Notes under the pieces: model-generated
Databases searched by the model: none
What the model was told of the DNA's origin: nothing
Seen by the model: only the letters and a program-made list of their open reading frames with translations
Position numbers and translations under genes: made by a program
In this document: in pieces, positions 1-64,000 of the stretch
Layout: every line of letters starts with the position of its first letter
How positions within the stretch are numbered: position 1 is the stretch's first letter
Virus record (IMG/VR): IMGVR_UViG_3300038379_000133
Coordinates: 800-64,799 of that record
Length of the DNA stretch: 64,000 nucleotides
Source of the DNA: a virus
Taxonomy: Duplodnaviria > Caudoviricetes
Direction: 5' to 3' (one strand)

Positions 1-330
1 AATCAGCGCTCGCAGGATCGGCACTAGAAACACCAGCACCCAAGCGTCGGCTTCTCCGCGCGATGCGTCCGCGCCGAGATGACAGACCTCCTCGCGCATG
101 GCCGATGTGATCTCGTTCAGCCGCTTGTCGCACGATATCTCTGCGATAGTCGCGAGGATGTCGACTGCTTCCGGTATTTCGCATGGATCGACCAGCTCGC
201 GTCGCGATGCTAGTTCCGACGGCACGGTTGCGCCGTGCGCTACGAATACGATCTCTTCTAGACCCGGTCCGCAAAGAGCGACGCAGATCAGTGCATCGAG
301 GTTTACCGGAGAACGCACGATATACTTCAT
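1..330 (-). CDS. Hypothetical protein, runs off the left edge (MKYIVRSPVNLDALICVALCGPG...)
   Basis: Not in ORF track; hand translation is open from ATG 330 to base 1; GGAGG RBS; ATGA overlap with the helicase stop. Confidence 0.7.
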   Translation of the reverse strand, partial: MKYIVRSPVNLDALICVALCGPGLEEIVFVAHGATVPSELASRRELVDPCEIPEAVDILATIAEISCDKRLNEITSAMREEVCHLGADASRGEADAWVLVFLVPILRALI

Positions 331-1928
331 ATCGGACCTCCTACTTGGGCAGCCGCATCGACGGAGCCATCAATGATTGCTGTCTTGCTCGCTAGCACCT
401 CAGCGATGCGTCGATCGAGCGCGTGGTCTGCGATGAGGCGCGTGATGATGACGCCGCGGTCTTGTCCGAGGCGACAGATCCGATCCTCTGCTTGTGCGTT
501 GAGCACAGGCGTCCAGTCCTGGTCGACGAACACTGCGCGATGTGCGCGCGTCAAGGTGATCGCGACGCCACCGGCCTGGATGGTAGCCGCAACGCCGCGC
601 AGTTCGCCGCGTTGAAAGCGAGCCTCGATCTCGGTGCGTGCTGTCGCCGGCGTGTCGCCTGTGATCGCAGCCCAGCCATCCCTAGTCCCGAGATGATCGA
701 TCGGCGCTCGATGCGCGGAGAACACCACGATCGGCTCGTCGGCCTCTTCGATGTCCGCGACGATCTCGACGAGCGCCGGGAGCTTCGCCGTCGCGAGCGA
801 AGCGCGCACCTCACTCATGCGCGAGAATGCGACCGTACGAGCGCGCGTCATCGCTGCTTCGTCTGCTGCGTTTGCGATGTCTACGCCCATCGCTGCTAAC
901 TCCGCGACGAGGGCGTCGCAGTCCTTGCGTGTCGCGTAATCGATCTCGACATCGATGTCGTCCCATGTTTTCGGCGGGAGCTCCGGCAAGACATCCTTGC
1001 GCAAGCGCCTCAGCATGACGCGCGAGAGCGCCTGTGCCGCCTCCGGTCTTGGGAGACCCCACACATAGCCGCCCCATTTGGCCTTGCGGCCTGAAAACGC
1101 GCGCACGAATGCAGGCCACGAGCCGAACGCCTCGGCGTCTAGCCCGGCGGCTGCGAGCACGTTCCACAAGTCGACTGGTCGAGACGTCAGTGGTGTCGCC
1201 GTGATCAAGATGACCTTGCCTGCCGCTGCGCGCGCTGCGCGCGTCACGGCGCGCAAGCGCTTGGTGCGCTGCGCCTTCGACGACTTCACAGCGTGTGCTT
1301 CATCGACAATGACGACGCAGCCGGCCGGCGCCAGCCCAGCCTCTTTTGGCAAGATGTCGTAGTTCGTGATGATCATCTCGCCAAGCACAGGCCAGCGAAA
1401 GGATCCGCGACCTGCGAGCACCGCGACCGCGAGATCCGGTCGCCATTTCGCCGCCTCGCGGCGCCACACGCCCTTGGCGACGGCTGGGCAGACGACCAAG
1501 ATGGGCGCGCTGATTGGAGCTGCTACAAGCGCCTGGATCGTCTTGCCGGTTCCCATCTCGTCGGCGAGGAGCGCTGCCGAGCGCGAGGCGAGCCAGGATG
1601 CTCCGGCGCGCTGGAACGGATACAGACGCTCGCTGAGCGCTGTGAGCGCGTTGTCGACCGCTATGACTCCCTCTTCTGCGGAGGTTACAGCCGCGAGCGC
1701 CGACACAAGCGCTGCGCTCGCTACGACGCCGAATCCGCGCGATTCTAGCTCGCGTCGCAAGCGCTCTGCTGCCTCGATGGGCGCGCGGTTGACTCGCGCG
1801 CTACTGTCCCATCGCGCTCCGGCCGCTCGACACGCCTCGCGATATGCCCCGAACGCATCGCCTGCTAGGTACGCGTCGGGAGACGCTGCTACGTCCAGCC
1901 CGAGCGCGTCCATGCGTATCGTGTGCAT
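327..1928 (-). CDS. SNF2-family helicase/ATPase, possible N-terminal HARP-like segment
   Basis: LLADEMGTGKT (motif I), VDEAH (II), ITATP (III), QAEDRICRLGQ (VI). Start moved from 1976 to ATG 1928 because 1929-1976 contains a promoter. Confidence 0.92.
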   Translation of the reverse strand: MHTIRMDALGLDVAASPDAYLAGDAFGAYREACRAAGARWDSSARVNRAPIEAAERLRRELESRGFGVVASAALVSALAAVTSAEEGVIAVDNALTALSERLYPFQRAGASWLASRSAALLADEMGTGKTIQALVAAPISAPILVVCPAVAKGVWRREAAKWRPDLAVAVLAGRGSFRWPVLGEMIITNYDILPKEAGLAPAGCVVIVDEAHAVKSSKAQRTKRLRAVTRAARAAAGKVILITATPLTSRPVDLWNVLAAAGLDAEAFGSWPAFVRAFSGRKAKWGGYVWGLPRPEAAQALSRVMLRRLRKDVLPELPPKTWDDIDVEIDYATRKDCDALVAELAAMGVDIANAADEAAMTRARTVAFSRMSEVRASLATAKLPALVEIVADIEEADEPIVVFSAHRAPIDHLGTRDGWAAITGDTPATARTEIEARFQRGELRGVAATIQAGGVAITLTRAHRAVFVDQDWTPVLNAQAEDRICRLGQDRGVIITRLIADHALDRRIAEVLASKTAIIDGSVDAAAQVGGPI

Positions 1929-1935
1929 GGCGCTC

Positions 1936-1976
1936 GTTGTACTATGTGCACGGTGTGGTGTCAACACTTTTGTCAA
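1936..1976 (-). promoter_or_regulatory. Sigma70-like promoter, TTGACA-N17-TACAAC, with a second TTGACA 12 bp upstream
   Basis: Minus-strand TTGACA at 1964-1959 and 1976-1971; TACAAC at 1941-1936; ATG 1928 lies 7 nt downstream with no SD. Confidence 0.6.
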
Positions 1977-2061
1977 CTCCTCTCAGGTCCGGGTGCTGTC
2001 CGAAGTAGGACACCAGCGGCGAAACTAGGAACAATGGCGCGCGCGGGCTTGTCGGCATGTT

Positions 2062-2421
2062 TCAGCGGCCAGGCCGACGCCGACGCGGCTTGGCCTCGTT
2101 GCGCCAAGGTTCCATCCCAGGAAGATGCGCCTGCTCGCCGCCCGCGTCCTCCACGGGCGCAGCCTGGAGGGTCACGTCCTGGCCGGGGTAGTCTACCCGT
2201 TTGCCGGCGAACGCCTCCGCCACGGTGATGAGCTGGATGCGTGGGTAGCCGCGGCCCCATGTGCGCGAGTGCCACACGCCCGCCTTCTTCGCCTCAAGGC
2301 GCATCTCGGCGGTTGGCTCGTTCATGGAGAACAGGACGCCGATGGGTGCGTCTTCGCGCTCGATCGTCCCGCGAAGTTCTCGCACCAAGAGCGTGTTCAC
2401 GTTAGGTTGGCGATCTAGCAT
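2062..2421 (-). pseudogene. C-terminal fragment of an Mrr-like restriction endonuclease domain (type fused to DNA methylases)
   Basis: VRELRGTIEREDAPIGVLFSMNEPTAEMRLEAKKAG...YPRIQLITVAEAFAGK matches that domain's C-terminal half; the catalytic N-terminal half and MTase are absent. Confidence 0.7.
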
Positions 2422-2679
2422 AGGCGCCCTCGTAGGCTCAACGTTGTCGGCGGGCTTCTCGACATCGTTGCGCGAGCCCTCCGTCGAAGCACTCGCGGCT
2501 GCCACCCGTCGGCAAACTGGCGAGCTAGTTGTTTTCTGTTGACACTGTACATCGATGACAACCGGATCGACGATGCGATCAAGGATCAGTTCAACCGCTT
2601 CTTGACTTCGGGCAGAGTCGCTACCGTGATCGCCGCGGACATCTTCGCAGCGGAAAACGGACGGCGCCTCCGCTGGGAG

Positions 2680-2749
2680 TCTGGTGTCGCAGGGCGGGGT
2701 GCAGACCTCTTGCATCTGGGAGCCGCCCGGAGTGCGGAATGCGTCCAGA
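2680..2749 (+). ncRNA. Long irregular hairpin of unknown class directly 5' of the tRNA-like element
   Basis: Nested pairings TCTGG/CCAGA, TCGCA/TGCGG, GGGCGG/CCGCCC, GGTGCAG/TTGCATC closing loop ACCTC. Confidence 0.3.
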
Positions 2750-2755
2750 AACAAC

Positions 2756-2833
2756 GCCCCCGCCGGCGGAACCTGGGCCGTCCAGGACCTACTAAACCAC
2801 GGGACTTCGGTTCGACTCCGAACAGGGGCGCTA
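2756..2833 (+). tRNA. Degenerate tRNA-like element (pseudo-tRNA)
   Basis: Acceptor GCCCCCG/CAGGGGC (6 of 7 pairs), D-stem GGCG/CGTC with GG in loop, variable loop GGGAC, perfect T-arm TTCGG-TTCGACT-CCGAA; anticodon stem does not pair (loop CT-ACT-AA); ends G-CTA not CCA. Confidence 0.45.
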
Positions 2834-2864
2834 ACGCGACTCGGCGATGAAGCCTTGCCACGCA

Positions 2865-4075
2865 CTAACCAGGCAGCAAGGTTACCATGTTCATCGCCGA
2901 GGTCAATTCCGTCGTTGACATGTCGACCACAAGATCGAACCAGTCCCGGGCGTTGACTAGCTTCCGGTTGTGTCTGTCGCGATCGGCCTGAGAGCATGTG
3001 CAGCGCTCGGTGCTAGCGTAGCCGCACGGACACGGATTCGCCGTCGCGACCACCTGGAAAGATGCCGGATACGTGATGACTTCACGATCGCAAGCGATGC
3101 GCGCGCAGCGCTCTTTCTGTGCTTGCTGGATCGATTTGAGCGCCGTTCGTCGAAACTCGGGCAATTCGTCGAGGAAGAGCACGCCGTTGTGCGCGAGGGA
3201 AACCTCGCCGGGGCGGACGAGCCGGCCACCGCCGACCAGAGCGGCGTCCGAAGCCGTATGGTGCGGTGCGCGAAACGGCCGCTCGCGGATGAGCCCACCG
3301 GCGCGCGTGAGCCCTGCGACCGAATGGATGCGCGTCGTTTCGATCGCTTCGTCGAGGGAGAGCGGTGGCAGAAGCGACGGCAGGCGCCGCGCGAGCATCG
3401 TCTTGCCCGAACCCGGCGGCCCGAACAAGAGCAGGTTGTGGCGGCCTGCTGCCGCGATTGCAAGCGCGTGCTTGGCTCGCTCTTGGCCTTTAATATCTAG
3501 GACATCTAGGGGGGCCGGGGCGTCGGTCACGAGCGCGCCTCGGGGCGTGGGCGCTGGCAATTCACGCTCGCCGCGCAGGCACGCTACTACCTCGGCGAGG
3601 GAATCCGCGATGCGCACGTCGTCGCCAAACAGTGACACCTCATCGCTGTTCCAGGAGGGTAGCACCGCTCCCATGCCGTGCGCTCTTGCCAGTTCAGCGA
3701 TCGGCATGGCTCCCCGAATTGGACGAAGCGCGCCGGAAGGCGCCAGCTCGCCGGCGTAGATCCCTCCTTTCGTTGCGCCTCGTGGGATGACCCCAGCGGC
3801 TTCGAGCAACCGCGAGCGCGAGCGGCAGATCGTGCCCCGTGCCCTCCTTGGGGAGATCCGGCGGGCGCGAGAGTCGCCGTCGCGCGCCGCGTCCCAAGCA
3901 CGTCGTACCCTGCGTTGTCGAGCGCGGATTTGACGCGCTCGCAGCTCTCGCGCGCCGCGTTTCCCGCGAGCCCGACGATGTGGAAATACGGGAGCCCTGG
4001 AGCGAGGTCGACCTCGACACGCACGAGCACCGCCTCGACGCCGCGCAGAGCGGCGCTAGCACAATGACTGATCAT
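2865..4075 (-). pseudogene. comM: ComM/YifB (Mg-chelatase-related AAA+) homolog, frameshifted and C-terminally truncated
   Basis: GVEAVLVRVEVDLAPGLPYFHIVGL, DLPKEG..DLPLALA, GPPGSGKT, RPFRAPHHTAS, GEVSLAHNGVLFLDELPEF, NPCPCG spread over three frames; two apparent +1 insertions near 3860 and 3810; stop soon after DWFDLVVDM. Confidence 0.88.
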
Positions 4076-4452
4076 GACTGCCTCCCTTTGCTCGTGATCA
4101 CGACAGGGCCATCCTCAAATTCGAGCGCGAGGCGCGCAACGCGCTTGAGTCCACGGAATGCGTACCATCGCCCGCGCGCATGGACTTCGCCGCCGTCGTG
4201 CGGACCGCGCACCGTGTCCATGTCGCACCAGATCGGATGAATCCCGAGTCGGCACAGCCGATCGAGCACCGACAGCGGTGCGACGACCACGATGTCATCT
4301 GCCTTGCTCGCAGCGTATCGCTCCGCGATGTGCTGCGCCGAATCGAACGGCCTCGGGTCGCGCAGGATCTCGCACGGCTCGCCGGCGGCTGCTTCGAGCG
4401 CTCGCACCTGCGACGCGAGCGGCTCGTGTTGCGATGCCCAGTAGATTGTCAT
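4072..4452 (-). CDS. Small alpha/beta protein, possible Csx15/Csx16/Csx20-like
   Basis: 126 aa ORF with RBS and ATGA overlaps at both ends; N-terminal YWASQHEP and DDIVVVAPLSVLDRLCRLG. Family assignment is tentative. Confidence 0.75.
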   Translation of the reverse strand: MTIYWASQHEPLASQVRALEAAAGEPCEILRDPRPFDSAQHIAERYAASKADDIVVVAPLSVLDRLCRLGIHPIWCDMDTVRGPHDGGEVHARGRWYAFRGLKRVARLALEFEDGPVVITSKGRQS

Positions 4453-5203
4453 GCGTCCCTCTCTGTGTTTGGCTGTTCGGCCGTCGCGTAACCCAACACC
4501 GCCGCGCGCAGGGCGCGGTCACCCGCCTCAGCGGCCGCAGCGAGCTGATCGATGGCCGCGCCGAGCACGCCACGATACGACTCGATCTTCGCTCGCAATT
4601 CGTGCATGCGAGCAAGGCGCCGCTCGACGACAAACTCCGGCGTGTCGGCTCCGATCGTCGAGACGGACTGATGCCAGTCCGAGATCAGCGCGCGAAGATG
4701 CGTGATGACCGCCTCGCCGATCGCCTGATCTGTGTCCGCATCGCCGGCAGCGATGCGGTAGGTCGCTAGCGAGCCGCCGATGCGTGCGAGTAGCTCGCGC
4801 AGCCGCTCGACGAGCTCCGCATGAGCCACCGGCACGAAGTATGCCCCACCGGCTTCGCGCACCGACACGAGGTCCGCGCCAGCGCTCTCGACGAGACGTT
4901 GCACGAGTCGCGTCACGTCCGCCGAGGTTCGCGCTGCGAGGTGCGCATCTACCAGCTCGCGGCACCGCTGTTCGAGGTGATGCGGAAGCGCACCAGAGTC
5001 TCGGAGTCGCGTCGGTATTGCGTGATGACGCGTCCTTTCTCCATGTCGTGCAGCGCTCGGCGCAGCGCGTGTCCGTGCGCCATTTCCCGCGCGAGCGCGG
5101 GATCCCACTGGCACGCTGCGAGCGCATCTCGCAGGATAGTCACAGACACAGATGACGATCGCCATGTCACGATCCATCCACGACCAAGATCATTAGTTTC
5201 CAT
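4449..5203 (-). pseudogene. DUF6744-like protein broken by an internal deletion/frameshift
   Basis: N-half (GWIVTW...RVITQ...VRFRIT) in frame 5203-4949; C-half (RTSADVTRLVQRL...GGAYFVP...) in frame 5177-4449; junction near 4975-4985; family middle segment appears missing. Confidence 0.65.
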
Positions 5204-5395
5204 TCATCTACCTCCCTGTTTGGGTTGGTTGATCGTTCTCACACAGAACACCAGCACCCTGTCAGCCGGCGATAATCTCTTTCGCGCGACGATCTCCTTC
5301 GCCTCGCGTGTGGGGCTCCGGTGCGCCGCATCGCCATTATGTTCGCGAGCCCTCGGCGGAATGCGTGTGCGCTTTCGTCTTCTGTGACGCGTCAC
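5204..5395 (-). CDS. Possible small hypothetical protein
   Basis: Open frame fills the gap between the vWA and DUF6744-like genes; start codon unclear (GTG overlaps the AGGAGG). Confidence 0.3.
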   Translation of the reverse strand: MTRHRRRKRTRIPPRAREHNGDAAHRSPTREAKEIVARKRLSPADRVLVFCVRTINQPKQGGR

Positions 5396-5414
5396 CTCCT
5401 TTGTGGCGCAGGTG

Positions 5415-6773
5415 TTAGATGCGCAGAACCTCGGCAACCGCTTCCGTCTCGGCCGTGATGCGCGGGATCACCCACACCCTGTCCGAGACTTCGCCGATGC
5501 TGCCTGGCTCGCTTGGGCCTACCACGATCGACAGCGTCCGGGCCTGTTCCTCTCGTGCCCACGTCCGGTAGGCATCGAGCGCCTCGTCCGGTGCCTCCAC
5601 GTTCGCGTCCGTGACGACGATCACATCCGTCGCCCCTCGCTGCATGCCGCGCTCGGCGAACGACGGCCACAGCCGCGGGAGGTGCTCGAGCACATCGAGC
5701 GTCGTGCCGCCCGCGAACATGTGCTCGGCCCAAATCACGAGCTCGTCCGCCGGATCCTGCTCCGTCGGCGCGAGTACGGCGTGATGGATCTCGGACCCTG
5801 CGCCGAAGCCGACGAGCGCGCACCAGCGGCGTTCCTGTCGAGCTAGCGACGCGAGCGCGAGCGCGAGGCCCTTCGCGACGACGATCTTCTGATCGTCGTG
5901 CATCGAGCCAGACTCGTCGACGACGACGACGATCGGACCTTTTGCCGCCTGCTCGACGCGCCGCTGCCGATACGACAGGCAACGCCGCATCGCGAGACGG
6001 TAGAGCGCGAGCGTCTCGATCTCCGGTACGACGCCGGCTACCGCCGCAACCTCGGTCGGCAGTAGCCGAGCGATGTCGCCGGATAGCTCGACGCCGACGA
6101 TCTCGCCGCGCTCGGCGATCGTTTTCGCAGCTTGCGCTGCTTGCACCATCTTCGCGAGACGTCCTGCCATCGCGAAGATCCGACGCAGCGTGTTGTCGCG
6201 CTCGGCGCGCTGCATGTACGAGCGCAATGCAGCCATGTCGACGACCGCACCATCGCCGAGGCCGAGCCCGGCCATCGTCGCACGCGCCTCGGCGACTTGC
6301 TCGCTCGCTGAGGCGACCGCATCGCGCGCTGCGCGCATGCGCGCGACTTGCTGCGCGATGCTTTCGCCGCCCTCGCCGCCCTCGCCGTCCGGCTGATCTG
6401 GCAGCGTCTCCGCGTACGCTGCCCAGCGGTCTACGATCGCTCGCGACGCGAGCGCAGACATGACCTCATCGAGCGCGGTTTCGCGTGCGAGCGCTCGAAA
6501 CTCCGGCGTCGACATCATGTCGGTCCAGAACTTCGCCCGCTCACGATCCGCGGGCCGCTCAGCGACGACAGGAGCTGGCTCGTAGAGCGCCGTGTGCGCG
6601 TCGCATACGACTTCATCCGGCGGCGCCTCGAGGCCCGCGTCGAGCCATGACTCGGCGACGAGCCGAGCCTGGCGCCGTCCCCATCGATCTACCTCGAGCA
6701 CGGTCTTCGACGCCGGTCGCGCCGGCGACGTCGCGATCTCGTTGAGCCCGAGAGCTGTCGTGTCGGCGCTCAC
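5415..6773 (-). CDS. vWA (MIDAS) domain protein, ViaA/CoxE-like partner of MoxR ATPase
   Basis: PIVVVVDESGSM (DxSxS), GGT, VIVVTD; preceding GVELSGDIARLLPTE segment; ATGA-coupled to the AAA+ gene. Confidence 0.9.
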   Translation of the reverse strand: MSADTTALGLNEIATSPARPASKTVLEVDRWGRRQARLVAESWLDAGLEAPPDEVVCDAHTALYEPAPVVAERPADRERAKFWTDMMSTPEFRALARETALDEVMSALASRAIVDRWAAYAETLPDQPDGEGGEGGESIAQQVARMRAARDAVASASEQVAEARATMAGLGLGDGAVVDMAALRSYMQRAERDNTLRRIFAMAGRLAKMVQAAQAAKTIAERGEIVGVELSGDIARLLPTEVAAVAGVVPEIETLALYRLAMRRCLSYRQRRVEQAAKGPIVVVVDESGSMHDDQKIVVAKGLALALASLARQERRWCALVGFGAGSEIHHAVLAPTEQDPADELVIWAEHMFAGGTTLDVLEHLPRLWPSFAERGMQRGATDVIVVTDANVEAPDEALDAYRTWAREEQARTLSIVVGPSEPGSIGEVSDRVWVIPRITAETEAVAEVLRI

Positions 6774-7891
6774 GACGCGAGCTCCGCAGCCTTGCTCGGG
6801 TCGATCCCGAGCAAAGCCGCCTGGATCGTGATGCGCTGCGCGCGCACATGCGCGAGCGCTTTCGCCGCTCGACCGTTGCCGCCTTGCGCTGCGAGCGCCG
6901 CCAGCTCGCGCTCGCTCGCTTGTAGTTTCTTGGTTGCGGCAATCTTCGTCGCAACGTCCGCGCCGTTCGCGGCGCTCGTCGCCGCGTCATCCGCGGCGAG
7001 CAAGATTGCCGCGACCTGCGCTCCCGTCGGGTTCGCGACGCGCGTGACGATCTCGTCGGTCGCCGCGATGGCCTCCGGCGTCGGCCGATCCCACAAGACG
7101 TCGCGCAGCGCCTCGAGGTGCGCCGGCGTGACCGACGCCGCGCCATCGATGACCGCCGCGGCCCGAGCGATCTTCACGGCCGCGCGGAGGCGCCGATCGG
7201 ACGGACGCACACACGCAGCCGCGAGCTGCTCGAGGATGTCGTCGAGCGCGACGTACGCCGCCTCGTCGACGACGATCGCCTCGGCTGCGCGCTGCGCGGC
7301 CTCGAGGTCCGCGAGCGTTGCGACCGGCGTGACCGCCGGCAGCGCCTCGCGCAAGAGCCGCGCACGGCCGGTCCGCGAAAGCGGCCGCACTTCGCGCCGA
7401 ATCAGCCAGCGATCCAAAAACGCCGCCTGCTCCGGCTCGATCGGCCATGTGTTGGCCGCGCCGATCGCCGCGACGAGCGGCACGCGGACCTGGCGTGTGC
7501 CGATGAGCGCCTGACGCTCCGGGCCGAGCACATGAAGGAGCGTGTCGGCGATCGCCGGCGACGCTCGCCCGACTTCATCGAGAAACGCGATATGCGCATC
7601 CGCGACGGACCCGGCCGTCACGTGCTCATACCGATCCTCGCGGAGCGCCGCGAGGCTGATCGGACCCCACACCGCCTCGGGCGGCGTGGTCGGCGCGAGC
7701 AGGCGCTCGCAGTAGCGAGCGCCATCGATGGTAGCCGCCACTGCGCGGCACGCCATCGACTTTGCGGTGCCGGGTGGCCCCACGAGCAGGACGTGTTCTC
7801 GCGCGACGAGCGCGAGCACGATCGCTCGCACCTCGTCGTCGCGCTCGACGAGCGCTGCCGACGCGGCGCTCGTGATATTCTCGATCGACAT
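6770..7891 (-). CDS. MoxR/RavA-type AAA+ ATPase
   Basis: LLVGPPGTAKS (Walker A), FLDEV (Walker B), AANTWP, AFLDRW, SDRR; AAGGAG RBS. Confidence 0.92.
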   Translation of the reverse strand: MSIENITSAASAALVERDDEVRAIVLALVAREHVLLVGPPGTAKSMACRAVAATIDGARYCERLLAPTTPPEAVWGPISLAALREDRYEHVTAGSVADAHIAFLDEVGRASPAIADTLLHVLGPERQALIGTRQVRVPLVAAIGAANTWPIEPEQAAFLDRWLIRREVRPLSRTGRARLLREALPAVTPVATLADLEAAQRAAEAIVVDEAAYVALDDILEQLAAACVRPSDRRLRAAVKIARAAAVIDGAASVTPAHLEALRDVLWDRPTPEAIAATDEIVTRVANPTGAQVAAILLAADDAATSAANGADVATKIAATKKLQASERELAALAAQGGNGRAAKALAHVRAQRITIQAALLGIDPSKAAELAS

Positions 7892-7942
7892 TTTGGTGTC
7901 TCCTTTCCATTGAGACGTGTGGCATTGAGAATGCGTGACAGT

Positions 7943-8125
7943 GCCGTACGAAAACGAGCGGACGAGGTTGCAGGAGCGTAGCGGTCGGCGTAGCGTAGCG
8001 GAGCCGAAGCTTTGCTAGCGTAGCGACCCCAACCTCGGGAGCGAGTTTTTCGCTCCACGCCCGGATGGACCCTGTGGTCTATTTCGGGCGGCGACTTCGC
8101 CGCCCCAACCGGGCATAGCTACGGC
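7943..8125 (-). ncRNA. Putative retron-like msr-msd ncRNA, located 3' of the RT
   Basis: Terminal inverted repeat GCCGTA/TACGGC with an unpaired G (8119) right after the 5' arm; three-way junction (8059-8114) with hairpins 8086-8105 and 8068-8079; hairpin 8038-8056; long interrupted stem 7963-8037. Confidence 0.72.
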
Positions 8126-8138
8126 GAGTGAGATGTGG

Positions 8139-8936
8139 TCAGGTCACCTCCCGCGTCACGATCATGTGGGCGAGCACGTGCTCGCCAGTTTCCGCTGCGC
8201 GAGTCGCCGCGGCCAAAATGTCCGGGCCGCGCAACGACGCCCATGCGCGCATGCCCCGCGCACGATCGCGAGCACGATCGCTACCGCGCGTTTGCGCGGC
8301 GTGCTCAGCGGCGCGCAGCGCGCGCCGCGCCTCGCGCGTCGGGTAGATCGCGTCGTCGCCGACGGCGATCCCGACCACGATCCGCCGGCCGCGCCGGCCG
8401 TCCTGGATCGTTGTCTTGCGCTCATGGACTTCGTGCCCATGACCACGCGCCGCGCGCTCGATCACGTCGCGCATTTCGTGGATCACCGCGATGTCGTTCG
8501 TCGAGACAACGAGATCGTCCGCGTACCGGGTGTACACGCCGCGCCCGGCGAGCGCCGACACGATCTCGGCGTCGAGCCCCGACAGCGCGATGTTGCAGAT
8601 CGCCGGCGACGTCGGCAGCCCTTGGCGCGCTACGCCGCCGACGAAGCAGCGCGAGTCGACGTCGGGTACGAGCGCGCGGACCTGCGCTTCTGCGATCCGG
8701 TCGAAGCAATCGACCAGATCACACGATAGCGTCCAGCGGTAACCCACATGCGCTCGTGCGCATGTCACTGGCGATCTGCCAGGTGTGAACCCGTGCTGGA
8801 CGCCGTGGCGGTCGAGCGCCATCGCCGCCGCCGCGAGCCGCGGTACGAGCACGCGCAGCGCGCTGCGCTCATCGCGCGATGGCACGACCACTACGCGGTG
8901 GCGGCCGCGGCCTTTCTTGATGCGTAGTTCTCGCAT
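8139..8936 (-). CDS. Compact retron-type reverse transcriptase (about 265 aa)
   Basis: IKKGRG.HR (RT1), HGF..GRS...CARAH (NAxxH-like region X), DLVDCF, QGLPTSP, YTRYADD, RRIVVGIAV (VTG-like region Y); no maturase or endonuclease domain. Alternative start 8948. Confidence 0.92.
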   Translation of the reverse strand: MRELRIKKGRGRHRVVVVPSRDERSALRVLVPRLAAAAMALDRHGVQHGFTPGRSPVTCARAHVGYRWTLSCDLVDCFDRIAEAQVRALVPDVDSRCFVGGVARQGLPTSPAICNIALSGLDAEIVSALAGRGVYTRYADDLVVSTNDIAVIHEMRDVIERAARGHGHEVHERKTTIQDGRRGRRIVVGIAVGDDAIYPTREARRALRAAEHAAQTRGSDRARDRARGMRAWASLRGPDILAAATRAAETGEHVLAHMIVTREVT

Positions 8937-8938
8937 TA

Positions 8939-9190
8939 TCACACCCATGCGTGCGCCAGGAGCGCACCAAATAGCACATCGTGTCGCTCATCGAGGTCGC
9001 GCCGCGCCGCGGCTTCCGCCCGACGCGAGATGCCGCGTGCGTGCCGGACTGCTAGGCACCCGCCTTCGGCCGCCCACTCGGCGGTCTCTAGCGCGGCGTA
9101 GGCTGCGCTGCGCCGCGCCGCTGAGGCGCGCGCGCGGTGCAGCTTCCGCCGCGCGCGGCGCGACAGCTCGATGTGCGTGATGCTGGTCAT
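8939..9190 (-). CDS. Hypothetical Arg/Ala-rich protein directly upstream of the RT
   Basis: 83 aa; ATGA overlap with the upstream gene; stop 2 nt before RT ATG 8936. Confidence 0.6.
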   Translation of the reverse strand: MTSITHIELSRRARRKLHRARASAARRSAAYAALETAEWAAEGGCLAVRHARGISRRAEAAARRDLDERHDVLFGALLAHAWV

Positions 9191-9399
9191 CCCTCAGCGC
9201 CTTCCTCGCACTCGGCGCATTCGGTCGAGTCGGATACCGCCGAGAGTACGTGCCCGCGGCGGCGGCAAAACGCCTCGGGCCCGTAACACGCGGGGCAAAC
9301 GAGTTGGTCGGCGGCGACAAGCGGCCAGCCCATCGCCTCCTCCTCCGCTGTGCATGTGGTTGCACAGACGCTACAGCGGAGGGGCGGTTTCGATTCCAT
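9187..9399 (-). CDS. Small Cys-rich (Zn-finger-like) protein
   Basis: MESKPPLRCSVC...CPAC...C..H...CAEC; GAGGAG RBS. Confidence 0.65.
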   Translation of the reverse strand: MESKPPLRCSVCATTCTAEEEAMGWPLVAADQLVCPACYGPEAFCRRRGHVLSAVSDSTECAECEEGAEG

Positions 9400-9403
9400 C
9401 GTT

Positions 9404-9655
9404 CTACTCCTCGTCCGGCGCGTACCAGGTGTAACACACCACCGACGTCCCGCCGCGGCGGCGGGACACGCGGCGGTACTCGCGCCCCCCCTCGCACGCG
9501 CTGCGCGGCACGACGTACCACGCGTGTTGCGCCTCGCCCTCGCGGTTGTCGATGAACCCTTCCGCCGCGTAGCGGCGCGCCGCGGCGATCGCCTTCGCGA
9601 AGGATTTGTACACCTCACCGAATCCACGACGACCAGACTGATTGACATAATACAT
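9404..9655 (-). CDS. Hypothetical protein
   Basis: 83 aa with AAGGAG RBS directly after the recombinase stop. Confidence 0.7.
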   Translation of the reverse strand: MYYVNQSGRRGFGEVYKSFAKAIAAARRYAAEGFIDNREGEAQHAWYVVPRSACEGGREYRRVSRRRGGTSVVCYTWYAPDEE

Positions 9656-9670
9656 AGTATTTCTCCTTGG

Positions 9671-10510
9671 TTAGTCGAGCGTATCCAGCGCCGATCGGAG
9701 GCGCTCGACGGGCCGCCGATCGTACCGCGCAGTCGTCGCCGGGCGTGAGTGCCCGAGCATTTTCTGCGCGGTCGCCAAATCGCTCGCAGTGATCACGTCA
9801 CCGGCGAGCGTCCTGCGGAAATCGTGCGGCGAGCACGCCGCCACGCCGGCGCGCTCGCACAGCACCGCGAGCCACGCGTGCAGACCCTGGCGGGTCATGC
9901 GGCCGCGCGGCGACCCATCGGCGCGTACCGACGGGAACAGCGGCCCCGCCTCGAGCCCGCGCACGGCGACCCACGACGCGATCGCCGCGGCCGCGCGCGC
10001 CGCGAGCGGAACCTCGCGCGAGACGCGGCCCTTCGCGACCAGGCGCACGAGCTTGCGCTCGAGATCGACGTCGCCGACGTCGAGCGCGCAAATTTCGCTT
10101 GCGCGAAGCCCGGTCGCGCGCGCAAAAGCGAGCAGCGCGACGTCGCGCGCGGCGATCGCCGCGTTCGGGTGCTGCGCCGCGGCGGCCGCGAGCGCGGCGC
10201 GTTCAGCGGCTGTGATCTCGCGGCCGGCCGGCGCTTCGCGTCGACCCGACACGCGGGCCTCCGCGAGCGCGCGGATGGTCGCCGGCGCGGCAATCCCTTC
10301 GAGGCGCTCGAGCTCGCCGCGCACGAGCGCGAGCGTGAGCCGCGCCGTCGACGGCGCGTAGCGCTCGACGAGCGCGGCGACGAGCGCGCGCACGTCGCTC
10401 GCCGTCATCGCCGCGATCGACTCGACCGGGCGGTCGAGAATCCGCGCCGCGCGCTCGAGCGCCTCACGCGTCGTGAGCGACGTGCGCGTGCTATTTGATC
10501 CGCTCAGCAT
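9671..10510 (-). CDS. Tyrosine recombinase (XerC/integrase family)
   Basis: Catalytic set R (GLRASE), K (KGR), H-x-x-R (PHDFRR), H (LGHS), Y (TTARYD); 279 aa, no arm-binding domain. Confidence 0.93.
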   Translation of the reverse strand: MLSGSNSTRTSLTTREALERAARILDRPVESIAAMTASDVRALVAALVERYAPSTARLTLALVRGELERLEGIAAPATIRALAEARVSGRREAPAGREITAAERAALAAAAAQHPNAAIAARDVALLAFARATGLRASEICALDVGDVDLERKLVRLVAKGRVSREVPLAARAAAAIASWVAVRGLEAGPLFPSVRADGSPRGRMTRQGLHAWLAVLCERAGVAACSPHDFRRTLAGDVITASDLATAQKMLGHSRPATTARYDRRPVERLRSALDTLD

Positions 10511-10760
10511 GATCTAGGGTAAAGCACGCTGCATGCCAGCACAAACACGCACGTATCTGCGCGAAGTCACTATGACGCGACGCGGTATGCCATATATAGC
10601 AAATGAACGCGATCGTTCACGCGATGAACGTTGGAAGTACGCGCCATCACACGTGTTTTCGTGCCGATCCAAGCGCAAAAGCGTTAACGCGCGTTCACTT
10701 GTTCAAGAGTTGTACTTACAGTGTGGGCGGAATCTTATGACAGAAGTGAAATTTAAAAAA

Positions 10761-10810
10761 TGACCATATATGTATGGTCACATATGGTCACATATGGTCA
10801 TGTATGGTCA
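10761..10810. repeat. Iteron-like array: four direct 10-bp YRTATGGTCA units plus one inverted copy
   Basis: TGTATGGTCA, CATATGGTCA, CATATGGTCA, TGTATGGTCA at 10771-10810; inverted TGACCATA at 10761-10768; abuts AT tract 10746-10760. Confidence 0.9.
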
Positions 10811-10835
10811 TTTCGCGACGAGCTGAACCGTCGTC

Positions 10836-10871
10836 GCCCTCGCCGCCGCCCTCGCCGCCGCCCTCGCCGCC
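10836..10871. repeat. 3 x 12-bp tandem repeat GCCCTCGCCGCC
   Basis: Read directly from sequence. Confidence 0.85.
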
Positions 10872-10916
10872 GCCTGGGTGCACCCGCTCCAGGCCGCCCT
10901 CGAGCCGCCGCTGGCT

Positions 10917-10948
10917 CTACTTGACATTACGCCTTTTAGGTCAAGTAG
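10917..10948. promoter_or_regulatory. 9-bp inverted repeat containing back-to-back TTGAC (-35-like) hexamers; candidate operator
   Basis: CTACTTGAC-N14-GTCAAGTAG in the divergent control region. Confidence 0.5.
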
Positions 10949-11230
10949 CGTCGGGCGGAATTTTCCGCTCTGATTGGCGCTTGCCTACCACGGGGTTGCC
11001 CGGCTATGCCGGAGGCGCGGAGGAGGTAACCTCGCGATCCGCATGCGGATGCACCCAACGCCGTACGCACGGGCACGACCAATGTCAACGCATAGGTGCT
11101 CACACGCTGCGCTTGACCTAACGCGAGCCAGCTGTTGGCGCTAAGACGCTGGGCGCTCTCCTGACCTGATGCTCGCTCGTTACTGGTAGTCAGCGGAGAG
11201 CGCCTCAAAGGAAAGCGGGTCACCCCCGGG

Positions 11231-11320
11231 CGTTCCCAGGCGTTCCCAGGCGTTCCCGGGCGTTCCCAGGCGTTCCCAGGCGTTCCCAGGCGTTCCCAGG
11301 CGTTCCCAGGCGTTCCCAGG
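11231..11320. repeat. 9 x 10-bp tandem repeat CGTTCCC(A/G)GG
   Basis: Eight CGTTCCCAGG and one CGTTCCCGGG, with partial units on both flanks. Confidence 0.95.
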
Positions 11321-11664
11321 CGCCAGGTTTAACTCCTGGTATGTTTGCCCGCGAAACCGTGACTACCCGGTCACTGTTTTGTGGTCCAACCCTAGTAATC
11401 GCCAACGGTTATGCGCAGCACCGGAGCCGTTGCAAATCGTGACGACTCGGTCACGTTATACGCGGATCTCTTGTCCTCGCGCGGCGTTGCTCGAGTATTG
11501 GTGTAGTGCGATGCGCGCGCACCTCGACAGCGCGATGCGCGTACGACCGCAACATATGGTCTTGATTAGCGTTCTGGCTGCCACTGGTTTTGTTCTTGAC
11601 AATTCCGCGCAAGACTCGCTTGGCTGACAGGATCGTGCCGAGTTACGGACAGAGGCGACTTGGG

Positions 11665-12900
11665 ATGACGATGCGCGTACGCGTGCTGCGCTCGTTGTTC
11701 GCGATGTGCGGGCGTGTGTGCGAGGAGCCATTGCGTGCGGAGATCGAGCGATGGTGGCCGATCGTGACGACCGCAGGGCGGAAACAGACGGAGAAGTCGC
11801 TTGCTCGCAGGCGCGCGGACGTCGAAGCCGTAGTCGATGGCGCGCTCAAGGCGCTCGAAGGCGCAGAGGCGGCCACAGGTGGGGAGAGAGAACGCAGGCG
11901 AGAGGTGATCGCGCGCGGGTTACAGCGAGCATCGAGGCGCCTAGTGTGTGATCCGAAGAGGCTTGCTAAAAAGCTCTGGCGTTGGGGCGCCGAGTGGCTC
12001 GGCGAGATCAAGCCTGAGAGTGACCTAGATGGCGGTCCTGGTTGGACGCAAGAGGACTACGAGCAGCTCGAGGCTCGGGAAGCGTACGAGCAGCGCTGTG
12101 CAGCGGATCGGAGAGGCGAAGAGGACTGGCCTGCGACAGCGGTAGCCGCGACAGGCCAGGAGACAGTGAGCGATGGCGGAGAGCCACGGCCTCGAGGGGA
12201 GCTCACCGCACCAAAGCACCTCGTCGGCAAACGGTGGGGCACCAAGCACGACTACGCATGGGCGCTGGGCCCGATAGGCTGGGTGCCTGATCCGAGAGTC
12301 AAGCGCACGACGGCATGGGAGCAGCGCGGTCGACGCTACGACGACCCCGAGGTACGGCGCAGCGTCGTTGCGCGCTTCGAGGCTGTCGCACGAGCGATAT
12401 GTGTCAAAGGCAAGGTCACGGACATTCCTGGCAGGAAGCTCCTCTGGCGAGCGGCCTGGTCCGAAGGCTGCCCGATGTGCGGAGGTCGCGGCGGCTGGTG
12501 GATGGATGTGCTGCTGGTGCTCCGGTGCTGGCACCGAGGCTGCCCCGCCGAGATGGGCACCGGCGGAGCCGCACCGGCTATCTGGCTGAGAGCGCGCCCT
12601 GAGGTTGCAGCCCTGGCGCCGGACACGATGAAGAGGCAGCAGGCAGAGGGCCGTAGGGCCAGGCCGCACCGAGGGCCGCGCGCCCATGAGCAGGACGCGA
12701 AGAAGATAGCAGAAGAATGGACCCGCCGCACGCTGGCCGCAGGAGCGCCAGTATCAAAAGAGATAATTGAAAACCTCGTGAGACGCATGCAGCTCCGCAG
12801 AGAGGAAGGCGAGGACGCAGGAACGGATCACGGGATATCGGATCTGTCCTTGGGTCGCCTAAGTTCGCTGGAGCGTTATGCTTTGTCGTGGGTCCTGCTT
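11665..12900 (+). CDS. Large hypothetical early protein with Zn-finger (CPMC...C..C); 3' end uncertain
   Basis: 5' part of the 945-codon ORF 11590-14427; AGAGG RBS before ATG 11665; protein-like only to about 12900 although no stop occurs in frame. Confidence 0.55.
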
Positions 12901-13316
12901 TGGCGCCCGCGCTGGTTGTCGCGCACACTGCGACGGCTCGGGCGCGCTATGCGGCTCCGTCGCATCACGCAGTCACTGGGATCGCGCGGGGGGGTGGGCG
13001 TGGTCTGGGCGCGCTCGTCCCGGTCTGTGCGGCTCAGGTTGGGGCGTGCCTTCACACACAGGTTTTCAAGAATCTCCTTTGTCCCGGCTAGGTTGTCCGC
13101 TGCGTGCGGGGGTTTTGCGCGCCTTGCCGCGCGGCTTTGGGGGGCTGCGGAGGCGCTGCGTGATGGGGCCTGGCTGCGCCGACGGGGGGTCGCGGCGGGG
13201 TTGCTGCGGGGGCCGCCTGTGGGGCGTGGTGGCGGCGGTGCTGGGGTGGGAGAGCCGGTTCGCAGCGGGGGAGCTAGCGGAGCTCTGGCTGTGTGTGTGG
13301 CGCTCGGGGGGGCCAG

Positions 13317-13359
13317 TGGATCCAAGTTAGCAAATGAAACACTTGACAACTTGGATCCA
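13317..13359. promoter_or_regulatory. Perfect 12-bp inverted repeat overlapping a TTGACA
   Basis: TGGATCCAAGTT-N19-AACTTGGATCCA; TTGACA at 13343-13348; lies upstream of the gene at 13406. Confidence 0.55.
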
Positions 13360-13405
13360 ATCAAGGAAGCGCTGGTTAGTGGTGAGCAACGCGGTGGAGG
13401 TCGTG

Positions 13406-13735
13406 ATGGCGCGGCGGCGCAAGAAAGTGGATCCCGACGACGTGGCGTCGACGATGGTGCGGGTGACGCGCGACACTCGGGAGTTTCTCGAGCTCATCCA
13501 GAAGGAGACCTATCACGCGACGGCGATGCGCGTGCCGTTGTCGGTGATCCTCGAGGCGTGCGTGATGTACGCGGGGGACACGATTCGGCTAAACCTGCGA
13601 TATGGCGGGAGGGAGGCGATCGAGGTGAACGAGGTCTTCTATCGGATGCCGTATCGCGTCCGGGCAAACCAGCGGGCGCAGAAAGCGGGTTTGCCGCCGA
13701 TCGACATCTACCCGGACACGCCGGACGGCAGGTAG
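13406..13735 (+). CDS. Small basic protein, probable DNA-binding regulator (RHH-like start)
   Basis: GGAGG RBS; MARRRKKVDPDDVASTMVRVTRDTREFLELIQ; nested in another frame within the 945-codon ORF. Confidence 0.7.
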   Translation: MARRRKKVDPDDVASTMVRVTRDTREFLELIQKETYHATAMRVPLSVILEACVMYAGDTIRLNLRYGGREAIEVNEVFYRMPYRVRANQRAQKAGLPPIDIYPDTPDGR

Positions 13736-13746
13736 AGCGCGACGAC

Positions 13747-14427
13747 ATGGGGAGGCGCGGGCTGTGGTTGTCGGACGAGTTATGGGCCGAGATCGAGCAA
13801 GCATCAGGAGAGGAGGATCCGCGGGACGTAGCGCGAGAGGTGTTGGCGGCCTGGGCGCGACGCAAAGCGAGGAGGTCGACACCTGCTAACGTGACACCGG
13901 TCGAGGTCGAGGAGCGCTACATGAATTGGCGCGCGACGAGCGACGCGGTGAAGCCTGACACGCGTGAACGACTCGATGCCGTGATGAAAGCAGCAGGTGG
14001 TTGGTTCAGATCCTGGCCGCAGCGCTACATCGCCAAACACGTTGTTCGCGAGCTGCACGAGCTGGTGAGAGACTTCCCGGACATCGCCGAGTGGCGGAGA
14101 CTCGGCGAGTGGATGAACAAAAATAGCGGTGCGAACGGCACCCGCTGGCTCAAGCAAGGAGCACCCGGTCCAGAATCGTTTGTCAACCTGTGCAGATCAT
14201 GGTTCTACAATGCCGAGATGTTCGCTGAGCAGCGCGAGTCAGCGCGCGAGACGCAACGTCAGCTAGCGCCTAGGCCGGCTGAGGCGCCAAGGAGCGTCAT
14301 GCGCTTCAAGAAAGAAGAACACGAGTGGTGGGAAGGACGCACGCAGAAGGAGATCCTTGCGATTGTCATGGGGCCAAGATGGGCGCGTGAGCAGGGGATC
14401 CCGTACTACGGGAAGGAAAAAGAGTAG
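13747..14427 (+). CDS. Hypothetical protein (3' part of the 945-codon ORF, probably a separate gene)
   Basis: ATG 12 nt after the 13735 stop; sequence is protein-like from MGRRGLWLSDELW onward. Confidence 0.65.
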   Translation: MGRRGLWLSDELWAEIEQASGEEDPRDVAREVLAAWARRKARRSTPANVTPVEVEERYMNWRATSDAVKPDTRERLDAVMKAAGGWFRSWPQRYIAKHVVRELHELVRDFPDIAEWRRLGEWMNKNSGANGTRWLKQGAPGPESFVNLCRSWFYNAEMFAEQRESARETQRQLAPRPAEAPRSVMRFKKEEHEWWEGRTQKEILAIVMGPRWAREQGIPYYGKEKE

Positions 14428-14465
14428 AGACTCACAACGGCGCGGACTAGGAGGCGCAGGAGACG

Positions 14466-14897
14466 ATGAAAAAAGTCGCTGCTAACAAGGACAAGCGAGG
14501 CAAGGACAAGCAGGATAAGGCAGGGAAGCTCACCAGGCTGCCTACAGAGCTGCAGGTAGCGTGCTGGCGCCCGATCCAGGTGGCGCAGATCAAGCGATTA
14601 GGTAGCCTCTCGCGCGAGATCGCGTACGCCTGGCGCGTTGACCCCGTCGCGCTCGACGCGCCTCGTCACTGGCCGTCGGCGACCCTAGCGCTCGTCGATC
14701 TGTTGCTCTCGACCACATCGACGCTGCTCCCGACGCGAGACACGGACATCAAGCAGGTGCTGCTCGCGATCCGCAAGCACAAGCAACACCGCTATGTGTT
14801 GCAAGGCAACATAGCCGAGGAGGACATCGATCGGATCGCTAGGCGCGCTAGGATCAAATCTAGCGAGATCGCCCACGCTGTCTACGTGCAGCGATGA
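14466..14897 (+). CDS. Hypothetical protein
   Basis: GGAG RBS; ATGA-coupled to the next gene. Confidence 0.7.
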   Translation: MKKVAANKDKRGKDKQDKAGKLTRLPTELQVACWRPIQVAQIKRLGSLSREIAYAWRVDPVALDAPRHWPSATLALVDLLLSTTSTLLPTRDTDIKQVLLAIRKHKQHRYVLQGNIAEEDIDRIARRARIKSSEIAHAVYVQR

Positions 14898-15136
14898 CAG
14901 CGAACCAGCGAGATGACGAGATCGGGGATCTCGAGCGAGCTGCGCGCGATGCTGACCTCGAGCTATCAGCAGCGTACAGGAGAGCCTATCGTGCTCTCGT
15001 AGCTGCAGTCGAGGTAGGGCATATCACGACCGAATGTCACCTAGCAGTCGAAGCTGTGCAGCGAGCGACACGAGCGCACGAGGACGTGATGGACATGCTG
15101 TCGAGTCTCGAGGAGGAGGAGGATGTCGCGTGGTGA
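14894..15136 (+). CDS. Hypothetical helical protein
   Basis: Overlapping start/stop chain. Confidence 0.65.
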   Translation: MTANQRDDEIGDLERAARDADLELSAAYRRAYRALVAAVEVGHITTECHLAVEAVQRATRAHEDVMDMLSSLEEEEDVAW

Positions 15137-15621
15137 CCGTAGACGTGGATGTTAAGCAAATACGTGCGTGGCTTCAGCAGTGCGAGTCAGAGATGAACGC
15201 ATCGCTTGCGCAGCCTCTGTCAGACATCCGTCGGACGCTCGAGCGCTTGCTTGTTAGCGCGGTGCAGCTCGTGTGCTCTGAATGGAGCGGTCCGCCGATT
15301 GAGATAGCAGGCGCGACGTACTCTCTTGGCAAGACCGAGGTCTGTCGCTGGCCTGAGTCGCCAGGCGAGATGTCGAGTCGCAGCGAAGCGCGGTGTGTCG
15401 TCATGGCTAGAGAGCGTGCGCGCTACGCTATTCCTAGCGCCGAGATGGGCGCTGAGCAAGTCAAGCGCTTCATCTCTGACCTACCGGCCATTCTCGATGT
15501 GCTGCGCGAACGAGGCGCAAAAGAGAGACAGGACATCATTGCGCAATGTCGCGGTCTCGCGCGTGCAGTCGAGTGCCACACCGATGAGATGCGGCAAATG
15601 CATCGCCGGATCGCACGATGA
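15130..15621 (+). CDS. Hypothetical protein
   Basis: GTG start after GGAGG; ATGA overlap with the MTase. Confidence 0.65.
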   Translation: MVTVDVDVKQIRAWLQQCESEMNASLAQPLSDIRRTLERLLVSAVQLVCSEWSGPPIEIAGATYSLGKTEVCRWPESPGEMSSRSEARCVVMARERARYAIPSAEMGAEQVKRFISDLPAILDVLRERGAKERQDIIAQCRGLARAVECHTDEMRQMHRRIAR

Positions 15622-16469
15622 CATCTCTGCGCGAACAAGACTTCTTCGGCGGGCGCATCCGGTTAGTGCACGGCGATGCCATCGAGGTCATGCGGTTGCT
15701 AGATCCTGCGTCGGTCGACATGATCTTCTGCGATCCGCCATACGGTCACAACAACAACAACAACGATCTAGCGCATAGGTGGGAACAAGCTCTCGGGCTC
15801 GATAGAGCACAGCAAGATCCCAGGCCGATTCTGAACGATGGCGTTGAGGCCACACCGTTATTTGCCTCAGTTATGGCTCTAGCAGCGCGCGCGCTCAAAC
15901 CTGGCTGCTGCTGCTGCTGCTGCTGCTGCTGCGGCGGCGGCCCTGAGCCACAGTTCGCGCGCTGGTCGCTTATCCTAGCTAGCACGCCTCAGATGCAGTT
16001 CAAGATGGCCGTAGTATGGGACAAAGGCCCCATGGGGCTAGGATGGCATTACAGGCGCAGCTACGAGATGGTACTTGTCGCGCAGCGCACCGGAGCTGCG
16101 TGCGCTTGGTACGACGACAGCGGCGCGATCGAAAATATCATTCGCCCGGGCGATCATGGCATCCGAAAGATCATCCCTATATCATCGCAGCACCCGACCG
16201 AGAAGCCGATAACGCTTGCAGCGCATTTCATTCGGCTGCACTCTGCGCTAGGCGAGCTAGTCGTAGACCCATTCATGGGTGCTGGTTCTACCGGGATCGC
16301 TGCTGCACGCATGGGTAGGCGTTTTGTAGGCGTCGAGCTAGACAAGCACTGGTATGACGTCGCGTGTCAGCGCATGGCCGACGAGGAGCGACAAGGCGAC
16401 CTCATGCTCGGCGCTAACGAGCTATCGAAGAGCCCAGGGCTTCAACTAGACCTCTTGGAGCGCGCATGA
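15618..16469 (+). CDS. DNA N6-adenine/N4-cytosine methyltransferase, beta class
   Basis: DPPY (motif IV) N-terminal, HPTEKP, VVDPFMGAGST (motif I) C-terminal, GVELD; contains a Cys8 run. Confidence 0.93.
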   Translation: MTSLREQDFFGGRIRLVHGDAIEVMRLLDPASVDMIFCDPPYGHNNNNNDLAHRWEQALGLDRAQQDPRPILNDGVEATPLFASVMALAARALKPGCCCCCCCCCGGGPEPQFARWSLILASTPQMQFKMAVVWDKGPMGLGWHYRRSYEMVLVAQRTGAACAWYDDSGAIENIIRPGDHGIRKIIPISSQHPTEKPITLAAHFIRLHSALGELVVDPFMGAGSTGIAAARMGRRFVGVELDKHWYDVACQRMADEERQGDLMLGANELSKSPGLQLDLLERA

Positions 16470-17203
16470 AAGACATCGACGGTAACACGCTCGACATCGA
16501 GGCGATCGTGACTGCGACGATGAAGCGAGCGATAGCGCGAGCTACTGCTGACCCGGAACAGCAGAAACAGTGGCTCGCCGAGGAAGAAGCGGACCGAAGG
16601 AGAGCATTCGTCGAGCGTTGTGCTAGGCGATGTCTGCCGCAGGACAAAGCGTTCCTGACAAAGCTATACCATCACAGCGAAGCGCTCATGACGACTGCGC
16701 TGAACGCAGCGCAGCGCGCGATCGAAGAGCGTACGATCCTACCGATGGGGATGACGGTCGTGCTCGCAGGCCCGAGCGGGACCGGTAAGACCTTCGCGCT
16801 GTGCTTCGTCGTCGCTCACTGCCGGGGCGGAGCGCTCTATGCGCTCGAACGCGAGATGATCGCATACCCGCGCACTGGCTATAGCGATAACGAGGATCAC
16901 TGGCGTCGCTGGAGCGAAGTGCCGGTGCTTGCGATTGACGAGCTTGGGCGTGGACTAGACGAGATCAGGCCGGAAACAAGACAGCAGCGCCTTGCTACAA
17001 TGCGAGACCTCCTGCGCATCAGACACGATCGAGGAAAGCTGACTCTATGCGCGGGTAATATCGACTGCGACTCCGTGCGAGTGTATCTCGACGAGAGCCT
17101 AGCGGATCGCGTAGCGCACCAAAACGGCAACGTGCCGTGGTTCATAGGGTGCTCTGGTGTGTCGCTGCGAAGATCGCCGCTTGTGGAGGATCCTGTGCGA
17201 TGA
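16466..17203 (+). CDS. DnaC/IstB-like ATPase (helicase loader)
   Basis: GPSGTGKT, LAIDELG, DRV arginine finger region. Confidence 0.8.
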   Translation: MKDIDGNTLDIEAIVTATMKRAIARATADPEQQKQWLAEEEADRRRAFVERCARRCLPQDKAFLTKLYHHSEALMTTALNAAQRAIEERTILPMGMTVVLAGPSGTGKTFALCFVVAHCRGGALYALEREMIAYPRTGYSDNEDHWRRWSEVPVLAIDELGRGLDEIRPETRQQRLATMRDLLRIRHDRGKLTLCAGNIDCDSVRVYLDESLADRVAHQNGNVPWFIGCSGVSLRRSPLVEDPVR

Positions 17204-17595
17204 CCAAAGAGCTTGCGCCGTTGATCGCAGAAGCTCTATCACCACGCAATGCAGCGATAGCATTCGAAGCGTGTGACGCTGCGCAACATGTGACAACGGC
17301 GCTCTATGACGCCTGGGTAGGCGGACCCATCGAGAACGACAATGGGCGCGCGTATGAGCCTGCCGTGATCGAGAATTACAATACGATCTGGACGTCTGAG
17401 CGAAAGACAGCAGGTTCAGCACGTTCAGCACGTAGCACCATGCAGCCATGGCATATCTCGCAAGACCTGCCCATGCTCGTCGAGGTGCTCCAAGCGAGAG
17501 CGCTGTTGCGCGATGCGCTAGAATGCACGCGCGAGCAGCTGGACGCCATCGAGGCGCTAGCAGCGCTATGCCAGAGACTAGAGAGAGCGACATGA
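17200..17595 (+). CDS. Hypothetical protein
   Basis: ATGA-coupled at both ends. Confidence 0.65.
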   Translation: MTKELAPLIAEALSPRNAAIAFEACDAAQHVTTALYDAWVGGPIENDNGRAYEPAVIENYNTIWTSERKTAGSARSARSTMQPWHISQDLPMLVEVLQARALLRDALECTREQLDAIEALAALCQRLERAT

Positions 17596-17753
17596 ACGTC
17601 ATTACTGACGAGGAGTTCCAATTCGCTGAGCTGATGGTGCTCATACGAGGCCGTCGCGCAACGCTCGCGGACGCTATCGAGGTGATCTACGAGCAAGCGT
17701 TCGCTGCGCTCAACAGCGAAGCGCAGGCGCAATACGAGCATGTCCATGAATGA
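17592..17753 (+). CDS. Small hypothetical protein
   Basis: ATGA-coupled; 53 aa. Confidence 0.55.
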   Translation: MNVITDEEFQFAELMVLIRGRRATLADAIEVIYEQAFAALNSEAQAQYEHVHE

Positions 17754-18108
17754 CGAGCAGATGCAAGCACGCTGTGTGCTACGAGAAGCGACGTCGGAAG
17801 CAACAGAGGGGCTCAGTGTAGGCCGCATCAGCGAAGCGGCGCAAGAAGCAGGTAGCATCTACTGCTTGCGGCCCATTGAAGTCACCGGCGCGCTGCTCAT
17901 CGCGCTCTATCACGAGGACAAAGTAGTGCGCGAGGGCGCAGTGCTCGGCATCGACGACCGCTGGCCGCAAGAGAAGCCGCGTTGTATGGTGCGGTCGCTA
18001 CGCGCTGCGCGTGCGATCGAGACCTCTCCTGCGCTTGTGCGAATGATAGATGCGATGCTCGAAGAACACGAGATGCTAGCCGAGCGCGTCGAGCTGTCTC
18101 AGCCATGA
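17746..18108 (+). CDS. Hypothetical protein
   Basis: Part of the overlapping gene chain. Confidence 0.6.
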   Translation: MNDEQMQARCVLREATSEATEGLSVGRISEAAQEAGSIYCLRPIEVTGALLIALYHEDKVVREGAVLGIDDRWPQEKPRCMVRSLRAARAIETSPALVRMIDAMLEEHEMLAERVELSQP

Positions 18109-18821
18109 GCTCGATGCTCAATCGCGAAGCCTTTTTGTACGGCGAGGAATGGCCTGAGCCGCCGAAGCCGCTCGAGAGGCCCGTGCGCATGCCGCTGTTC
18201 GGTGCGATCAAGACCGACGACATCACGGACGAATGGCTAGCTTCTGCGATGAGATTCAAGGAGCGATCCGAGTTCTTTCCAAGACCGCCACACGTCCATA
18301 TCGCGGAAGTGCTCGGCTCACCGAGGTACGCATCGCATGCGGTAACACCACGATTGCGCGTCTTGGTGTGCCTCGATACAGCCGCGTATTTTTGCTCAGA
18401 GGATCAGGAGATGCGCGCATCCATCGTCGCAGTGCGAGATGTGATGCTAGAGCGCTTATCGGACGAAGAGCGCGTAGAGTATTCTCGCAGGCGAGAAGTA
18501 GACGAGTACGTGGAGTTTCGCGCGCGCTCGGGACACACGCTGTGCTTCTGCGGGACGGATCTCGTACAGGTCTTGGGAGTCACGCCGGGCTGGTTGCGCC
18601 GCGCCGTGTGCGCCGGGCACATTCGTCCAGTGCGACACGGACGTAGCATCCTATCGTCGATCTTTACGGGAACGTCAGTCATGGAGCTCTGTCGAATGTT
18701 ATCCGTGCCGTTGCCCGCTGCTTTATTGCCAGGAGCAGAGATTGTGGATACGCCACGTAAGCCGAACAAACGCACACGTAAACCGAGCGGACGCTCGAGA
18801 CAACGCAGACGGATGGGGTGA
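18105..18821 (+). CDS. Hypothetical protein, possible C-terminal MerR/excisionase-like HTH
   Basis: DLVQVLGVTPGWLRRAVCAGHI resembles a winged-HTH; basic tail. Confidence 0.65.
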   Translation: MSSMLNREAFLYGEEWPEPPKPLERPVRMPLFGAIKTDDITDEWLASAMRFKERSEFFPRPPHVHIAEVLGSPRYASHAVTPRLRVLVCLDTAAYFCSEDQEMRASIVAVRDVMLERLSDEERVEYSRRREVDEYVEFRARSGHTLCFCGTDLVQVLGVTPGWLRRAVCAGHIRPVRHGRSILSSIFTGTSVMELCRMLSVPLPAALLPGAEIVDTPRKPNKRTRKPSGRSRQRRRMG

Positions 18822-18826
18822 GGCCA

Positions 18827-19213
18827 ATGACACGCGAGCTAGCACGGGAAGACGAAGACATCACAGCGAGCGCTGTGTACCCGAAGCACAGCACGAAACG
18901 AATCATGGGGCGCGTGACCGTCGATGACGCAGGCACCTGGGTCGCCTTGTTCTCGATTGCGGACGAAGACGGTAGTATCATGACGGACGGATGCAGGCGT
19001 CTCTGGTTCTCCAGCATGGATATCGGACCGTGCTTGCGCGCGTCGCGTCGACCGACGCGAGACGGGTGCTGGATGCTCGGGCTCTACGGCCCCGCGACTG
19101 TCGCAGCAAAGCGATACATCGGAGCAGGGCGAGACGCTGTCTTGCTGTGTGCTACGCAGATCATCGGACGGCATCGGCGCTTGACAGCGCTAGGCGTCGA
19201 GATCGTTCCGTAG
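18827..19213 (+). CDS. Hypothetical protein
   Basis: GGGGTGAGG RBS-like sequence; closes the gene chain. Confidence 0.6.
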   Translation: MTRELAREDEDITASAVYPKHSTKRIMGRVTVDDAGTWVALFSIADEDGSIMTDGCRRLWFSSMDIGPCLRASRRPTRDGCWMLGLYGPATVAAKRYIGAGRDAVLLCATQIIGRHRRLTALGVEIVP

Positions 19214-19303
19214 AGACGATGAAGGACGGGCGGGAGCGGTAAGATCGCCACGCTGGTCCCCTAGCGAGGAAGGAGCACTTAAAATGACAGCAGCGTTCTG
19301 GGC

Positions 19304-19729
19304 GTGGTCATGGTCGCGTCGTGCGTCGAGGTCGTGGTCGCAGCCCGAGCTGCACAGAGAATGCTCATGAGCCAACGACCGTGGTGGCACTGGCTCCTCA
19401 TCGCGCTTGCGCTCGTCCTGACAGGCGGAGCTGCAGCGCTGCTGCTCCTGCGGAGACCTAGCAAGAAGGAGCTGGAAGCTGAGCGCCACGCAGGGCGCGC
19501 GGACGTCTACACGGCCCAAGCAGAAGCTGCAGGAGAGGTAGCCGATAAGGCGAGCGAGACAGCGCGAGAGCTTGCGCGATTCAGAGCGGAAGTCGAGCGC
19601 CGCACGATAGCAGCGCTCCAAGCTGCGCAGGAACGCGACGATGCGCACGGAGACACAAAGCGAGCCGTCGAGGCAGCCGAGACAGTCGATCAAATCGTAG
19701 ACGCTATGCGACGGAAGAGGGACGAATGA
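19304..19729 (+). CDS. Membrane-anchored coiled-coil protein (spanin-like); 5' end possibly frameshifted
   Basis: TM WWHWLLIALALVLTGGAAALLLL then helical EAERH...; strong RBS is at ATG 19284 in another frame. Confidence 0.6.
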   Translation: MVMVASCVEVVVAARAAQRMLMSQRPWWHWLLIALALVLTGGAAALLLLRRPSKKELEAERHAGRADVYTAQAEAAGEVADKASETARELARFRAEVERRTIAALQAAQERDDAHGDTKRAVEAAETVDQIVDAMRRKRDE

Positions 19730-20331
19730 ACGACTATGAATACTATCTCCGGTGCAAGGACTGCGGAGTAGCGCTATTCTACACTCGATCGAAGAGGTGT
19801 CACCATTGCCAAAATGATGCGCGAGCGTTTTGGGTCATCACGATCGGCATTACGCTCCTCGTGTCGATTCTCGCGATTCTCGCCAATGTAGCTCAAGCAG
19901 ACGGTGGCGTGCGCAGGGACGGGCCCAGCCTTCCGGCGTCCCGCTTCGACGTCTTTGCGCTCAACACGGATGGTGGAATACCGTGTCACGCTGTCACAGG
20001 CGAAGCGCTGTGCGTGCCCGGCGCGCAGGCGCGCCAGGCAGCGCTTGCGCTCATCGAGGGTCCGTCCGCCGAGAAATGGCGCGAAGCAGCGCGCGCGTCT
20101 GCGATCGAGGCATCAGCTCTGCGCGACGAAAATCACGCGCTGCGAGCTGCCGTCGACGCACGAGCCGTCGAGGCAGCAATGCACCGCGCAGCAGCGAGCG
20201 AGCAGAAAGCGCGCGCGGATGCGCTGCGCGCTGCGCTCGATAGGCAATGGTGGTGGAGCCTCGTCAAGATCGCCCTCCCCGCAGCCGGAGCGCTGACATT
20301 CGGCTACGCCATCGGCAGGTATGTCCGATGA
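19726..20331 (+). CDS. Membrane protein with N-terminal Cys motif/signal segment, coiled coil and C-terminal TM
   Basis: CKDC..CHHC, FWVITIGITLLVSILAILANVAQA, C-terminal WWWSLVKIALPAAGALTFGYAIG. Confidence 0.7.
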   Translation: MNDYEYYLRCKDCGVALFYTRSKRCHHCQNDARAFWVITIGITLLVSILAILANVAQADGGVRRDGPSLPASRFDVFALNTDGGIPCHAVTGEALCVPGAQARQAALALIEGPSAEKWREAARASAIEASALRDENHALRAAVDARAVEAAMHRAAASEQKARADALRAALDRQWWWSLVKIALPAAGALTFGYAIGRYVR

Positions 20332-20525
20332 GGAGCTTCCATTCAAGGCGCAGCCCATTAGCGCCGTCGCAGCTCGAGATCATCATCGCCGGCCTGCGCG
20401 GGGAACGCGTGCAGCACGCACCGGAGCACAAGCAGTACGTGGACGACGTGTTGCGCTCGCTCGCAGCAAGGGTCGACGACGCACAACAGCGCATAGTCGA
20501 GCGCGCCATCGAGGCAAGGCGATGA
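20328..20525 (+). CDS. Small hypothetical protein
   Basis: ATGA-coupled at both ends. Confidence 0.55.
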   Translation: MRSFHSRRSPLAPSQLEIIIAGLRGERVQHAPEHKQYVDDVLRSLAARVDDAQQRIVERAIEARR

Positions 20526-21328
20526 GGCTCTCGGAACGCATCGTCCTAGCGTGCTACGAGACTCGTGGGCTCACGGCTGAAGCTGCATGGCAATTCGCGT
20601 GCGCTCACGGTTGGAAGAACGCGCGCGGCGCAGGCGGTGGCAGCGGCTGGTTGCCATGGTGCGCAGTCGCTGCATCGATGCGCGTCTATCGTGCATCGTC
20701 CGGGGCAGTCACTCTTGCGTTCGGACAACCTCAGAAGCTCGCGCTATCGCGCTTCGCGGCTGGCAACGCGTCGGTTCCGCGCATCAGCGATGACGCGCGC
20801 AGGCTCGGTATCGTGAGCGACTCGCCTAAACCGGGCATGCTTGGGATCATCGAGGTGCGCAAGAAGGGCGCCGAGTGGATCGGGAAGAGAAGCCATATTG
20901 GGATTGTGACCGACGTCGTAGGTGATCGCGCGATCATGCACGAGGGCAATCTCGGCGGTAGGGACGTGCACGGATTCAGAAGGAGACTCACTCCGCGTGA
21001 GTCTGACAGAGAGCGCTTACTGGAGTTCGTCGACCTCGATGCTTACGCACGAATGACGAGCGGGGCAGCGGCCGATGACACTGCTACAGACGACTCCGGT
21101 GAGCCGCAGAGCGACGATCTGACCTGGGCAGAATGGGAGTTCGGTAACGACTTTCTTGCGCTCGTGCCTGGCGATGAAGCGCCGCGCCGGTGCCGAGTCG
21201 TAGGCATGACGACCGACGGCTTGCCGCTCCTTCAGCCCGTCGGAGACGGCGGTGAGGTGTCTCTGGATGCGCCGATCGTCGAACCGGAGAACTACACGAT
21301 CATAGGCTCAGCAGACGATGACGCATGA
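20522..21328 (+). CDS. CHAP-domain amidase/peptidase (endolysin candidate)
   Basis: PWCA (Cys), SHIGIV (His), HEGN; acidic linker and small C-terminal domain. Confidence 0.8.
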   Translation: MRLSERIVLACYETRGLTAEAAWQFACAHGWKNARGAGGGSGWLPWCAVAASMRVYRASSGAVTLAFGQPQKLALSRFAAGNASVPRISDDARRLGIVSDSPKPGMLGIIEVRKKGAEWIGKRSHIGIVTDVVGDRAIMHEGNLGGRDVHGFRRRLTPRESDRERLLEFVDLDAYARMTSGAAADDTATDDSGEPQSDDLTWAEWEFGNDFLALVPGDEAPRRCRVVGMTTDGLPLLQPVGDGGEVSLDAPIVEPENYTIIGSADDDA

Positions 21329-21741
21329 CCGTGGAGATCGCAGTCGTCATTGCTGGACAGCCTGTCGCGCAAGGTCGACCGCGCTTTACGACGCGCGGCG
21401 GGTTCCCGAGAGCCTACGATGCGCCGCGCGCGCGCGAATGGAAGTCCGTAGCAGCGACGCTCATGCTCGCAGCGCGCGGGCGAGCTGGGGTACATGCGCC
21501 GCTCGCGATGGCGCTGTCCGTAGACGTTTGCGCGGTGTTCGCAAAGCCGAAGAAACCGACACGTACCTGGCCTGGGCGACCTGACCTCGACAACATCATC
21601 AAGGCCGTCGGCGATGCAGGCAATGGCATCTTATGGGAAGACGATAGCGCGATCTGTCGCATCTACGCTCGCAAGCGCTACGCAGAAGCGGCGGAAGCGC
21701 CGTGCGTCGAGGTATCCGTGCGAGCTATTGACGTGACGTAG
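21325..21741 (+). CDS. rusA: RusA-like Holliday junction resolvase
   Basis: PVAQGRPR, PDLDNIIKAVGDAGNGILWEDDSAI. Confidence 0.92.
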   Translation: MTVEIAVVIAGQPVAQGRPRFTTRGGFPRAYDAPRAREWKSVAATLMLAARGRAGVHAPLAMALSVDVCAVFAKPKKPTRTWPGRPDLDNIIKAVGDAGNGILWEDDSAICRIYARKRYAEAAEAPCVEVSVRAIDVT

Positions 21742-21755
21742 TGCAATCGTATACA
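21728..21755 (+). promoter_or_regulatory. Sigma70-like promoter TTGACG-N16-TATACA
   Basis: Read directly; ATG 21764 follows 8 nt later with no SD. Confidence 0.5.
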
Positions 21756-21763
21756 CAGAGCGC

Positions 21764-21916
21764 ATGCCCAGCAAGACCACTCGCAAGCGAGTCATCCAGG
21801 TACGCGTGACAGCTAATGAGCTCGCACAAGCACGGCGCATAGCACGCGCACTCGGTTTGCCATTGTCCGCCTACGCGCGCATGCGTATTCTTGGTCGAGG
21901 CGATACGAAGCAATGA
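21764..21916 (+). CDS. Ribbon-helix-helix (MobC/CopG-like) protein, 50 aa
   Basis: Below ORF-track cutoff; MPSKTTRKRVIQVRVTANELAQARRIARALGLPLSAYARMRILG; ATGA overlap with the glycosyltransferase. Confidence 0.75.
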   Translation: MPSKTTRKRVIQVRVTANELAQARRIARALGLPLSAYARMRILGRGDTKQ

Positions 21917-22662
21917 AAAAGACGACACAGAAGCAGCGCGCGCGCATCTCCTCAGCGCCAACAAGCGGACTAGGCTACGAGCGCATCCAGCACCACAGCC
22001 GCAACACCTATCGCGATTCGTCGACGGTCGTACTCGTGCCAACGCGCGGGCAAGCGCACCATCGCACGCTATCAGTCTGGTTCGTCCAATCTCTCATGTC
22101 TCTCATCGCGCCGATGAACCAGAAGCGCGCGGTGCTGTTCGCCTGCGGCGACGAGGTCGGCCAGGCGTATGACTCGCTCGTGCGAGGAATACTCGACAAT
22201 CCAGAGCTGTCGAAATGGAAGTACGTCCTGACGCTCGAGGACGACATGATCATACCCCCTGACGCTCACATCCGGCTGATTGAGTCCATCGAGGATTGCG
22301 GCCTCGACGCCGTAGGTGGCATGTACTTCACCAAGGGCGACACGAACATGCCGATGGCGTACGGCGACCCGCGCAAGACGGAGCTGGAGTTTCAGCCTCG
22401 CGACGTTCGCGAAGCGCTCGAAGCCGGCAGCGTCATGGAGGTCAACGGGATCGCTATGGGCTGCTCGCTGTATCGCATGTCTCTATTCCGCGAGATCGAG
22501 CCGCCATGGTTTCAGACGTTCGCTGACGTCCTAGACGGCGGCGCTCAAGCATGGACGCAGGATCTGTACTTTTGCCGCAAAGCTCGCGCGAAGGGCAAGC
22601 GCTTCGGCGTGGACATGCGCGTCAAGTGCGGACACTTCGACGACCAAGGGACGGTGTATTGA
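21913..22662 (+). CDS. GT-A fold glycosyltransferase-like protein
   Basis: VLVPTRG, YVLTLEDD (DxD-like), GIAMGCSLYR, TQDLYFC...GH. Confidence 0.8.
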   Translation: MKKTTQKQRARISSAPTSGLGYERIQHHSRNTYRDSSTVVLVPTRGQAHHRTLSVWFVQSLMSLIAPMNQKRAVLFACGDEVGQAYDSLVRGILDNPELSKWKYVLTLEDDMIIPPDAHIRLIESIEDCGLDAVGGMYFTKGDTNMPMAYGDPRKTELEFQPRDVREALEAGSVMEVNGIAMGCSLYRMSLFREIEPPWFQTFADVLDGGAQAWTQDLYFCRKARAKGKRFGVDMRVKCGHFDDQGTVY

Positions 22663-23273
22663 TGGGCCAACACAGCAAGAGGGCGAAGCTGCACAAGCCA
22701 ACGTCGATCCGACTGGACCTCGCATGCGGAGATCGCGTCGAGGATGGCTTCGAGGGCGTCGATCTCCACTTCGAGGGCGCTAGGCACCGTTTCGACCTGC
22801 TGGCATTCCCATGGCCGGTAGCTACTAGCTCCTGCGAGGCGCTACGCGCATCGCATTTCGTCGAGCACATCCCGATGCTCTACGTCGGACCGAGGGGCGA
22901 TGAGCGCGCGCGACCAGCGCCTGGCTACCAGGATTATTTTCTGCGTTTCTTCGAGGAGTGCCATCGTGTCCTGAAACCGGGATGCTGGATGGAGGTCATC
23001 TCTCCGTGCGCTCGGCACAACCGAGCGTTTCAGGATCCGACGCACCGACGGTTTCTCGTCGAGGAGTCGTTCGCCTACCTCAACAAGAAGTGGCGCGAGG
23101 AGAACAAGCTCGATCACTATCTGCAAACGAAGGCGAATTTCGCAGCAACAGTCAACCATGCGATCCCGAGCGAATTGTCTCTGCGCTCAAAAGAAGTACA
23201 GCGTCGAGCGATGAACCATGAATGGAACAACGTGTGGGATTTGCTCGCACGCCTCCAGGCGATCAAGGAGTAG
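22662..23273 (+). CDS. Class I SAM-dependent methyltransferase
   Basis: RLDLACG, FEGVD, SHFVEH, ECHRVLKPG, DPTH. Confidence 0.85.
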   Translation: MGQHSKRAKLHKPTSIRLDLACGDRVEDGFEGVDLHFEGARHRFDLLAFPWPVATSSCEALRASHFVEHIPMLYVGPRGDERARPAPGYQDYFLRFFEECHRVLKPGCWMEVISPCARHNRAFQDPTHRRFLVEESFAYLNKKWREENKLDHYLQTKANFAATVNHAIPSELSLRSKEVQRRAMNHEWNNVWDLLARLQAIKE

Positions 23274-23276
23274 GAG

Positions 23277-23459
23277 ATGGTAGAAGCACAGAAGGACGCG
23301 CAGGGGCGATTGCTCGTGTCTTGCGAGAGCTGTAACGCGGTGCTTGCCGTAGCCGCGGCGGATGCGTCGAGGGGCACCGGCGCGGACGTGCTCTCGAAGA
23401 TCGAGTGCCCGGTGTGCCACTGGAATACATCCGTCGCAGATCCTGACCTCTGGCCGTAG
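23277..23459 (+). CDS. Small Zn-finger protein
   Basis: CESC...CPVC; AGGAG RBS. Confidence 0.65.
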   Translation: MVEAQKDAQGRLLVSCESCNAVLAVAAADASRGTGADVLSKIECPVCHWNTSVADPDLWP

Positions 23460-23911
23460 TGGTGCAGCTATACGAGCACAGTCGGACGACGCTCGCAGCA
23501 CCACTGAGAGTGTTCTACCCTGAGTGTCTCGTGTACATCAAAGATACGCAACTCTACCCTTTGCGATGCTTGCGTGATGGGTGCCACAAGATGCTTGACT
23601 GCGGAGGCGTCGTCGGACGACGTATCTCAGCGCTCTTCGAGGCGTTTCGAGATGCGCGACGCTTTCTGATGTATTTTCGCCACGAACCGAGTGGACTCGG
23701 AGTCGCGATGTTCCGATCAGAGACATCCGACCCGTCTCTGCTTGGGAGAGTGCGAGCGGACGGTCGCGTTGTAGTCAACGAGTCGGCATGGCGCGTCTTC
23801 GCTCGTCGGTGCGTCGTGGTATCATGGGAGCCGCCAGTATCGCTATTCGCGGAGCGGAGCCTCATCATAGAAGCGCCGCAACTCGTAACACTAGGAGGAG
23901 CACGCACATGA
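23459..23911 (+). CDS. Hypothetical protein
   Basis: GTG start overlapping the previous stop. Confidence 0.55.
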   Translation: MVQLYEHSRTTLAAPLRVFYPECLVYIKDTQLYPLRCLRDGCHKMLDCGGVVGRRISALFEAFRDARRFLMYFRHEPSGLGVAMFRSETSDPSLLGRVRADGRVVVNESAWRVFARRCVVVSWEPPVSLFAERSLIIEAPQLVTLGGART

Positions 23912-24612
23912 GCAAGAGCGACGCGGGCAAGCACGGGGGGCGAACGCTGCCTCCTGACCTCATGAAGATCGGCGCAACTGTCGAGGATCATGTATCTGGA
24001 GTGGAAGCGTCGATCCGTAGCGCGTGCGACGCACTCGCTACGGCGCTCGAGGAACGCTTAGGCGATGCGCGCGCTCAGTGGATCGCGCACGTGGCGGAGC
24101 ACACGCCGGAAGGCGCGGAAGCGCCGAGCACGCCGCAGCATAGTGCTGTGTCAGGCGAGACCATCGCGCGCGTCATGTCCGTGGCGCTCGCCGGCGAGGT
24201 AGCCTCCATCGTCATCGGCGCCGCGGTCGAGTGGGGCATGGTGTCAGCGCAGGCTGTTCCGACGAGCCTCCAGGGGCGCTTCTGGCGAGATCGTGCGCTC
24301 GGACTGTGGGACACGCTCATGAAACATCCGCGCTTTCGTGCGTTCTTCGCGGGCAATTATAGGCTGACCGACGACGTGAATGACGACGCGAAGACTGTGA
24401 GCACCGTCGTGCACGAAGAAGCAGAAACGTGGGCACCCACGCCTACGCCGGCGCAAAGAGACGCAGCCATCGCGATCATCGCGAAGCACACCAAGACGCG
24501 CGCTCCGCATCTCGTATGGAACAAGATCATCGCGGTGCTCCAACCTACGCACAAGAGGGACATCATCACGCCGGAGGAGCCTGACGAAGTGATGCCGGAC
24601 CTCGCCCCATGA
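23908..24612 (+). CDS. Hypothetical protein
   Basis: AGGAGG RBS; ATGA overlaps. Confidence 0.7.
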   Translation: MSKSDAGKHGGRTLPPDLMKIGATVEDHVSGVEASIRSACDALATALEERLGDARAQWIAHVAEHTPEGAEAPSTPQHSAVSGETIARVMSVALAGEVASIVIGAAVEWGMVSAQAVPTSLQGRFWRDRALGLWDTLMKHPRFRAFFAGNYRLTDDVNDDAKTVSTVVHEEAETWAPTPTPAQRDAAIAIIAKHTKTRAPHLVWNKIIAVLQPTHKRDIITPEEPDEVMPDLAP

Positions 24613-24905
24613 TGATCGTGAGAGACTTTCGCTGCGACGCATGCGGCTATGTCTTCGAGGACACGGTGGACAATACGCTGCCGTCGGGTACGCCGCATGA
24701 GACTGGATGCGTCGAGTGCGGGTCTGATCGATGCGTTTCGTTGTTCTCGGTTCCGCACGTCACGACGCTCATTGCCAACGGTCCGAACGAAGCGAAAGCA
24801 CGCGCGCTGCGCAAGCGTCAGTACGAGCATTCGATCAAGCATGATCTGACGCCGTACTTCGAGGCCCGAGGACGCTCCGTCCCAAAGAGGTTCTTGCGTG
24901 ACTGA
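24609..24905 (+). CDS. FmdB-like zinc-ribbon protein
   Basis: DFRCDACGYVFE...CVECGS. Confidence 0.75.
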   Translation: MMIVRDFRCDACGYVFEDTVDNTLPSGTPHETGCVECGSDRCVSLFSVPHVTTLIANGPNEAKARALRKRQYEHSIKHDLTPYFEARGRSVPKRFLRD

Positions 24906-25353
24906 GGACGACCTGCTCAGCGGCACGCTGACCATCGCAGGGCGAACGGCTACGCACGATATCGACGCACTACTCGCGCTACCGTCGCCTGTGAGACCTA
25001 TGGATGTACAGCATCTCATTCGAGCTGTCGCGCGCTACGGCGCGCTGCTCGCTGAGGCGACGCGCGAGGCTGCGGAGCTTGCAGCGCGCGCAGCGCGGGT
25101 AAAGGCGGTCGTAGCCTATAAGACAAGAGAGGTAGCTGATCGCATCGCAGCTGCTGGCCATGGTGAAGCCAGGGCGCACAAGACGCTCACGCGCGAAATG
25201 GTAGCGGATCAGGCGCGCACGGACCCAGCTACCGTATCAGCCGAAGCAGAAGCTCTAGCAGCAGAGCACCGCAGGATGCTCGTCGCAGCATGGCACGATG
25301 CCCTCGACCGGCACCAACGGCTGTGCGCCTTGCTCGTGGTGCGCGATGGCTGA
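24898..25353 (+). CDS. Helical protein, possibly UvsY-like
   Basis: LTREMVADQARTDPATV..AEALAAEHRRMLVAAWHDAL pattern; weak. Confidence 0.5.
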   Translation: MTEDDLLSGTLTIAGRTATHDIDALLALPSPVRPMDVQHLIRAVARYGALLAEATREAAELAARAARVKAVVAYKTREVADRIAAAGHGEARAHKTLTREMVADQARTDPATVSAEAEALAAEHRRMLVAAWHDALDRHQRLCALLVVRDG

Positions 25354-27145
25354 CAAAGCATCATCGCCAAGCGCACCGGCTGTGCTGTCTGGACTCGATG
25401 CTGTCGATCCGCAGCTTCTTATGAGCGAGCTCATGGCGGACAACCTCGCTGTGTGGATCGGCTACAACCAGCTAGAGGTCGATCGCGTGCGCGTTACGTT
25501 TGATCGACACAAGCACCTCCTGCCGATTTACGCGGACAAGAGCGCGTACATCGCCGTGCGCAAGGGCGCGCAGACGGGTCTAACGATCTGGCAGTTGTTG
25601 CGCAACATCCACAAGTGCCTCTACGAGAGCGCGGATGTAGGATTCTACTTTCCGACCGAGCCGATGCTCCAGAAGCTAGTCAAGACGCGACTAGATCCGC
25701 TTCTCCGAGAGAACGAAGTCATCAAGAAGCGCCTCGAGCGTGGCTCGGATTCGCAGGGCATCAAGCGCCTGCGCAACATTCACGGCGGCGTATCGAACCT
25801 CTACCTGTTTCACATAGGCGGCACGGCCACGAGAGATTCGACGCCGCTGACGGATGTGTCGATCGACGAGGTGCGTCTCTGCTCTGTCTCTGACATCGAG
25901 CAAGTCCACTACCGAACGGCCGCGCGCGATAACGCGACGCATGTCTACGCGTCGACCGCAGGGTTGCCAGGCGAGAACATCGACCACCTCTACTCGCGCG
26001 GCTCCCGCAACGTCTGGCTATCTCGGTGCAACTGTCAAGACGGCGGCGTCTCGCTCGCGTCAGTATGGCCTGACTGCATCGCAGTCCCAGCGCGCGGTAT
26101 GCCATTCTGGCGGTGCCCGAGATGCGGCGTGCGCATCGACGATCCACAAATCGGTCGATACATCTGCGAGAACCCGAGCGAGCGCAGAGCGTCCTATTGG
26201 GTGCCAGGCATCCTCGGTCCTAAATGGTCGCGACGTCCCGACCTCGTATGGGATCGATGGAACGACACGACGAACCGCCAAGAGTTTTACAACGCGATGC
26301 TAGGGCTCCCATGGATCGACGCAGAGAGCGTGCCTGTCACGCCCGAACATTTGCGCGCTTGCGTGAACGCCCCAGGCTGGCCGGCCTATGACCCGGAAGA
26401 CGGCGAGCCGTTGCGTTGGGGCAAGACCTATCGGCGCGGCGCAAAGGAACGATCGGGTTGCGCGATGGGCGTCGATCAACACGGCGGCAACCTGTACATC
26501 GTCGTGCTTCGCCAAGGCACGAACGGGACAGCCGTAGTCGTGCATCTTGAAGTCGTGGACACCGGGAACCCGGAGTACGGAGACATAGCGAAATCACCAT
26601 TCACACGACTGCCTGAGCTCATGAGAGAATACGACGTCCAGATGGCCGTGACGGACGCTGCGCCAAACTTCAACGAAGCGGCCGAGTTCGCACGGGCTCA
26701 CCCTGGAAGAGCGTTCATTGCGTACTACAGCGAGAGCCAAGCCGAAACCGTCAAGTGGCTAGACAGCGCAGCAGCATCGAGTCGCGGCCGGCTATCGCCA
26801 TCGAACGTCAAGTGGCAAGTCAACCTGCATCGGTACAAAGCGATCGACGAGAGCTTGTCTCGCATCGCTAACGCGCAGGTCGTCATGCCGGATCCGCGCG
26901 AGCTCGTGCAGCTCGTGTACGAGCCGCAAACAGGCCGGTTTGCGCCAGAAGCAGTGTGCCACGATCGCTTTTGGCTGCACCTGCGCTCGGTAGCTCGCGA
27001 CAAGCACATCACGAACGGCGCGACAGGCGAATTCAAGATGCGCTGGCGCAACATCGGCCTCGACCCGCACTTCGTGCACGCATACACGTACGCGCATTTC
27101 GCATTGCAGCGAGCTTCGCGCCGACCGATATTCTCGTTCATGTAA
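25346..27145 (+). CDS. terL: Terminase large subunit (GpA-like)
   Basis: RKGAQTGLT (Walker A), SIDEV (Walker B), YASTAG, CNC/CPRC Zn segment, GVDQ nuclease start, DPHFVHA. Confidence 0.92.
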   Translation: MADKASSPSAPAVLSGLDAVDPQLLMSELMADNLAVWIGYNQLEVDRVRVTFDRHKHLLPIYADKSAYIAVRKGAQTGLTIWQLLRNIHKCLYESADVGFYFPTEPMLQKLVKTRLDPLLRENEVIKKRLERGSDSQGIKRLRNIHGGVSNLYLFHIGGTATRDSTPLTDVSIDEVRLCSVSDIEQVHYRTAARDNATHVYASTAGLPGENIDHLYSRGSRNVWLSRCNCQDGGVSLASVWPDCIAVPARGMPFWRCPRCGVRIDDPQIGRYICENPSERRASYWVPGILGPKWSRRPDLVWDRWNDTTNRQEFYNAMLGLPWIDAESVPVTPEHLRACVNAPGWPAYDPEDGEPLRWGKTYRRGAKERSGCAMGVDQHGGNLYIVVLRQGTNGTAVVVHLEVVDTGNPEYGDIAKSPFTRLPELMREYDVQMAVTDAAPNFNEAAEFARAHPGRAFIAYYSESQAETVKWLDSAAASSRGRLSPSNVKWQVNLHRYKAIDESLSRIANAQVVMPDPRELVQLVYEPQTGRFAPEAVCHDRFWLHLRSVARDKHITNGATGEFKMRWRNIGLDPHFVHAYTYAHFALQRASRRPIFSFM

Positions 27146-27175
27146 TTGACCGCGCCCGGCGAATGCGCGTATCGT
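27146..27175 (+). promoter_or_regulatory. Candidate promoter TTGACC-N18-TATCGT
   Basis: Directly after the terminase stop, ahead of the head-gene run. Confidence 0.45.
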
Positions 27176-27204
27176 GAAACAGCTACACAACCAAGGGGCG
27201 ATTC

Positions 27205-27411
27205 ATGGAATGGATCAAAGAATCACTGACGAGCCCGAAGTGGTGGGCGATGACAGGACTTGCGATGCTCGCTAGCTGGGGCCTGGCCTTTGCCGTCGGT
27301 CGGCTCTTCGTCAGTGACATCGGCGCGCTGTCGACGCTGCTGATCGGAGCACCCGGAGCGTTCGTGGGAGCCTTAGCGCAGAGCGCCCCATGGATGCGAG
27401 CAAGCAAATGA
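27205..27411 (+). CDS. Small two-TM membrane protein (holin-like)
   Basis: 68 aa with two hydrophobic segments and a basic C-terminus. Confidence 0.6.
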   Translation: MEWIKESLTSPKWWAMTGLAMLASWGLAFAVGRLFVSDIGALSTLLIGAPGAFVGALAQSAPWMRASK

Positions 27412-27779
27412 AGCGCCGCGCGAAGCAGAAGAGCGTCGTCATGACAGCAGCGCAGCTCGACACACTCGCAGATGCCTTGGTAGAGAAGGCCATCCAGCGC
27501 CTCAGCGCGCGCAGAGCGCAAGGCGCTTCGCTAGCAGCGCCTGTCGCCGTCGTCGAGGAGTCGCGTTCGATGCGCGCAGCGCGCGCTGCTCAAGCAGAGC
27601 GAGACGGACAAGCGACAGTCCAGGTAGGACGGACGACAGAGGTTCCCGTCCCAGCCGCAAGGAAGAGATCGCGTGCGCAACGCAACGGAAAGGAACCCGT
27701 TGCACCGACAGCGGTAGACGATCGCGGCCAACCCGGTGGCTCCGCATGGATGGGGTTCGGAGCGCATGGGCAGCGATAG
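27408..27779 (+). CDS. Hypothetical protein
   Basis: ATGA-coupled. Confidence 0.6.
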   Translation: MKRRAKQKSVVMTAAQLDTLADALVEKAIQRLSARRAQGASLAAPVAVVEESRSMRAARAAQAERDGQATVQVGRTTEVPVPAARKRSRAQRNGKEPVAPTAVDDRGQPGGSAWMGFGAHGQR

Positions 27780-28014
27780 CGCACGCGCTCTCATCAAGGC
27801 GCTGACGCCTCGGGACCACGCCGGCGAGACAGCGTGGAAAACGATGACGCGCTTGGGTAAGCAACCTGGATCTCCGGTCCGACTGCGCCAACAGATCCGT
27901 GGCGTGTGGTGCCCGACGTGCGAGCGCTATCATCGCGCTGGAGCTACATGCGAGGCGCCATCTCGACCAGGTGGGACCAAGACGGTCAAAGCGCCAGAGG
28001 TGCCGCGTGTCTGA
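27766..28014 (+). CDS. Small Zn-binding hypothetical protein
   Basis: WCPTCERYH...C. Confidence 0.55.
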   Translation: MGSDSARALIKALTPRDHAGETAWKTMTRLGKQPGSPVRLRQQIRGVWCPTCERYHRAGATCEAPSRPGGTKTVKAPEVPRV

Positions 28015-28531
28015 TCTAGGAGCACTGCGCATGGCCTTGTGCGCGCGCGTGGGCGCCTTGACGCTCGCGAAGGCGAGGCAGGACGGCGAGCTCTACCGCG
28101 GCGTGTACGAGCAAGAGAATGGACAAGCAGGGCTCTTCGTGTCGAATGCTGACGGCTCGGACATAGCTACCATGCCGCATGATCCGCATGTCGTCCGGCG
28201 AGCAGCAGACGAGATGGTTATCGACGTCCTTGCGAACATCGCGATGCCTACCCCCGGCGCGGAAGAGGAGCCGCGAGAACGCGTCGAGTATCCGACGATC
28301 GACGTAGCGGACGAGAACGACGGTGCCCGCATAGATGCTGCGCTAGAGGAGATCGAACGCGCAAGCGCTTGGGTCAACAAAGCGAGCGCGCAAGCTAGAT
28401 CGGACGAGGAGCGCAGAGCCTGGCTCGTATCGAAAGGTCACAAGTGGTGGACACCACGCGTCCTTGCGCAATGGGAAGCTGAGAAGGCGGCGGCCTTGCG
28501 AGTAGCGCTGTCCGCGCTACGGCCCAAATGA
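28007..28531 (+). CDS. Hypothetical protein
   Basis: GTG start after AGAGG; ATGA overlap with the portal. Confidence 0.6.
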   Translation: MSDLGALRMALCARVGALTLAKARQDGELYRGVYEQENGQAGLFVSNADGSDIATMPHDPHVVRRAADEMVIDVLANIAMPTPGAEEEPRERVEYPTIDVADENDGARIDAALEEIERASAWVNKASAQARSDEERRAWLVSKGHKWWTPRVLAQWEAEKAAALRVALSALRPK

Positions 28532-30081
28532 AGCCCAGCGCTGCTAAACGAACGCGTCGGCAGCGTGCGAAGCGAGCGCCTATCGCTAAGGCAGCATCGC
28601 CTAGCGACGTCACAGCGACACGGATCGACCACGCAGCGCTCGAGAAAGCGTCGCCAGGCACCGGACTCGGATACAGCGCAACCGATCCGAGGTCATGGTT
28701 TGCGGACCCCAACGACATCGTATCTCAACTTGGATACCGAGAGCGGCGCAGCCCGATCACCACGCAGCTCTTGCGACGAGCATCGGAGCGATTGGCGATC
28801 GCGCAGGCGATCTTCAACCGACGCGCATCACAGGCGTTCATGTTCTCGCAGCCGGCCGAGCAGGCCGGTGGCGTAGGCTGGGATCTGTCTACCAAGGACG
28901 GTCATCGCCCAAGCGCCGAGGAGCGCTACGAGATAGCGCGCTTGCGCGATCTCTTGCTCGCAGGCGGTGATGGCCCGTCGGACCCGTGCGCGCCTATCCA
29001 GCGACGAGACATAGGCGAGTGCATGCAGAGCCTCGTGCGCGACTCGCTGACGTACGACGCGATGGCGATCGAACCCGTGCTGCATCCAGGCACGCAGCAG
29101 CTCTACGAGTACCATGCGATCGCCGGAGACACGATTCGACTCGCAGCGGATACGAGGCCCGACGCACGCCGACGTGAGCGGCCATGGCATCCTGAGTTCG
29201 ACGGGCAACGATACGACTACCTATCGAGCGACGGGCTCCCTACGCGATATGTGCAAGTGATCGATGGAGTGATTCGCACGACGTATAGCGATCGGCAGCT
29301 CATCTACATCGTGCGCAACCCGCGCAACGATCTGACGATACGCGGGTATGGATACTCCGAGATCGAGCAGGGCATCACGCTCGTAACAGGCATGCTCGAA
29401 AGCGAGAAGTATCAAGTCAACCTCTTCAAGCAAGGGTCGCTTCCGCCTGGTGTGTTTCACCTGAAAGGCGCTGGATGGAGCGAGCAGCAAATCGAAGCGC
29501 TCAAGCGTCAGTGGTATGCGACGCTCATCGGCGCTGATTCTGCGCACAAGGTGCCCGTCGTGCAGTTCGACGGCGAAATGGCGTTCATCCATATGTCGCG
29601 CACGAATCGCGACATGGAGTTCACGCCCTGGCAAGAATTCCTCATCGCTGTGTTCTGCGCTTTGTACCTGATCGATCCAGAGGAGATGGGCCTGCAAGTG
29701 CGCGGCGGACAAGCGCAGACGCCGCTCTTCGAGGCGTCTGCGGAATGGAAGATCAAGGCCAGCCGCGACGGAGGGCTCAAGCCGCTCCTGCGCGCGCTCG
29801 CGCGCGCTATGCAGCGCTTGGTCGACCATTACGACGATCGATACCTGTTCCGATTCGTCGGACTCGATGAGCCGAGCGAGCAAGAGCGCCACCGACGACT
29901 CATGGAGGAGTTGTCCGCGTTCCGGTCGATCAACGAAGTGCGTGTCATGCGGGGGCTCGAGCCGCAGGATCACCCAGCGTATAACATGCCCATGAACCCG
30001 ACGGCTTTGTCGGCGATGAAGCTATTGGCAGAGCTATCTGAGAAGAGCCGCCCAGGCGCTATCATCACAGGCGAGGAGTGA
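28528..30081 (+). CDS. Portal protein (SPO1/K-like)
   Basis: LVRDSLTYDAMAIE, GDTIR, RNPRND..GYGYSEIE, FKQGSLPPG, NRDMEF..W, IDPEEMG, SRDGGLKPLL. Confidence 0.93.
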   Translation: MKPSAAKRTRRQRAKRAPIAKAASPSDVTATRIDHAALEKASPGTGLGYSATDPRSWFADPNDIVSQLGYRERRSPITTQLLRRASERLAIAQAIFNRRASQAFMFSQPAEQAGGVGWDLSTKDGHRPSAEERYEIARLRDLLLAGGDGPSDPCAPIQRRDIGECMQSLVRDSLTYDAMAIEPVLHPGTQQLYEYHAIAGDTIRLAADTRPDARRRERPWHPEFDGQRYDYLSSDGLPTRYVQVIDGVIRTTYSDRQLIYIVRNPRNDLTIRGYGYSEIEQGITLVTGMLESEKYQVNLFKQGSLPPGVFHLKGAGWSEQQIEALKRQWYATLIGADSAHKVPVVQFDGEMAFIHMSRTNRDMEFTPWQEFLIAVFCALYLIDPEEMGLQVRGGQAQTPLFEASAEWKIKASRDGGLKPLLRALARAMQRLVDHYDDRYLFRFVGLDEPSEQERHRRLMEELSAFRSINEVRVMRGLEPQDHPAYNMPMNPTALSAMKLLAELSEKSRPGAIITGEE

Positions 30082-30084
30082 CCC

Positions 30085-30828
30085 ATGACGGACCGCGACG
30101 ATTCGGACAACATAGCTGACAGCATCGAGCGCCTCGAGGATCTCGCTACCGAGATCCTCGCACGCGCGAACGTGCTGGAAGAGGCTCTCAGCAAAGCGCA
30201 CGCGGATCGATCATCTACCGAAGACCCGAAGCAGCCTCCAAGCGATGCGTTTCTGGACAAGGACAAGCGACGATATCTGGTCATGAGCTTCGCAGACGGC
30301 ACCTGGCGCTTCGATCAAGGGCTGCTGGAAGCAGCAGCGCGCAGCGCGCGCGAGAACAAAGAGCCGCGCATCGAGCACGCTGCTGAGCAGCTTCTTGCGC
30401 AGCATCGCGACAGCGTGATCAAGGGCTACGGCATGACACCGAAAGAACCGCCGGCGAAGTGGCTCTACATGACCGATCCGCCTACAGCAGCGCCGCGTCC
30501 GAACACCGCGCAACCCATGGGCGCGGCCGCGCGCTACGCAAGGACAGGAGCGCTAGATGTCCAGGCGCTAGCGAACAGAGTCGTCGATGCCTTCGGGCGC
30601 CTCTCTCGCGACGAGCCTTTGACGTCGCTCGAAGCTGCGCTCGTGACGCTGCTGTACCCAAAGGACTTCGACTTCATGGACGAGTCGGCAGCGCGAATGA
30701 TCGCGCTGATCTCGGACGACGAAAAAGAACAAGTGCGCGAACGCGTCGTAGCTCGCGTCAAAGAGCTCTCAGCACGCAATTACACGAGCTATGTACCAGG
30801 GCAGCACGTGACGCTCGCGTCTCGCTGA
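30085..30828 (+). CDS. Hypothetical head-region protein
   Basis: GAGGAG RBS; lies between portal and protease. Confidence 0.7.
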   Translation: MTDRDDSDNIADSIERLEDLATEILARANVLEEALSKAHADRSSTEDPKQPPSDAFLDKDKRRYLVMSFADGTWRFDQGLLEAAARSARENKEPRIEHAAEQLLAQHRDSVIKGYGMTPKEPPAKWLYMTDPPTAAPRPNTAQPMGAAARYARTGALDVQALANRVVDAFGRLSRDEPLTSLEAALVTLLYPKDFDFMDESAARMIALISDDEKEQVRERVVARVKELSARNYTSYVPGQHVTLASR

Positions 30829-30848
30829 ATGGTGGGGGTGACCCTGCG

Positions 30849-31079
30849 ATGAACGTGGCAACGCAGATTGCACACATCAACTGTCACCAATGCAGCGGCC
30901 CGATCGTCGCGCAGCGGCGTGGCGGTGCAGTGACCATTCGCGGCAAGATCATCGTCGGGCACTCCAACAAATGGTACGCTGTGTGTAGGGACTGCGCCTG
31001 CGAAGTAGACATCACGGATGCCATGATCGCGTCGTGGAACAGCACCCTATCGAGCAGCAACTTGACAACTGGAAGATGA
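30849..31079 (+). CDS. Small Zn-finger protein
   Basis: CHQC...CRDC directly before the protease. Confidence 0.6.
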   Translation: MNVATQIAHINCHQCSGPIVAQRRGGAVTIRGKIIVGHSNKWYAVCRDCACEVDITDAMIASWNSTLSSSNLTTGR

Positions 31080-31140
31080 GGGACGTACGGTATATGTGAA
31101 TCGACGCTACGTCGCGTAGAAGATCGCGAAAACACCATGA

Positions 31141-31932
31141 GTGGATCCGCGCTCGTCACATTCTAGTAAACACACAGAAGCGGAGCGCTTCGGCTGCTTC
31201 GTTCCTGTCGCATCGATTGCAAAGTCCGTCGACGCGCTGGAGTCTGCGCATCCCGCGAGGCGGGTGCATGGTGTGGCCTCGACCGAGGCTATCGATCTAC
31301 AGGGAGAGCAAACGATCCAAAAGGGGATCGACTTCGATTACTTTCGCAAACACGGCTGGATCACGGATGGGCACAACATCCAGTCGCGCGATCAACACGG
31401 CCGCCTGGTCTCGTACATCGAGGCGCCGAAGATCGCATCTCCAGTCGCGAGTGAGTGCACCGTATCCAAGGGGCAGTTCGAGATTTCGGCAGACCTGCTC
31501 GAGCCGGCCGACGATCATCGGCCAGATTGCCGTTGCGCTGCATGTCGAGCGCAATACTGGCACGAGTTTCTCAAGACACTGCGCAAGAGCGGCATGGCCG
31601 GACGCGCTGGTTTCTCGATCGAGGGCGAAGTGCGCCGCCGTTCTGGACGCGCTATCATCAAGTGCTTCGTGTCGTCGGTTGCCCTGACCGCGTCTCCGAT
31701 CAACACGGAGACGTGGGCGGACCTCGCCAAGTCGCTTTGCCAAGAGCCGTGGTGCTCGGGCGACGCCACATCGCCTGGATGCCGCTGCGACGGATGCCGC
31801 GTGAGTCACGACGCGCGGCAGGCAATGCGCGCCGACGGCCTTCATTACAAGGACGCCGTGCAGTTCATCGTGCAACGAGGATGGCGTCAGCACGACGCGG
31901 AACGATTCGTCTCGACGCTCGGCGCGAGATGA
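31141..31932 (+). CDS. Prohead protease
   Basis: GVASTEAIDLQGE, GIDFDYF..HGWITDGH, GFSIEG, VALTASPINTETW. Confidence 0.88.
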   Translation: MDPRSSHSSKHTEAERFGCFVPVASIAKSVDALESAHPARRVHGVASTEAIDLQGEQTIQKGIDFDYFRKHGWITDGHNIQSRDQHGRLVSYIEAPKIASPVASECTVSKGQFEISADLLEPADDHRPDCRCAACRAQYWHEFLKTLRKSGMAGRAGFSIEGEVRRRSGRAIIKCFVSSVALTASPINTETWADLAKSLCQEPWCSGDATSPGCRCDGCRVSHDARQAMRADGLHYKDAVQFIVQRGWRQHDAERFVSTLGAR

Positions 31933-31962
31933 TGACCACAAACGGCCACAAGGACGGGTGAC

Positions 31963-32736
31963 ATGGGCAAAGAGCAGACCGTATTCACCGAGGCAGAGCT
32001 TGCAGCGGGCGCTGCGTTTGTCGAGCAGCTCGCAAAGGGCGCTTTCTTTCCGAGCCAAGGAGACAAAGGAAGCGGACCTGACGACGCCGAGCCGGCGCCG
32101 ACTGTCGAGCCTACGAAGAATGGCATCTCGTGGGTCTCCGTGAAGAAGGCCATGGCAAAAGCCGTCGCTGGCGACATGCTCGACGATGACGAGAAGGCCG
32201 TGGTGAAGGCGTACATGGAGCAAGATGCTGCTGCGCCGAAGCCAAAGGATGTCGAAGCGTCAGGCGCTCACCCACAGCGCCATGCCAAAGACGACGAGCA
32301 TGCTGACCAGATCGCGACGAAGAGCGTCGCGGACGCAATGGCAGATTTGCGCAAGTCGCTAGCAGCACGTGATGCGCAGTACGCCAAGTCGTTCGAGTCG
32401 ATCGCCAAGTCCATCGAAGCGATCGGAGCCATGCTGCTTGCACAGCGGGAACGGCAAGAAGACTTCGCGAAAGCGCTTCCAGTCGGCCCGCGCAGCGCGA
32501 TGGACGGCCAGAGCGCTAGCGCTCCCAAGACAGGAGGCGCGTCGATTCATGTCGGGCGCCACGGAGCGACGGGAGAATTCGGCAGCGAAGCGCTCTCGAA
32601 AAGCGTCGTGGCTGACAAGCTCCTCGATCTCGTCAAAGCAGGCGATCCCGTCGTGCGACCAATCGATCTCGAGCGCTTCGTCTTGCGTAACCAACTTCGC
32701 CCCGAGGTCCGCGAGCGTCTGACTCGCGCATCCTGA
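31963..32736 (+). CDS. Scaffold-like protein
   Basis: Helical, repeated (A/S)KS motifs typical of protease-cleaved head proteins; lies between protease and capsid. Confidence 0.65.
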   Translation: MGKEQTVFTEAELAAGAAFVEQLAKGAFFPSQGDKGSGPDDAEPAPTVEPTKNGISWVSVKKAMAKAVAGDMLDDDEKAVVKAYMEQDAAAPKPKDVEASGAHPQRHAKDDEHADQIATKSVADAMADLRKSLAARDAQYAKSFESIAKSIEAIGAMLLAQRERQEDFAKALPVGPRSAMDGQSASAPKTGGASIHVGRHGATGEFGSEALSKSVVADKLLDLVKAGDPVVRPIDLERFVLRNQLRPEVRERLTRAS

Positions 32737-32764
32737 GCCACAAGACCACAAGGAGACATTGGAC

Positions 32765-34228
32765 ATGATCGGACTTGCTGATTACGTAGGCCAGGGCTAC
32801 TCGGGCTGGGGCTCGATGACGCTCTCGGCGGACGAAGCTGTTGGACTCGCAAAAGCGCTCGACGTCAATTACGACTCGATCTCTGGCGCGACCGGCTCGA
32901 ACCGGACCCTGTCGCTCGAACACATGCTGAAATATGCTACGTGGTCGAAGCCCGAGGAGTTCGCGCTGTGGGACAAGATGCCAAAGACGCCGGCCTACGA
33001 CTCGGTCGAGGTGTGGGACGAGGCAACGAACCACGGCACGATGGCCGGCGGGTTCACGCTGTCGATGGAGGTTCCGCCGGAGCAGGACGGAGCTTACACG
33101 CGCCGATCGCAGAACGTGAAGTTCATGACCACGTACGGCGCGGTCACGGACCCGATGCAATCGATCTTGCCGGCGCACGGCAACGTGCTCGAGCTGAAGG
33201 TGCGCGAGCGCATGCTGTGGCTCCTTCAGCGCATCAACCACTTCTGCTACGTCGGAGACTCGAGCCTCAAGTTCTCTGGAGAAGGCGAGGAGTTCAACGG
33301 GCTCGACGCTCAAATGGACTCGACGGCTGGTTACGATCTGCGCGGAGACGTGCTGACGCGCGGCAAGGTCGACGACATCGTGACGGCGTTGGTCGATGAT
33401 CACGCGATGCCGACGGATCTGTTCCTGTCGAACAAGGCGCTCGCGGATTACAACCAATCGCTCGCTCCGAAGGAGCGCATCGCGGTCCCCATGGACCAGG
33501 CCGGCATCGTCGGCTCCGCAGCGAACGGGCAGCTCGTGTGCACTGGTAAGCCGATCCGCTTCACGATGGACAAGTTCTTGCGCGGAACGCTCTATCGCTC
33601 GCCGTCGCCGTCTGCTACGGCGACATCGACGCAAGCGCCGAATGCTCCGTTCTCTGTCACAGCAGCGAAGAACGTGGGTGTCACGACAGCCGATTTCACG
33701 AAGGGCGACACGTCAACGGGTACGACGTACTACGATTACGCCATCACGCTCGGCAACCGCTTCGGCGAGTCGGCGCCGATTCTGCAACCCACAGCCGCGA
33801 GCCTCTCGCTCGCAGAGCGCGCAGCAGGAAACTCGATCGATGTTGTCGTCACGCTGCCGACCAACATTGGGCCTTGGGCGCCGGATTGGATCGGCGTCTA
33901 TCGCACTGCACCCCGCACGTCTTCGACCGTACCGTCTGGCGTCTCGAGTTACTCGCTCATCCGACGCGTGCGGTGCACTACGCAGACAGGCGGGGCGACG
34001 CAGACGATCTCGGATCTCAATCTCTATCTCGCGTTCACCGAGTCAGCGTACATCCTGCAATTCGACCCGGAGGTTCTCGAGTTCGCGCAGCTCTTGCCGA
34101 TGATGTACAAGGAGCTAGCTGCGGTCTCGTTCGCTAGGCGCTTCGGCATCGCGCTGTTTGGCACGCCGAAGCTCTACGGACGCAAGCGCATTCGTCGCAT
34201 CTTCAACATCGGCGCAATGACCGTCTAA
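32765..34228 (+). CDS. Major capsid protein (SPO1/K-like, with beta-rich insertion)
   Basis: LSLEHML..T, QNVKFM, GDSSL, EFNGL, DLRG, TDLFL, YDYAITLGNRFGES, IGVYR, LLPMMYKEL; AAGGAG RBS. Confidence 0.92.
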   Translation: MIGLADYVGQGYSGWGSMTLSADEAVGLAKALDVNYDSISGATGSNRTLSLEHMLKYATWSKPEEFALWDKMPKTPAYDSVEVWDEATNHGTMAGGFTLSMEVPPEQDGAYTRRSQNVKFMTTYGAVTDPMQSILPAHGNVLELKVRERMLWLLQRINHFCYVGDSSLKFSGEGEEFNGLDAQMDSTAGYDLRGDVLTRGKVDDIVTALVDDHAMPTDLFLSNKALADYNQSLAPKERIAVPMDQAGIVGSAANGQLVCTGKPIRFTMDKFLRGTLYRSPSPSATATSTQAPNAPFSVTAAKNVGVTTADFTKGDTSTGTTYYDYAITLGNRFGESAPILQPTAASLSLAERAAGNSIDVVVTLPTNIGPWAPDWIGVYRTAPRTSSTVPSGVSSYSLIRRVRCTTQTGGATQTISDLNLYLAFTESAYILQFDPEVLEFAQLLPMMYKELAAVSFARRFGIALFGTPKLYGRKRIRRIFNIGAMTV

Positions 34229-34246
34229 ACAAAGGGGAGCGCGCAG

Positions 34247-34462
34247 ATGGCACTCGCAGGAGCACAAAAGATCGACAAGACGGCAGCGTCAAAAGAACTG
34301 GAGGAGCTCGTCGCTCGGTGGAACACGCTGCTCGACGCACTCGATGCTGCGAGCTCATTCGCCGATCTTCAAACGCGTATTCAGGCTGGCGGCACGCAGC
34401 AGTTGACCAAGATCACGTTGTCGCCGACTACCGACGTCATGCCGGATCGACCGGCGGTGTGA
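34247..34462 (+). CDS. Small hypothetical virion-region protein
   Basis: GGGGAG RBS. Confidence 0.65.
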   Translation: MALAGAQKIDKTAASKELEELVARWNTLLDALDAASSFADLQTRIQAGGTQQLTKITLSPTTDVMPDRPAV

Positions 34463-34465
34463 TAG

Positions 34466-34816
34466 ATGCCGTCCGCGCTGGGGCAAGTAACGAATCGCAA
34501 GCCGTACTGCATCAACGGTACAGCTACGACTACGCTTGCTGCGGTGGACGTCGGATTTCAGTCGGCTGCGCTTGCCGCAGCTGATACGGCCAGCGTTGGA
34601 TCGTACGCGCCGGCTGCTTGGTTCTCGATCCTGAATCTCGACGGAACGAATGATGTGCGTGTGCGGTTCGAGAATTCCGTCAGCGCTGCATATCGGACCG
34701 TGCGCCCTGGCGCGAGTTTCGCGATGGACGCGACCGTGAGGCAAATCTACGTGCAATCGTCTGCTGGCACGGCTGCATTCGAGGTCGTTGCGACTGCTAA
34801 TTTCTTCCGAGAATAA
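34466..34816 (+). CDS. Hypothetical beta-rich virion protein
   Basis: Position after capsid; beta-strand pattern. Confidence 0.65.
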   Translation: MPSALGQVTNRKPYCINGTATTTLAAVDVGFQSAALAAADTASVGSYAPAAWFSILNLDGTNDVRVRFENSVSAAYRTVRPGASFAMDATVRQIYVQSSAGTAAFEVVATANFFRE

Positions 34817-34834
34817 CCACGGAGGCTGTCTGAC

Positions 34835-35287
34835 ATGGCTGCAAATTACGGTGAATATCAATCGCACCAACCGCCCGAGCTGAACGCGGCCTCGAAAGCC
34901 CTGACGGACAGGGTGTCGCAAGTCGCTCAGCTCGACCCGCTCAAGGTCGGGACGTCGATGACCGGAAGCACGACCGACGCGACGGCGACGACGCTCGGCA
35001 CGGTGACTCCAGCAGACGGCAAAGTCACGACAGTCGTTGCTGAGATTTACGGCTACCGAGACACAGGCGCTGAGGCTGCGTCTTACTTCGTCGCGCTCAC
35101 CGTGCGTCGATCGGGAGCTACGGTCACTGCGATCGGCACGGCTACCGCGTTGCACACGGCCGAGGATGTGGCAGGATGGGCCGGCACGCTCGATGTCTCC
35201 GGCACTACGGTCCGCGTGCGTGTCACTGGAGCGGCCTCGAGCAACGTTGCGTGGAGCGCGTTCGTGACGCAACGGCCGAACGGATAA
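34835..35287 (+). CDS. Beta-rich virion protein, paralog A
   Basis: GGAGG RBS; aligns with 35304-35759. Confidence 0.75.
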   Translation: MAANYGEYQSHQPPELNAASKALTDRVSQVAQLDPLKVGTSMTGSTTDATATTLGTVTPADGKVTTVVAEIYGYRDTGAEAASYFVALTVRRSGATVTAIGTATALHTAEDVAGWAGTLDVSGTTVRVRVTGAASSNVAWSAFVTQRPNG

Positions 35288-35303
35288 CGCGCCTTGCTAG
35301 AGG

Positions 35304-35759
35304 GTGGATCTCGTCATGGTCTCGTGCGAATATCAATCGCAGCAGCCGTCTGAGATCCACGCAGCGGAACGCGCGTTATCCGACATCCTCGATCGATGTT
35401 CGCAGCTCGATCCGCTCAAGAGCAGCTTCTCGGTAAGTGGCCTTACGACCACCACTGAGACACCGACAGTCCTCATGTCGGTCAGTGTGCCGAGCGGCAA
35501 GGTGACATCTCTCATTGCGGAGGTGTTCGGCTTTTACGCCAACGACGAGCTGTTGTCGTATTCGAGCGTCCATGTGCTCACCGTGCGACGCCAGAACGAT
35601 CAAACGACCATCATAGGAAGTCAAACCACGCTGCACGCGGAAGATGATAGCGCCTCTGTATCGATCGTGTCCGACGGACCGAATGTGAACGTAGTCGTCG
35701 AGGGCACGGCCTATTTCACTATCAACTGGAGCGCACGGTTGACCATGCGTTCGCATTGA
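35304..35759 (+). CDS. Beta-rich virion protein, paralog B
   Basis: EYQSQQP..., QLDPLK, GKVT..IAE shared with paralog A. Confidence 0.7.
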   Translation: MDLVMVSCEYQSQQPSEIHAAERALSDILDRCSQLDPLKSSFSVSGLTTTTETPTVLMSVSVPSGKVTSLIAEVFGFYANDELLSYSSVHVLTVRRQNDQTTIIGSQTTLHAEDDSASVSIVSDGPNVNVVVEGTAYFTINWSARLTMRSH

Positions 35760-35778
35760 CAGCAGTGGAGCTGACAGA

Positions 35779-36375
35779 GTGTCGCAGCGACGAGTCACGC
35801 AATCGCAATCAGCCAAGCTCGTAGCGATCCTGTCGCTGTCATCGACCGGAGCGCCGGCGACGGGGCTCACAGCTTCTGCGCTGACGTGTCAATATCGCAA
35901 AGCAGGCGGTGTCTTCACGCCCAAGTCGCTGACCGGATCGTTCACTGAGATCGGCTCCGGCGTGTACGAGGTAGACTTTTCAGCGTCTGAGCTAGACACG
36001 CTTGGACAGTTCCTCTTCACGATTACCGGCGGAACGATTGCGCAGTTCGTCGGAGATGCCGAGGTCATTGCTGCCACACAGGCATCGACAGCGACTAGCG
36101 TCATCACCTGCATGGTGAGCGATGCGCTCTATGACGTCACCGGTCTTCCAGTCATCGGAGCGGTCGTAACAGCGCGCATTGTTGGAGCACCTCAGACGCA
36201 GGGCAAAGTAGCGCTCTCAAAGAACGATGTCTCGGCAGTGACCGATGCGAATGGGGTGTTCTTCCTCGCGCTCGCGCGACTCGCAGAAGTCGTGGTCATG
36301 ATCCCGAGCGCTGGCTACCAACGGCGGCTCACGGTGCCTAACCAGGCGACCGCGCAGCTCTTTGCGATCCCGTAA
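35779..36375 (+). CDS. Virion protein with Ig/carboxypeptidase-regulatory-like domains
   Basis: GAPATGLT, GVYEV, G.PVIGAVVTA, TDANGVF. Confidence 0.7.
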   Translation: MSQRRVTQSQSAKLVAILSLSSTGAPATGLTASALTCQYRKAGGVFTPKSLTGSFTEIGSGVYEVDFSASELDTLGQFLFTITGGTIAQFVGDAEVIAATQASTATSVITCMVSDALYDVTGLPVIGAVVTARIVGAPQTQGKVALSKNDVSAVTDANGVFFLALARLAEVVVMIPSAGYQRRLTVPNQATAQLFAIP

Positions 36376-36377
36376 CG

Positions 36378-38021
36378 ATGGCAGCTCCTACTGCCGTCGC
36401 TGTCTCGGTCGACGCAACTGAGTATTCACAGTACGAAGAAGAATCAGCGACGATTACGATCACGGTCGACGTGACAGGCTCGTCCATGACCGGCGAGCAA
36501 GTGCGCATCACGCTGCGCAAGGCCCGCAGGGCGAGGGATGTGTCGGTAGCGACGCTCACGCACACGCTCGGAAGCGAGACGTCGTTCACAAAGACGATCC
36601 ACTTGCCGGATGTCGTGACCACTGACGAGATCAGCAAGGTGCGGCGCGGGCGCTACTTCGTGCGCGCTGAGTCTGTCACATCGCCTAGCGTCTATGGCGT
36701 GACATCTGACTTCACCGTTGCCATCGTAACGACGTCTCGTCTTAGACAACAGGAGCTGTTTGGCGTCGAGCTGACAGACATCACGTCGCTCGGAGTGAAG
36801 GACCAGCCGTCGGTCTTGACGGGACTCGAGGTCGTGGAAGTAAGCGCGAACCACCCGGCGCAATGGGGTACGCTCGCTTACACAGGCCCTGCGGGAGAAA
36901 CAGAGCTATCCGGCTCCGTCGACACTGGCAGCACGACGACAATCGTGACATGGGTCGGCGGTGGCCTAACCACCAACGCACACATCGGCAAATATCTCGT
37001 CGCCGGAGGCGAGACGCGACCCATAGTCAGCAACACATCGACAGCCCTTACGGTATCTCCTGGCTTTTCGTCAGCACCTGCTGCGTCGTCATCGGCGCTC
37101 ATCCAGAAGAGCGGACAGCGAACGCTATCCTGGTGCGGCGGTCCAGTGGTAGCGCTTGCGAGCAGCAAGACGCGATACCTGCTGCGTCGCGTCGCTCGGC
37201 CGACGGACACGAGCTTCATCGTGGTCGACGTAACGCACGACAGTCTCCCGTATCAGACCAATTCAGAAGACTTGCTGATCACAGCCGTGCCTATGACGAC
37301 CACGAGGCTCGCCAATATCATCGAGCGCGCAACTGCATGGGCTGAAGAGTCGGGGATCCAGGTCTACCTCGAGCCGACGCGCATCATCACTGACATTCCA
37401 TCAGACGCAGCAACCACACAGTCAGGATCTGATATTCCAGTATTCGCCGGCGCAGATTGGGACGAGGTAGTGCCCCCGCTCACGTACTTTAGACCGTCAC
37501 ACGGATATGTAGCGTTCACGTGCCCGCAGCAGCCGATCATATCGTTCGCTTCTCTCTCCGGTCGCATCGGAACGAGCGAGGTCATCGATGTTCCGTCCGA
37601 CTGGATTCAGTTCGCACCAAGCAACGGTTTCGTCGAGCTAGTCCCGTATGGCCTGAACAGCGTGAGTCAGTTTCAGGGCATGGTCTGGTACACGTTCGTG
37701 CGACCGGATGTGATTCCTAATTTCTGGCACTACGACATGCTAGCTGGATTTCGCAAGCGGTGCCCTGCGCCGCTCGTCGAGCTAGTGCACAAGAAGGCTG
37801 CGCTAGACCTCTACACGATGCTATCGCAAGCTCGCAACGCTGTGTCAGGTGAACAGATCGGACGCGACGGCGTGTTGGAGCGCACGGAGTACACGACGTC
37901 TGCGATGTACGGCACTCTGTCAGCGTCGATCCTCGACATCGACCGATGGCTGAAGCACGCGGTGACAGAGCTGCGGATGAAGTATCGAGGTGCTGTCGTC
38001 GATGCCTTGGGGGGGCCGTAA
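36378..38021 (+). CDS. Head-tail adaptor-like protein with inserted accessory domain
   Basis: Position; C-terminal adaptor-like region (FWHYDMLAGF...IGRDGV); insert shared with sheath. Confidence 0.65.
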   Translation: MAAPTAVAVSVDATEYSQYEEESATITITVDVTGSSMTGEQVRITLRKARRARDVSVATLTHTLGSETSFTKTIHLPDVVTTDEISKVRRGRYFVRAESVTSPSVYGVTSDFTVAIVTTSRLRQQELFGVELTDITSLGVKDQPSVLTGLEVVEVSANHPAQWGTLAYTGPAGETELSGSVDTGSTTTIVTWVGGGLTTNAHIGKYLVAGGETRPIVSNTSTALTVSPGFSSAPAASSSALIQKSGQRTLSWCGGPVVALASSKTRYLLRRVARPTDTSFIVVDVTHDSLPYQTNSEDLLITAVPMTTTRLANIIERATAWAEESGIQVYLEPTRIITDIPSDAATTQSGSDIPVFAGADWDEVVPPLTYFRPSHGYVAFTCPQQPIISFASLSGRIGTSEVIDVPSDWIQFAPSNGFVELVPYGLNSVSQFQGMVWYTFVRPDVIPNFWHYDMLAGFRKRCPAPLVELVHKKAALDLYTMLSQARNAVSGEQIGRDGVLERTEYTTSAMYGTLSASILDIDRWLKHAVTELRMKYRGAVVDALGGP

Positions 38022-38794
38022 TGCCGTACGGCTTTCAAGAAGCGAGGCTACAAGCGTTCATCGATCGACACTCGGTCACGATGATACACGAGGTGGGGCT
38101 GAAATGCCCGTGTCGCGACGAGGACGTGTTCTCAACGATGACAGAGGATGGGCTAGGTGCTGTCGCGCGCGTCGACTGCTCGCTCTGTCACGGTGGGCAA
38201 TTCATCTATCGAGATGCTGCGGAGATCACGGGGCTGCTAGGCGGAATGACCCTTCAGTTACTGCCGAGCGAAATGGCGTGGCTCGCGCCTGGAGATGCAG
38301 TATTCTCGGCTAGCCTGTCGTCCACGATGGGGTGCGACAACGAGCGACGGATCGGCGAATGGGACGCGCTGACCTCAACAGCGCCGCAGCCAGTAGACGG
38401 CGGGCAGGTCATAGCGCGAGGAGCTGCGACCAGAGGCGTAGCTCGAGGCGTGTCCGGCGTCATCAGCGACGACGAGGATCCGTTGTGGTATCTACCTGGT
38501 GAACCCGTGTGGTGTGAAGACACGGAAGGCACGCGCTACGAAGGTGGCGCAGACTACGTGCTAGATAGCGAGCGGCCCGTCGTGCGGTGGCTGACCGGGG
38601 CTCGCCGGCCACCGCCGGGGAGACGCTACGTGATCAAATACACAGCGTACGTGCGATGGATCGTACTTGCACCTCCTGTTCGACGATGGGACAAAGATTG
38701 GCAAGAACTAGGCGATCGCGTGCTCATCCGCAAAGAGCATGTCTTTCGCACTAAGCGCGTGCAACATGATGCTGACGCCATGGTAGGTCGATGA
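38021..38794 (+). CDS. Head closure / neck protein
   Basis: LKCPC...CSLCHG signature and position as in SPO1/K-like neck genes. Confidence 0.7.
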   Translation: MPYGFQEARLQAFIDRHSVTMIHEVGLKCPCRDEDVFSTMTEDGLGAVARVDCSLCHGGQFIYRDAAEITGLLGGMTLQLLPSEMAWLAPGDAVFSASLSSTMGCDNERRIGEWDALTSTAPQPVDGGQVIARGAATRGVARGVSGVISDDEDPLWYLPGEPVWCEDTEGTRYEGGADYVLDSERPVVRWLTGARRPPPGRRYVIKYTAYVRWIVLAPPVRRWDKDWQELGDRVLIRKEHVFRTKRVQHDADAMVGR

Positions 38795-39315
38795 ATAGCG
38801 TCATCAAGTATCGGTTTAGGGTCGAGGTCGAGCTCGACGAAGAAGAGCACGAGCGTGCAATGGAAGCTGCGGCGCAGCACATCGCAGAGCAAGTCGAAAA
38901 GGTCTGGCGCGCCGATGTAGCTGCGCAGCTCGTGACGACACGCAGCGCATACGAGCAAGAGCTATCGTTTGAGCGAACGCCCCATGGCGTCACAGCGACC
39001 GTGGGGCGCAACGACGGGCTCTTCTCGCTTGGCGTGCGGGTAGAAGGCGGACAGCGCGGACCATTCGATCTAAAGCCAGGGTACTTGCACGGCAACCCGT
39101 GGAAGTACGGTCCGCGCACGGATAGAGGCACCATCATCTTTCGCAAGCTCGGACCGCGCACGATCCCGATCGACACGGCGTGGCCGAATAAGCACAAGCA
39201 ATGGATGCACCCAGGCATCAAGGCGCGTGACATCAAAGCGCGCGTCATGGCTGACTTCCGTTCGCGCATTGGACCGGAGGCCGTTCAGGCATATCTCGAC
39301 GAGGTAGGCGCATGA
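38791..39315 (+). CDS. Neck / tail-joining protein
   Basis: RVEGGQRGPFDLKPGYL, WMHPGIKAR. Confidence 0.65.
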   Translation: MNSVIKYRFRVEVELDEEEHERAMEAAAQHIAEQVEKVWRADVAAQLVTTRSAYEQELSFERTPHGVTATVGRNDGLFSLGVRVEGGQRGPFDLKPGYLHGNPWKYGPRTDRGTIIFRKLGPRTIPIDTAWPNKHKQWMHPGIKARDIKARVMADFRSRIGPEAVQAYLDEVGA

Positions 39316-40376
39316 GCGTCTTGCCGGAGCTGGTCATGCGAGCCTCGCTTGTGCGCGGCCTTGACGCATTTCGGTCGGACGGCACGTATGCGCGAGAGCT
39401 GTTCAGCTCGATGACTGGAGACGATCAGGAACGCTGCGTGCGCTACTGCGAAACGCTTGCGTTGCCGATTCACGCAGGCGGCATGCCCAAGCCGAACCAG
39501 CTGACGCTGCCATGCGCGGTCATCATCCTGCGCAACGAATCCGAGCCGCACCCGATGCTCGGGGATTTCATGGGATACGAGCCGCCAGAGGATCATGCCT
39601 ATGGCGGAGCCATCTTGCCTGACGTCATCGGCGGCACAGCCAGTGCGGCAGGCGCAGCCGAAACGCAGCAAGCATGGCCTGAAGATGGGTCGGTCTATAG
39701 CGTCGCATCAGCTGCATCGAACATGCTGAGCATCGCAGACGCAACGCTCTGGTGGACCAAGCGCTGGGCCACGGGATCCTACGAGGTCCACATCGAGGGC
39801 GGAACCGGACGCGGCCAGGTAAGGCAGATCACGGACAACACGCCGTCGTCGCTCATCGTGTCGCCGTCGTGGGTCACGATCCCGGACACGACGAGCCGCT
39901 TCAGCATTCACAGGATAGCAGCAGAAGAACCCGCGCGAATTGGCACCGCGCAGGCTCTCTATGACAAGCGCTCCTCGCAGATCGTCGAACGCATCGGGTC
40001 GATCCTGAAGCCGACCTACAATGTCATCGTGGCCGAGTCAGAACCATGGAGGTTGCTGGTCCTTACCGCGATCCTCAAGGCTGTGATATTATCAGCTCGG
40101 TTGCTATTCGAGCGAAACGGCATGCACGGACTCAAGGTCACCGCAACGGATGTCGTATCAGCGCAGGCTCTCTTGCCGGCAGAAGCCTATGCACGGTCGA
40201 TGCTCGTGGAGTTCCATAACGAGTTCTCGTTGACTCGCATCGCTGATGGCATCATTGGCGACGGCGCTGTGACATCGATCGGCCTCGAGCTATACGATGG
40301 GCAACAGAATCAAGTGACGAATCCGGCGACAGTCACGATCGATACGGGCGTCGAGCCGCCAGGGGTTTTGCCATGA
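39312..40376 (+). CDS. Tail terminator/completion protein with inserted accessory domain
   Basis: LPCAVIILRNESE, C-terminal LFERNGM..LKV, YARSM; position before sheath. Confidence 0.7.
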   Translation: MSVLPELVMRASLVRGLDAFRSDGTYARELFSSMTGDDQERCVRYCETLALPIHAGGMPKPNQLTLPCAVIILRNESEPHPMLGDFMGYEPPEDHAYGGAILPDVIGGTASAAGAAETQQAWPEDGSVYSVASAASNMLSIADATLWWTKRWATGSYEVHIEGGTGRGQVRQITDNTPSSLIVSPSWVTIPDTTSRFSIHRIAAEEPARIGTAQALYDKRSSQIVERIGSILKPTYNVIVAESEPWRLLVLTAILKAVILSARLLFERNGMHGLKVTATDVVSAQALLPAEAYARSMLVEFHNEFSLTRIADGIIGDGAVTSIGLELYDGQQNQVTNPATVTIDTGVEPPGVLP

Positions 40377-40612
40377 GGCGTAAGCCGCAGGAGTTTGATA
40401 AGATGATCGACGAGATGAGCGAGCGAGACGAGTTTGCGCAGCCACCGCCCGTTGCTACCAAGGCAGCACAACCGGAACCGCGCATGACGTTTCTGGCCTG
40501 GTTCAGATCGACCGGCCGCAAGGAGCATCACGTCACGCCGATGTCTAGGTACGCTAGCACCGAGGGTTGGTTGACAGCTGCCGAGTGGCAGCAGCGCTTC
40601 GCCAAATACTAG
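40373..40612 (+). CDS. Small conserved pre-sheath protein
   Basis: MTFLAWF...TAAEWQQRFAKY; position. Confidence 0.65.
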   Translation: MRRKPQEFDKMIDEMSERDEFAQPPPVATKAAQPEPRMTFLAWFRSTGRKEHHVTPMSRYASTEGWLTAAEWQQRFAKY

Positions 40613-40663
40613 GTCGTTGATGGATGAGTCGGCGCTGGTGGCGCCTTCGGATGAGAGAACGAC

Positions 40664-43093
40664 ATGCCTCTTGCCGTGTCTGTCAATGGACGCCTGGAAT
40701 ATGGCGCTGGTGCGTACTCGACGTTTTCCGTCGTCCCGACATCGGGTGTATCCCCGCAATCGATCGGGACCGTTCAGCTCATTGGCGAGGCTGACGCTGG
40801 GCCGCCAGGACTCGCGCTCATCACGAGACCGTCGGATGCCAAGAGTATCTACCGAGGGGGGGTGCTCGCGAACGCGATCCTTGCTGCGTTCAACCCGTCG
40901 ACTGGAGAGGCCGACGTGCCAGGCGGGGCATACCGCGTGTACGTGTACAAGACGAATCAGAGCACGCAGGCAGCATCTTCGCTTCCGCTCGCTACCGGCT
41001 CGGCTCACACAACGACAGCGGGATCTACCGCGACGGTCATTCAATATACTGGTACACCGTTCACGGCGAGTCAACACATCGGCAGATGGCTCAAGATCGG
41101 AAGCGAAAAGCGACGCATCACGGCTAACACGACGAGCGCGATTACCGTGAGCCCTGGCTTCACGACCGCGCCAGGCAGCGGCGTGTCCACCACCGTGCTC
41201 GGCAACGCATGCAGCGTCACAGCGCAGACGTACGGCGTACATGGCAACGGTACGTCTATCGAGTTTGAGGCAACTGCTACGGCCGGGCAGTATACTTGTA
41301 CGGTTGCGCTAGAGGATCGCGTCGAGACGTTCACGCCTATCGGGCGCAAGCCGTATTTTCGCTTGATGTACAAAGGCGGTCCGATCCCAGCGCTGACAGG
41401 CACAGAACCAGCGAGCGGGACGATCGCAAGCGTTACGAACAACGGACTCACCGTCAACGTGACGCTAGCTTCAGCGCCGACGAGCGGCACACAATTCAAT
41501 GCGATGGTTCTCGAACTGCCTGGCAATCGGAGACGACTCATCGCATCTCATACGACCGCGACAGCTCCGTGTCCAATCACTCTCGATGCAGCACATGCGC
41601 TGACAGCATCCGAAATCTCGGCTGTCACCGGCGGCACAGCGACTGTCCGAAACGTCACGAGCGCGACAGCTACGATGAACGGCACGGCAGGTGATGTCAC
41701 CGGCTTCTCGACCGCTGTGCTACCGACGGCAGACGACACGTCGTACGTGTTTGACATTGCGTTCTCGACGCTGCGACAGTTCATTGACCTGATCAACGCG
41801 ACGAGCAACTACATCGCGACGGCTGCGGCAGGTATCAACGTCGACACAGCGCTGCTCAACGACTTCGACTTCGGCGCGTCAGCATCGGCAGTAGACATCC
41901 GCTTCGATGCAGCGGTCGAAGACGCTATTTTGTCCGGCGATACCGCGCCAACGAAGCGCAGTCGATTCTTTCAGGACTTGATGGAGCTCGTGCGCACGGT
42001 CAACGCGTCATCGAAGCTCGTCACGCTCGCGCGCTCGACCGCAGGCTCGATCGACGGGACGCAATTGCCAGATGTCACCGGGGGCATCGCAAGCTCGTAT
42101 CGAGACGTAGCTATCTACTTGACCGCAGGAGCCCGTGGATCGAGCACCAATACCAACTGGCAAACTGGATTCGATGAGCTAGGGAACTATCGCGGGAATT
42201 CAGTCGTTCCGCTCATCACCTACGATCTAGCGCAAGATGGTCTCGGATCGACGGCTACGTTTTCGAGCGTCGCGGCGATGCTGCAACTGCACATCGACCA
42301 ACGCAACGGTGCACTCGCAAACGAAGCGCGCGGGTACATGGGCATGGCCGGCACCTTTACGTCCGTTCGCAACCAATCGCGCACGTTCAACCATCCGTTC
42401 ATTCAGCTCGCTGCACAAAAGGCGACGTTCCTAGACATCAACGGCGCGCTGACGCAGCAAGGCGAATGGCTCATCGCCGTCATGGCAGCAGGCATGCGAG
42501 CTGGAGCGCGCGAGATCGGAACGCCGCTCACGCGCAAGGGCCTCCGAGTGACTGCGCTCTCGCAAGACCCGTCATGGGATCCGCATGACCACGCAGACGT
42601 CAACAGCGCTATCGCCGATGGCCTGCTCATCGTACAGGACCGATCACGCTTCGGCGAGACGGGGTTCAAGTTCAACCGGGACCGCACCACGTACGTTGGT
42701 AACTCCGCGCAGGACATCTACAATGACGGCAACATGGGCGAAGAGCTGTTGTTCCTCGTCTACGACTTGCGACAGAGACTCGAAACGACGTTCCTCGGCC
42801 AGAAGAACCATACCGGAGCGCCTGGCGCTGTGGCGACTGTCACGGCGATCAAGGACGAGACGAACGCGATTCTCGAGTCGTACGTCAAGGAGCCGTATCG
42901 GATCCTGACGTACTCCGAAGACCCGGATGATACAGCACCGGCCGGGCAGCGTCGCATCGTGCCTGGATTCGATCGAGTGACCGTGCGATCGGAAGGCAAC
43001 GCGACGCGCATCGGCGCGCGCGTGTTTTTGACGCCGGATACTGCGTTCATATTGCCGGAGATTGTTGCAGCGATCCCGAGCGTATCGGCGTAG
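40664..43093 (+). CDS. Tail sheath protein with inserted domains
   Basis: GAYS, LIGEADAGPPG, IYRGG.L, AAGMRAG..IGTPLTRK, AIADGLL, DLRQRLETTF. Confidence 0.9.
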   Translation: MPLAVSVNGRLEYGAGAYSTFSVVPTSGVSPQSIGTVQLIGEADAGPPGLALITRPSDAKSIYRGGVLANAILAAFNPSTGEADVPGGAYRVYVYKTNQSTQAASSLPLATGSAHTTTAGSTATVIQYTGTPFTASQHIGRWLKIGSEKRRITANTTSAITVSPGFTTAPGSGVSTTVLGNACSVTAQTYGVHGNGTSIEFEATATAGQYTCTVALEDRVETFTPIGRKPYFRLMYKGGPIPALTGTEPASGTIASVTNNGLTVNVTLASAPTSGTQFNAMVLELPGNRRRLIASHTTATAPCPITLDAAHALTASEISAVTGGTATVRNVTSATATMNGTAGDVTGFSTAVLPTADDTSYVFDIAFSTLRQFIDLINATSNYIATAAAGINVDTALLNDFDFGASASAVDIRFDAAVEDAILSGDTAPTKRSRFFQDLMELVRTVNASSKLVTLARSTAGSIDGTQLPDVTGGIASSYRDVAIYLTAGARGSSTNTNWQTGFDELGNYRGNSVVPLITYDLAQDGLGSTATFSSVAAMLQLHIDQRNGALANEARGYMGMAGTFTSVRNQSRTFNHPFIQLAAQKATFLDINGALTQQGEWLIAVMAAGMRAGAREIGTPLTRKGLRVTALSQDPSWDPHDHADVNSAIADGLLIVQDRSRFGETGFKFNRDRTTYVGNSAQDIYNDGNMGEELLFLVYDLRQRLETTFLGQKNHTGAPGAVATVTAIKDETNAILESYVKEPYRILTYSEDPDDTAPAGQRRIVPGFDRVTVRSEGNATRIGARVFLTPDTAFILPEIVAAIPSVSA

Positions 43094-43115
43094 ACGACGC
43101 CGCTGGGGAGATCAC

Positions 43116-43544
43116 ATGGCATCAGGGCACTTTTGGGGAGCTCGGGCGCGTTTTCGGTACGGCGGGCGTTACATCGGGTACTGCGCGGACGTCTCTGGAG
43201 AAGAGGTCGTCAACTACGAGGAGATCCATATCCTCAACCTGCTCGCTGTGCGAGAGCACGTGCCAGTCGCGTATATCGCTAGCGTGCAGGCGTCGATGTT
43301 CCGCATCGTCAATAATTCGCACAAAGCGCAGGGCATCTTCCCGACGTACGATAACATCTTGACCAGCGGCGAGCTGTCAGCTGTCGTGGAGGACACGCTG
43401 ACCGGGCAGAGCCCGTATCAATTCACAGGGTGTCGCGCGTCGTCGAAGAGCTTTGACGTGTCTGCGCGAGGTGTCACGTCCGAGAGGATTTCGTTCGTGG
43501 CGCTGAGGCAGTATGACGAATTCGAGCGGCCTCTGGCTGCATGA
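43116..43544 (+). CDS. Tail tube protein
   Basis: GARARF..GGRYIG, EEIHILN....EHVP; follows sheath; GGGGAG RBS. Confidence 0.85.
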   Translation: MASGHFWGARARFRYGGRYIGYCADVSGEEVVNYEEIHILNLLAVREHVPVAYIASVQASMFRIVNNSHKAQGIFPTYDNILTSGELSAVVEDTLTGQSPYQFTGCRASSKSFDVSARGVTSERISFVALRQYDEFERPLAA

Positions 43545-43589
43545 TCGCCGACTCACAGTGAGTCGCGCGCACAAAGAGGGTGACGAGGC

Positions 43590-44096
43590 ATGAGCGGACG
43601 CATGCAAAAGACCCATTCATTCCCGGTCGATTGGGATGACGACGGAGACCGAAAGAGTGGTTTTGTAACGATCAAGCGCCTGACAGCAGGCGACATGATG
43701 CGCATCGCGCAAATGAAAACGCAGCTACTCGGAGGCTATCACTGCGTGCGCGATGATGATGGGCACGTCACCGGACAGGGCGTTGATCCGATCGTCGAGT
43801 ATCGCGCTGACATCATGGCGACGGTCGAAGTTGCGGTCATCGACAAACCAGAGTGGCTCGACGTGCAGAAACTTCCAGAAGATCCGCTGGCGCCGGATTC
43901 CATCGCGCGTCGCATCTATGATGAGGTGAGCCGGTGGCACGGCACCTTTCGTGCGCGAGGACGGGACGATGCTCAAAGCGGAGGATCTGCGAACGGCAGC
44001 GCGCGCATTGGCGAGGGAAACGTTCCTGCGACCGACTCCCTGGGACGAAATGCGCATGTGGTGGACCAAGCACTTCCGTCTGCCCTCGACCCATGA
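43590..44096 (+). CDS. Tail assembly chaperone (G-like)
   Basis: GFVTIKRLTAGD, VIDKPEWL, ends its conserved part at W..TFR; position between tube and TMP. Confidence 0.8.
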   Translation: MSGRMQKTHSFPVDWDDDGDRKSGFVTIKRLTAGDMMRIAQMKTQLLGGYHCVRDDDGHVTGQGVDPIVEYRADIMATVEVAVIDKPEWLDVQKLPEDPLAPDSIARRIYDEVSRWHGTFRARGRDDAQSGGSANGSARIGEGNVPATDSLGRNAHVVDQALPSALDP

Positions 44097-44451
44097 GGCG
44101 TTTCTGAACGCGACACTCGACGACCTGTACGTCGAGTATTACGAACAATCGTTCATCGAGCGGCCAATCGAAGCGCACCGGCGCACGCCGGATAGCGACA
44201 TTGTGTTCGAAGCCACCGGCGACAAGCTCATCGATCGCTGGGAGCGCACGATTGCTGCGGGTGGCGTGCCGGATATCGACGAGCACGAGACGGAAGCAGT
44301 CCGCGCGGCGGCAGCGCGTGTGGACAAGGCAGCGCAGCGCGCGGCGAGCGGGATGAATGCGCTCTTCGGAGACAGTACGGATGCAGACACCGATCACACT
44401 GACGGTGCGTCTGCGTTCGGTAAGGCCATGCGACAGGTGACGCATGGCTGA
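43951..44451 (+). CDS. Tail assembly chaperone extension (T-like), +1 frame relative to the upstream gene
   Basis: WW..HFRLP.T...F; frame opens at the ACC TTT CGT site; alternative ATG at 43969. Confidence 0.75.
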   Translation: MREDGTMLKAEDLRTAARALARETFLRPTPWDEMRMWWTKHFRLPSTHEAFLNATLDDLYVEYYEQSFIERPIEAHRRTPDSDIVFEATGDKLIDRWERTIAAGGVPDIDEHETEAVRAAAARVDKAAQRAASGMNALFGDSTDADTDHTDGASAFGKAMRQVTHG

Positions 44452-46801
44452 TACGATCAAAGTAACTGCCGAGATAGAAGTCGATAAATCCAAAGTCAAG
44501 AAGTCCGCCGAGGCGATCCAGAAAGAGCTCGAGAAAGAACAGCGCAGAGCTGCGCAGCGCCAGGCAGATGATCTACGGCGCGGAGCAGGTTGGTTTCAGA
44601 CGCGCTCTGGCGCATGGCGCACGCCACAACAGGCATGGCAGGAGAACGCAGCGGTCGTACGCCGCCAGCAAGCTGATGAGCGGCGCGCGCGCAATGAGCA
44701 ACGCGCAGAACAAGAACGCGAAGCAGCCAAGGAACGCCGAGCAGCGCGCGCTGCCAAAACGCGCGAGAGGGAGGACTTAGCAGCAGAGACAAGGCGCATC
44801 AAAACGGAGCGCCGCGTAGCTATGGAGAAACGACGTGCCGATGCAGAGGCTGCGCGCACAATAGAAGCAGGGCGGCGACGAGCAGCGGGCTGGTTCGAGG
44901 ACAGAGAAGGCCGGCTGATCTCGCCGCAAGGCGCATACGAAGAGAACCGACGCCGCACGGCAGCGCTGCGACGGGCTGCTGAAGCAGCAACGAAGAAGCC
45001 GCCGATCATCAAACCGGGCGCATCATCGTCGATAGAGTATCTCTACCGCATGCACGGCTTGCCTACGCCTGACGAGCAGGCCAAGGCTGCTGCGGGGTGG
45101 TTCAAGGATCGCGATGGTCGCTGGGTCAATCCTAATCAGGTGTACATCCAAGACGCGCGACATAGCGCTCGTCGCACGAAAGCCGCGGCGCGCTCGGCGC
45201 AGCAATCACAATTGGCGCAAGCAAATCAAGCCGCAGCAATCATGGGTCTGATCGGCGGCGGTGGTGGCCTAGCTGGTATTGGCGGAGGCATCGGTGGCCT
45301 AGCTAGCGGCAATATCGGCGCCGCGGCCGGTGCGATGATCGGCAAGATGACGTCTTGGGTTCTTGGTCATGCGTTCCCTCTGACAGAGGGCGCGCAGATA
45401 TTCTCGGGCGAGCGCAACGCAGTGAATGCGAACGTTGGTCCCTACTCGGCATCACAACTCATTCACCAATGGAAGGGAACCAGGGGATATACCGCGCGGT
45501 CACGCGGCATGACAGCGCAGCAGTTCTTCGCCAATACCAGAGCCGGTGGACTAGGCGCCGGACTAGGCGCGATGTCCGCAACAGATATGCTCGATCTAGA
45601 GCGGCTAGGTGTCTCGAGCGGACAAGCCGCTGGATTTGGCGGGACCATGCGAGCCATCGGCGTGAAGCCTGGCGAAGTCATGCGAGAGTTTGGACGAGCC
45701 ATGACGATCGCGAAGGCTGCTGGTCTAGGCGACGGTCGATTCGCACAGGCGCTTGCTCCGCTCGAGGCCATATCGGCTCATCTTCTTCAGCTCGGCAACA
45801 GGCAAGGCGCGGCCGGCCTGTCGCGCTACGCAACGATGGGATTGCAACGTGGTTACACCGGAGCGCATGGCCTTGGCGTGGGAATGGGCATCGTGTCAAG
45901 CATGCGAGGAGCTGCGATAGACGAGGATCCGATCACGCTGCTCGCGTACGGCGCCGATCGAATAGGCGGCTTGCGCGCATTGGCGAAAGCAAGCGAGGGG
46001 CGACCGCAAGACGTCGAAGCCGCGATGCAACGCATGGGCGCGACGCCTGGCGGCGCGTTGTCCTACATCATGCGGCGCGTGCGACAGGGCGTGTCATTCT
46101 CGGCAGCGCAGCGCGAATTGTACGGGCGTCCATCCGCTGTCGCTAAACCATCGAACATCGCGTGGGAAGCAGCTAAACTGGAGGACGCACCTGGCGCGTG
46201 GCAGCTTGGTGCTGAACGCAACGTCGATTACATGACTGGACGCCTAGGCGAACGATTCGTGCCAGCACTCGATGCATGGCGCACGTTCATGCGAAGGGAC
46301 TCAGAGAAAGCCCTGAAATGGATACTGGACACGTTTGTTCCTGGCTTGAACGCCGGGACTGTACTGTCTACGCCGGCCTATGGATCGCCACGGCAAACGC
46401 TGTCATGGGCGCAACAAGAGAAGCCGCGTGTCGCAAAGGCGCTGTCCAAAGCGCGCGTGGCGCTCGGCCAGATGCCAGATTTGGCAGAGTGGCTCGAGCG
46501 CAAGGGACCGCAATCTGGCGACGAGTCGGACTGGCGCGGACAGTATGAGTCCGAGATGAGGGCTGCAAGGAGCGCAGTGTCGAACCTAGAATCCCGCCAG
46601 AATGCCATCACGATTCATGAACAAGTCGCGAAGAGACTCATCGCTGCCAGGAAAGGATATACGCCGGACCTACAAATCGCCTTGGGGCAGCTATTCGATG
46701 CGAGCACAGGGCACGATGCCTTCGTCGCGAACCCCGTGGCATTGAAAACCAATCAAATACTCGAGCGCATCCTGCGCGCGATCGAAAAACAGAAGAAATA
46801 A
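44444..46801 (+). CDS. Tape measure-like protein
   Basis: Position; charged helical N-terminus, Gly/Ala-rich middle. Confidence 0.8.
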   Translation: MADTIKVTAEIEVDKSKVKKSAEAIQKELEKEQRRAAQRQADDLRRGAGWFQTRSGAWRTPQQAWQENAAVVRRQQADERRARNEQRAEQEREAAKERRAARAAKTREREDLAAETRRIKTERRVAMEKRRADAEAARTIEAGRRRAAGWFEDREGRLISPQGAYEENRRRTAALRRAAEAATKKPPIIKPGASSSIEYLYRMHGLPTPDEQAKAAAGWFKDRDGRWVNPNQVYIQDARHSARRTKAAARSAQQSQLAQANQAAAIMGLIGGGGGLAGIGGGIGGLASGNIGAAAGAMIGKMTSWVLGHAFPLTEGAQIFSGERNAVNANVGPYSASQLIHQWKGTRGYTARSRGMTAQQFFANTRAGGLGAGLGAMSATDMLDLERLGVSSGQAAGFGGTMRAIGVKPGEVMREFGRAMTIAKAAGLGDGRFAQALAPLEAISAHLLQLGNRQGAAGLSRYATMGLQRGYTGAHGLGVGMGIVSSMRGAAIDEDPITLLAYGADRIGGLRALAKASEGRPQDVEAAMQRMGATPGGALSYIMRRVRQGVSFSAAQRELYGRPSAVAKPSNIAWEAAKLEDAPGAWQLGAERNVDYMTGRLGERFVPALDAWRTFMRRDSEKALKWILDTFVPGLNAGTVLSTPAYGSPRQTLSWAQQEKPRVAKALSKARVALGQMPDLAEWLERKGPQSGDESDWRGQYESEMRAARSAVSNLESRQNAITIHEQVAKRLIAARKGYTPDLQIALGQLFDASTGHDAFVANPVALKTNQILERILRAIEKQKK

Positions 46802-49092
46802 TGATCCGTCGCACGCACACACGTTTAGCGCTCGTCACTTACCCGCACGACAGCGAGAAGCCGGTCGAATTGTCCCGGCGCGTGCATGCGTTCTCGATCT
46901 CCAAGAACAAAGCATCGGTGGGTCAAGCCTCGTTCCGTGTTCTCGGTGGAGCCAATCTGCACAACGTCGTGCAGCCCGGAGATTGGCTCGCAGCCTGGGT
47001 GGATACCGGAGAGGGGAGGGGGCTCGAATGGGTCTTCTTCGGGCAACTCGACGCTGTATCTCGAGTGCAAGAGTCGTATCCAGATGGGTCTGAGATGACA
47101 AGCATGTTCGAGCTGGCAGCCAGCGACTTTCAAATCGCAGTCGATCAGTGCCAGCTATTTTCTAATGCGTGGTTTCAGGTGCGTCGGGACATGTCTATCG
47201 ACGCGAACCTATCCATCAATCTCACGCAAGGCGGCTTCGGCTTGGCGCCTGGATACTTCTTGCAGGGCAGTCCCGCGGCGTTCGTCGAATATCTACTCAT
47301 ATCGATCGGTGGCTTCGCCAAACAATTCACGCTTCCGAAGTCGATGCCGGTCGATCGCGAAGCGATCATGGCGAAGCGCAAGATCCTGCTCTCTCGGGGA
47401 CTGCGCCTCGTCCCAAAGGATACTGTAGATCAGCACCTAGGCTGGGAGTTCACGACCACGGGGCTCGACGAGCCCAATGCCTATCAGCGAGTCGTCGAGG
47501 CCGTAGAAGCTATCGAGCGCGAGTCCAAAGCGCAAGGCCGGTCCAAGGAGCTACTAGATGCGCTCGAGCTGCGCGTGCTGGCTGGGCTTCTGCGGACCCT
47601 CTCGGACTCAGCGCCCATTACGCTGATGGACCTATTGTCGTTCGACTTTATAGAACACGGAGCTGTAGCCGGATGGTACATGACACGTGGGGTCATGGGT
47701 GGCACGGTCAATATGAGCCTTGGCGATCTGCTCCGAGAATACCAGAACGGGATCGTTAACGAGCTCATCTTTGACTTGCGCCCGGTAGCTGCCGGGCAGA
47801 ATCAGCGCTTCGGTAATGCCGATCTCATCAGTGCGCCAGTGGATTACGTCGCGACGCCAGATATGCTAGGCGGCAGCGGCGGAACTACGGATGTGTCAAG
47901 CGACGTAGGAGCAGTGCAGTACGTTCCAGCGGTAGTCATGCGCGAGCATCCGTTCTCTGTCGTGCCCGGAGTCGATCTGTCTCACGTGCGAGTCTACGAT
48001 AAGGATCTACTCGCGCTGGTCCAGTCTTCTCGTAAGAGCGGACCGAAGATTGATGATACAGAGACATTCGGGTTCATTCCATTCGGGCCGATCTTTGCGC
48101 AACAGCGTACTGGTAGTGGAGATGCAACGGCTCGCGTCCTGTACGACTATCGCTATCTGATCGGCCTCGACATGGACGTACCCAATGAATGCACGCTCGG
48201 CTGGAACCCATCGACGCGCACCTCTTCGACGAGCGGGGATGTGTCGGCGCTCGCGCCCATCAAGCACCTAGACGTCTCAGTCGTGCGAGACGACGAGATC
48301 CTCAGCGATGCACGCACCAGAGCGCGCGGCGCTGTAGCGAACATTATCTCCATGTACTCACGCAGCGTCGATCCAGTTCTCGCTCGGCTGTGGATGACAG
48401 ACGTGCTGCCGATCACCAACGGCGTGTCTATTCAGCGCTATGGCATACGTTCGCTAGAGCTACCCACGCTGTTCTTGGACTTCCCGACGGAGTATACGCG
48501 TCGAGCAGACAACGCGTTGCGACTCAAAGATCAGCCCTCGCAGGAGATGCGCGTATCGTCAGTGCGCTGGGCGCTGCTGGTAGATCATTGGGTCCAGCAT
48601 GCGCCAGAGTATCTGCACGGCACGATCACACTCGGTCGCGTGCGCGCTGACGTACGCGTAGGCTACCGTCTTGATGAACCGGATCGGCGTCTCTCTAGTT
48701 ACGTGGAGGCATGGCAGATCGACGGCGACGTCATGGACGATGGCGCTGTGCGCGGGCAGACACGCTTGACTCTCTCGCGCGGGCAACGCACCGATCCGTT
48801 CCCGGTCTACGTACCACCGTTTCTTCCAGAGCGGCGACTGGACACCACGCCGGCGTCTGCTGTGCCTCCGCAGTCGTCATCGGAGGCCACGCAGGACGCT
48901 CTCGACACCACACCTCCGGCTCCACCATATAGCGGCGACCGATCGCAACAAAGTCGACTAGCGCATACGTTTCCGACGATCGATGCGCCAGGAGACGAGC
49001 CGTCTCAGAGCGGACAGTACCTGAACGAGATAGATTCCTTCCTCCATTATCCAGGTGTGATTGTGCAAGCGCAGGAATGGGTCAAGCCATGA
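46801..49092 (+). CDS. Baseplate hub-like protein
   Basis: SISKNK, VQPGDW, FFGQLD, NELIFDLRP, YGIR, GTITL...RVGYRL. Confidence 0.75.
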   Translation: MIRRTHTRLALVTYPHDSEKPVELSRRVHAFSISKNKASVGQASFRVLGGANLHNVVQPGDWLAAWVDTGEGRGLEWVFFGQLDAVSRVQESYPDGSEMTSMFELAASDFQIAVDQCQLFSNAWFQVRRDMSIDANLSINLTQGGFGLAPGYFLQGSPAAFVEYLLISIGGFAKQFTLPKSMPVDREAIMAKRKILLSRGLRLVPKDTVDQHLGWEFTTTGLDEPNAYQRVVEAVEAIERESKAQGRSKELLDALELRVLAGLLRTLSDSAPITLMDLLSFDFIEHGAVAGWYMTRGVMGGTVNMSLGDLLREYQNGIVNELIFDLRPVAAGQNQRFGNADLISAPVDYVATPDMLGGSGGTTDVSSDVGAVQYVPAVVMREHPFSVVPGVDLSHVRVYDKDLLALVQSSRKSGPKIDDTETFGFIPFGPIFAQQRTGSGDATARVLYDYRYLIGLDMDVPNECTLGWNPSTRTSSTSGDVSALAPIKHLDVSVVRDDEILSDARTRARGAVANIISMYSRSVDPVLARLWMTDVLPITNGVSIQRYGIRSLELPTLFLDFPTEYTRRADNALRLKDQPSQEMRVSSVRWALLVDHWVQHAPEYLHGTITLGRVRADVRVGYRLDEPDRRLSSYVEAWQIDGDVMDDGAVRGQTRLTLSRGQRTDPFPVYVPPFLPERRLDTTPASAVPPQSSSEATQDALDTTPPAPPYSGDRSQQSRLAHTFPTIDAPGDEPSQSGQYLNEIDSFLHYPGVIVQAQEWVKP

Positions 49093-50153
49093 TGCACGAG
49101 GACTCATCGTTTGAGGACATAGGCAGCGAACCTCGTTCTCGGCGCGCTGCGTGGCCTGCTGTTGGCATCGTGTGGGAAGTGCTCGACTCGGACGACGTGC
49201 GCAATACGCGCACAGGCTGGAACGGCGCGGACAGGGCACACGCCCGAGAGGCTATCGTCCTAATCATCGACGATGGAATGAGCGATCAGCTCTATACGTT
49301 ACCTCGTCCTGCGCTCATTGGGTGCGCACGCCCGATCGGCGTTGATCAATACGAGGAGCGCCCTGTACGCGGATGCTCAGCCTTTCTACGCGGCGGGTTG
49401 CTTCCGAACGGTATCGACCGCCGCGACATCCTGGAGCTAGATGGCGATTGGTGCCTCGTGTCATTCGTCGGCGGTGACTGGAACAAGCCGGTCATCATCG
49501 GGTGGATCCCGCATCCGGCGAACGTCGATGATCCTGGAACCGGCGCGCGTGACGAAGCATCGTATCTCGATCAGCGCGGTCGCTCATTCGAGCGCACGGC
49601 CGGGGTTCGCACGACCGTAGCACCCTCCGGCGACACGACGATTGATCGACGCGAGGCTGGGCGTACGCTCGTTCCGGGCGCAGGCGGGCACACCTTCCGC
49701 GTCCCGACAGTCGGTGGCAGCCTGCGACACCTCATGCGCTACGGGCAAGGCGTCTCGCTCGACTGGCGCGATCCAGCGCCGACGCAATACGAGACGCAAC
49801 CGAATCCTCGACCGAAGAACGCGACCGACGAACCGAAGCTCCCGGACGCTGCCTACGCGTCGATGACGGACGAGATTGCCGAGATCGTCGCTGGCAAAGT
49901 GCTTCGGCTCATGTGCCGTGGAGGCGCCGGGGCAGTGCTCGTCGGCGGCACGCCGGAAGATCCACCCACTGAGCAGGCGATCCTTGGCAACTCGCACGCC
50001 GGCACGCACGCTGCGCTGTCGTCATTCCTCAGCGCGTTTGCCTCGGCGTATAATGCTCACCTGGCAGCGCACCATGCTGGTGAACCGCCGTTTGCAGCAA
50101 CTGTACCGGCAATGCCGAGCGCTGATCTGTCGCAACGGGTAGTCGTCAAGTGA
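49089..50153 (+). CDS. Baseplate central spike (gp5/gpV OB-fold-like)
   Basis: LDGDWCLVSFVGGDWNKPVIIGWIPHP; C-terminal QAILGN and HH. Confidence 0.75.
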   Translation: MMHEDSSFEDIGSEPRSRRAAWPAVGIVWEVLDSDDVRNTRTGWNGADRAHAREAIVLIIDDGMSDQLYTLPRPALIGCARPIGVDQYEERPVRGCSAFLRGGLLPNGIDRRDILELDGDWCLVSFVGGDWNKPVIIGWIPHPANVDDPGTGARDEASYLDQRGRSFERTAGVRTTVAPSGDTTIDRREAGRTLVPGAGGHTFRVPTVGGSLRHLMRYGQGVSLDWRDPAPTQYETQPNPRPKNATDEPKLPDAAYASMTDEIAEIVAGKVLRLMCRGGAGAVLVGGTPEDPPTEQAILGNSHAGTHAALSSFLSAFASAYNAHLAAHHAGEPPFAATVPAMPSADLSQRVVVK

Positions 50154-51949
50154 ACGTTCCCTACCAACGCCAATTACTAGACATCGAGCCTGACGCGTCG
50201 ATGTGGTCTACGCAGGGTGCGCTGCTCTACTCGCTCGCAATCGTCTCAGCCGATGCTCTATCAGGACGCTTCGCTACGCAAATAGGTCTTGGCGCGGCCG
50301 GGCTCGACGACGACGTGACGCGCGAATTCGCGTTCCCGTATGTGCAGTCCGTAGATGACTCTGAGCCGCCTGCTACGACGCTTCGCTTTTTGCTTGCCAA
50401 TGGGGTCCACCTCGAGCATCGGGGTTTGCGTCAAAAATTAGTCAACGTCTCAGGCACGACCGGCCTACGTCCGTACTCTGTCCCTGGTACGACCATCCCG
50501 GTTCTAGGCACGCGGATTCCGTTCAGCGGTGGCGAGACAGGGGTCACCGAGGAGCGCACCGGGCTGACGGACCTCGCGGAACTGCGCAATCTGTTTCGTG
50601 CGTGGTTCCGCATTCAGACCGACGTGGACAAGAGACGCGCGCTCAGGCTCGTCTGGCTCGATGCCTACCTCAACGACGCGTGGGTCGTCGAGGTGCTCAA
50701 GCCCGGGCTCCGTCTGGATCGCGTAGCTGGGCGACCGATGACTACGGCCTGGTCGTTCTCTCTCGTAGGGCTCGAGCAGATCAATGCCTTCGTGCTGCCA
50801 AGCGAGGCCGACTCTACCAAGGAAGGCGGCTTTGGTGGGTTCCTGAAGCGCATCACGGACTTCACGAATACTTTGCGCCAGGGCTTGGCCGACGTCTCGT
50901 CGCTCATCGAGCGCGCGGCTGGTGTCACTCAGTTGACGCTCAACACGTTCCTCGGCCCGGCATCAGCGGTGCTCGACGGCCTGCGAGGGATCGTCGGCGG
51001 AGTACAGCGGTTCTTGACTATTCCACGCAACACGGTCATCTCGATCGCGAACGATTTTATTGGATTCCTGAACACGATCGATACGTTAGCCAACTATCAA
51101 GTCAATCCATTTTTCGCCGGCGGCGGATTGTCAGAAGTGCGACTGCTGCAAAGCTCCGGGCGAGCGATGGTACACACGCTGCGGCGCATCGCTGCGGAGC
51201 CGAGGCTCTTCGGCGTAGACCTACCGTCAGCGCTTCAGAATCGCGCCCAGCGCTACGCGAGACCGGACGTCGCTGATAGAGGACGCGGGGACATGCAACG
51301 CGTTCCTGGGGCGAATACGGGCGCCAGGCAGGGTGTCGTATTCGGTGGCGAAGACATCTACGCTGCGGCGCGACGCATCCTCGGAGACGCTCGGCGCTGG
51401 CGCGAGCTCGTCGTGCTCAACTCGCTTCGGCCGCCGTACATCGCGGCGAGCGGCAACGGTACGGATGTCTTGCGCCCTGGTGACCCGATCCTCTACCCGT
51501 CGCGGAACGACGGGATCGAGGTCAACACGCAGGTCACGGATGACACAGCGCGCATTGCGAGCCGGCTCGGGCAGGATGTGCGCCTCTTGGGCACGCCTGG
51601 CATGGCTACGCAAGCTAGCGATTTTGCGATCGACAGCGGGGATCTGGCGTTGATCCACGGCCAAGACAACTACGGCCAGGCGCTAGCGATGCTGTTTGCG
51701 ACACCGATTGGTGCGCTACCCCTGCACCCGACATATGGTATACCTTGGGTCACAGGCGCGAAGCAGCGCTTGACGACGGTGTCCGAGTGGAACCTACGCG
51801 CGCGCGGGGCGCTGCTATCGGACCCAAGGACTGCTAAGGTCGATCGCTTCGGCGTGACGTATCGAGGCAATGCCGTTCATGTATCGGCGCGAGTGACGTC
51901 GATCGACGGCGACGATGGAACAGCCCGGATGTGGGCGATACGGCGCTAA
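50150..51949 (+). CDS. Baseplate protein: tube-initiator/LysM-like region fused to a gp25-like C-terminus
   Basis: LGDARRWRELVVLNSLRPPYI..PGD (LysM-like); GDLALIHGQDNYGQAL...TPIGALPLHPTYG (gp25-like). Confidence 0.75.
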   Translation: MNVPYQRQLLDIEPDASMWSTQGALLYSLAIVSADALSGRFATQIGLGAAGLDDDVTREFAFPYVQSVDDSEPPATTLRFLLANGVHLEHRGLRQKLVNVSGTTGLRPYSVPGTTIPVLGTRIPFSGGETGVTEERTGLTDLAELRNLFRAWFRIQTDVDKRRALRLVWLDAYLNDAWVVEVLKPGLRLDRVAGRPMTTAWSFSLVGLEQINAFVLPSEADSTKEGGFGGFLKRITDFTNTLRQGLADVSSLIERAAGVTQLTLNTFLGPASAVLDGLRGIVGGVQRFLTIPRNTVISIANDFIGFLNTIDTLANYQVNPFFAGGGLSEVRLLQSSGRAMVHTLRRIAAEPRLFGVDLPSALQNRAQRYARPDVADRGRGDMQRVPGANTGARQGVVFGGEDIYAAARRILGDARRWRELVVLNSLRPPYIAASGNGTDVLRPGDPILYPSRNDGIEVNTQVTDDTARIASRLGQDVRLLGTPGMATQASDFAIDSGDLALIHGQDNYGQALAMLFATPIGALPLHPTYGIPWVTGAKQRLTTVSEWNLRARGALLSDPRTAKVDRFGVTYRGNAVHVSARVTSIDGDDGTARMWAIRR

Positions 51950-53796
51950 TGGCATTCGTCCCGAAAACCGGCACGCAGGTCGGCGAGGAGCTCGAGGCAG
52001 ACCTCAAGGCGCTGACCGCGCTGACGGACTTCAATCCAGGATCTAACGCGAAGGGCATCGTAGAGGCGGTGCAAACGCAGGTCGGAGAAGCCTATTTCCA
52101 GATGACCGAGCTGCTCTCTAGCGTTGACGAGCGCGATGCGTCTGGAACGGGGCTCGATCGCGCAGCAGCGGCCTACGATCTAGAGCGTCTCACGGCGTTG
52201 CCATCGCGCGGCACGGTCTACATCCACGATGACGGACTCATCTATTCGCGCCTGATCGCTAACGTCACGGTAGGCGCTACGTCGCTTCGACTCGACTCAG
52301 CGTTTCGTCTTGGGTCGGACCTGTTCCCGACGAGCGGCTATCCGTACACGGTGCGCATCGACGAATCGCTCGCGACGGAGGAAGACGTGCTCGTGTCGGC
52401 TAACGACACGAGCACGGATACGCTGACGTGCGCAGCTACCCGATTCGAGCACGGCGCTCAAGCACAGGTCGCATACGTCGATGGTAGTTCGGACAAGACT
52501 ATCGCAGCAGGGCTTGTCGTGCACCGCCCTGCGACAACGAGCCGACCTGTTGCGACGCGCTATAGCCTGACAGGCACGGCCATCATCCCGAACGGTAACC
52601 TCGCTAGCAATCCTATTAGCGTCGTGGCTCTCGAGTCTGGCTCGAATGGGAATATCTCTGGCGGCACAGGGCTTGAGTGGGTCTCAGCGTCGCCATTCCC
52701 GACTGCGCTTGTCGTATCTGGCTTGATTAGCGGCGGCCAGGATCGCGAGTTGGATGCTGCGCTACGAGATCGCATGATGGCACAGCGCCAGGCGCTGTCT
52801 CGCGGAACATCGGTTGCGCTGCGATCTGCTGTAGTGGGACTCGTCGATCAAGAGACTAGACGTCGCATCGCAAGTGCATACGTACGACACGATCTCGTGA
52901 ACGACGAGGTCGTTGTATACGTGGACGATGGCGTGAATGCAACACCTGTGACGGTGACCTTGCCCACTGACTCCATCGCAGCCACCATCAGCAGCGGTGC
53001 TGGGTCAGTCTCGCTCGTCAACGGCCTCGATTGGCCTCAATCGGGCTACGCGCTACTATCGCCGGAGAACGCTTCCCAGCTCGAGCTCAAGCAGTTTACG
53101 ACTGTCACGTACGCTACGAGCCCACACGTTGTCACACTCGCTGGTGCTACGGCTAACGGACATGACATTGGAGACGAAATGCTCCAAGTAGAAGTCTTGT
53201 CGTTAGCGACGGAAGAGAATCAGCGGCGCTTTCGCTTGCGACATAGACCCATTGTGTCAGGTAGTCTTAGGCTATGGGTCAACTCTGGCGCTGGTTACGT
53301 GCTACAAACACTTGGCTCGTCGTATCTACTGAACCGAGGCACCGGCGAGATTGAGTTTGTCACCGGGCTTCCGCTAGCTGCGATCGTGGTAGCGCACTAC
53401 GGGTTCTATACAGGGCTCATTGCAGCAGCGCAGTCAGTGCTTGTGGGTAATCTCGATGCGCTTATCGAGCTGCCTGGGTTCTCCGCTGCGGGTGTGCGAG
53501 TCGTAGCTTCGCCGCCCACGATCCGGCGTGTGCGTGTGCGCGGTGCTGTCGCAGCAGTCGGGGGCATTACTGAATCCCAACTACGCCCGTTGGTGCAGGA
53601 GCGCATCGAGGCGTACATTACCAATCTAGGCATCGGTGCGGATGTCGTGCTCGCGCGGCTTATCGAAGCAGCTATGTCAGTGCCAGGCGTCTACGACTTC
53701 GTAGTGCAAGAGCCTTCCGATACGATCGCCATCGCCAATGACGAACGTGCGACTCCGTACGACGAGAGCGGCGGATCTCTCGTAGTGATCTCGTAA
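51949..53796 (+). CDS. Baseplate J-like wedge protein with inserted modules
   Basis: LTDFNPGS, GTGLDR, GSNGNI, GGQDRELD..LRDR, VYVDDG, GIGADVVL. Confidence 0.9.
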   Translation: MAFVPKTGTQVGEELEADLKALTALTDFNPGSNAKGIVEAVQTQVGEAYFQMTELLSSVDERDASGTGLDRAAAAYDLERLTALPSRGTVYIHDDGLIYSRLIANVTVGATSLRLDSAFRLGSDLFPTSGYPYTVRIDESLATEEDVLVSANDTSTDTLTCAATRFEHGAQAQVAYVDGSSDKTIAAGLVVHRPATTSRPVATRYSLTGTAIIPNGNLASNPISVVALESGSNGNISGGTGLEWVSASPFPTALVVSGLISGGQDRELDAALRDRMMAQRQALSRGTSVALRSAVVGLVDQETRRRIASAYVRHDLVNDEVVVYVDDGVNATPVTVTLPTDSIAATISSGAGSVSLVNGLDWPQSGYALLSPENASQLELKQFTTVTYATSPHVVTLAGATANGHDIGDEMLQVEVLSLATEENQRRFRLRHRPIVSGSLRLWVNSGAGYVLQTLGSSYLLNRGTGEIEFVTGLPLAAIVVAHYGFYTGLIAAAQSVLVGNLDALIELPGFSAAGVRVVASPPTIRRVRVRGAVAAVGGITESQLRPLVQERIEAYITNLGIGADVVLARLIEAAMSVPGVYDFVVQEPSDTIAIANDERATPYDESGGSLVVIS

Positions 53797-53800
53797 GAAC

Positions 53801-56488
53801 GTGGGGCACAGTGCGCTCACAGAAGTCGCCGAGCAACTGTGGGTGGATACCGCAGACGATGCGCGCCTGGATGCTTTGTCTGCGCGGCATGGATTAAGGC
53901 GTCCACACGGCGGCTACGATGATCGGCATTGGCGCGCGCTGACCCGCGCGATCGCCAAGCGAGACCATCAGACCCGTGATGCCTTCCGTCGCGTCATCGA
54001 AGCATGTGCAGGACCGCAGTGGTCTCGCCCTAACGTGCTCGCTAGTGCTTCTGTAGCTGGCGATCGGCGTCTCTCTCTCCTCGCTACGCCAACGCGCTCC
54101 TCGCTCACGTATCACGGTACGCTACGGCTCGATCCTGGGATGTCGACCGAGGAGACCATCGCCTTTGAGCGACACAATGGCACGACCGGCGACGTGCGTT
54201 TGCTAGCAGAGACGCGCTTTGATCACCCGGTCGTGTCGCCGTTCGAGGCGACGCTGTTCGGGGATGTGGTGCCGACACAGACGACGCTCACGTTGTTCCG
54301 TACGATCGACGTCCCTCTGCCGACGACGTATCCGTTCCCGATCTTGGTCGGGCGAGGAACCGTGACAGAGGAGGTGGTCGTCGCTCTGTCTCTGTCAGGT
54401 TCGTCGCTGCTGACTACACCGTTCCAGCGCGCGCATACCGCGCATAGGCATGAATACCGACGCACGACACTTCTCAGCGACCTGCGCCCTGGCGGTCGCA
54501 TGGTCGTGCGAGTCTCCCCATCGTCGATCGCTGGCTGGCCGTCATCGGGTATGCTGTTCCTCGGTGACGTAGGCAAAACTATCGAATACGTCATGTATTC
54601 GAGCGTGGACTACGACAACGGGTTGTTCTATCTATCGCTGCCAGCTAGCCCATCACCTGCGATGTCTGCTGGTGTATCTGTCATCCTAGTGACGCCCGGA
54701 GATCGTGTCGAGCCTGCTACTGTCGTACAGGACGGACTGCATTGGGACATCACGGAACCAGGGCCGCGTCGCGTCGTAGTCTACATGCCGCGCGACACGC
54801 AGCGCTTGCGACTTGTCGATGCGAGCTATCTGCACGATCAAGCACCCAAGTCGTTCTCAACGACGCTAGCTGTTGCAGCGAGCCCAGGAGATACAGAGCT
54901 TCAGGTCACGAGTGCTGCTGGCTTCGTCGAAGGCGCAGCGATGGTACGCGTCACGAGCGCGACAGTGCTGTGGTACATCGAGCGGCAGGAAGCGGCATCG
55001 CCAAACCCGAAGCTCATCCTAGCAGAGCCGTTGACCGTCGGATTGTCCGGCGGAGCGACCGTAGAGACCTGGGAGCTTCCGTATGCATCGACGGATTTAG
55101 AGGAAGGCAATATTCGTGATGCATCCGGTATCGTGCAGTCTCAGCGCTACACAGGTCCGTACGTGTACGCACCGGCTGAGTACGCGCCTGGGCCTACGGC
55201 GTCGACACTCGCGACGCGGATCGCAGCACGGCAATCCGTTGCCTACGCGCAAGGCGCAGGGCGCTATGCGCTCGAGGTCCGCGAGGCGAGCTCGTGGACA
55301 GCCGGCGCGACGGCTCGAGTAGGGCGCGGCGCTGGACGCCAAGAAGATCGCGTCGTCGCACAGGTCAAGCGTCGCGTAGTCGTGGGCTCAACGACTGTGA
55401 GCGGAGCGCATAGCACGGGCTCGACGACGCTCACTGTCGCGTCGAGCGCTGCATTCCCTACTGGCACAGCACCACTTGGCTACCGGTTGCGTGTGAACAG
55501 CACGGACACGCTGATCGTGCGCTCCAATAACGGCGCGACAGTATTCACGCTCGAGCGCCCGACGACGACCGCCTACTCTGGCGGGGAAACAGTCGTTCTA
55601 TGGGCCGACGTGCTCGTGTTCGGTACGGCTCTCACATCGGCGCACAGCGTCAGCGAGTACGTCGAGGAGCTCGTCTCGCGCGTGACAGTAGCCGATGGCG
55701 GTCTGTTTGGATCAAGCGGATACATTGTGATCAATCACGGATGGCAATGGCAGCCAGCAGCAGTGCGGATCTCGTCCGTCATCTCGTCTACGGTGTACGA
55801 GCTGCGCACGCCGCCTGAATTCAGTACGACCGTGCGGCTGTCTACGCTCGGCGGCGACACGACTCTGCCGGTGGTTCGACAGCACCACTACCCACAGGGC
55901 GGAGACGGACAACATGCGCTAGGCTTTCGTCTCGTCGTGAACCCGCTTGGCGGCAGCCAGGAAACCGTGACGGCTCTCGCTAATCCACCATCAGGCGCAG
56001 GCAGCATATCGCTCACGGCCGGCATGGCGAACGCTCATTCACCGGGCGAAGTCGTGCGGCTCATCACGCAGCCGCTGCCATCGAGCGGCTACCCGCTTCC
56101 GGCCGTGCTCGGCTGGCAGAGCAGCAATGAGGAAGCCGTCACCATCTCCTCGTTCGACGCTGCGCTCAACCGCATTACCATAGGCGCGCCGATCAACACG
56201 CACGTCGCAGGAGAATTCCTGTACTTCGGCGCAGGAGCGCCGGAGGTTCTCGAGTTTGTCGCTCGGGATGGCAATGCCTTGACGCTTGCGACGCCGGTAG
56301 TTCTCGCGTCATTCGACGGGCACCTAGTAGGCGAGGATGTATGCTTGTCGTCTGGTGAATCCGAGGCGCAGGACGACGGGTCAGGCGATGCGTTTTATCT
56401 CCCGCCAGAGCCTGGATGGTGTACCCGTGAGATACTCGAGCAGATCAAAGCCGCTGGCGTCACCGTCGAACTGACGGACGTGCGGTGA
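53801..56488 (+). CDS. Baseplate wedge protein (gpI-like ends) with repeated modules
   Basis: VDTADDARLDAL..RHGL.R N-terminus, IKAAGV C-terminus; GTG start. Confidence 0.75.
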   Translation: MGHSALTEVAEQLWVDTADDARLDALSARHGLRRPHGGYDDRHWRALTRAIAKRDHQTRDAFRRVIEACAGPQWSRPNVLASASVAGDRRLSLLATPTRSSLTYHGTLRLDPGMSTEETIAFERHNGTTGDVRLLAETRFDHPVVSPFEATLFGDVVPTQTTLTLFRTIDVPLPTTYPFPILVGRGTVTEEVVVALSLSGSSLLTTPFQRAHTAHRHEYRRTTLLSDLRPGGRMVVRVSPSSIAGWPSSGMLFLGDVGKTIEYVMYSSVDYDNGLFYLSLPASPSPAMSAGVSVILVTPGDRVEPATVVQDGLHWDITEPGPRRVVVYMPRDTQRLRLVDASYLHDQAPKSFSTTLAVAASPGDTELQVTSAAGFVEGAAMVRVTSATVLWYIERQEAASPNPKLILAEPLTVGLSGGATVETWELPYASTDLEEGNIRDASGIVQSQRYTGPYVYAPAEYAPGPTASTLATRIAARQSVAYAQGAGRYALEVREASSWTAGATARVGRGAGRQEDRVVAQVKRRVVVGSTTVSGAHSTGSTTLTVASSAAFPTGTAPLGYRLRVNSTDTLIVRSNNGATVFTLERPTTTAYSGGETVVLWADVLVFGTALTSAHSVSEYVEELVSRVTVADGGLFGSSGYIVINHGWQWQPAAVRISSVISSTVYELRTPPEFSTTVRLSTLGGDTTLPVVRQHHYPQGGDGQHALGFRLVVNPLGGSQETVTALANPPSGAGSISLTAGMANAHSPGEVVRLITQPLPSSGYPLPAVLGWQSSNEEAVTISSFDAALNRITIGAPINTHVAGEFLYFGAGAPEVLEFVARDGNALTLATPVVLASFDGHLVGEDVCLSSGESEAQDDGSGDAFYLPPEPGWCTREILEQIKAAGVTVELTDVR

Positions 56489-56498
56489 AGGGGACACG

Positions 56499-59400
56499 AT
56501 GGCGATCGTAGACATCTCCAGGCAAGCGTTCTTTCCGAGCGAGCGCGTGGATCTCGAGCCGCTTCAGCGAGCGACGAGCGGAAGTGATACCGTCGACGGG
56601 TACGCACTCCTCCTCCAGCGCCAGCTCGCTGAGAGATTCCTGTGCGACGATCTGCCACGCGTAGCGGATGGATTCCGGGTCGAGATCCCCAATCAGACGA
56701 CCTCGCCTGGCACCTTTGTCATGCACAACGGCGTGGCGTGGAACCGGCTTGGCGTACTCGTCGAGAACGGACAGGATCTCGATGCGCAGAAGATCGCCAA
56801 CCTGCCGCTCGCGTCGACGCTGTATTACGTCGAAGTGGAGCTATCGCTCGTAGCGGCATCTACCGACGCCAGGGCGTTCTGGAATCCCACGTATGACAAC
56901 GGCACGGATCCATCAGGCGACGCGCGACCGCCTGGCCGGGAATACAGCCGCAACGTCTCAACCGTCTGGCAGGTCGACTGGTCGATCGTGACGAACACGT
57001 CGGGGTTCTCATACAACTTTGTGCACCCAAACAGCGTGCGCATTCCGATCTGTGTGCTCAAGACCGATTCCAGTCCGACGCCTCAGATCGTAGCTACCTC
57101 GTACGTGACGCAGACCGTATTGCGCCAAGCAGCGGCGTCGAGTGCGACGCAGCTCCTGTGCATCGACACGCGACATCTTCCGTCATCGTTCAGCGGCACA
57201 GTCGGCGGCACAGCGGTGACCGTCACGGAGAACGATCGCGAGAACCACACGCTGACGCTGAGCGGCGCAATCGGCGTCGCCAAGACCATCGGCGCGCGCG
57301 TGATCCCCGATAGCGGCAGCACCGTGTTCCTCCAGGACCGCGGCCGGGTCTATTCAGATAAACCAGTGCCGGACCCGACAGCGACAACCGCTGTCGGTAT
57401 GTGGGACGTCGGCGCAGGGCTCTCGGCTGATACACGTCCTCGCTTCTGGCAGGCTTCTGAGCAGCGCGGTTACGCGACGCTTCAGAACCCCTATGGCACC
57501 ATCGGAAGCCTCGACGAGACATCGGACATCCAGATCAAACAGCTCAAGCAGTACATTGACGCTCGCGCTGCGCTTGACGCCGAGGCTGCCTGGGGAGGCT
57601 CGCTCCTACCGACGCCGTCTTCGCCTATCGACGGCGCAATTGGTCAGAACACCGGCGCAGCCGGGCCGTTCGCAACGAATCCTCGATATTTCCAGCGAGC
57701 TGGCGGACGCCAGGGAGCGCGCGGGTACGTCCTCACCGTAGGCGATGGCGTGCGATCGTTCGGTGACATCAACACGAACGTATATGCGTCGACTCAGGCA
57801 GCGATTCAGGCAGCCATCGACAAACTCTCGTCTACGGGTCTTGGTGGAACGCTTCTCATCAAGCGCGGCGCGGCTCCATACGATATTGGATCCACGACGA
57901 TCACAGTAGCTGGGTTCACCAAGGGCATCGCAATCGTCGGAGAACGGGATCTCACTGAGCTACGATGCACCGGGACAGCGCCTGTGTTCTCGCTGTCTGG
58001 CGCTGGCAACATCGTCCACCTAGAGAATCTGCGTTTGACCCGCAGCGGCGGTACAGCGTCTTATATCGTCGAAGCGACTGCTAACGCGACGACATTCAGC
58101 GCGACTCGGTGTCATATCGAAGGCATTGCGGCGACCGGGACAGCGAGTCTCGCAAACGGGGTCGTGTCGCAGTGCACATTCGCTGCTAGCGCTGGTGCTG
58201 GCATCGCATGGGGCGGTCTTACCTCGTCTATGACATTCGTAGGGTGCTCGTTCACATCGACGCTCAACTCCGCGTCAGCCTACGCCGTGAAGCTCGGAGC
58301 TGTATCGCTATTCAACACATGGCATAATTGCACGTTCACGTCGAACGCTGCATCCATCGTCGCAGTCGTCTACGTCGATAGCGCGTCGTCTTGTGACTTC
58401 GAGTCCTGCACATTCACGGAGACCAGCGCTGGTGGCAGCGGCTGCGTCGGCGTCTACGCGCCTAGCGGGTCGTCCTGGCTGCGCTTCAAGCATTGCATCA
58501 ACTCAGGCTCCGGTACTCTCTACGGCTTTATCAGCGCTGCGGCGGCTATCGCAAAGCTCGTAGTCGTCGACTGCGAAGTCACGTTTGCTGCGAACGCTGC
58601 CGGGATCGCTACAGCTGGCGGCGGATCCGTCATTGTGCGCGACTCGACGTTCACCCAGGCGTCATCGACAGGCGGCAAGACTGGCGTGGCCGTGTCGGTG
58701 ATCGACGGCGATCACTGCCTCGTCGATAGCGTGTCTTGCGTCAACTGCGACGACGGCATAGCGTTTACCGGAACGACTGTCCAGCATATCACCGTGCGCA
58801 AGGCGAAGGTGCGCAACGCTACGGCCACATCTGGCAAGCGCGGGGTCTACATCTCAGCGTCGTCATCGCTGCAACACGTTCTCATCGATGACTGCTACAT
58901 CGAGGGCCTAGACGATACAGTGCTCGGCAACGTTGCTGGCATCTTCGTGTCGACCGTCGGCGCAAGCGCTGTGGATCAAGTAGCGGTGCGCAACAATCAC
59001 GTGTACTCGCTCGGCAGCACATCGCTTACGACGACCTATGGCGTGCGCATACAGGGAGGAGCGCAGGGCGTCGATGTCAGCGGCAATGCGATCCGCTCGC
59101 TCACGTCGTCTACCAACACCTACGGTATTATCGCTGAAGACGATGGGACGTATCGGCCAGTCGGAGTAGACATCCAGCGCAACACGCTCATCGCGATTGA
59201 TGGGCTCGGCACCGTGTCAGCCATCGCTGCAAGCGCCTTCGCTGACATCTCGATCGCGCACAACAAGCTGCGCGTCATCGGGTCCAGTTCTAGCTCGGCG
59301 AACGTGCGAGGCATCTTCGTCGGGTACAACGCCTCAGCGCTATCCGGCGCAGGAGACCATGACAACGCTGTCATTGCGCACAACACGATCTCGGTGCTGA

Positions 59401-60200
59401 CTAGCGCGTCGAGTAGCGCTGCTAATTACGCGGCTGCGATCCATGCTTTTGTTGGCCTCGCAGGCGGCTCGATCGCGCACAACATCATCACGGATGTTCA
59501 CAGAACCGCATCCGCGATTCGCTACGGCGTCTATGTCCATGGCAACGGTGTGGCGAGCACATACTGCAAGGACGTATCGATCGCGCACAACCTCATGCGG
59601 GTCACCTCGACCGTGACGTACAACTATGACTACGGAGTGCACGTCACCGGAATGCTTGGCTCGGATGGCGAAGATCGCTGGGACATCTCTCACAATAGCG
59701 TGCAGGTGTGCGCGCTCGGCGGCGTGTGGTTTTCTAATTCCGAGACGATCTCGAACATCACCATCGCATCGAACCGAGTCATCAGCACGACAGCTAATGC
59801 GGTCGGCATCTTGGTGTTTAAGGGCGAAGCGCTCGCTATCACCGGAAACGTGGTGTCGATGGGCGATCCGACGAACGATGCTATCAACCTCGATACATGC
59901 GGCGATATCGTAGTATCCAGCAACCGCTTGTTCGTGGACAAGCCGGACGGCTCTCACGCGGTGGTGCGGGTCATCAACGGCAGCCCAATTGGTGTCATCG
60001 CAGGCAACTTCATTCGCACGACGTCGACTACCTCGAACGCTCGAGCGGTCGAAGCGCCCTCTACGGTCACAACCTTTGCGAATCGCTTTTACACCAACGG
60101 AGCGACGGGGTTTTTGACGGGCGGGACAGCCTCTCGTGTGTCGACCACGTCAGAATCCGGTGCTTTTGGTAACGACGGTCACTACGTGAATCGGTGGTAG
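56499..60200 (+). CDS. Tail fibre/spike with right-handed beta-helix (pectin lyase-like) domain
   Basis: N-terminal baseplate-attachment region, TVGDG..SFGD, IQAAID, then many (V/I)x(I/V)xxN repeats. Confidence 0.85.
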   Translation: MAIVDISRQAFFPSERVDLEPLQRATSGSDTVDGYALLLQRQLAERFLCDDLPRVADGFRVEIPNQTTSPGTFVMHNGVAWNRLGVLVENGQDLDAQKIANLPLASTLYYVEVELSLVAASTDARAFWNPTYDNGTDPSGDARPPGREYSRNVSTVWQVDWSIVTNTSGFSYNFVHPNSVRIPICVLKTDSSPTPQIVATSYVTQTVLRQAAASSATQLLCIDTRHLPSSFSGTVGGTAVTVTENDRENHTLTLSGAIGVAKTIGARVIPDSGSTVFLQDRGRVYSDKPVPDPTATTAVGMWDVGAGLSADTRPRFWQASEQRGYATLQNPYGTIGSLDETSDIQIKQLKQYIDARAALDAEAAWGGSLLPTPSSPIDGAIGQNTGAAGPFATNPRYFQRAGGRQGARGYVLTVGDGVRSFGDINTNVYASTQAAIQAAIDKLSSTGLGGTLLIKRGAAPYDIGSTTITVAGFTKGIAIVGERDLTELRCTGTAPVFSLSGAGNIVHLENLRLTRSGGTASYIVEATANATTFSATRCHIEGIAATGTASLANGVVSQCTFAASAGAGIAWGGLTSSMTFVGCSFTSTLNSASAYAVKLGAVSLFNTWHNCTFTSNAASIVAVVYVDSASSCDFESCTFTETSAGGSGCVGVYAPSGSSWLRFKHCINSGSGTLYGFISAAAAIAKLVVVDCEVTFAANAAGIATAGGGSVIVRDSTFTQASSTGGKTGVAVSVIDGDHCLVDSVSCVNCDDGIAFTGTTVQHITVRKAKVRNATATSGKRGVYISASSSLQHVLIDDCYIEGLDDTVLGNVAGIFVSTVGASAVDQVAVRNNHVYSLGSTSLTTTYGVRIQGGAQGVDVSGNAIRSLTSSTNTYGIIAEDDGTYRPVGVDIQRNTLIAIDGLGTVSAIAASAFADISIAHNKLRVIGSSSSSANVRGIFVGYNASALSGAGDHDNAVIAHNTISVLTSASSSAANYAAAIHAFVGLAGGSIAHNIITDVHRTASAIRYGVYVHGNGVASTYCKDVSIAHNLMRVTSTVTYNYDYGVHVTGMLGSDGEDRWDISHNSVQVCALGGVWFSNSETISNITIASNRVISTTANAVGILVFKGEALAITGNVVSMGDPTNDAINLDTCGDIVVSSNRLFVDKPDGSHAVVRVINGSPIGVIAGNFIRTTSTTSNARAVEAPSTVTTFANRFYTNGATGFLTGGTASRVSTTSESGAFGNDGHYVNRW

Positions 60201-60207
60201 GCGTGCC

Positions 60208-60618
60208 ATGCTACTCGACGCTATAGCGCGCTCGCAGGCACAAGACCCCCAAGCGGCGCACCGCGAGCTCTCCGTGCTGCTCGACGTCTTAGCGAGCATG
60301 CTGGATGGTCTCGCTGGCGTGACGGCCTCGGTCGAGCGCATGCGCCTGGCCTCCATGCGTAAGTCTCCGCTCGATGGGTATCGCCTCGTCATCGTCATGG
60401 GCGTGAACGTGCCTCGGCTCTATGTCGTCTCGCGTGCGTCAGCCGACCCGCCGGCGTGGGTCGATGTGAGCAGCTCAGATGGCGTCCTGTTTTCATTGCG
60501 CCGAGACGGGCCGAATGATTACTCCGTCGTGCTCAATGGAGCGACCGAGAAGCTCACACAGGATGTCTTTCGCAATGCGCTTAGCGTCGTCGCTTCGCGC
60601 TTCATGGCGTCGTCATGA
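60208..60618 (+). CDS. Hypothetical protein
   Basis: ATGA-coupled to the next gene. Confidence 0.6.
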   Translation: MLLDAIARSQAQDPQAAHRELSVLLDVLASMLDGLAGVTASVERMRLASMRKSPLDGYRLVIVMGVNVPRLYVVSRASADPPAWVDVSSSDGVLFSLRRDGPNDYSVVLNGATEKLTQDVFRNALSVVASRFMASS

Positions 60619-61634
60619 TCGCCTTCGAGTGGGCGGACATTCACTCAGGCACACGCGCCTTCTTTGAAGGCGAGCCTCAGACGGAATCGATCAAGCTCGG
60701 CATCTCCATCGCGAAAGCCGTGCATGCTGTGCTTGGTAGCGCCGTCGAGCGCCCTAATGTGTCCCCGCAGGCTTCGTGGTCGTCGCTAGCGGTGACAGGA
60801 CTCACGCCTGGCCGCATCGTGTTCACCGGAGATAATGGTCTCCTCTCGGATGACGAGCGGTGGATCTGGAGCACGACCGACCGCCGCGCGCTGATCGATC
60901 GCCCGTCGATAGGCTCGACGAGCAACACGGCTGACACGACGGCTTTCGTGCTGCGCAATGCGACTCCTGCGACTGCTACCTCGACCTATCAGGACTCGCC
61001 TGCGCTAGAGCTGCGCGGTCGCACCTATACGACGTATGGCGCGGCTGACAGGCTGCACGCCTGGCGCATCTTTGCGCAGGGGGACTACGACGGCGCGTAC
61101 ACGAACCTTGGACAGCTCGCTATCCAAGCATGGCACCCAGGCGTCAATCAGTGGTACACGCGCCTCGATATCTTCACGAACGACATTCAATATGGAGATC
61201 CAGGATACGTACGCATCTTCGCGCGTCTCTCCGTGCAAAACGATCTCCACGTGCAAAACGGAAGCGCGCTGTATATGTGGTCTGCTTCCTCCGTGTCGCT
61301 GCCTGTATTCGTGCGCTCCTCGGCTGTGACTAACGCCATCGACGTCAAGTCGCTCGCGGCATCAGCGCCAGTGCGTTTCTTGGATTCCGCTGGAGCGTTC
61401 ACCGTAACGATCCAGAAGACCATGCGCCTCACGAATGCGGGCGGCAACTACGCAGACATTACTGCGCATGCTGCGCAGTCCGCTGATACGCCGTACGTCT
61501 GGCCGAACGGCTACCCGTCTTCGACCAAGTATCTCAAAAGCGACGCGAGCGGCAATATGTCATGGGATACGCCATCGGGCGGCGGCGGCGGCGTGGAGAC
61601 ATGGTCTCGCACGTTTGCGATGATGGGAGCCTGA
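60615..61634 (+). CDS. Tail fibre-associated protein
   Basis: GRIVFTGDNGLLSDD, YVWPNG...YLKSDASGNMSW motifs common in fibre proteins. Confidence 0.7.
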   Translation: MIAFEWADIHSGTRAFFEGEPQTESIKLGISIAKAVHAVLGSAVERPNVSPQASWSSLAVTGLTPGRIVFTGDNGLLSDDERWIWSTTDRRALIDRPSIGSTSNTADTTAFVLRNATPATATSTYQDSPALELRGRTYTTYGAADRLHAWRIFAQGDYDGAYTNLGQLAIQAWHPGVNQWYTRLDIFTNDIQYGDPGYVRIFARLSVQNDLHVQNGSALYMWSASSVSLPVFVRSSAVTNAIDVKSLAASAPVRFLDSAGAFTVTIQKTMRLTNAGGNYADITAHAAQSADTPYVWPNGYPSSTKYLKSDASGNMSWDTPSGGGGGVETWSRTFAMMGA

Positions 61635-61635
61635 C

Positions 61636-61965
61636 GTGGCTGACACGCTCAAGGTGCTCGGGCAATCAGCGCCATCTGCGACGACAGAGACGGACCTATA
61701 CACAGTGCCTGGCGGCACGTCTGCGACTGTATCGACTGTCATCGTGTGCAACCGCGCTGGGTCAGCAGCTACTTTTCGTATCACCGTAGCGCCCGCCGGT
61801 GCGGCTACTACCAATGCGCAGTATCTCTATTATGATCTGCCGATCCCAGCTAACGATTCATTCGCGTTGACGCTCGGGGTGACGCTCGCAGCGACTGACA
61901 AGATTAGGGTATACGCAAGCTCGGCGAATCTGACGTTTCAGGCTTTTGGAGTCGAGGTTACGTAG
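61636..61965 (+). CDS. Small beta-sandwich tail accessory protein
   Basis: KVLGQSAPSATTETDLYTVP...VCNR...YDLPIPAND...GVE. Confidence 0.75.
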   Translation: MADTLKVLGQSAPSATTETDLYTVPGGTSATVSTVIVCNRAGSAATFRITVAPAGAATTNAQYLYYDLPIPANDSFALTLGVTLAATDKIRVYASSANLTFQAFGVEVT

Positions 61966-63134
61966 TGGCGCACGGATACGCAGGACAAGGGTTAAGCGTC
62001 ACGAGTGGGATACTCGGACTAGGCGCTGGTACGCAGACCGCTATCTCGGCCACCGTCGTCATGGCCGACTCGAACGGCATGTCATGGGGCATGTCAGGAT
62101 CAACGCGCATTACCGCCTCCTTCGACGGCATCCGATCTGTCAGCGCAGGCACCACTCAGGGCGGCACCTCAAAGCTCGTATTCGCCGATGGAAACGGCGT
62201 GTCGTTTGGATACGACAACGGGACGATCACAGCATCAGTTGCAGGCGGCACGGCCTTCGTGACAGGCATCGGCGTCTCGACTGGCGGCAACACAGCGGGC
62301 GACACAGGTACAACGCACGGGCGCTATGTATTAGTTGGCGTCGGCGCTGTGTCGTTGTCACAGACGACGGGAGCCGGATCTCTAGCGACAGTATCCATCT
62401 CGGCTCCAGCGCAAACCACGCAACCAGGCATCCAGTCGATCTCGGCCGGCACGACGCGCATCACGACCGGCGAGGCTATCCTATCTGACGCTAACAACGT
62501 TACGTTCGGCGCAGATGGGCAGACCATTACAGCGCGCGCGTCCATCTCGGAGCGTCTCTCTCTCTGGTCGCACAACATGGAGCTCGTGTCTAACTGGACG
62601 GTTCAGAACGGGATCCTCAGCATCCAGCGCGTGCAGCTGCCTCTCAGGCATACGATGAGCCAGCTCATGATGGTCATGGACCTGACAGGGGCCAGCGGAT
62701 CGTCCGGCGCGTTGACCGTATCCGCCGGAGTCTACACCATGGCTGGCTCGACAGCGAGCTTGAGCACATCAGCGTCGCGCGAGTTATCGTGGACGAGCGG
62801 CAGTGAGACGAGCGCATCGAGCCGATACGGCGGCGTATCTGGCACGCGGTATCGCACGCTCGCTATCAATGTCAGCATGACGCCAGGAGATTACCTCGTA
62901 GGGATCTGGATGCGCACGACCAACAACGGCACCTGGCGCGTCTTTGGGCTTCAGCGCGTGTCGATCGCAGGGGCGCTCGACACGAACGAGACGCGTATTT
63001 TCCTGGACGGGATTACCTCTGCGAGTTTTTCGACAGCACTACCGGCATCCATTGATGTCACGAACACGGGCTTCCAGCGCACCGGCCAAAGCGCTTTGAG
63101 ACAGCCTGGGCTCATCTTCGTGGGGAGTTTCTAA
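61965..63134 (+). CDS. Ser/Gly/Thr-rich fibre-like protein with SAGTT repeats
   Basis: Repeated SxSAGTT...(D/N)xNxVSFG and GGNTAGDT modules. Confidence 0.75.
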   Translation: MAHGYAGQGLSVTSGILGLGAGTQTAISATVVMADSNGMSWGMSGSTRITASFDGIRSVSAGTTQGGTSKLVFADGNGVSFGYDNGTITASVAGGTAFVTGIGVSTGGNTAGDTGTTHGRYVLVGVGAVSLSQTTGAGSLATVSISAPAQTTQPGIQSISAGTTRITTGEAILSDANNVTFGADGQTITARASISERLSLWSHNMELVSNWTVQNGILSIQRVQLPLRHTMSQLMMVMDLTGASGSSGALTVSAGVYTMAGSTASLSTSASRELSWTSGSETSASSRYGGVSGTRYRTLAINVSMTPGDYLVGIWMRTTNNGTWRVFGLQRVSIAGALDTNETRIFLDGITSASFSTALPASIDVTNTGFQRTGQSALRQPGLIFVGSF

Positions 63135-63137
63135 GCT

Positions 63138-64000
63138 ATGGCCGGCGACAACTTCCAGGATCAAGTCAAGCTATCGAGCGATGGGGTCACGCTCGCGCAC
63201 GAGGGCAACGCTTTTCATGTCGGCGACGGCCTAGCAGGAGCCAAGAGCATCGGCTTTCTCAATGATGCAGGGCGCCTAGAGCTAGCTGGCAATGCGACTG
63301 CGAACGCTACGGTCTATCTACCGGCAGCCGGCGGAACGCTCGCGGCTGTCTCCGGTGTCCTGGCCTCGCTGTCAGCCGGCACGACACGCATCACGAGCGG
63401 GGAAGCTGTGTTCTCGAATGCGAACGGACTGTCGTTCGGCGTAGATGGGCAGACGGTGACGGGCTCGTACACGAGGCCCGTCGTATCGAATGCCTTGCAG
63501 GACGTAGGGACAGCTACCGGCAGCGGCGCGAATACGAGCCGATTCGCTGCGGATGACCACGTGCATCGAGGCATCTTGGCGGTCGGCGCGTCAGGCGGAA
63601 ACACAGCAGGAGATACCGGATCTCGGTTCGGCGTAGTAGTCGTCGCAGGCGGTGCTGGGGTTGTTGTCTCGCAGGCCACTGGCGCGGTATCGAACACGCT
63701 GTCGATTGTGAATTCATGGAGCACGGCGACGACGGTGAGCGCTGTCGCGAGCGCAAACGCGATCGGCGCTAACGCAGGCCGCTTTGCGCTAGAGGGGCAC
63801 CAGCACGCCGGGCTCAACACCGTGTCGATCGTCGGTAATACCTCGGGGGACACGAGCGCTGGGCCTGGATCTCTCGTCCTCGCTGGAGGGCCGAACGTGA
63901 CGCTCTCCTGCTCGACCGCTGCGGGCGGAATGACCGTATCCATCAGCGGTGGCGCTGGGGCTGGCGGCGGCGATGTCATCGCGGCCGGTACGCAGACTGC
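63138..64000 (+). CDS. Fibre-like protein, runs off the right edge
   Basis: Not in ORF track (no stop); hand translation open to the end; SAGTTRIT, RFAADDHVH, GNTAGDT, RFALEGHQH. Confidence 0.8.
   Translation, partial: MAGDNFQDQVKLSSDGVTLAHEGNAFHVGDGLAGAKSIGFLNDAGRLELAGNATANATVYLPAAGGTLAAVSGVLASLSAGTTRITSGEAVFSNANGLSFGVDGQTVTGSYTRPVVSNALQDVGTATGSGANTSRFAADDHVHRGILAVGASGGNTAGDTGSRFGVVVVAGGAGVVVSQATGAVSNTLSIVNSWSTATTVSAVASANAIGANAGRFALEGHQHAGLNTVSIVGNTSGDTSAGPGSLVLAGGPNVTLSCSTAAGGMTVSISGGAGAGGGDVIAAGTQT

Follow-up and report, generated by a model that had tools for sequence, protein, structure and literature searches.

A retron-like reverse transcriptase (RT) of an uncultured freshwater phage, together with a structured RNA, is probably a fixed accessory of a MoxR–vWA–DUF6744 machine and acts together with it. 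In the window, i.e., the whole 64,000-nucleotide stretch of DNA analyzed here, and in related loci, sequence comparison shows that all four genes, along with the RNA, are inherited as a single block in phage genomes that are otherwise unrelated. The RT, the RNA, and MoxR–vWA–DUF6744 are likely to constitute a functional unit, the mechanism of which we infer below, and the combination of RT, RNA, and partner set points to an undescribed reverse-transcriptase system. Retrons and defense-associated RTs are a major theme in the conflict between phages and bacteria and a source of genome-editing tools. To our knowledge, all characterized retrons and defense-associated RTs are host-encoded, with toxins as their effectors.

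Organization of the locus and its proteins

A preliminary description of the window had presented the RT, the noncoding RNA (ncRNA), the MoxR AAA+ gene, and the vWA gene as one co-directional unit, which is borne out by the minus-strand open reading frames and by the Pfam family matches of their products. The locus comprises the following features:

8936–8139, minus strand: RT, 265 aa (269 aa if translated from the in-frame ATG further upstream, at 8948)
8138–7892, minus strand: structured spacer between the RT and AAA+ genes, 247 nt
7904–7900, minus strand: AGGAG ribosome-binding site of the AAA+ gene
7891–6770, minus strand: MoxR/RavA-like AAA+ gene, 373 aa
6773–5415, minus strand: ViaA-like vWA gene, 452 aa
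5203–4449, minus strand: broken DUF6744 homolog, after the vWA gene
5203–4949, minus strand: N-terminal open reading frame of the DUF6744 homolog, 84 aa

The same description had noted that no terminator was evident, and no terminator-like site indeed occurs on the minus strand from the RT to the AAA+ gene; no promoter-like site was found on that strand in the RT/AAA+ interval. The overlap of the AAA+ and vWA genes, previously read as ATGA, is really a 4-nt GTGA, with GTG as the vWA start codon. The closeness of the ncRNA end to the AAA+ ribosome-binding site stands, and the distance changes from about 50 nt to about 58 nt, as the last long stem ends at 7963. The block is located in a leftward early operon, outside the structural module. 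An independent Logan contig is identical to the window across 4027–9000, including the break in DUF6744. The sole sequencing run listed for the locus is a freshwater DNA metagenome, stored as contigs and probably the source, and no RNA run is listed. In phage GenBank, no nucleotide match to the locus was found, and the matches to the RT are only distant (≤31.9% identity). The DNA-metabolism genes in the neighborhood of the window block are SNF2, a ComM-like gene, and an integrase (Pfam); RecT/YqaJ and UvrD lie near the block in other loci.

The RT matches RVT_1 in Pfam (E = 1e-20). The PADLOC retron RT profiles match it at about 1e-32, with RT_X, outgroup, and III-A at about 108 bits, such that no type stands out, and the NCBIfam profile retron_St85_RT reaches 101 bits (cut-off 235). 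The RT thus scores as retron-like but below the curated cut-offs, which places its family outside the curated types. The motifs YADD, QGLPTSP, and DLxDCFD are intact. Members of the clade are "minimal" RTs of 260–280 aa, the family start is MRELRI, and the family alignment contains 35 invariant columns. The retron-type motifs NAxxH and VTG are present in the family consensus as SPVTNAxxH and RRIITGVAV, and A64, H67, and G193 are invariant across the alignment; the window RT carries the variants TCARAH (NAxxH-like) and VVG (VTG-like), and IVG occurs in other members.

The AAA+ protein matches bpMoxR (PF20030, E = 2e-39), AAA_5 (5e-17), and AAA_lid_8 in Pfam, and its Walker A (GPPGTAKS, residues 38–45) and Walker B (AFLDE, residues 102–106) motifs are both intact. 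Its best NCBIfam match is RavA at 120 bits, which is short of the cut-off of 681 for orthology to RavA proper; positions 12–286 of the 498 in the profile align with residues 4–268 only, and the region of the C-terminal LARA domain of RavA is unmatched in the window protein. The MoxR orthologs in all RT-linked loci show 37–58% identity. The vWA protein is only weakly matched by VWA_2 in Pfam, and its best NCBIfam match, ViaA, scores 57 bits, below the cut-off of 500 for orthology to ViaA proper. At 452 aa, compared with 467–494 aa in the close-homolog loci, it contains an N-terminal helical domain (approximately residues 30–216) and a C-terminal vWA domain (approximately 274–452) with an intact MIDAS, D286-E-S-G-S290. 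DESGSM, GGT, and TD are invariant in an alignment of seven sequences, and the DES-S core is unchanged across 36. The AlphaFold2 (AF2) model of the protein (pLDDT 89.8) is matched by vWA/I-domains at Z 16–17, and NorD and Rea1-MIDAS structures are among its matches. The Pfam scan matched no peptidase-domain family in this protein. A likeness to Ro60/TROVE was dropped, given a Foldseek TM of about 0.25 and its absence from the VIA-align re-ranking.

The DUF6744 homolog is interrupted after its N-terminal open reading frame, and the C-terminal two thirds continue in another frame. The break is a frame-shifting internal deletion, with about 32 family codons gone at the junction near 4975; intact homologs (273–315 aa) match the window in two frames by tblastn (E = 5e-44). 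The AF2 model of DUF6744 (pLDDT 92) consists of alpha/beta domains and a three-helix bundle and contains no propeller. Foldseek retrieved nothing from the PDB at E ≤ 0.001. With VIA-align, the similarity was confined to the C-terminal helical bundle, which resembled generic bundles; in the ESM Atlas and BFVD, all matches are uncharacterized phage proteins, including one of Haloarcula virus HVTV-1. The neighboring ComM-like gene is also split, and since both genes are disrupted, the region may be decaying.

Linkage of the reverse transcriptase to MoxR, vWA, and DUF6744

Unrelated neighbors of close RT homologs had been named in advance as the outcome that would speak against the unit; instead, MoxR, vWA, and DUF6744 recur beside the RT wherever the context is readable. 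Each of the nine close RT homologs whose contig is long enough (L241, the P0004 contig, L243, L245, L246, L247, L248, L306, and the window) is accompanied by bpMoxR, vWA, and DUF6744 in one direction. The more distant L015 likewise carries the four-gene block, DUF6744 adjoins the RT in three shorter contigs, and no RT of the clade was found away from MoxR–vWA–DUF6744 among the readable loci. The only families common to at least four of the RT loci are MoxR, vWA, DUF6744, and the RT itself, the flanks being otherwise unrelated. The linkage between the RT and the block is beyond chance and regional synteny, and the MoxR-linked RTs form a single clade in the tree (support 92).

The RT–RNA unit occurs in three placements: it may follow DUF6744, precede MoxR (window), or precede DUF6744 (L250), and the RT and the RNA stay together at all three; in L243 and L245, the linkage is kept despite insertions within the block. 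DUF6744 usually lies immediately upstream of the RT, often overlapping it, and the two genes overlap or abut in L248, L246, L306, L015, and the P0004 and P0011 contigs; the functional unit should include DUF6744. Since the RT–RNA unit has moved in front of MoxR in the window and DUF6744 is disrupted there, the window copy may be partly decayed. The pairwise identities of the RTs correlate with those of MoxR (0.82), vWA (0.76), and DUF6744 (0.88), values that are as high as the partner–partner correlations (0.81–0.87).

The preliminary caveat that AAA+/vWA/DUF6744 blocks occur without an RT was well founded, as most blocks are RT-less. Some 40 phage contigs carry MoxR–vWA–DUF6744 and no RT; one of them is a complete genome, and its vWA protein is 43–51% identical to that of the window. 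No RT was found in the whole records of five RT-less relatives. The block can thus do without the RT, and the dependence is one-sided. The RT-linked vWA proteins form one clade in the tree, and this vWA subclade also has six RT-less members. Among the sister clades of minimal RTs, one is paired with a MoxR-like ATPase (AAA_5) plus a DUF2201 peptidase-vWA protein and another with a classical AAA ATPase, and these AAA+ partners are non-orthologous to that of the window. In L292, a canonical retron RT is located behind a different MoxR–vWA pair.

The structured RNA 3' of the reverse transcriptase

A conserved structured RNA lies 3' of the RT in every locus, and the upstream side is occupied by a coding gene that overlaps the RT. 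The folding of the window spacer 8138–7892 beats that of shuffled sequences (z = −3.4). The elements listed below include helices tabulated by hand and by script:

8125–7943, minus strand: structured core of the ncRNA
8125–8120 / 7948–7943, minus strand: closing stem GCCGTA/TACGGC, 6 bp, in the window
8121–8116, minus strand: TAGCTA motif
8114–8109 / 8064–8059, minus strand: stem P1
8105–8086, minus strand: hairpin H1, GGGCGGCG-AAGT-CGCCGCCC
8056–8038, minus strand: hairpin 2
8037–8030 / 7970–7963, minus strand: stem P3
8029–7971, minus strand: CGCT-repeat segment enclosed by P3, 59 nt

This architecture recurs in L248, L249, L246, and L247. No Rfam family was matched in the scan of the window or in a permissive scan of 7700–9300.

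H1 has the conserved core G-Y-G / N(2-3)T / C-G-C-C. In 18 copies (15 distinct) from 13 loci, 123 of the 123 pairs are canonical (shuffle mean 99), a count that is inflated because the copy search partly required pairing; compensatory changes affect pairs 3, 5, 6, and 7. The U·G wobbles are possible on the RT-sense strand only, which indicates that this is the folded strand. The density of H1 reaches 2.05/kb in the first 900 nt on the 3' side of the RT, as against 0.16–0.28/kb elsewhere. H1-like hairpins occur two to three times in L241, L243, L246, and L249, and an extra H1 copy is present in L306. H1 is a candidate RT recognition element. The P3-enclosed segment of the window contains six CGCT (GCTACGC) repeats, with 0.45 CGCT expected, and CGCT-enriched counterparts of 37–59 nt are enclosed by P3 in L248, L249, L246, and L247; this segment is a candidate cDNA template. 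Long msd-like hairpins are found in L245 and L306, and an intrinsic terminator is located at the end of the element in L245.

Proposed function and relation to known systems

We propose that the locus would be expressed from the early leftward operon, that H1 would be bound by the RT, and that the CGCT segment within P3 may be copied by the RT into a short single-stranded DNA, by analogy with retron msDNA. The resulting RT–RNA–DNA particle would work with MoxR–vWA–DUF6744: it would gate the machine as a sensor or regulator, or else be a substrate for assembly or remodeling by it. The most probable setting would be phage–host or phage–phage conflict, such as exclusion, an abortive response, or counter-defense. 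The preliminary suggestion of RT–msDNA as a client or regulator of the chaperone pair, serving counter-defense, superinfection exclusion, or host takeover, is supported in part, through the linkage of the genes; the client relation, the msDNA, and the role are hypothetical.

This explanation has to be weighed against a history of independent neighbors, since one ancient insertion and co-inheritance within one vWA subclade could yield the same pattern. That a single old RT–RNA insertion beside the block was merely co-inherited within one early-operon segment would agree with how common the block is without an RT and with the position of all RT-linked blocks in one vWA subclade alongside RT-less members, and shared descent alone predicts correlated divergence. 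We nevertheless consider it unlikely, as the four genes are conserved and the flanks are not, the RT–RNA unit shifted position three times yet stayed in the block, DUF6744/RT stop/start overlaps occur in several loci, and different AAA+/vWA partners are found, independently, beside further minimal-RT clades as well as a canonical retron RT.

It is quite improbable that the block is an assembly or maturation chaperone for which the RT–RNA unit serves as a cofactor or primer, e.g., in replication priming or packaging, rather than as a conflict device. Published proposals for phage MoxR–vWA proteins do concern virion assembly (PMC7824862; the passages of PMC7159879 citing Scheele 2011), the block is widespread and conserved among phages, and DNA-metabolism genes surround it; however, the RT is absent from most block-bearing phages, close relatives included, and is thus not essential to the basic role of the block, which is located in the early operon and not in the structural module. 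Very improbable is a cis-regulatory role of the 3' element as RNA or DNA (a processing site, an attenuator, or a nut/boxB-like hairpin), with the RT using another template. The position of the element directly upstream of the MoxR ribosome-binding site in the window, the repeated H1-like hairpins, and the L245 terminator fit such a role; yet the element accompanies the RT at every placement, the gene downstream varies (MoxR, DUF6744, a B116-like gene, or small open reading frames), the hairpins of L245 and L306 are msd-like, and the wobble pairs indicate folding of the RT-sense strand.

If the coupling of the RT–RNA cassette to the MoxR–vWA–DUF6744 machine is functional, it would represent a new logic, in which a nucleic-acid product is handled by a MoxR–vWA chaperone, and would offer the first experimental handle on this enigmatic phage module. 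More tentatively, minimal RTs with a 3' template RNA may constitute a distinct RT branch with AAA+ machines as obligate partners, the RT-made DNA–RNA particle being the sensor or client of the chaperone; three partner types would belong to this branch (MoxR–vWA–DUF6744, MoxR-like with DUF2201 peptidase-vWA, and classical AAA ATPase). If true, the chaperone would load, unload, or activate the DNA–RNA particle in the phages' own service; we know of no retron, DRT, or DGR in which the RT product is handled by a chaperone. The compact 265-aa RT and its candidate recognition hairpin might serve for in vivo DNA production, and the comparative data provide concrete orthologous loci and RNA elements for testing.

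In retrons, the RT is directly preceded by the msr-msd ncRNA, which the a1/a2 inverted repeats close, and the msDNA is branched and primed from the 2'-OH of a conserved G. The window locus resembles retrons in that its RT is best matched by retron RT profiles and has NAxxH-like and VTG-like motifs, in that a structured ncRNA adjoins the RT, and in that the RT–ncRNA cassette is combined with exchangeable, co-diverging partners; MoxR, vWA, and DUF6744 are associated and co-evolve with it, as putative effectors. It differs in that the RT is much smaller, has no N-terminal extension, and scores below curated cut-offs, and in that the ncRNA is 3' and not 5' of the RT, because of which the layout is not retron-like. 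Moreover, the partner set is widespread also without an RT, and the system is phage-encoded within an early operon. Retron types I–XIII comprise an RT, an msr/msd ncRNA, and an effector (Mestre et al. 2020, PMC7736814), and neither "MoxR" nor "AAA" appears in the text of that classification. The initial remark that no retron type has a MoxR–vWA partner holds for the described types and the literature searched, in which no description of this RT–MoxR–vWA–DUF6744 module was found.

With RavA–ViaA, CbbQ–CbbO, NorQ–NorD, and Rea1/Midasin, the window shares an adjacent AAA+ protein and a vWA protein with a complete MIDAS, and, as in MoxR/vWA adaptor pairs, the two genes are translationally coupled. 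Unlike RavA–ViaA, the window proteins score far under the equivalog cut-offs, and a third conserved partner, DUF6744, is present, plus the RT and RNA in the window clade. The bpMoxR family (PF20030) was defined for MoxR–vWA–beta-propeller ternary systems (Kaur, Burroughs, Iyer, Aravind 2020, PMC7159879), and a DGR-type RT that diversifies an FGS effector via TR/VR is tied to MoxR–vWA conflict systems (PMC7159879). The window is similar in its best AAA+ Pfam match, bpMoxR, and in the RT association; however, its RT is retron-like, with QGLPTSP as motif B, and the third conserved gene is DUF6744, with a propeller-free model, which separates the locus from the bpMoxR ternary systems. No VMAP, beta-propeller, or FtsH domains were found in the operon by Pfam. 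A DGR reading was rejected, as blastn of 7851–8200 against the whole 64.8-kb genome matched only itself, with no second copy.

The ATV p618/p892 MoxR–vWA pair and jumbo-phage pairs of MoxR and metallopeptidase-vWA proteins (Iyer et al. 2021, PMC7824862) are proposed assembly chaperones; the published descriptions consulted mention neither an RT nor an ncRNA with the pairs. The window likewise encodes a phage MoxR and a vWA cochaperone, but its vWA protein has no peptidase match and its genes are part of the early region. The peptidase-vWA (DUF2201) version of such a pair is the partner of the sister RT clade.

Organisation of the leftward operon

The window takes up almost the whole of a 64.8-kb viral contig from a freshwater metagenome, and ORF calls place its leftmost 10.5 kb in a single leftward operon on the minus strand, composed as follows.

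Features of the leftward operon (window coordinates)
10510-9671, minus: tyrosine integrase, first gene of the operon
between integrase and reverse transcriptase, minus: two small ORFs
8948 or 8936-8139, minus: reverse transcriptase (RT; RVT_1, E 1e-20)
between RT and AAA+ gene, minus: spacer of 247 nt
7891-6770, minus: AAA+ gene (bpMoxR 2e-39, AAA_5, AAA_lid_8)
6773-5415, minus: 452-aa ViaA-like vWA gene
5203-4449, minus: broken DUF6744-like gene, after the vWA gene
after the DUF6744-like gene, minus: 126-aa ORF
4075-2865, minus: ComM/Mg-chelatase-like gene, split into two overlapping frames
4075-3587, minus: ChlI N-domain ORF, first frame of the split gene
3809-2865, minus: Mg_chelatase ORF, second frame of the split gene
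after the split gene, minus: 311-aa ORF
last gene listed, minus: SNF2 helicase

The minus-strand layout of RT, spacer RNA, MoxR-type AAA+ and vWA genes given in the preliminary description was confirmed by gene calls and profiles with minor corrections; the AAA+ and vWA genes overlap by GTGA, not by ATGA as had been claimed. It had also reported no evident terminator between the RT and AAA+ genes, and neither a terminator- nor a promoter-like site was found there on the coding strand. PADLOC retron RT profiles match the RT at about 1e-32 without favouring any single type, and its top NCBIfam profile is retron_St85_RT, at a score well under the cut-off. The AAA+ protein contains Walker A (GPPGTAKS) and Walker B (AFLDE) motifs and has RavA as its top NCBIfam match. 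ViaA is the best profile match of the vWA protein, in which the MIDAS motif DESGSM is invariant in the alignment, and residues 274-452 of its AF2 model (pLDDT 89.8) match vWA/I-domains with Z 16-17.

The RT, MoxR and vWA genes are intact; the DUF6744 homolog is broken by a frame-shifting internal deletion (span 4449-5203), such that family residues 1-77 lie in an 84-aa ORF (5203-4949), roughly 32 codons are lost, and the remainder follows in another frame. Since a separately assembled Logan contig is identical across 4027-9000, the break is not an assembler artefact, although the Logan reads are probably the same as those of the window. The split in the ComM-like gene at 4075-2865 may reflect polymorphism or error, because a base at 3860 is missing from one Logan contig of the source run. 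The G+C content is 0.64-0.70 in the leftward early operon (window 1-10000) versus about 0.60 across the remaining phage genome.

A conserved block of four genes and an RNA

Metagenomic relatives of the window RT number in the hundreds and are equally small (260-280 aa). Among the contigs of its closest relatives (46-58% identity), all those of sufficient length (the homologous loci L241, the P0004 contig, L243/L244, L245, L246, L247, L248 and L306) encode, co-directionally, a bpMoxR protein (371-395 aa), a 467-494-aa protein, a DUF6744 protein (273-315 aa) and the RT. The same four genes are found in L015, an IMG/VR locus with a more distant RT, and DUF6744 adjoins the RT on three truncated contigs (the P0011 contig, L249 and L250). 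The linkage to MoxR and vWA genes, which the preliminary description had proposed to check in the neighbourhoods of close RT homologs, recurs wherever the contig is long enough, and no counter-example was found among these contigs. Orthology was confirmed by tblastn (MoxR 42-56%, vWA 30-43%, DUF6744 38-44%). In an all-versus-all ORF comparison of nine loci of 5-21 kb, only these four families are common to at least four loci and the remainder of each locus differs, so the linkage does not reflect conservation of a whole genome region. What is shown is a conserved five-part block composed of the four genes and the RNA.

Most loci are ordered MoxR-vWA-DUF6744-RT-RNA, and in these the DUF6744 and RT genes overlap or lie end to end. 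The RT-RNA unit precedes MoxR in the window and DUF6744 in L250; three extra genes separate DUF6744 from the RT in L243, and three small genes separate MoxR from vWA in L245. The unusual relocation in the window coincides with the DUF6744 break in the same phage. A STIV_B116-like gene (PF08960) lies directly 3' of the RT-associated RNA in L246:4135-4533, L247:5788-6126 and L248:4513-4854. Pairwise RT identities correlate with those of MoxR (0.82), vWA (0.76) and DUF6744 (0.88), the pairs not being independent, as strongly as those of the three partners correlate among themselves.

The caveat that such AAA+/vWA/DUF6744 blocks can occur without an RT proved well founded. The triad, in either of two gene orders, was recovered on about 40 distinct phage contigs when IMG/VR was searched with vWA and DUF6744 alignments, and an RT-family HMM detects an RT in only two of them. 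Among the RT-less relatives is a complete genome of 67.7 kb carrying terminal repeats, whose vWA protein is the most similar to that of the window (43% identity in the tree alignment; 51% for its best tblastn match to the family). In the vWA tree, the eight RT-linked proteins all belong to one 14-member clade, which also contains six RT-less ones. The triad therefore serves a function independent of the RT, and the RT-RNA unit is an accessory that a single sublineage gained and that has been lost in some cases. Uncharacterised proteins from uncultured tailed phages share the DUF6744 fold (model ma61771413061), as does L7TK87 of Haloarcula vallismortis tailed virus 1 (E 3e-13), so that members of the family occur in viruses of both bacteria and archaea.

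Structure of the RNA 3' of the RT

The window spacer folds better than its shuffles (z -3.4), and in related loci the non-coding sequence downstream of the RT spans 200-800 nt. The hairpin H1 (8086-8105 in the window) lies 22-75 nt past the RT stop in the window and eight clade loci, whereas in two further loci a small ORF intervenes and the distance is about 300 nt; it is also found in three sister-clade contigs. Its core comprises G-Y-G, a 3-4-nt loop with a terminal T, and C-G-C-C, enclosed by a variable outer stem (CCCG/CGGG, CCAG/CTGG, GTTG/CAAC, GGCG/CGCC, GACG/CGTC, GTCG/CGAC). All 123 pairs in 18 copies are canonical (shuffle mean 99; reached in 0 of 2000 shuffles), a figure that is biased upward because some copies came from a search requiring pairing. 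Compensatory changes occur at four positions, U.G wobbles pair on the RT-sense strand only, and the density of a strict motif is about ten-fold higher in the first 900 nt 3' of the RT than elsewhere.

Five GC-rich loci contain a second stem (GGKTY.../...RAACC) around 37-59 nt enriched in CGCT (6, 2, 4, 4 and 2 copies versus about 0.3-0.6 expected), and three of these segments are A-poor. A long, nearly perfect, retron msd-like hairpin of about 100-120 nt is present instead in L245:8504-8860 and L306:9905-10210, and the RNA region of L245 ends in an intrinsic terminator (GC-rich stem and T-run). The full-length RNAs were not alignable by MAFFT, so their helices were tabulated by hand and by script; an Rfam search of the RNA region matched no family. 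A short RAGCT(A) motif lies 5' of H1 in most loci (TAGCTA at 8116-8121 in the window, GAGCTAGC in L248 and L249, ATAGCTAC in L246, TAGCTACG in L250, GTAGCTT in L306) and could be a 5' end marker or priming site of the RNA.

Proposed coupling of minimal RTs to AAA+ partners

The 13 retron types include none with a partner resembling the MoxR-vWA-DUF6744 proteins encountered here (PMC7736814). The sole published link of an RT to MoxR-vWA found in the literature concerns DGRs (PMC7159879), whereas the window RNA region has no second copy in the genome, and a DGR reading was rejected for this reason.

We propose that the RT would recognise H1 and copy the segment enclosed by P3 (stem 8037-8030/7970-7963 around the CGCT-repeat segment 7971-8029), and that the product may act together with the MoxR-vWA-DUF6744 machine, putatively in conflict. 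That the RNA is purely regulatory appears very improbable, and a life-cycle chaperone role for the block (cf. PMC7824862) is scarcely more probable. Passive co-inheritance of the RT-RNA unit and the block is unlikely, if less so; functional coupling is best supported by the repeated pairing of RTs with non-orthologous AAA+ partners, which descent alone hardly explains.

In the RT tree, a single clade (support 92) unites the triad-linked RTs; its sister group comprises 51 further minimal RTs, many of which lie downstream of other AAA+ genes in neighbour clustering. Six or seven sister loci (listed as L001, L006, L011, L020, L165 and L176) encode an AAA_5 MoxR-like ATPase with a DUF2201_N/DUF2201 metallopeptidase-vWA protein, and nine others (L003, L005, L008-L010, L013, L016, L022 and L168) encode a 505-aa classical AAA (PF00004) ATPase upstream of the RT. 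In the IMG/VR locus L292:8160-12537, a distinct MoxR-vWA pair (399 and 527 aa) lies 600 nt ahead of a 329-aa canonical retron RT (PADLOC RT_XIII, 233 bits), an independent association of a retron with MoxR-vWA.
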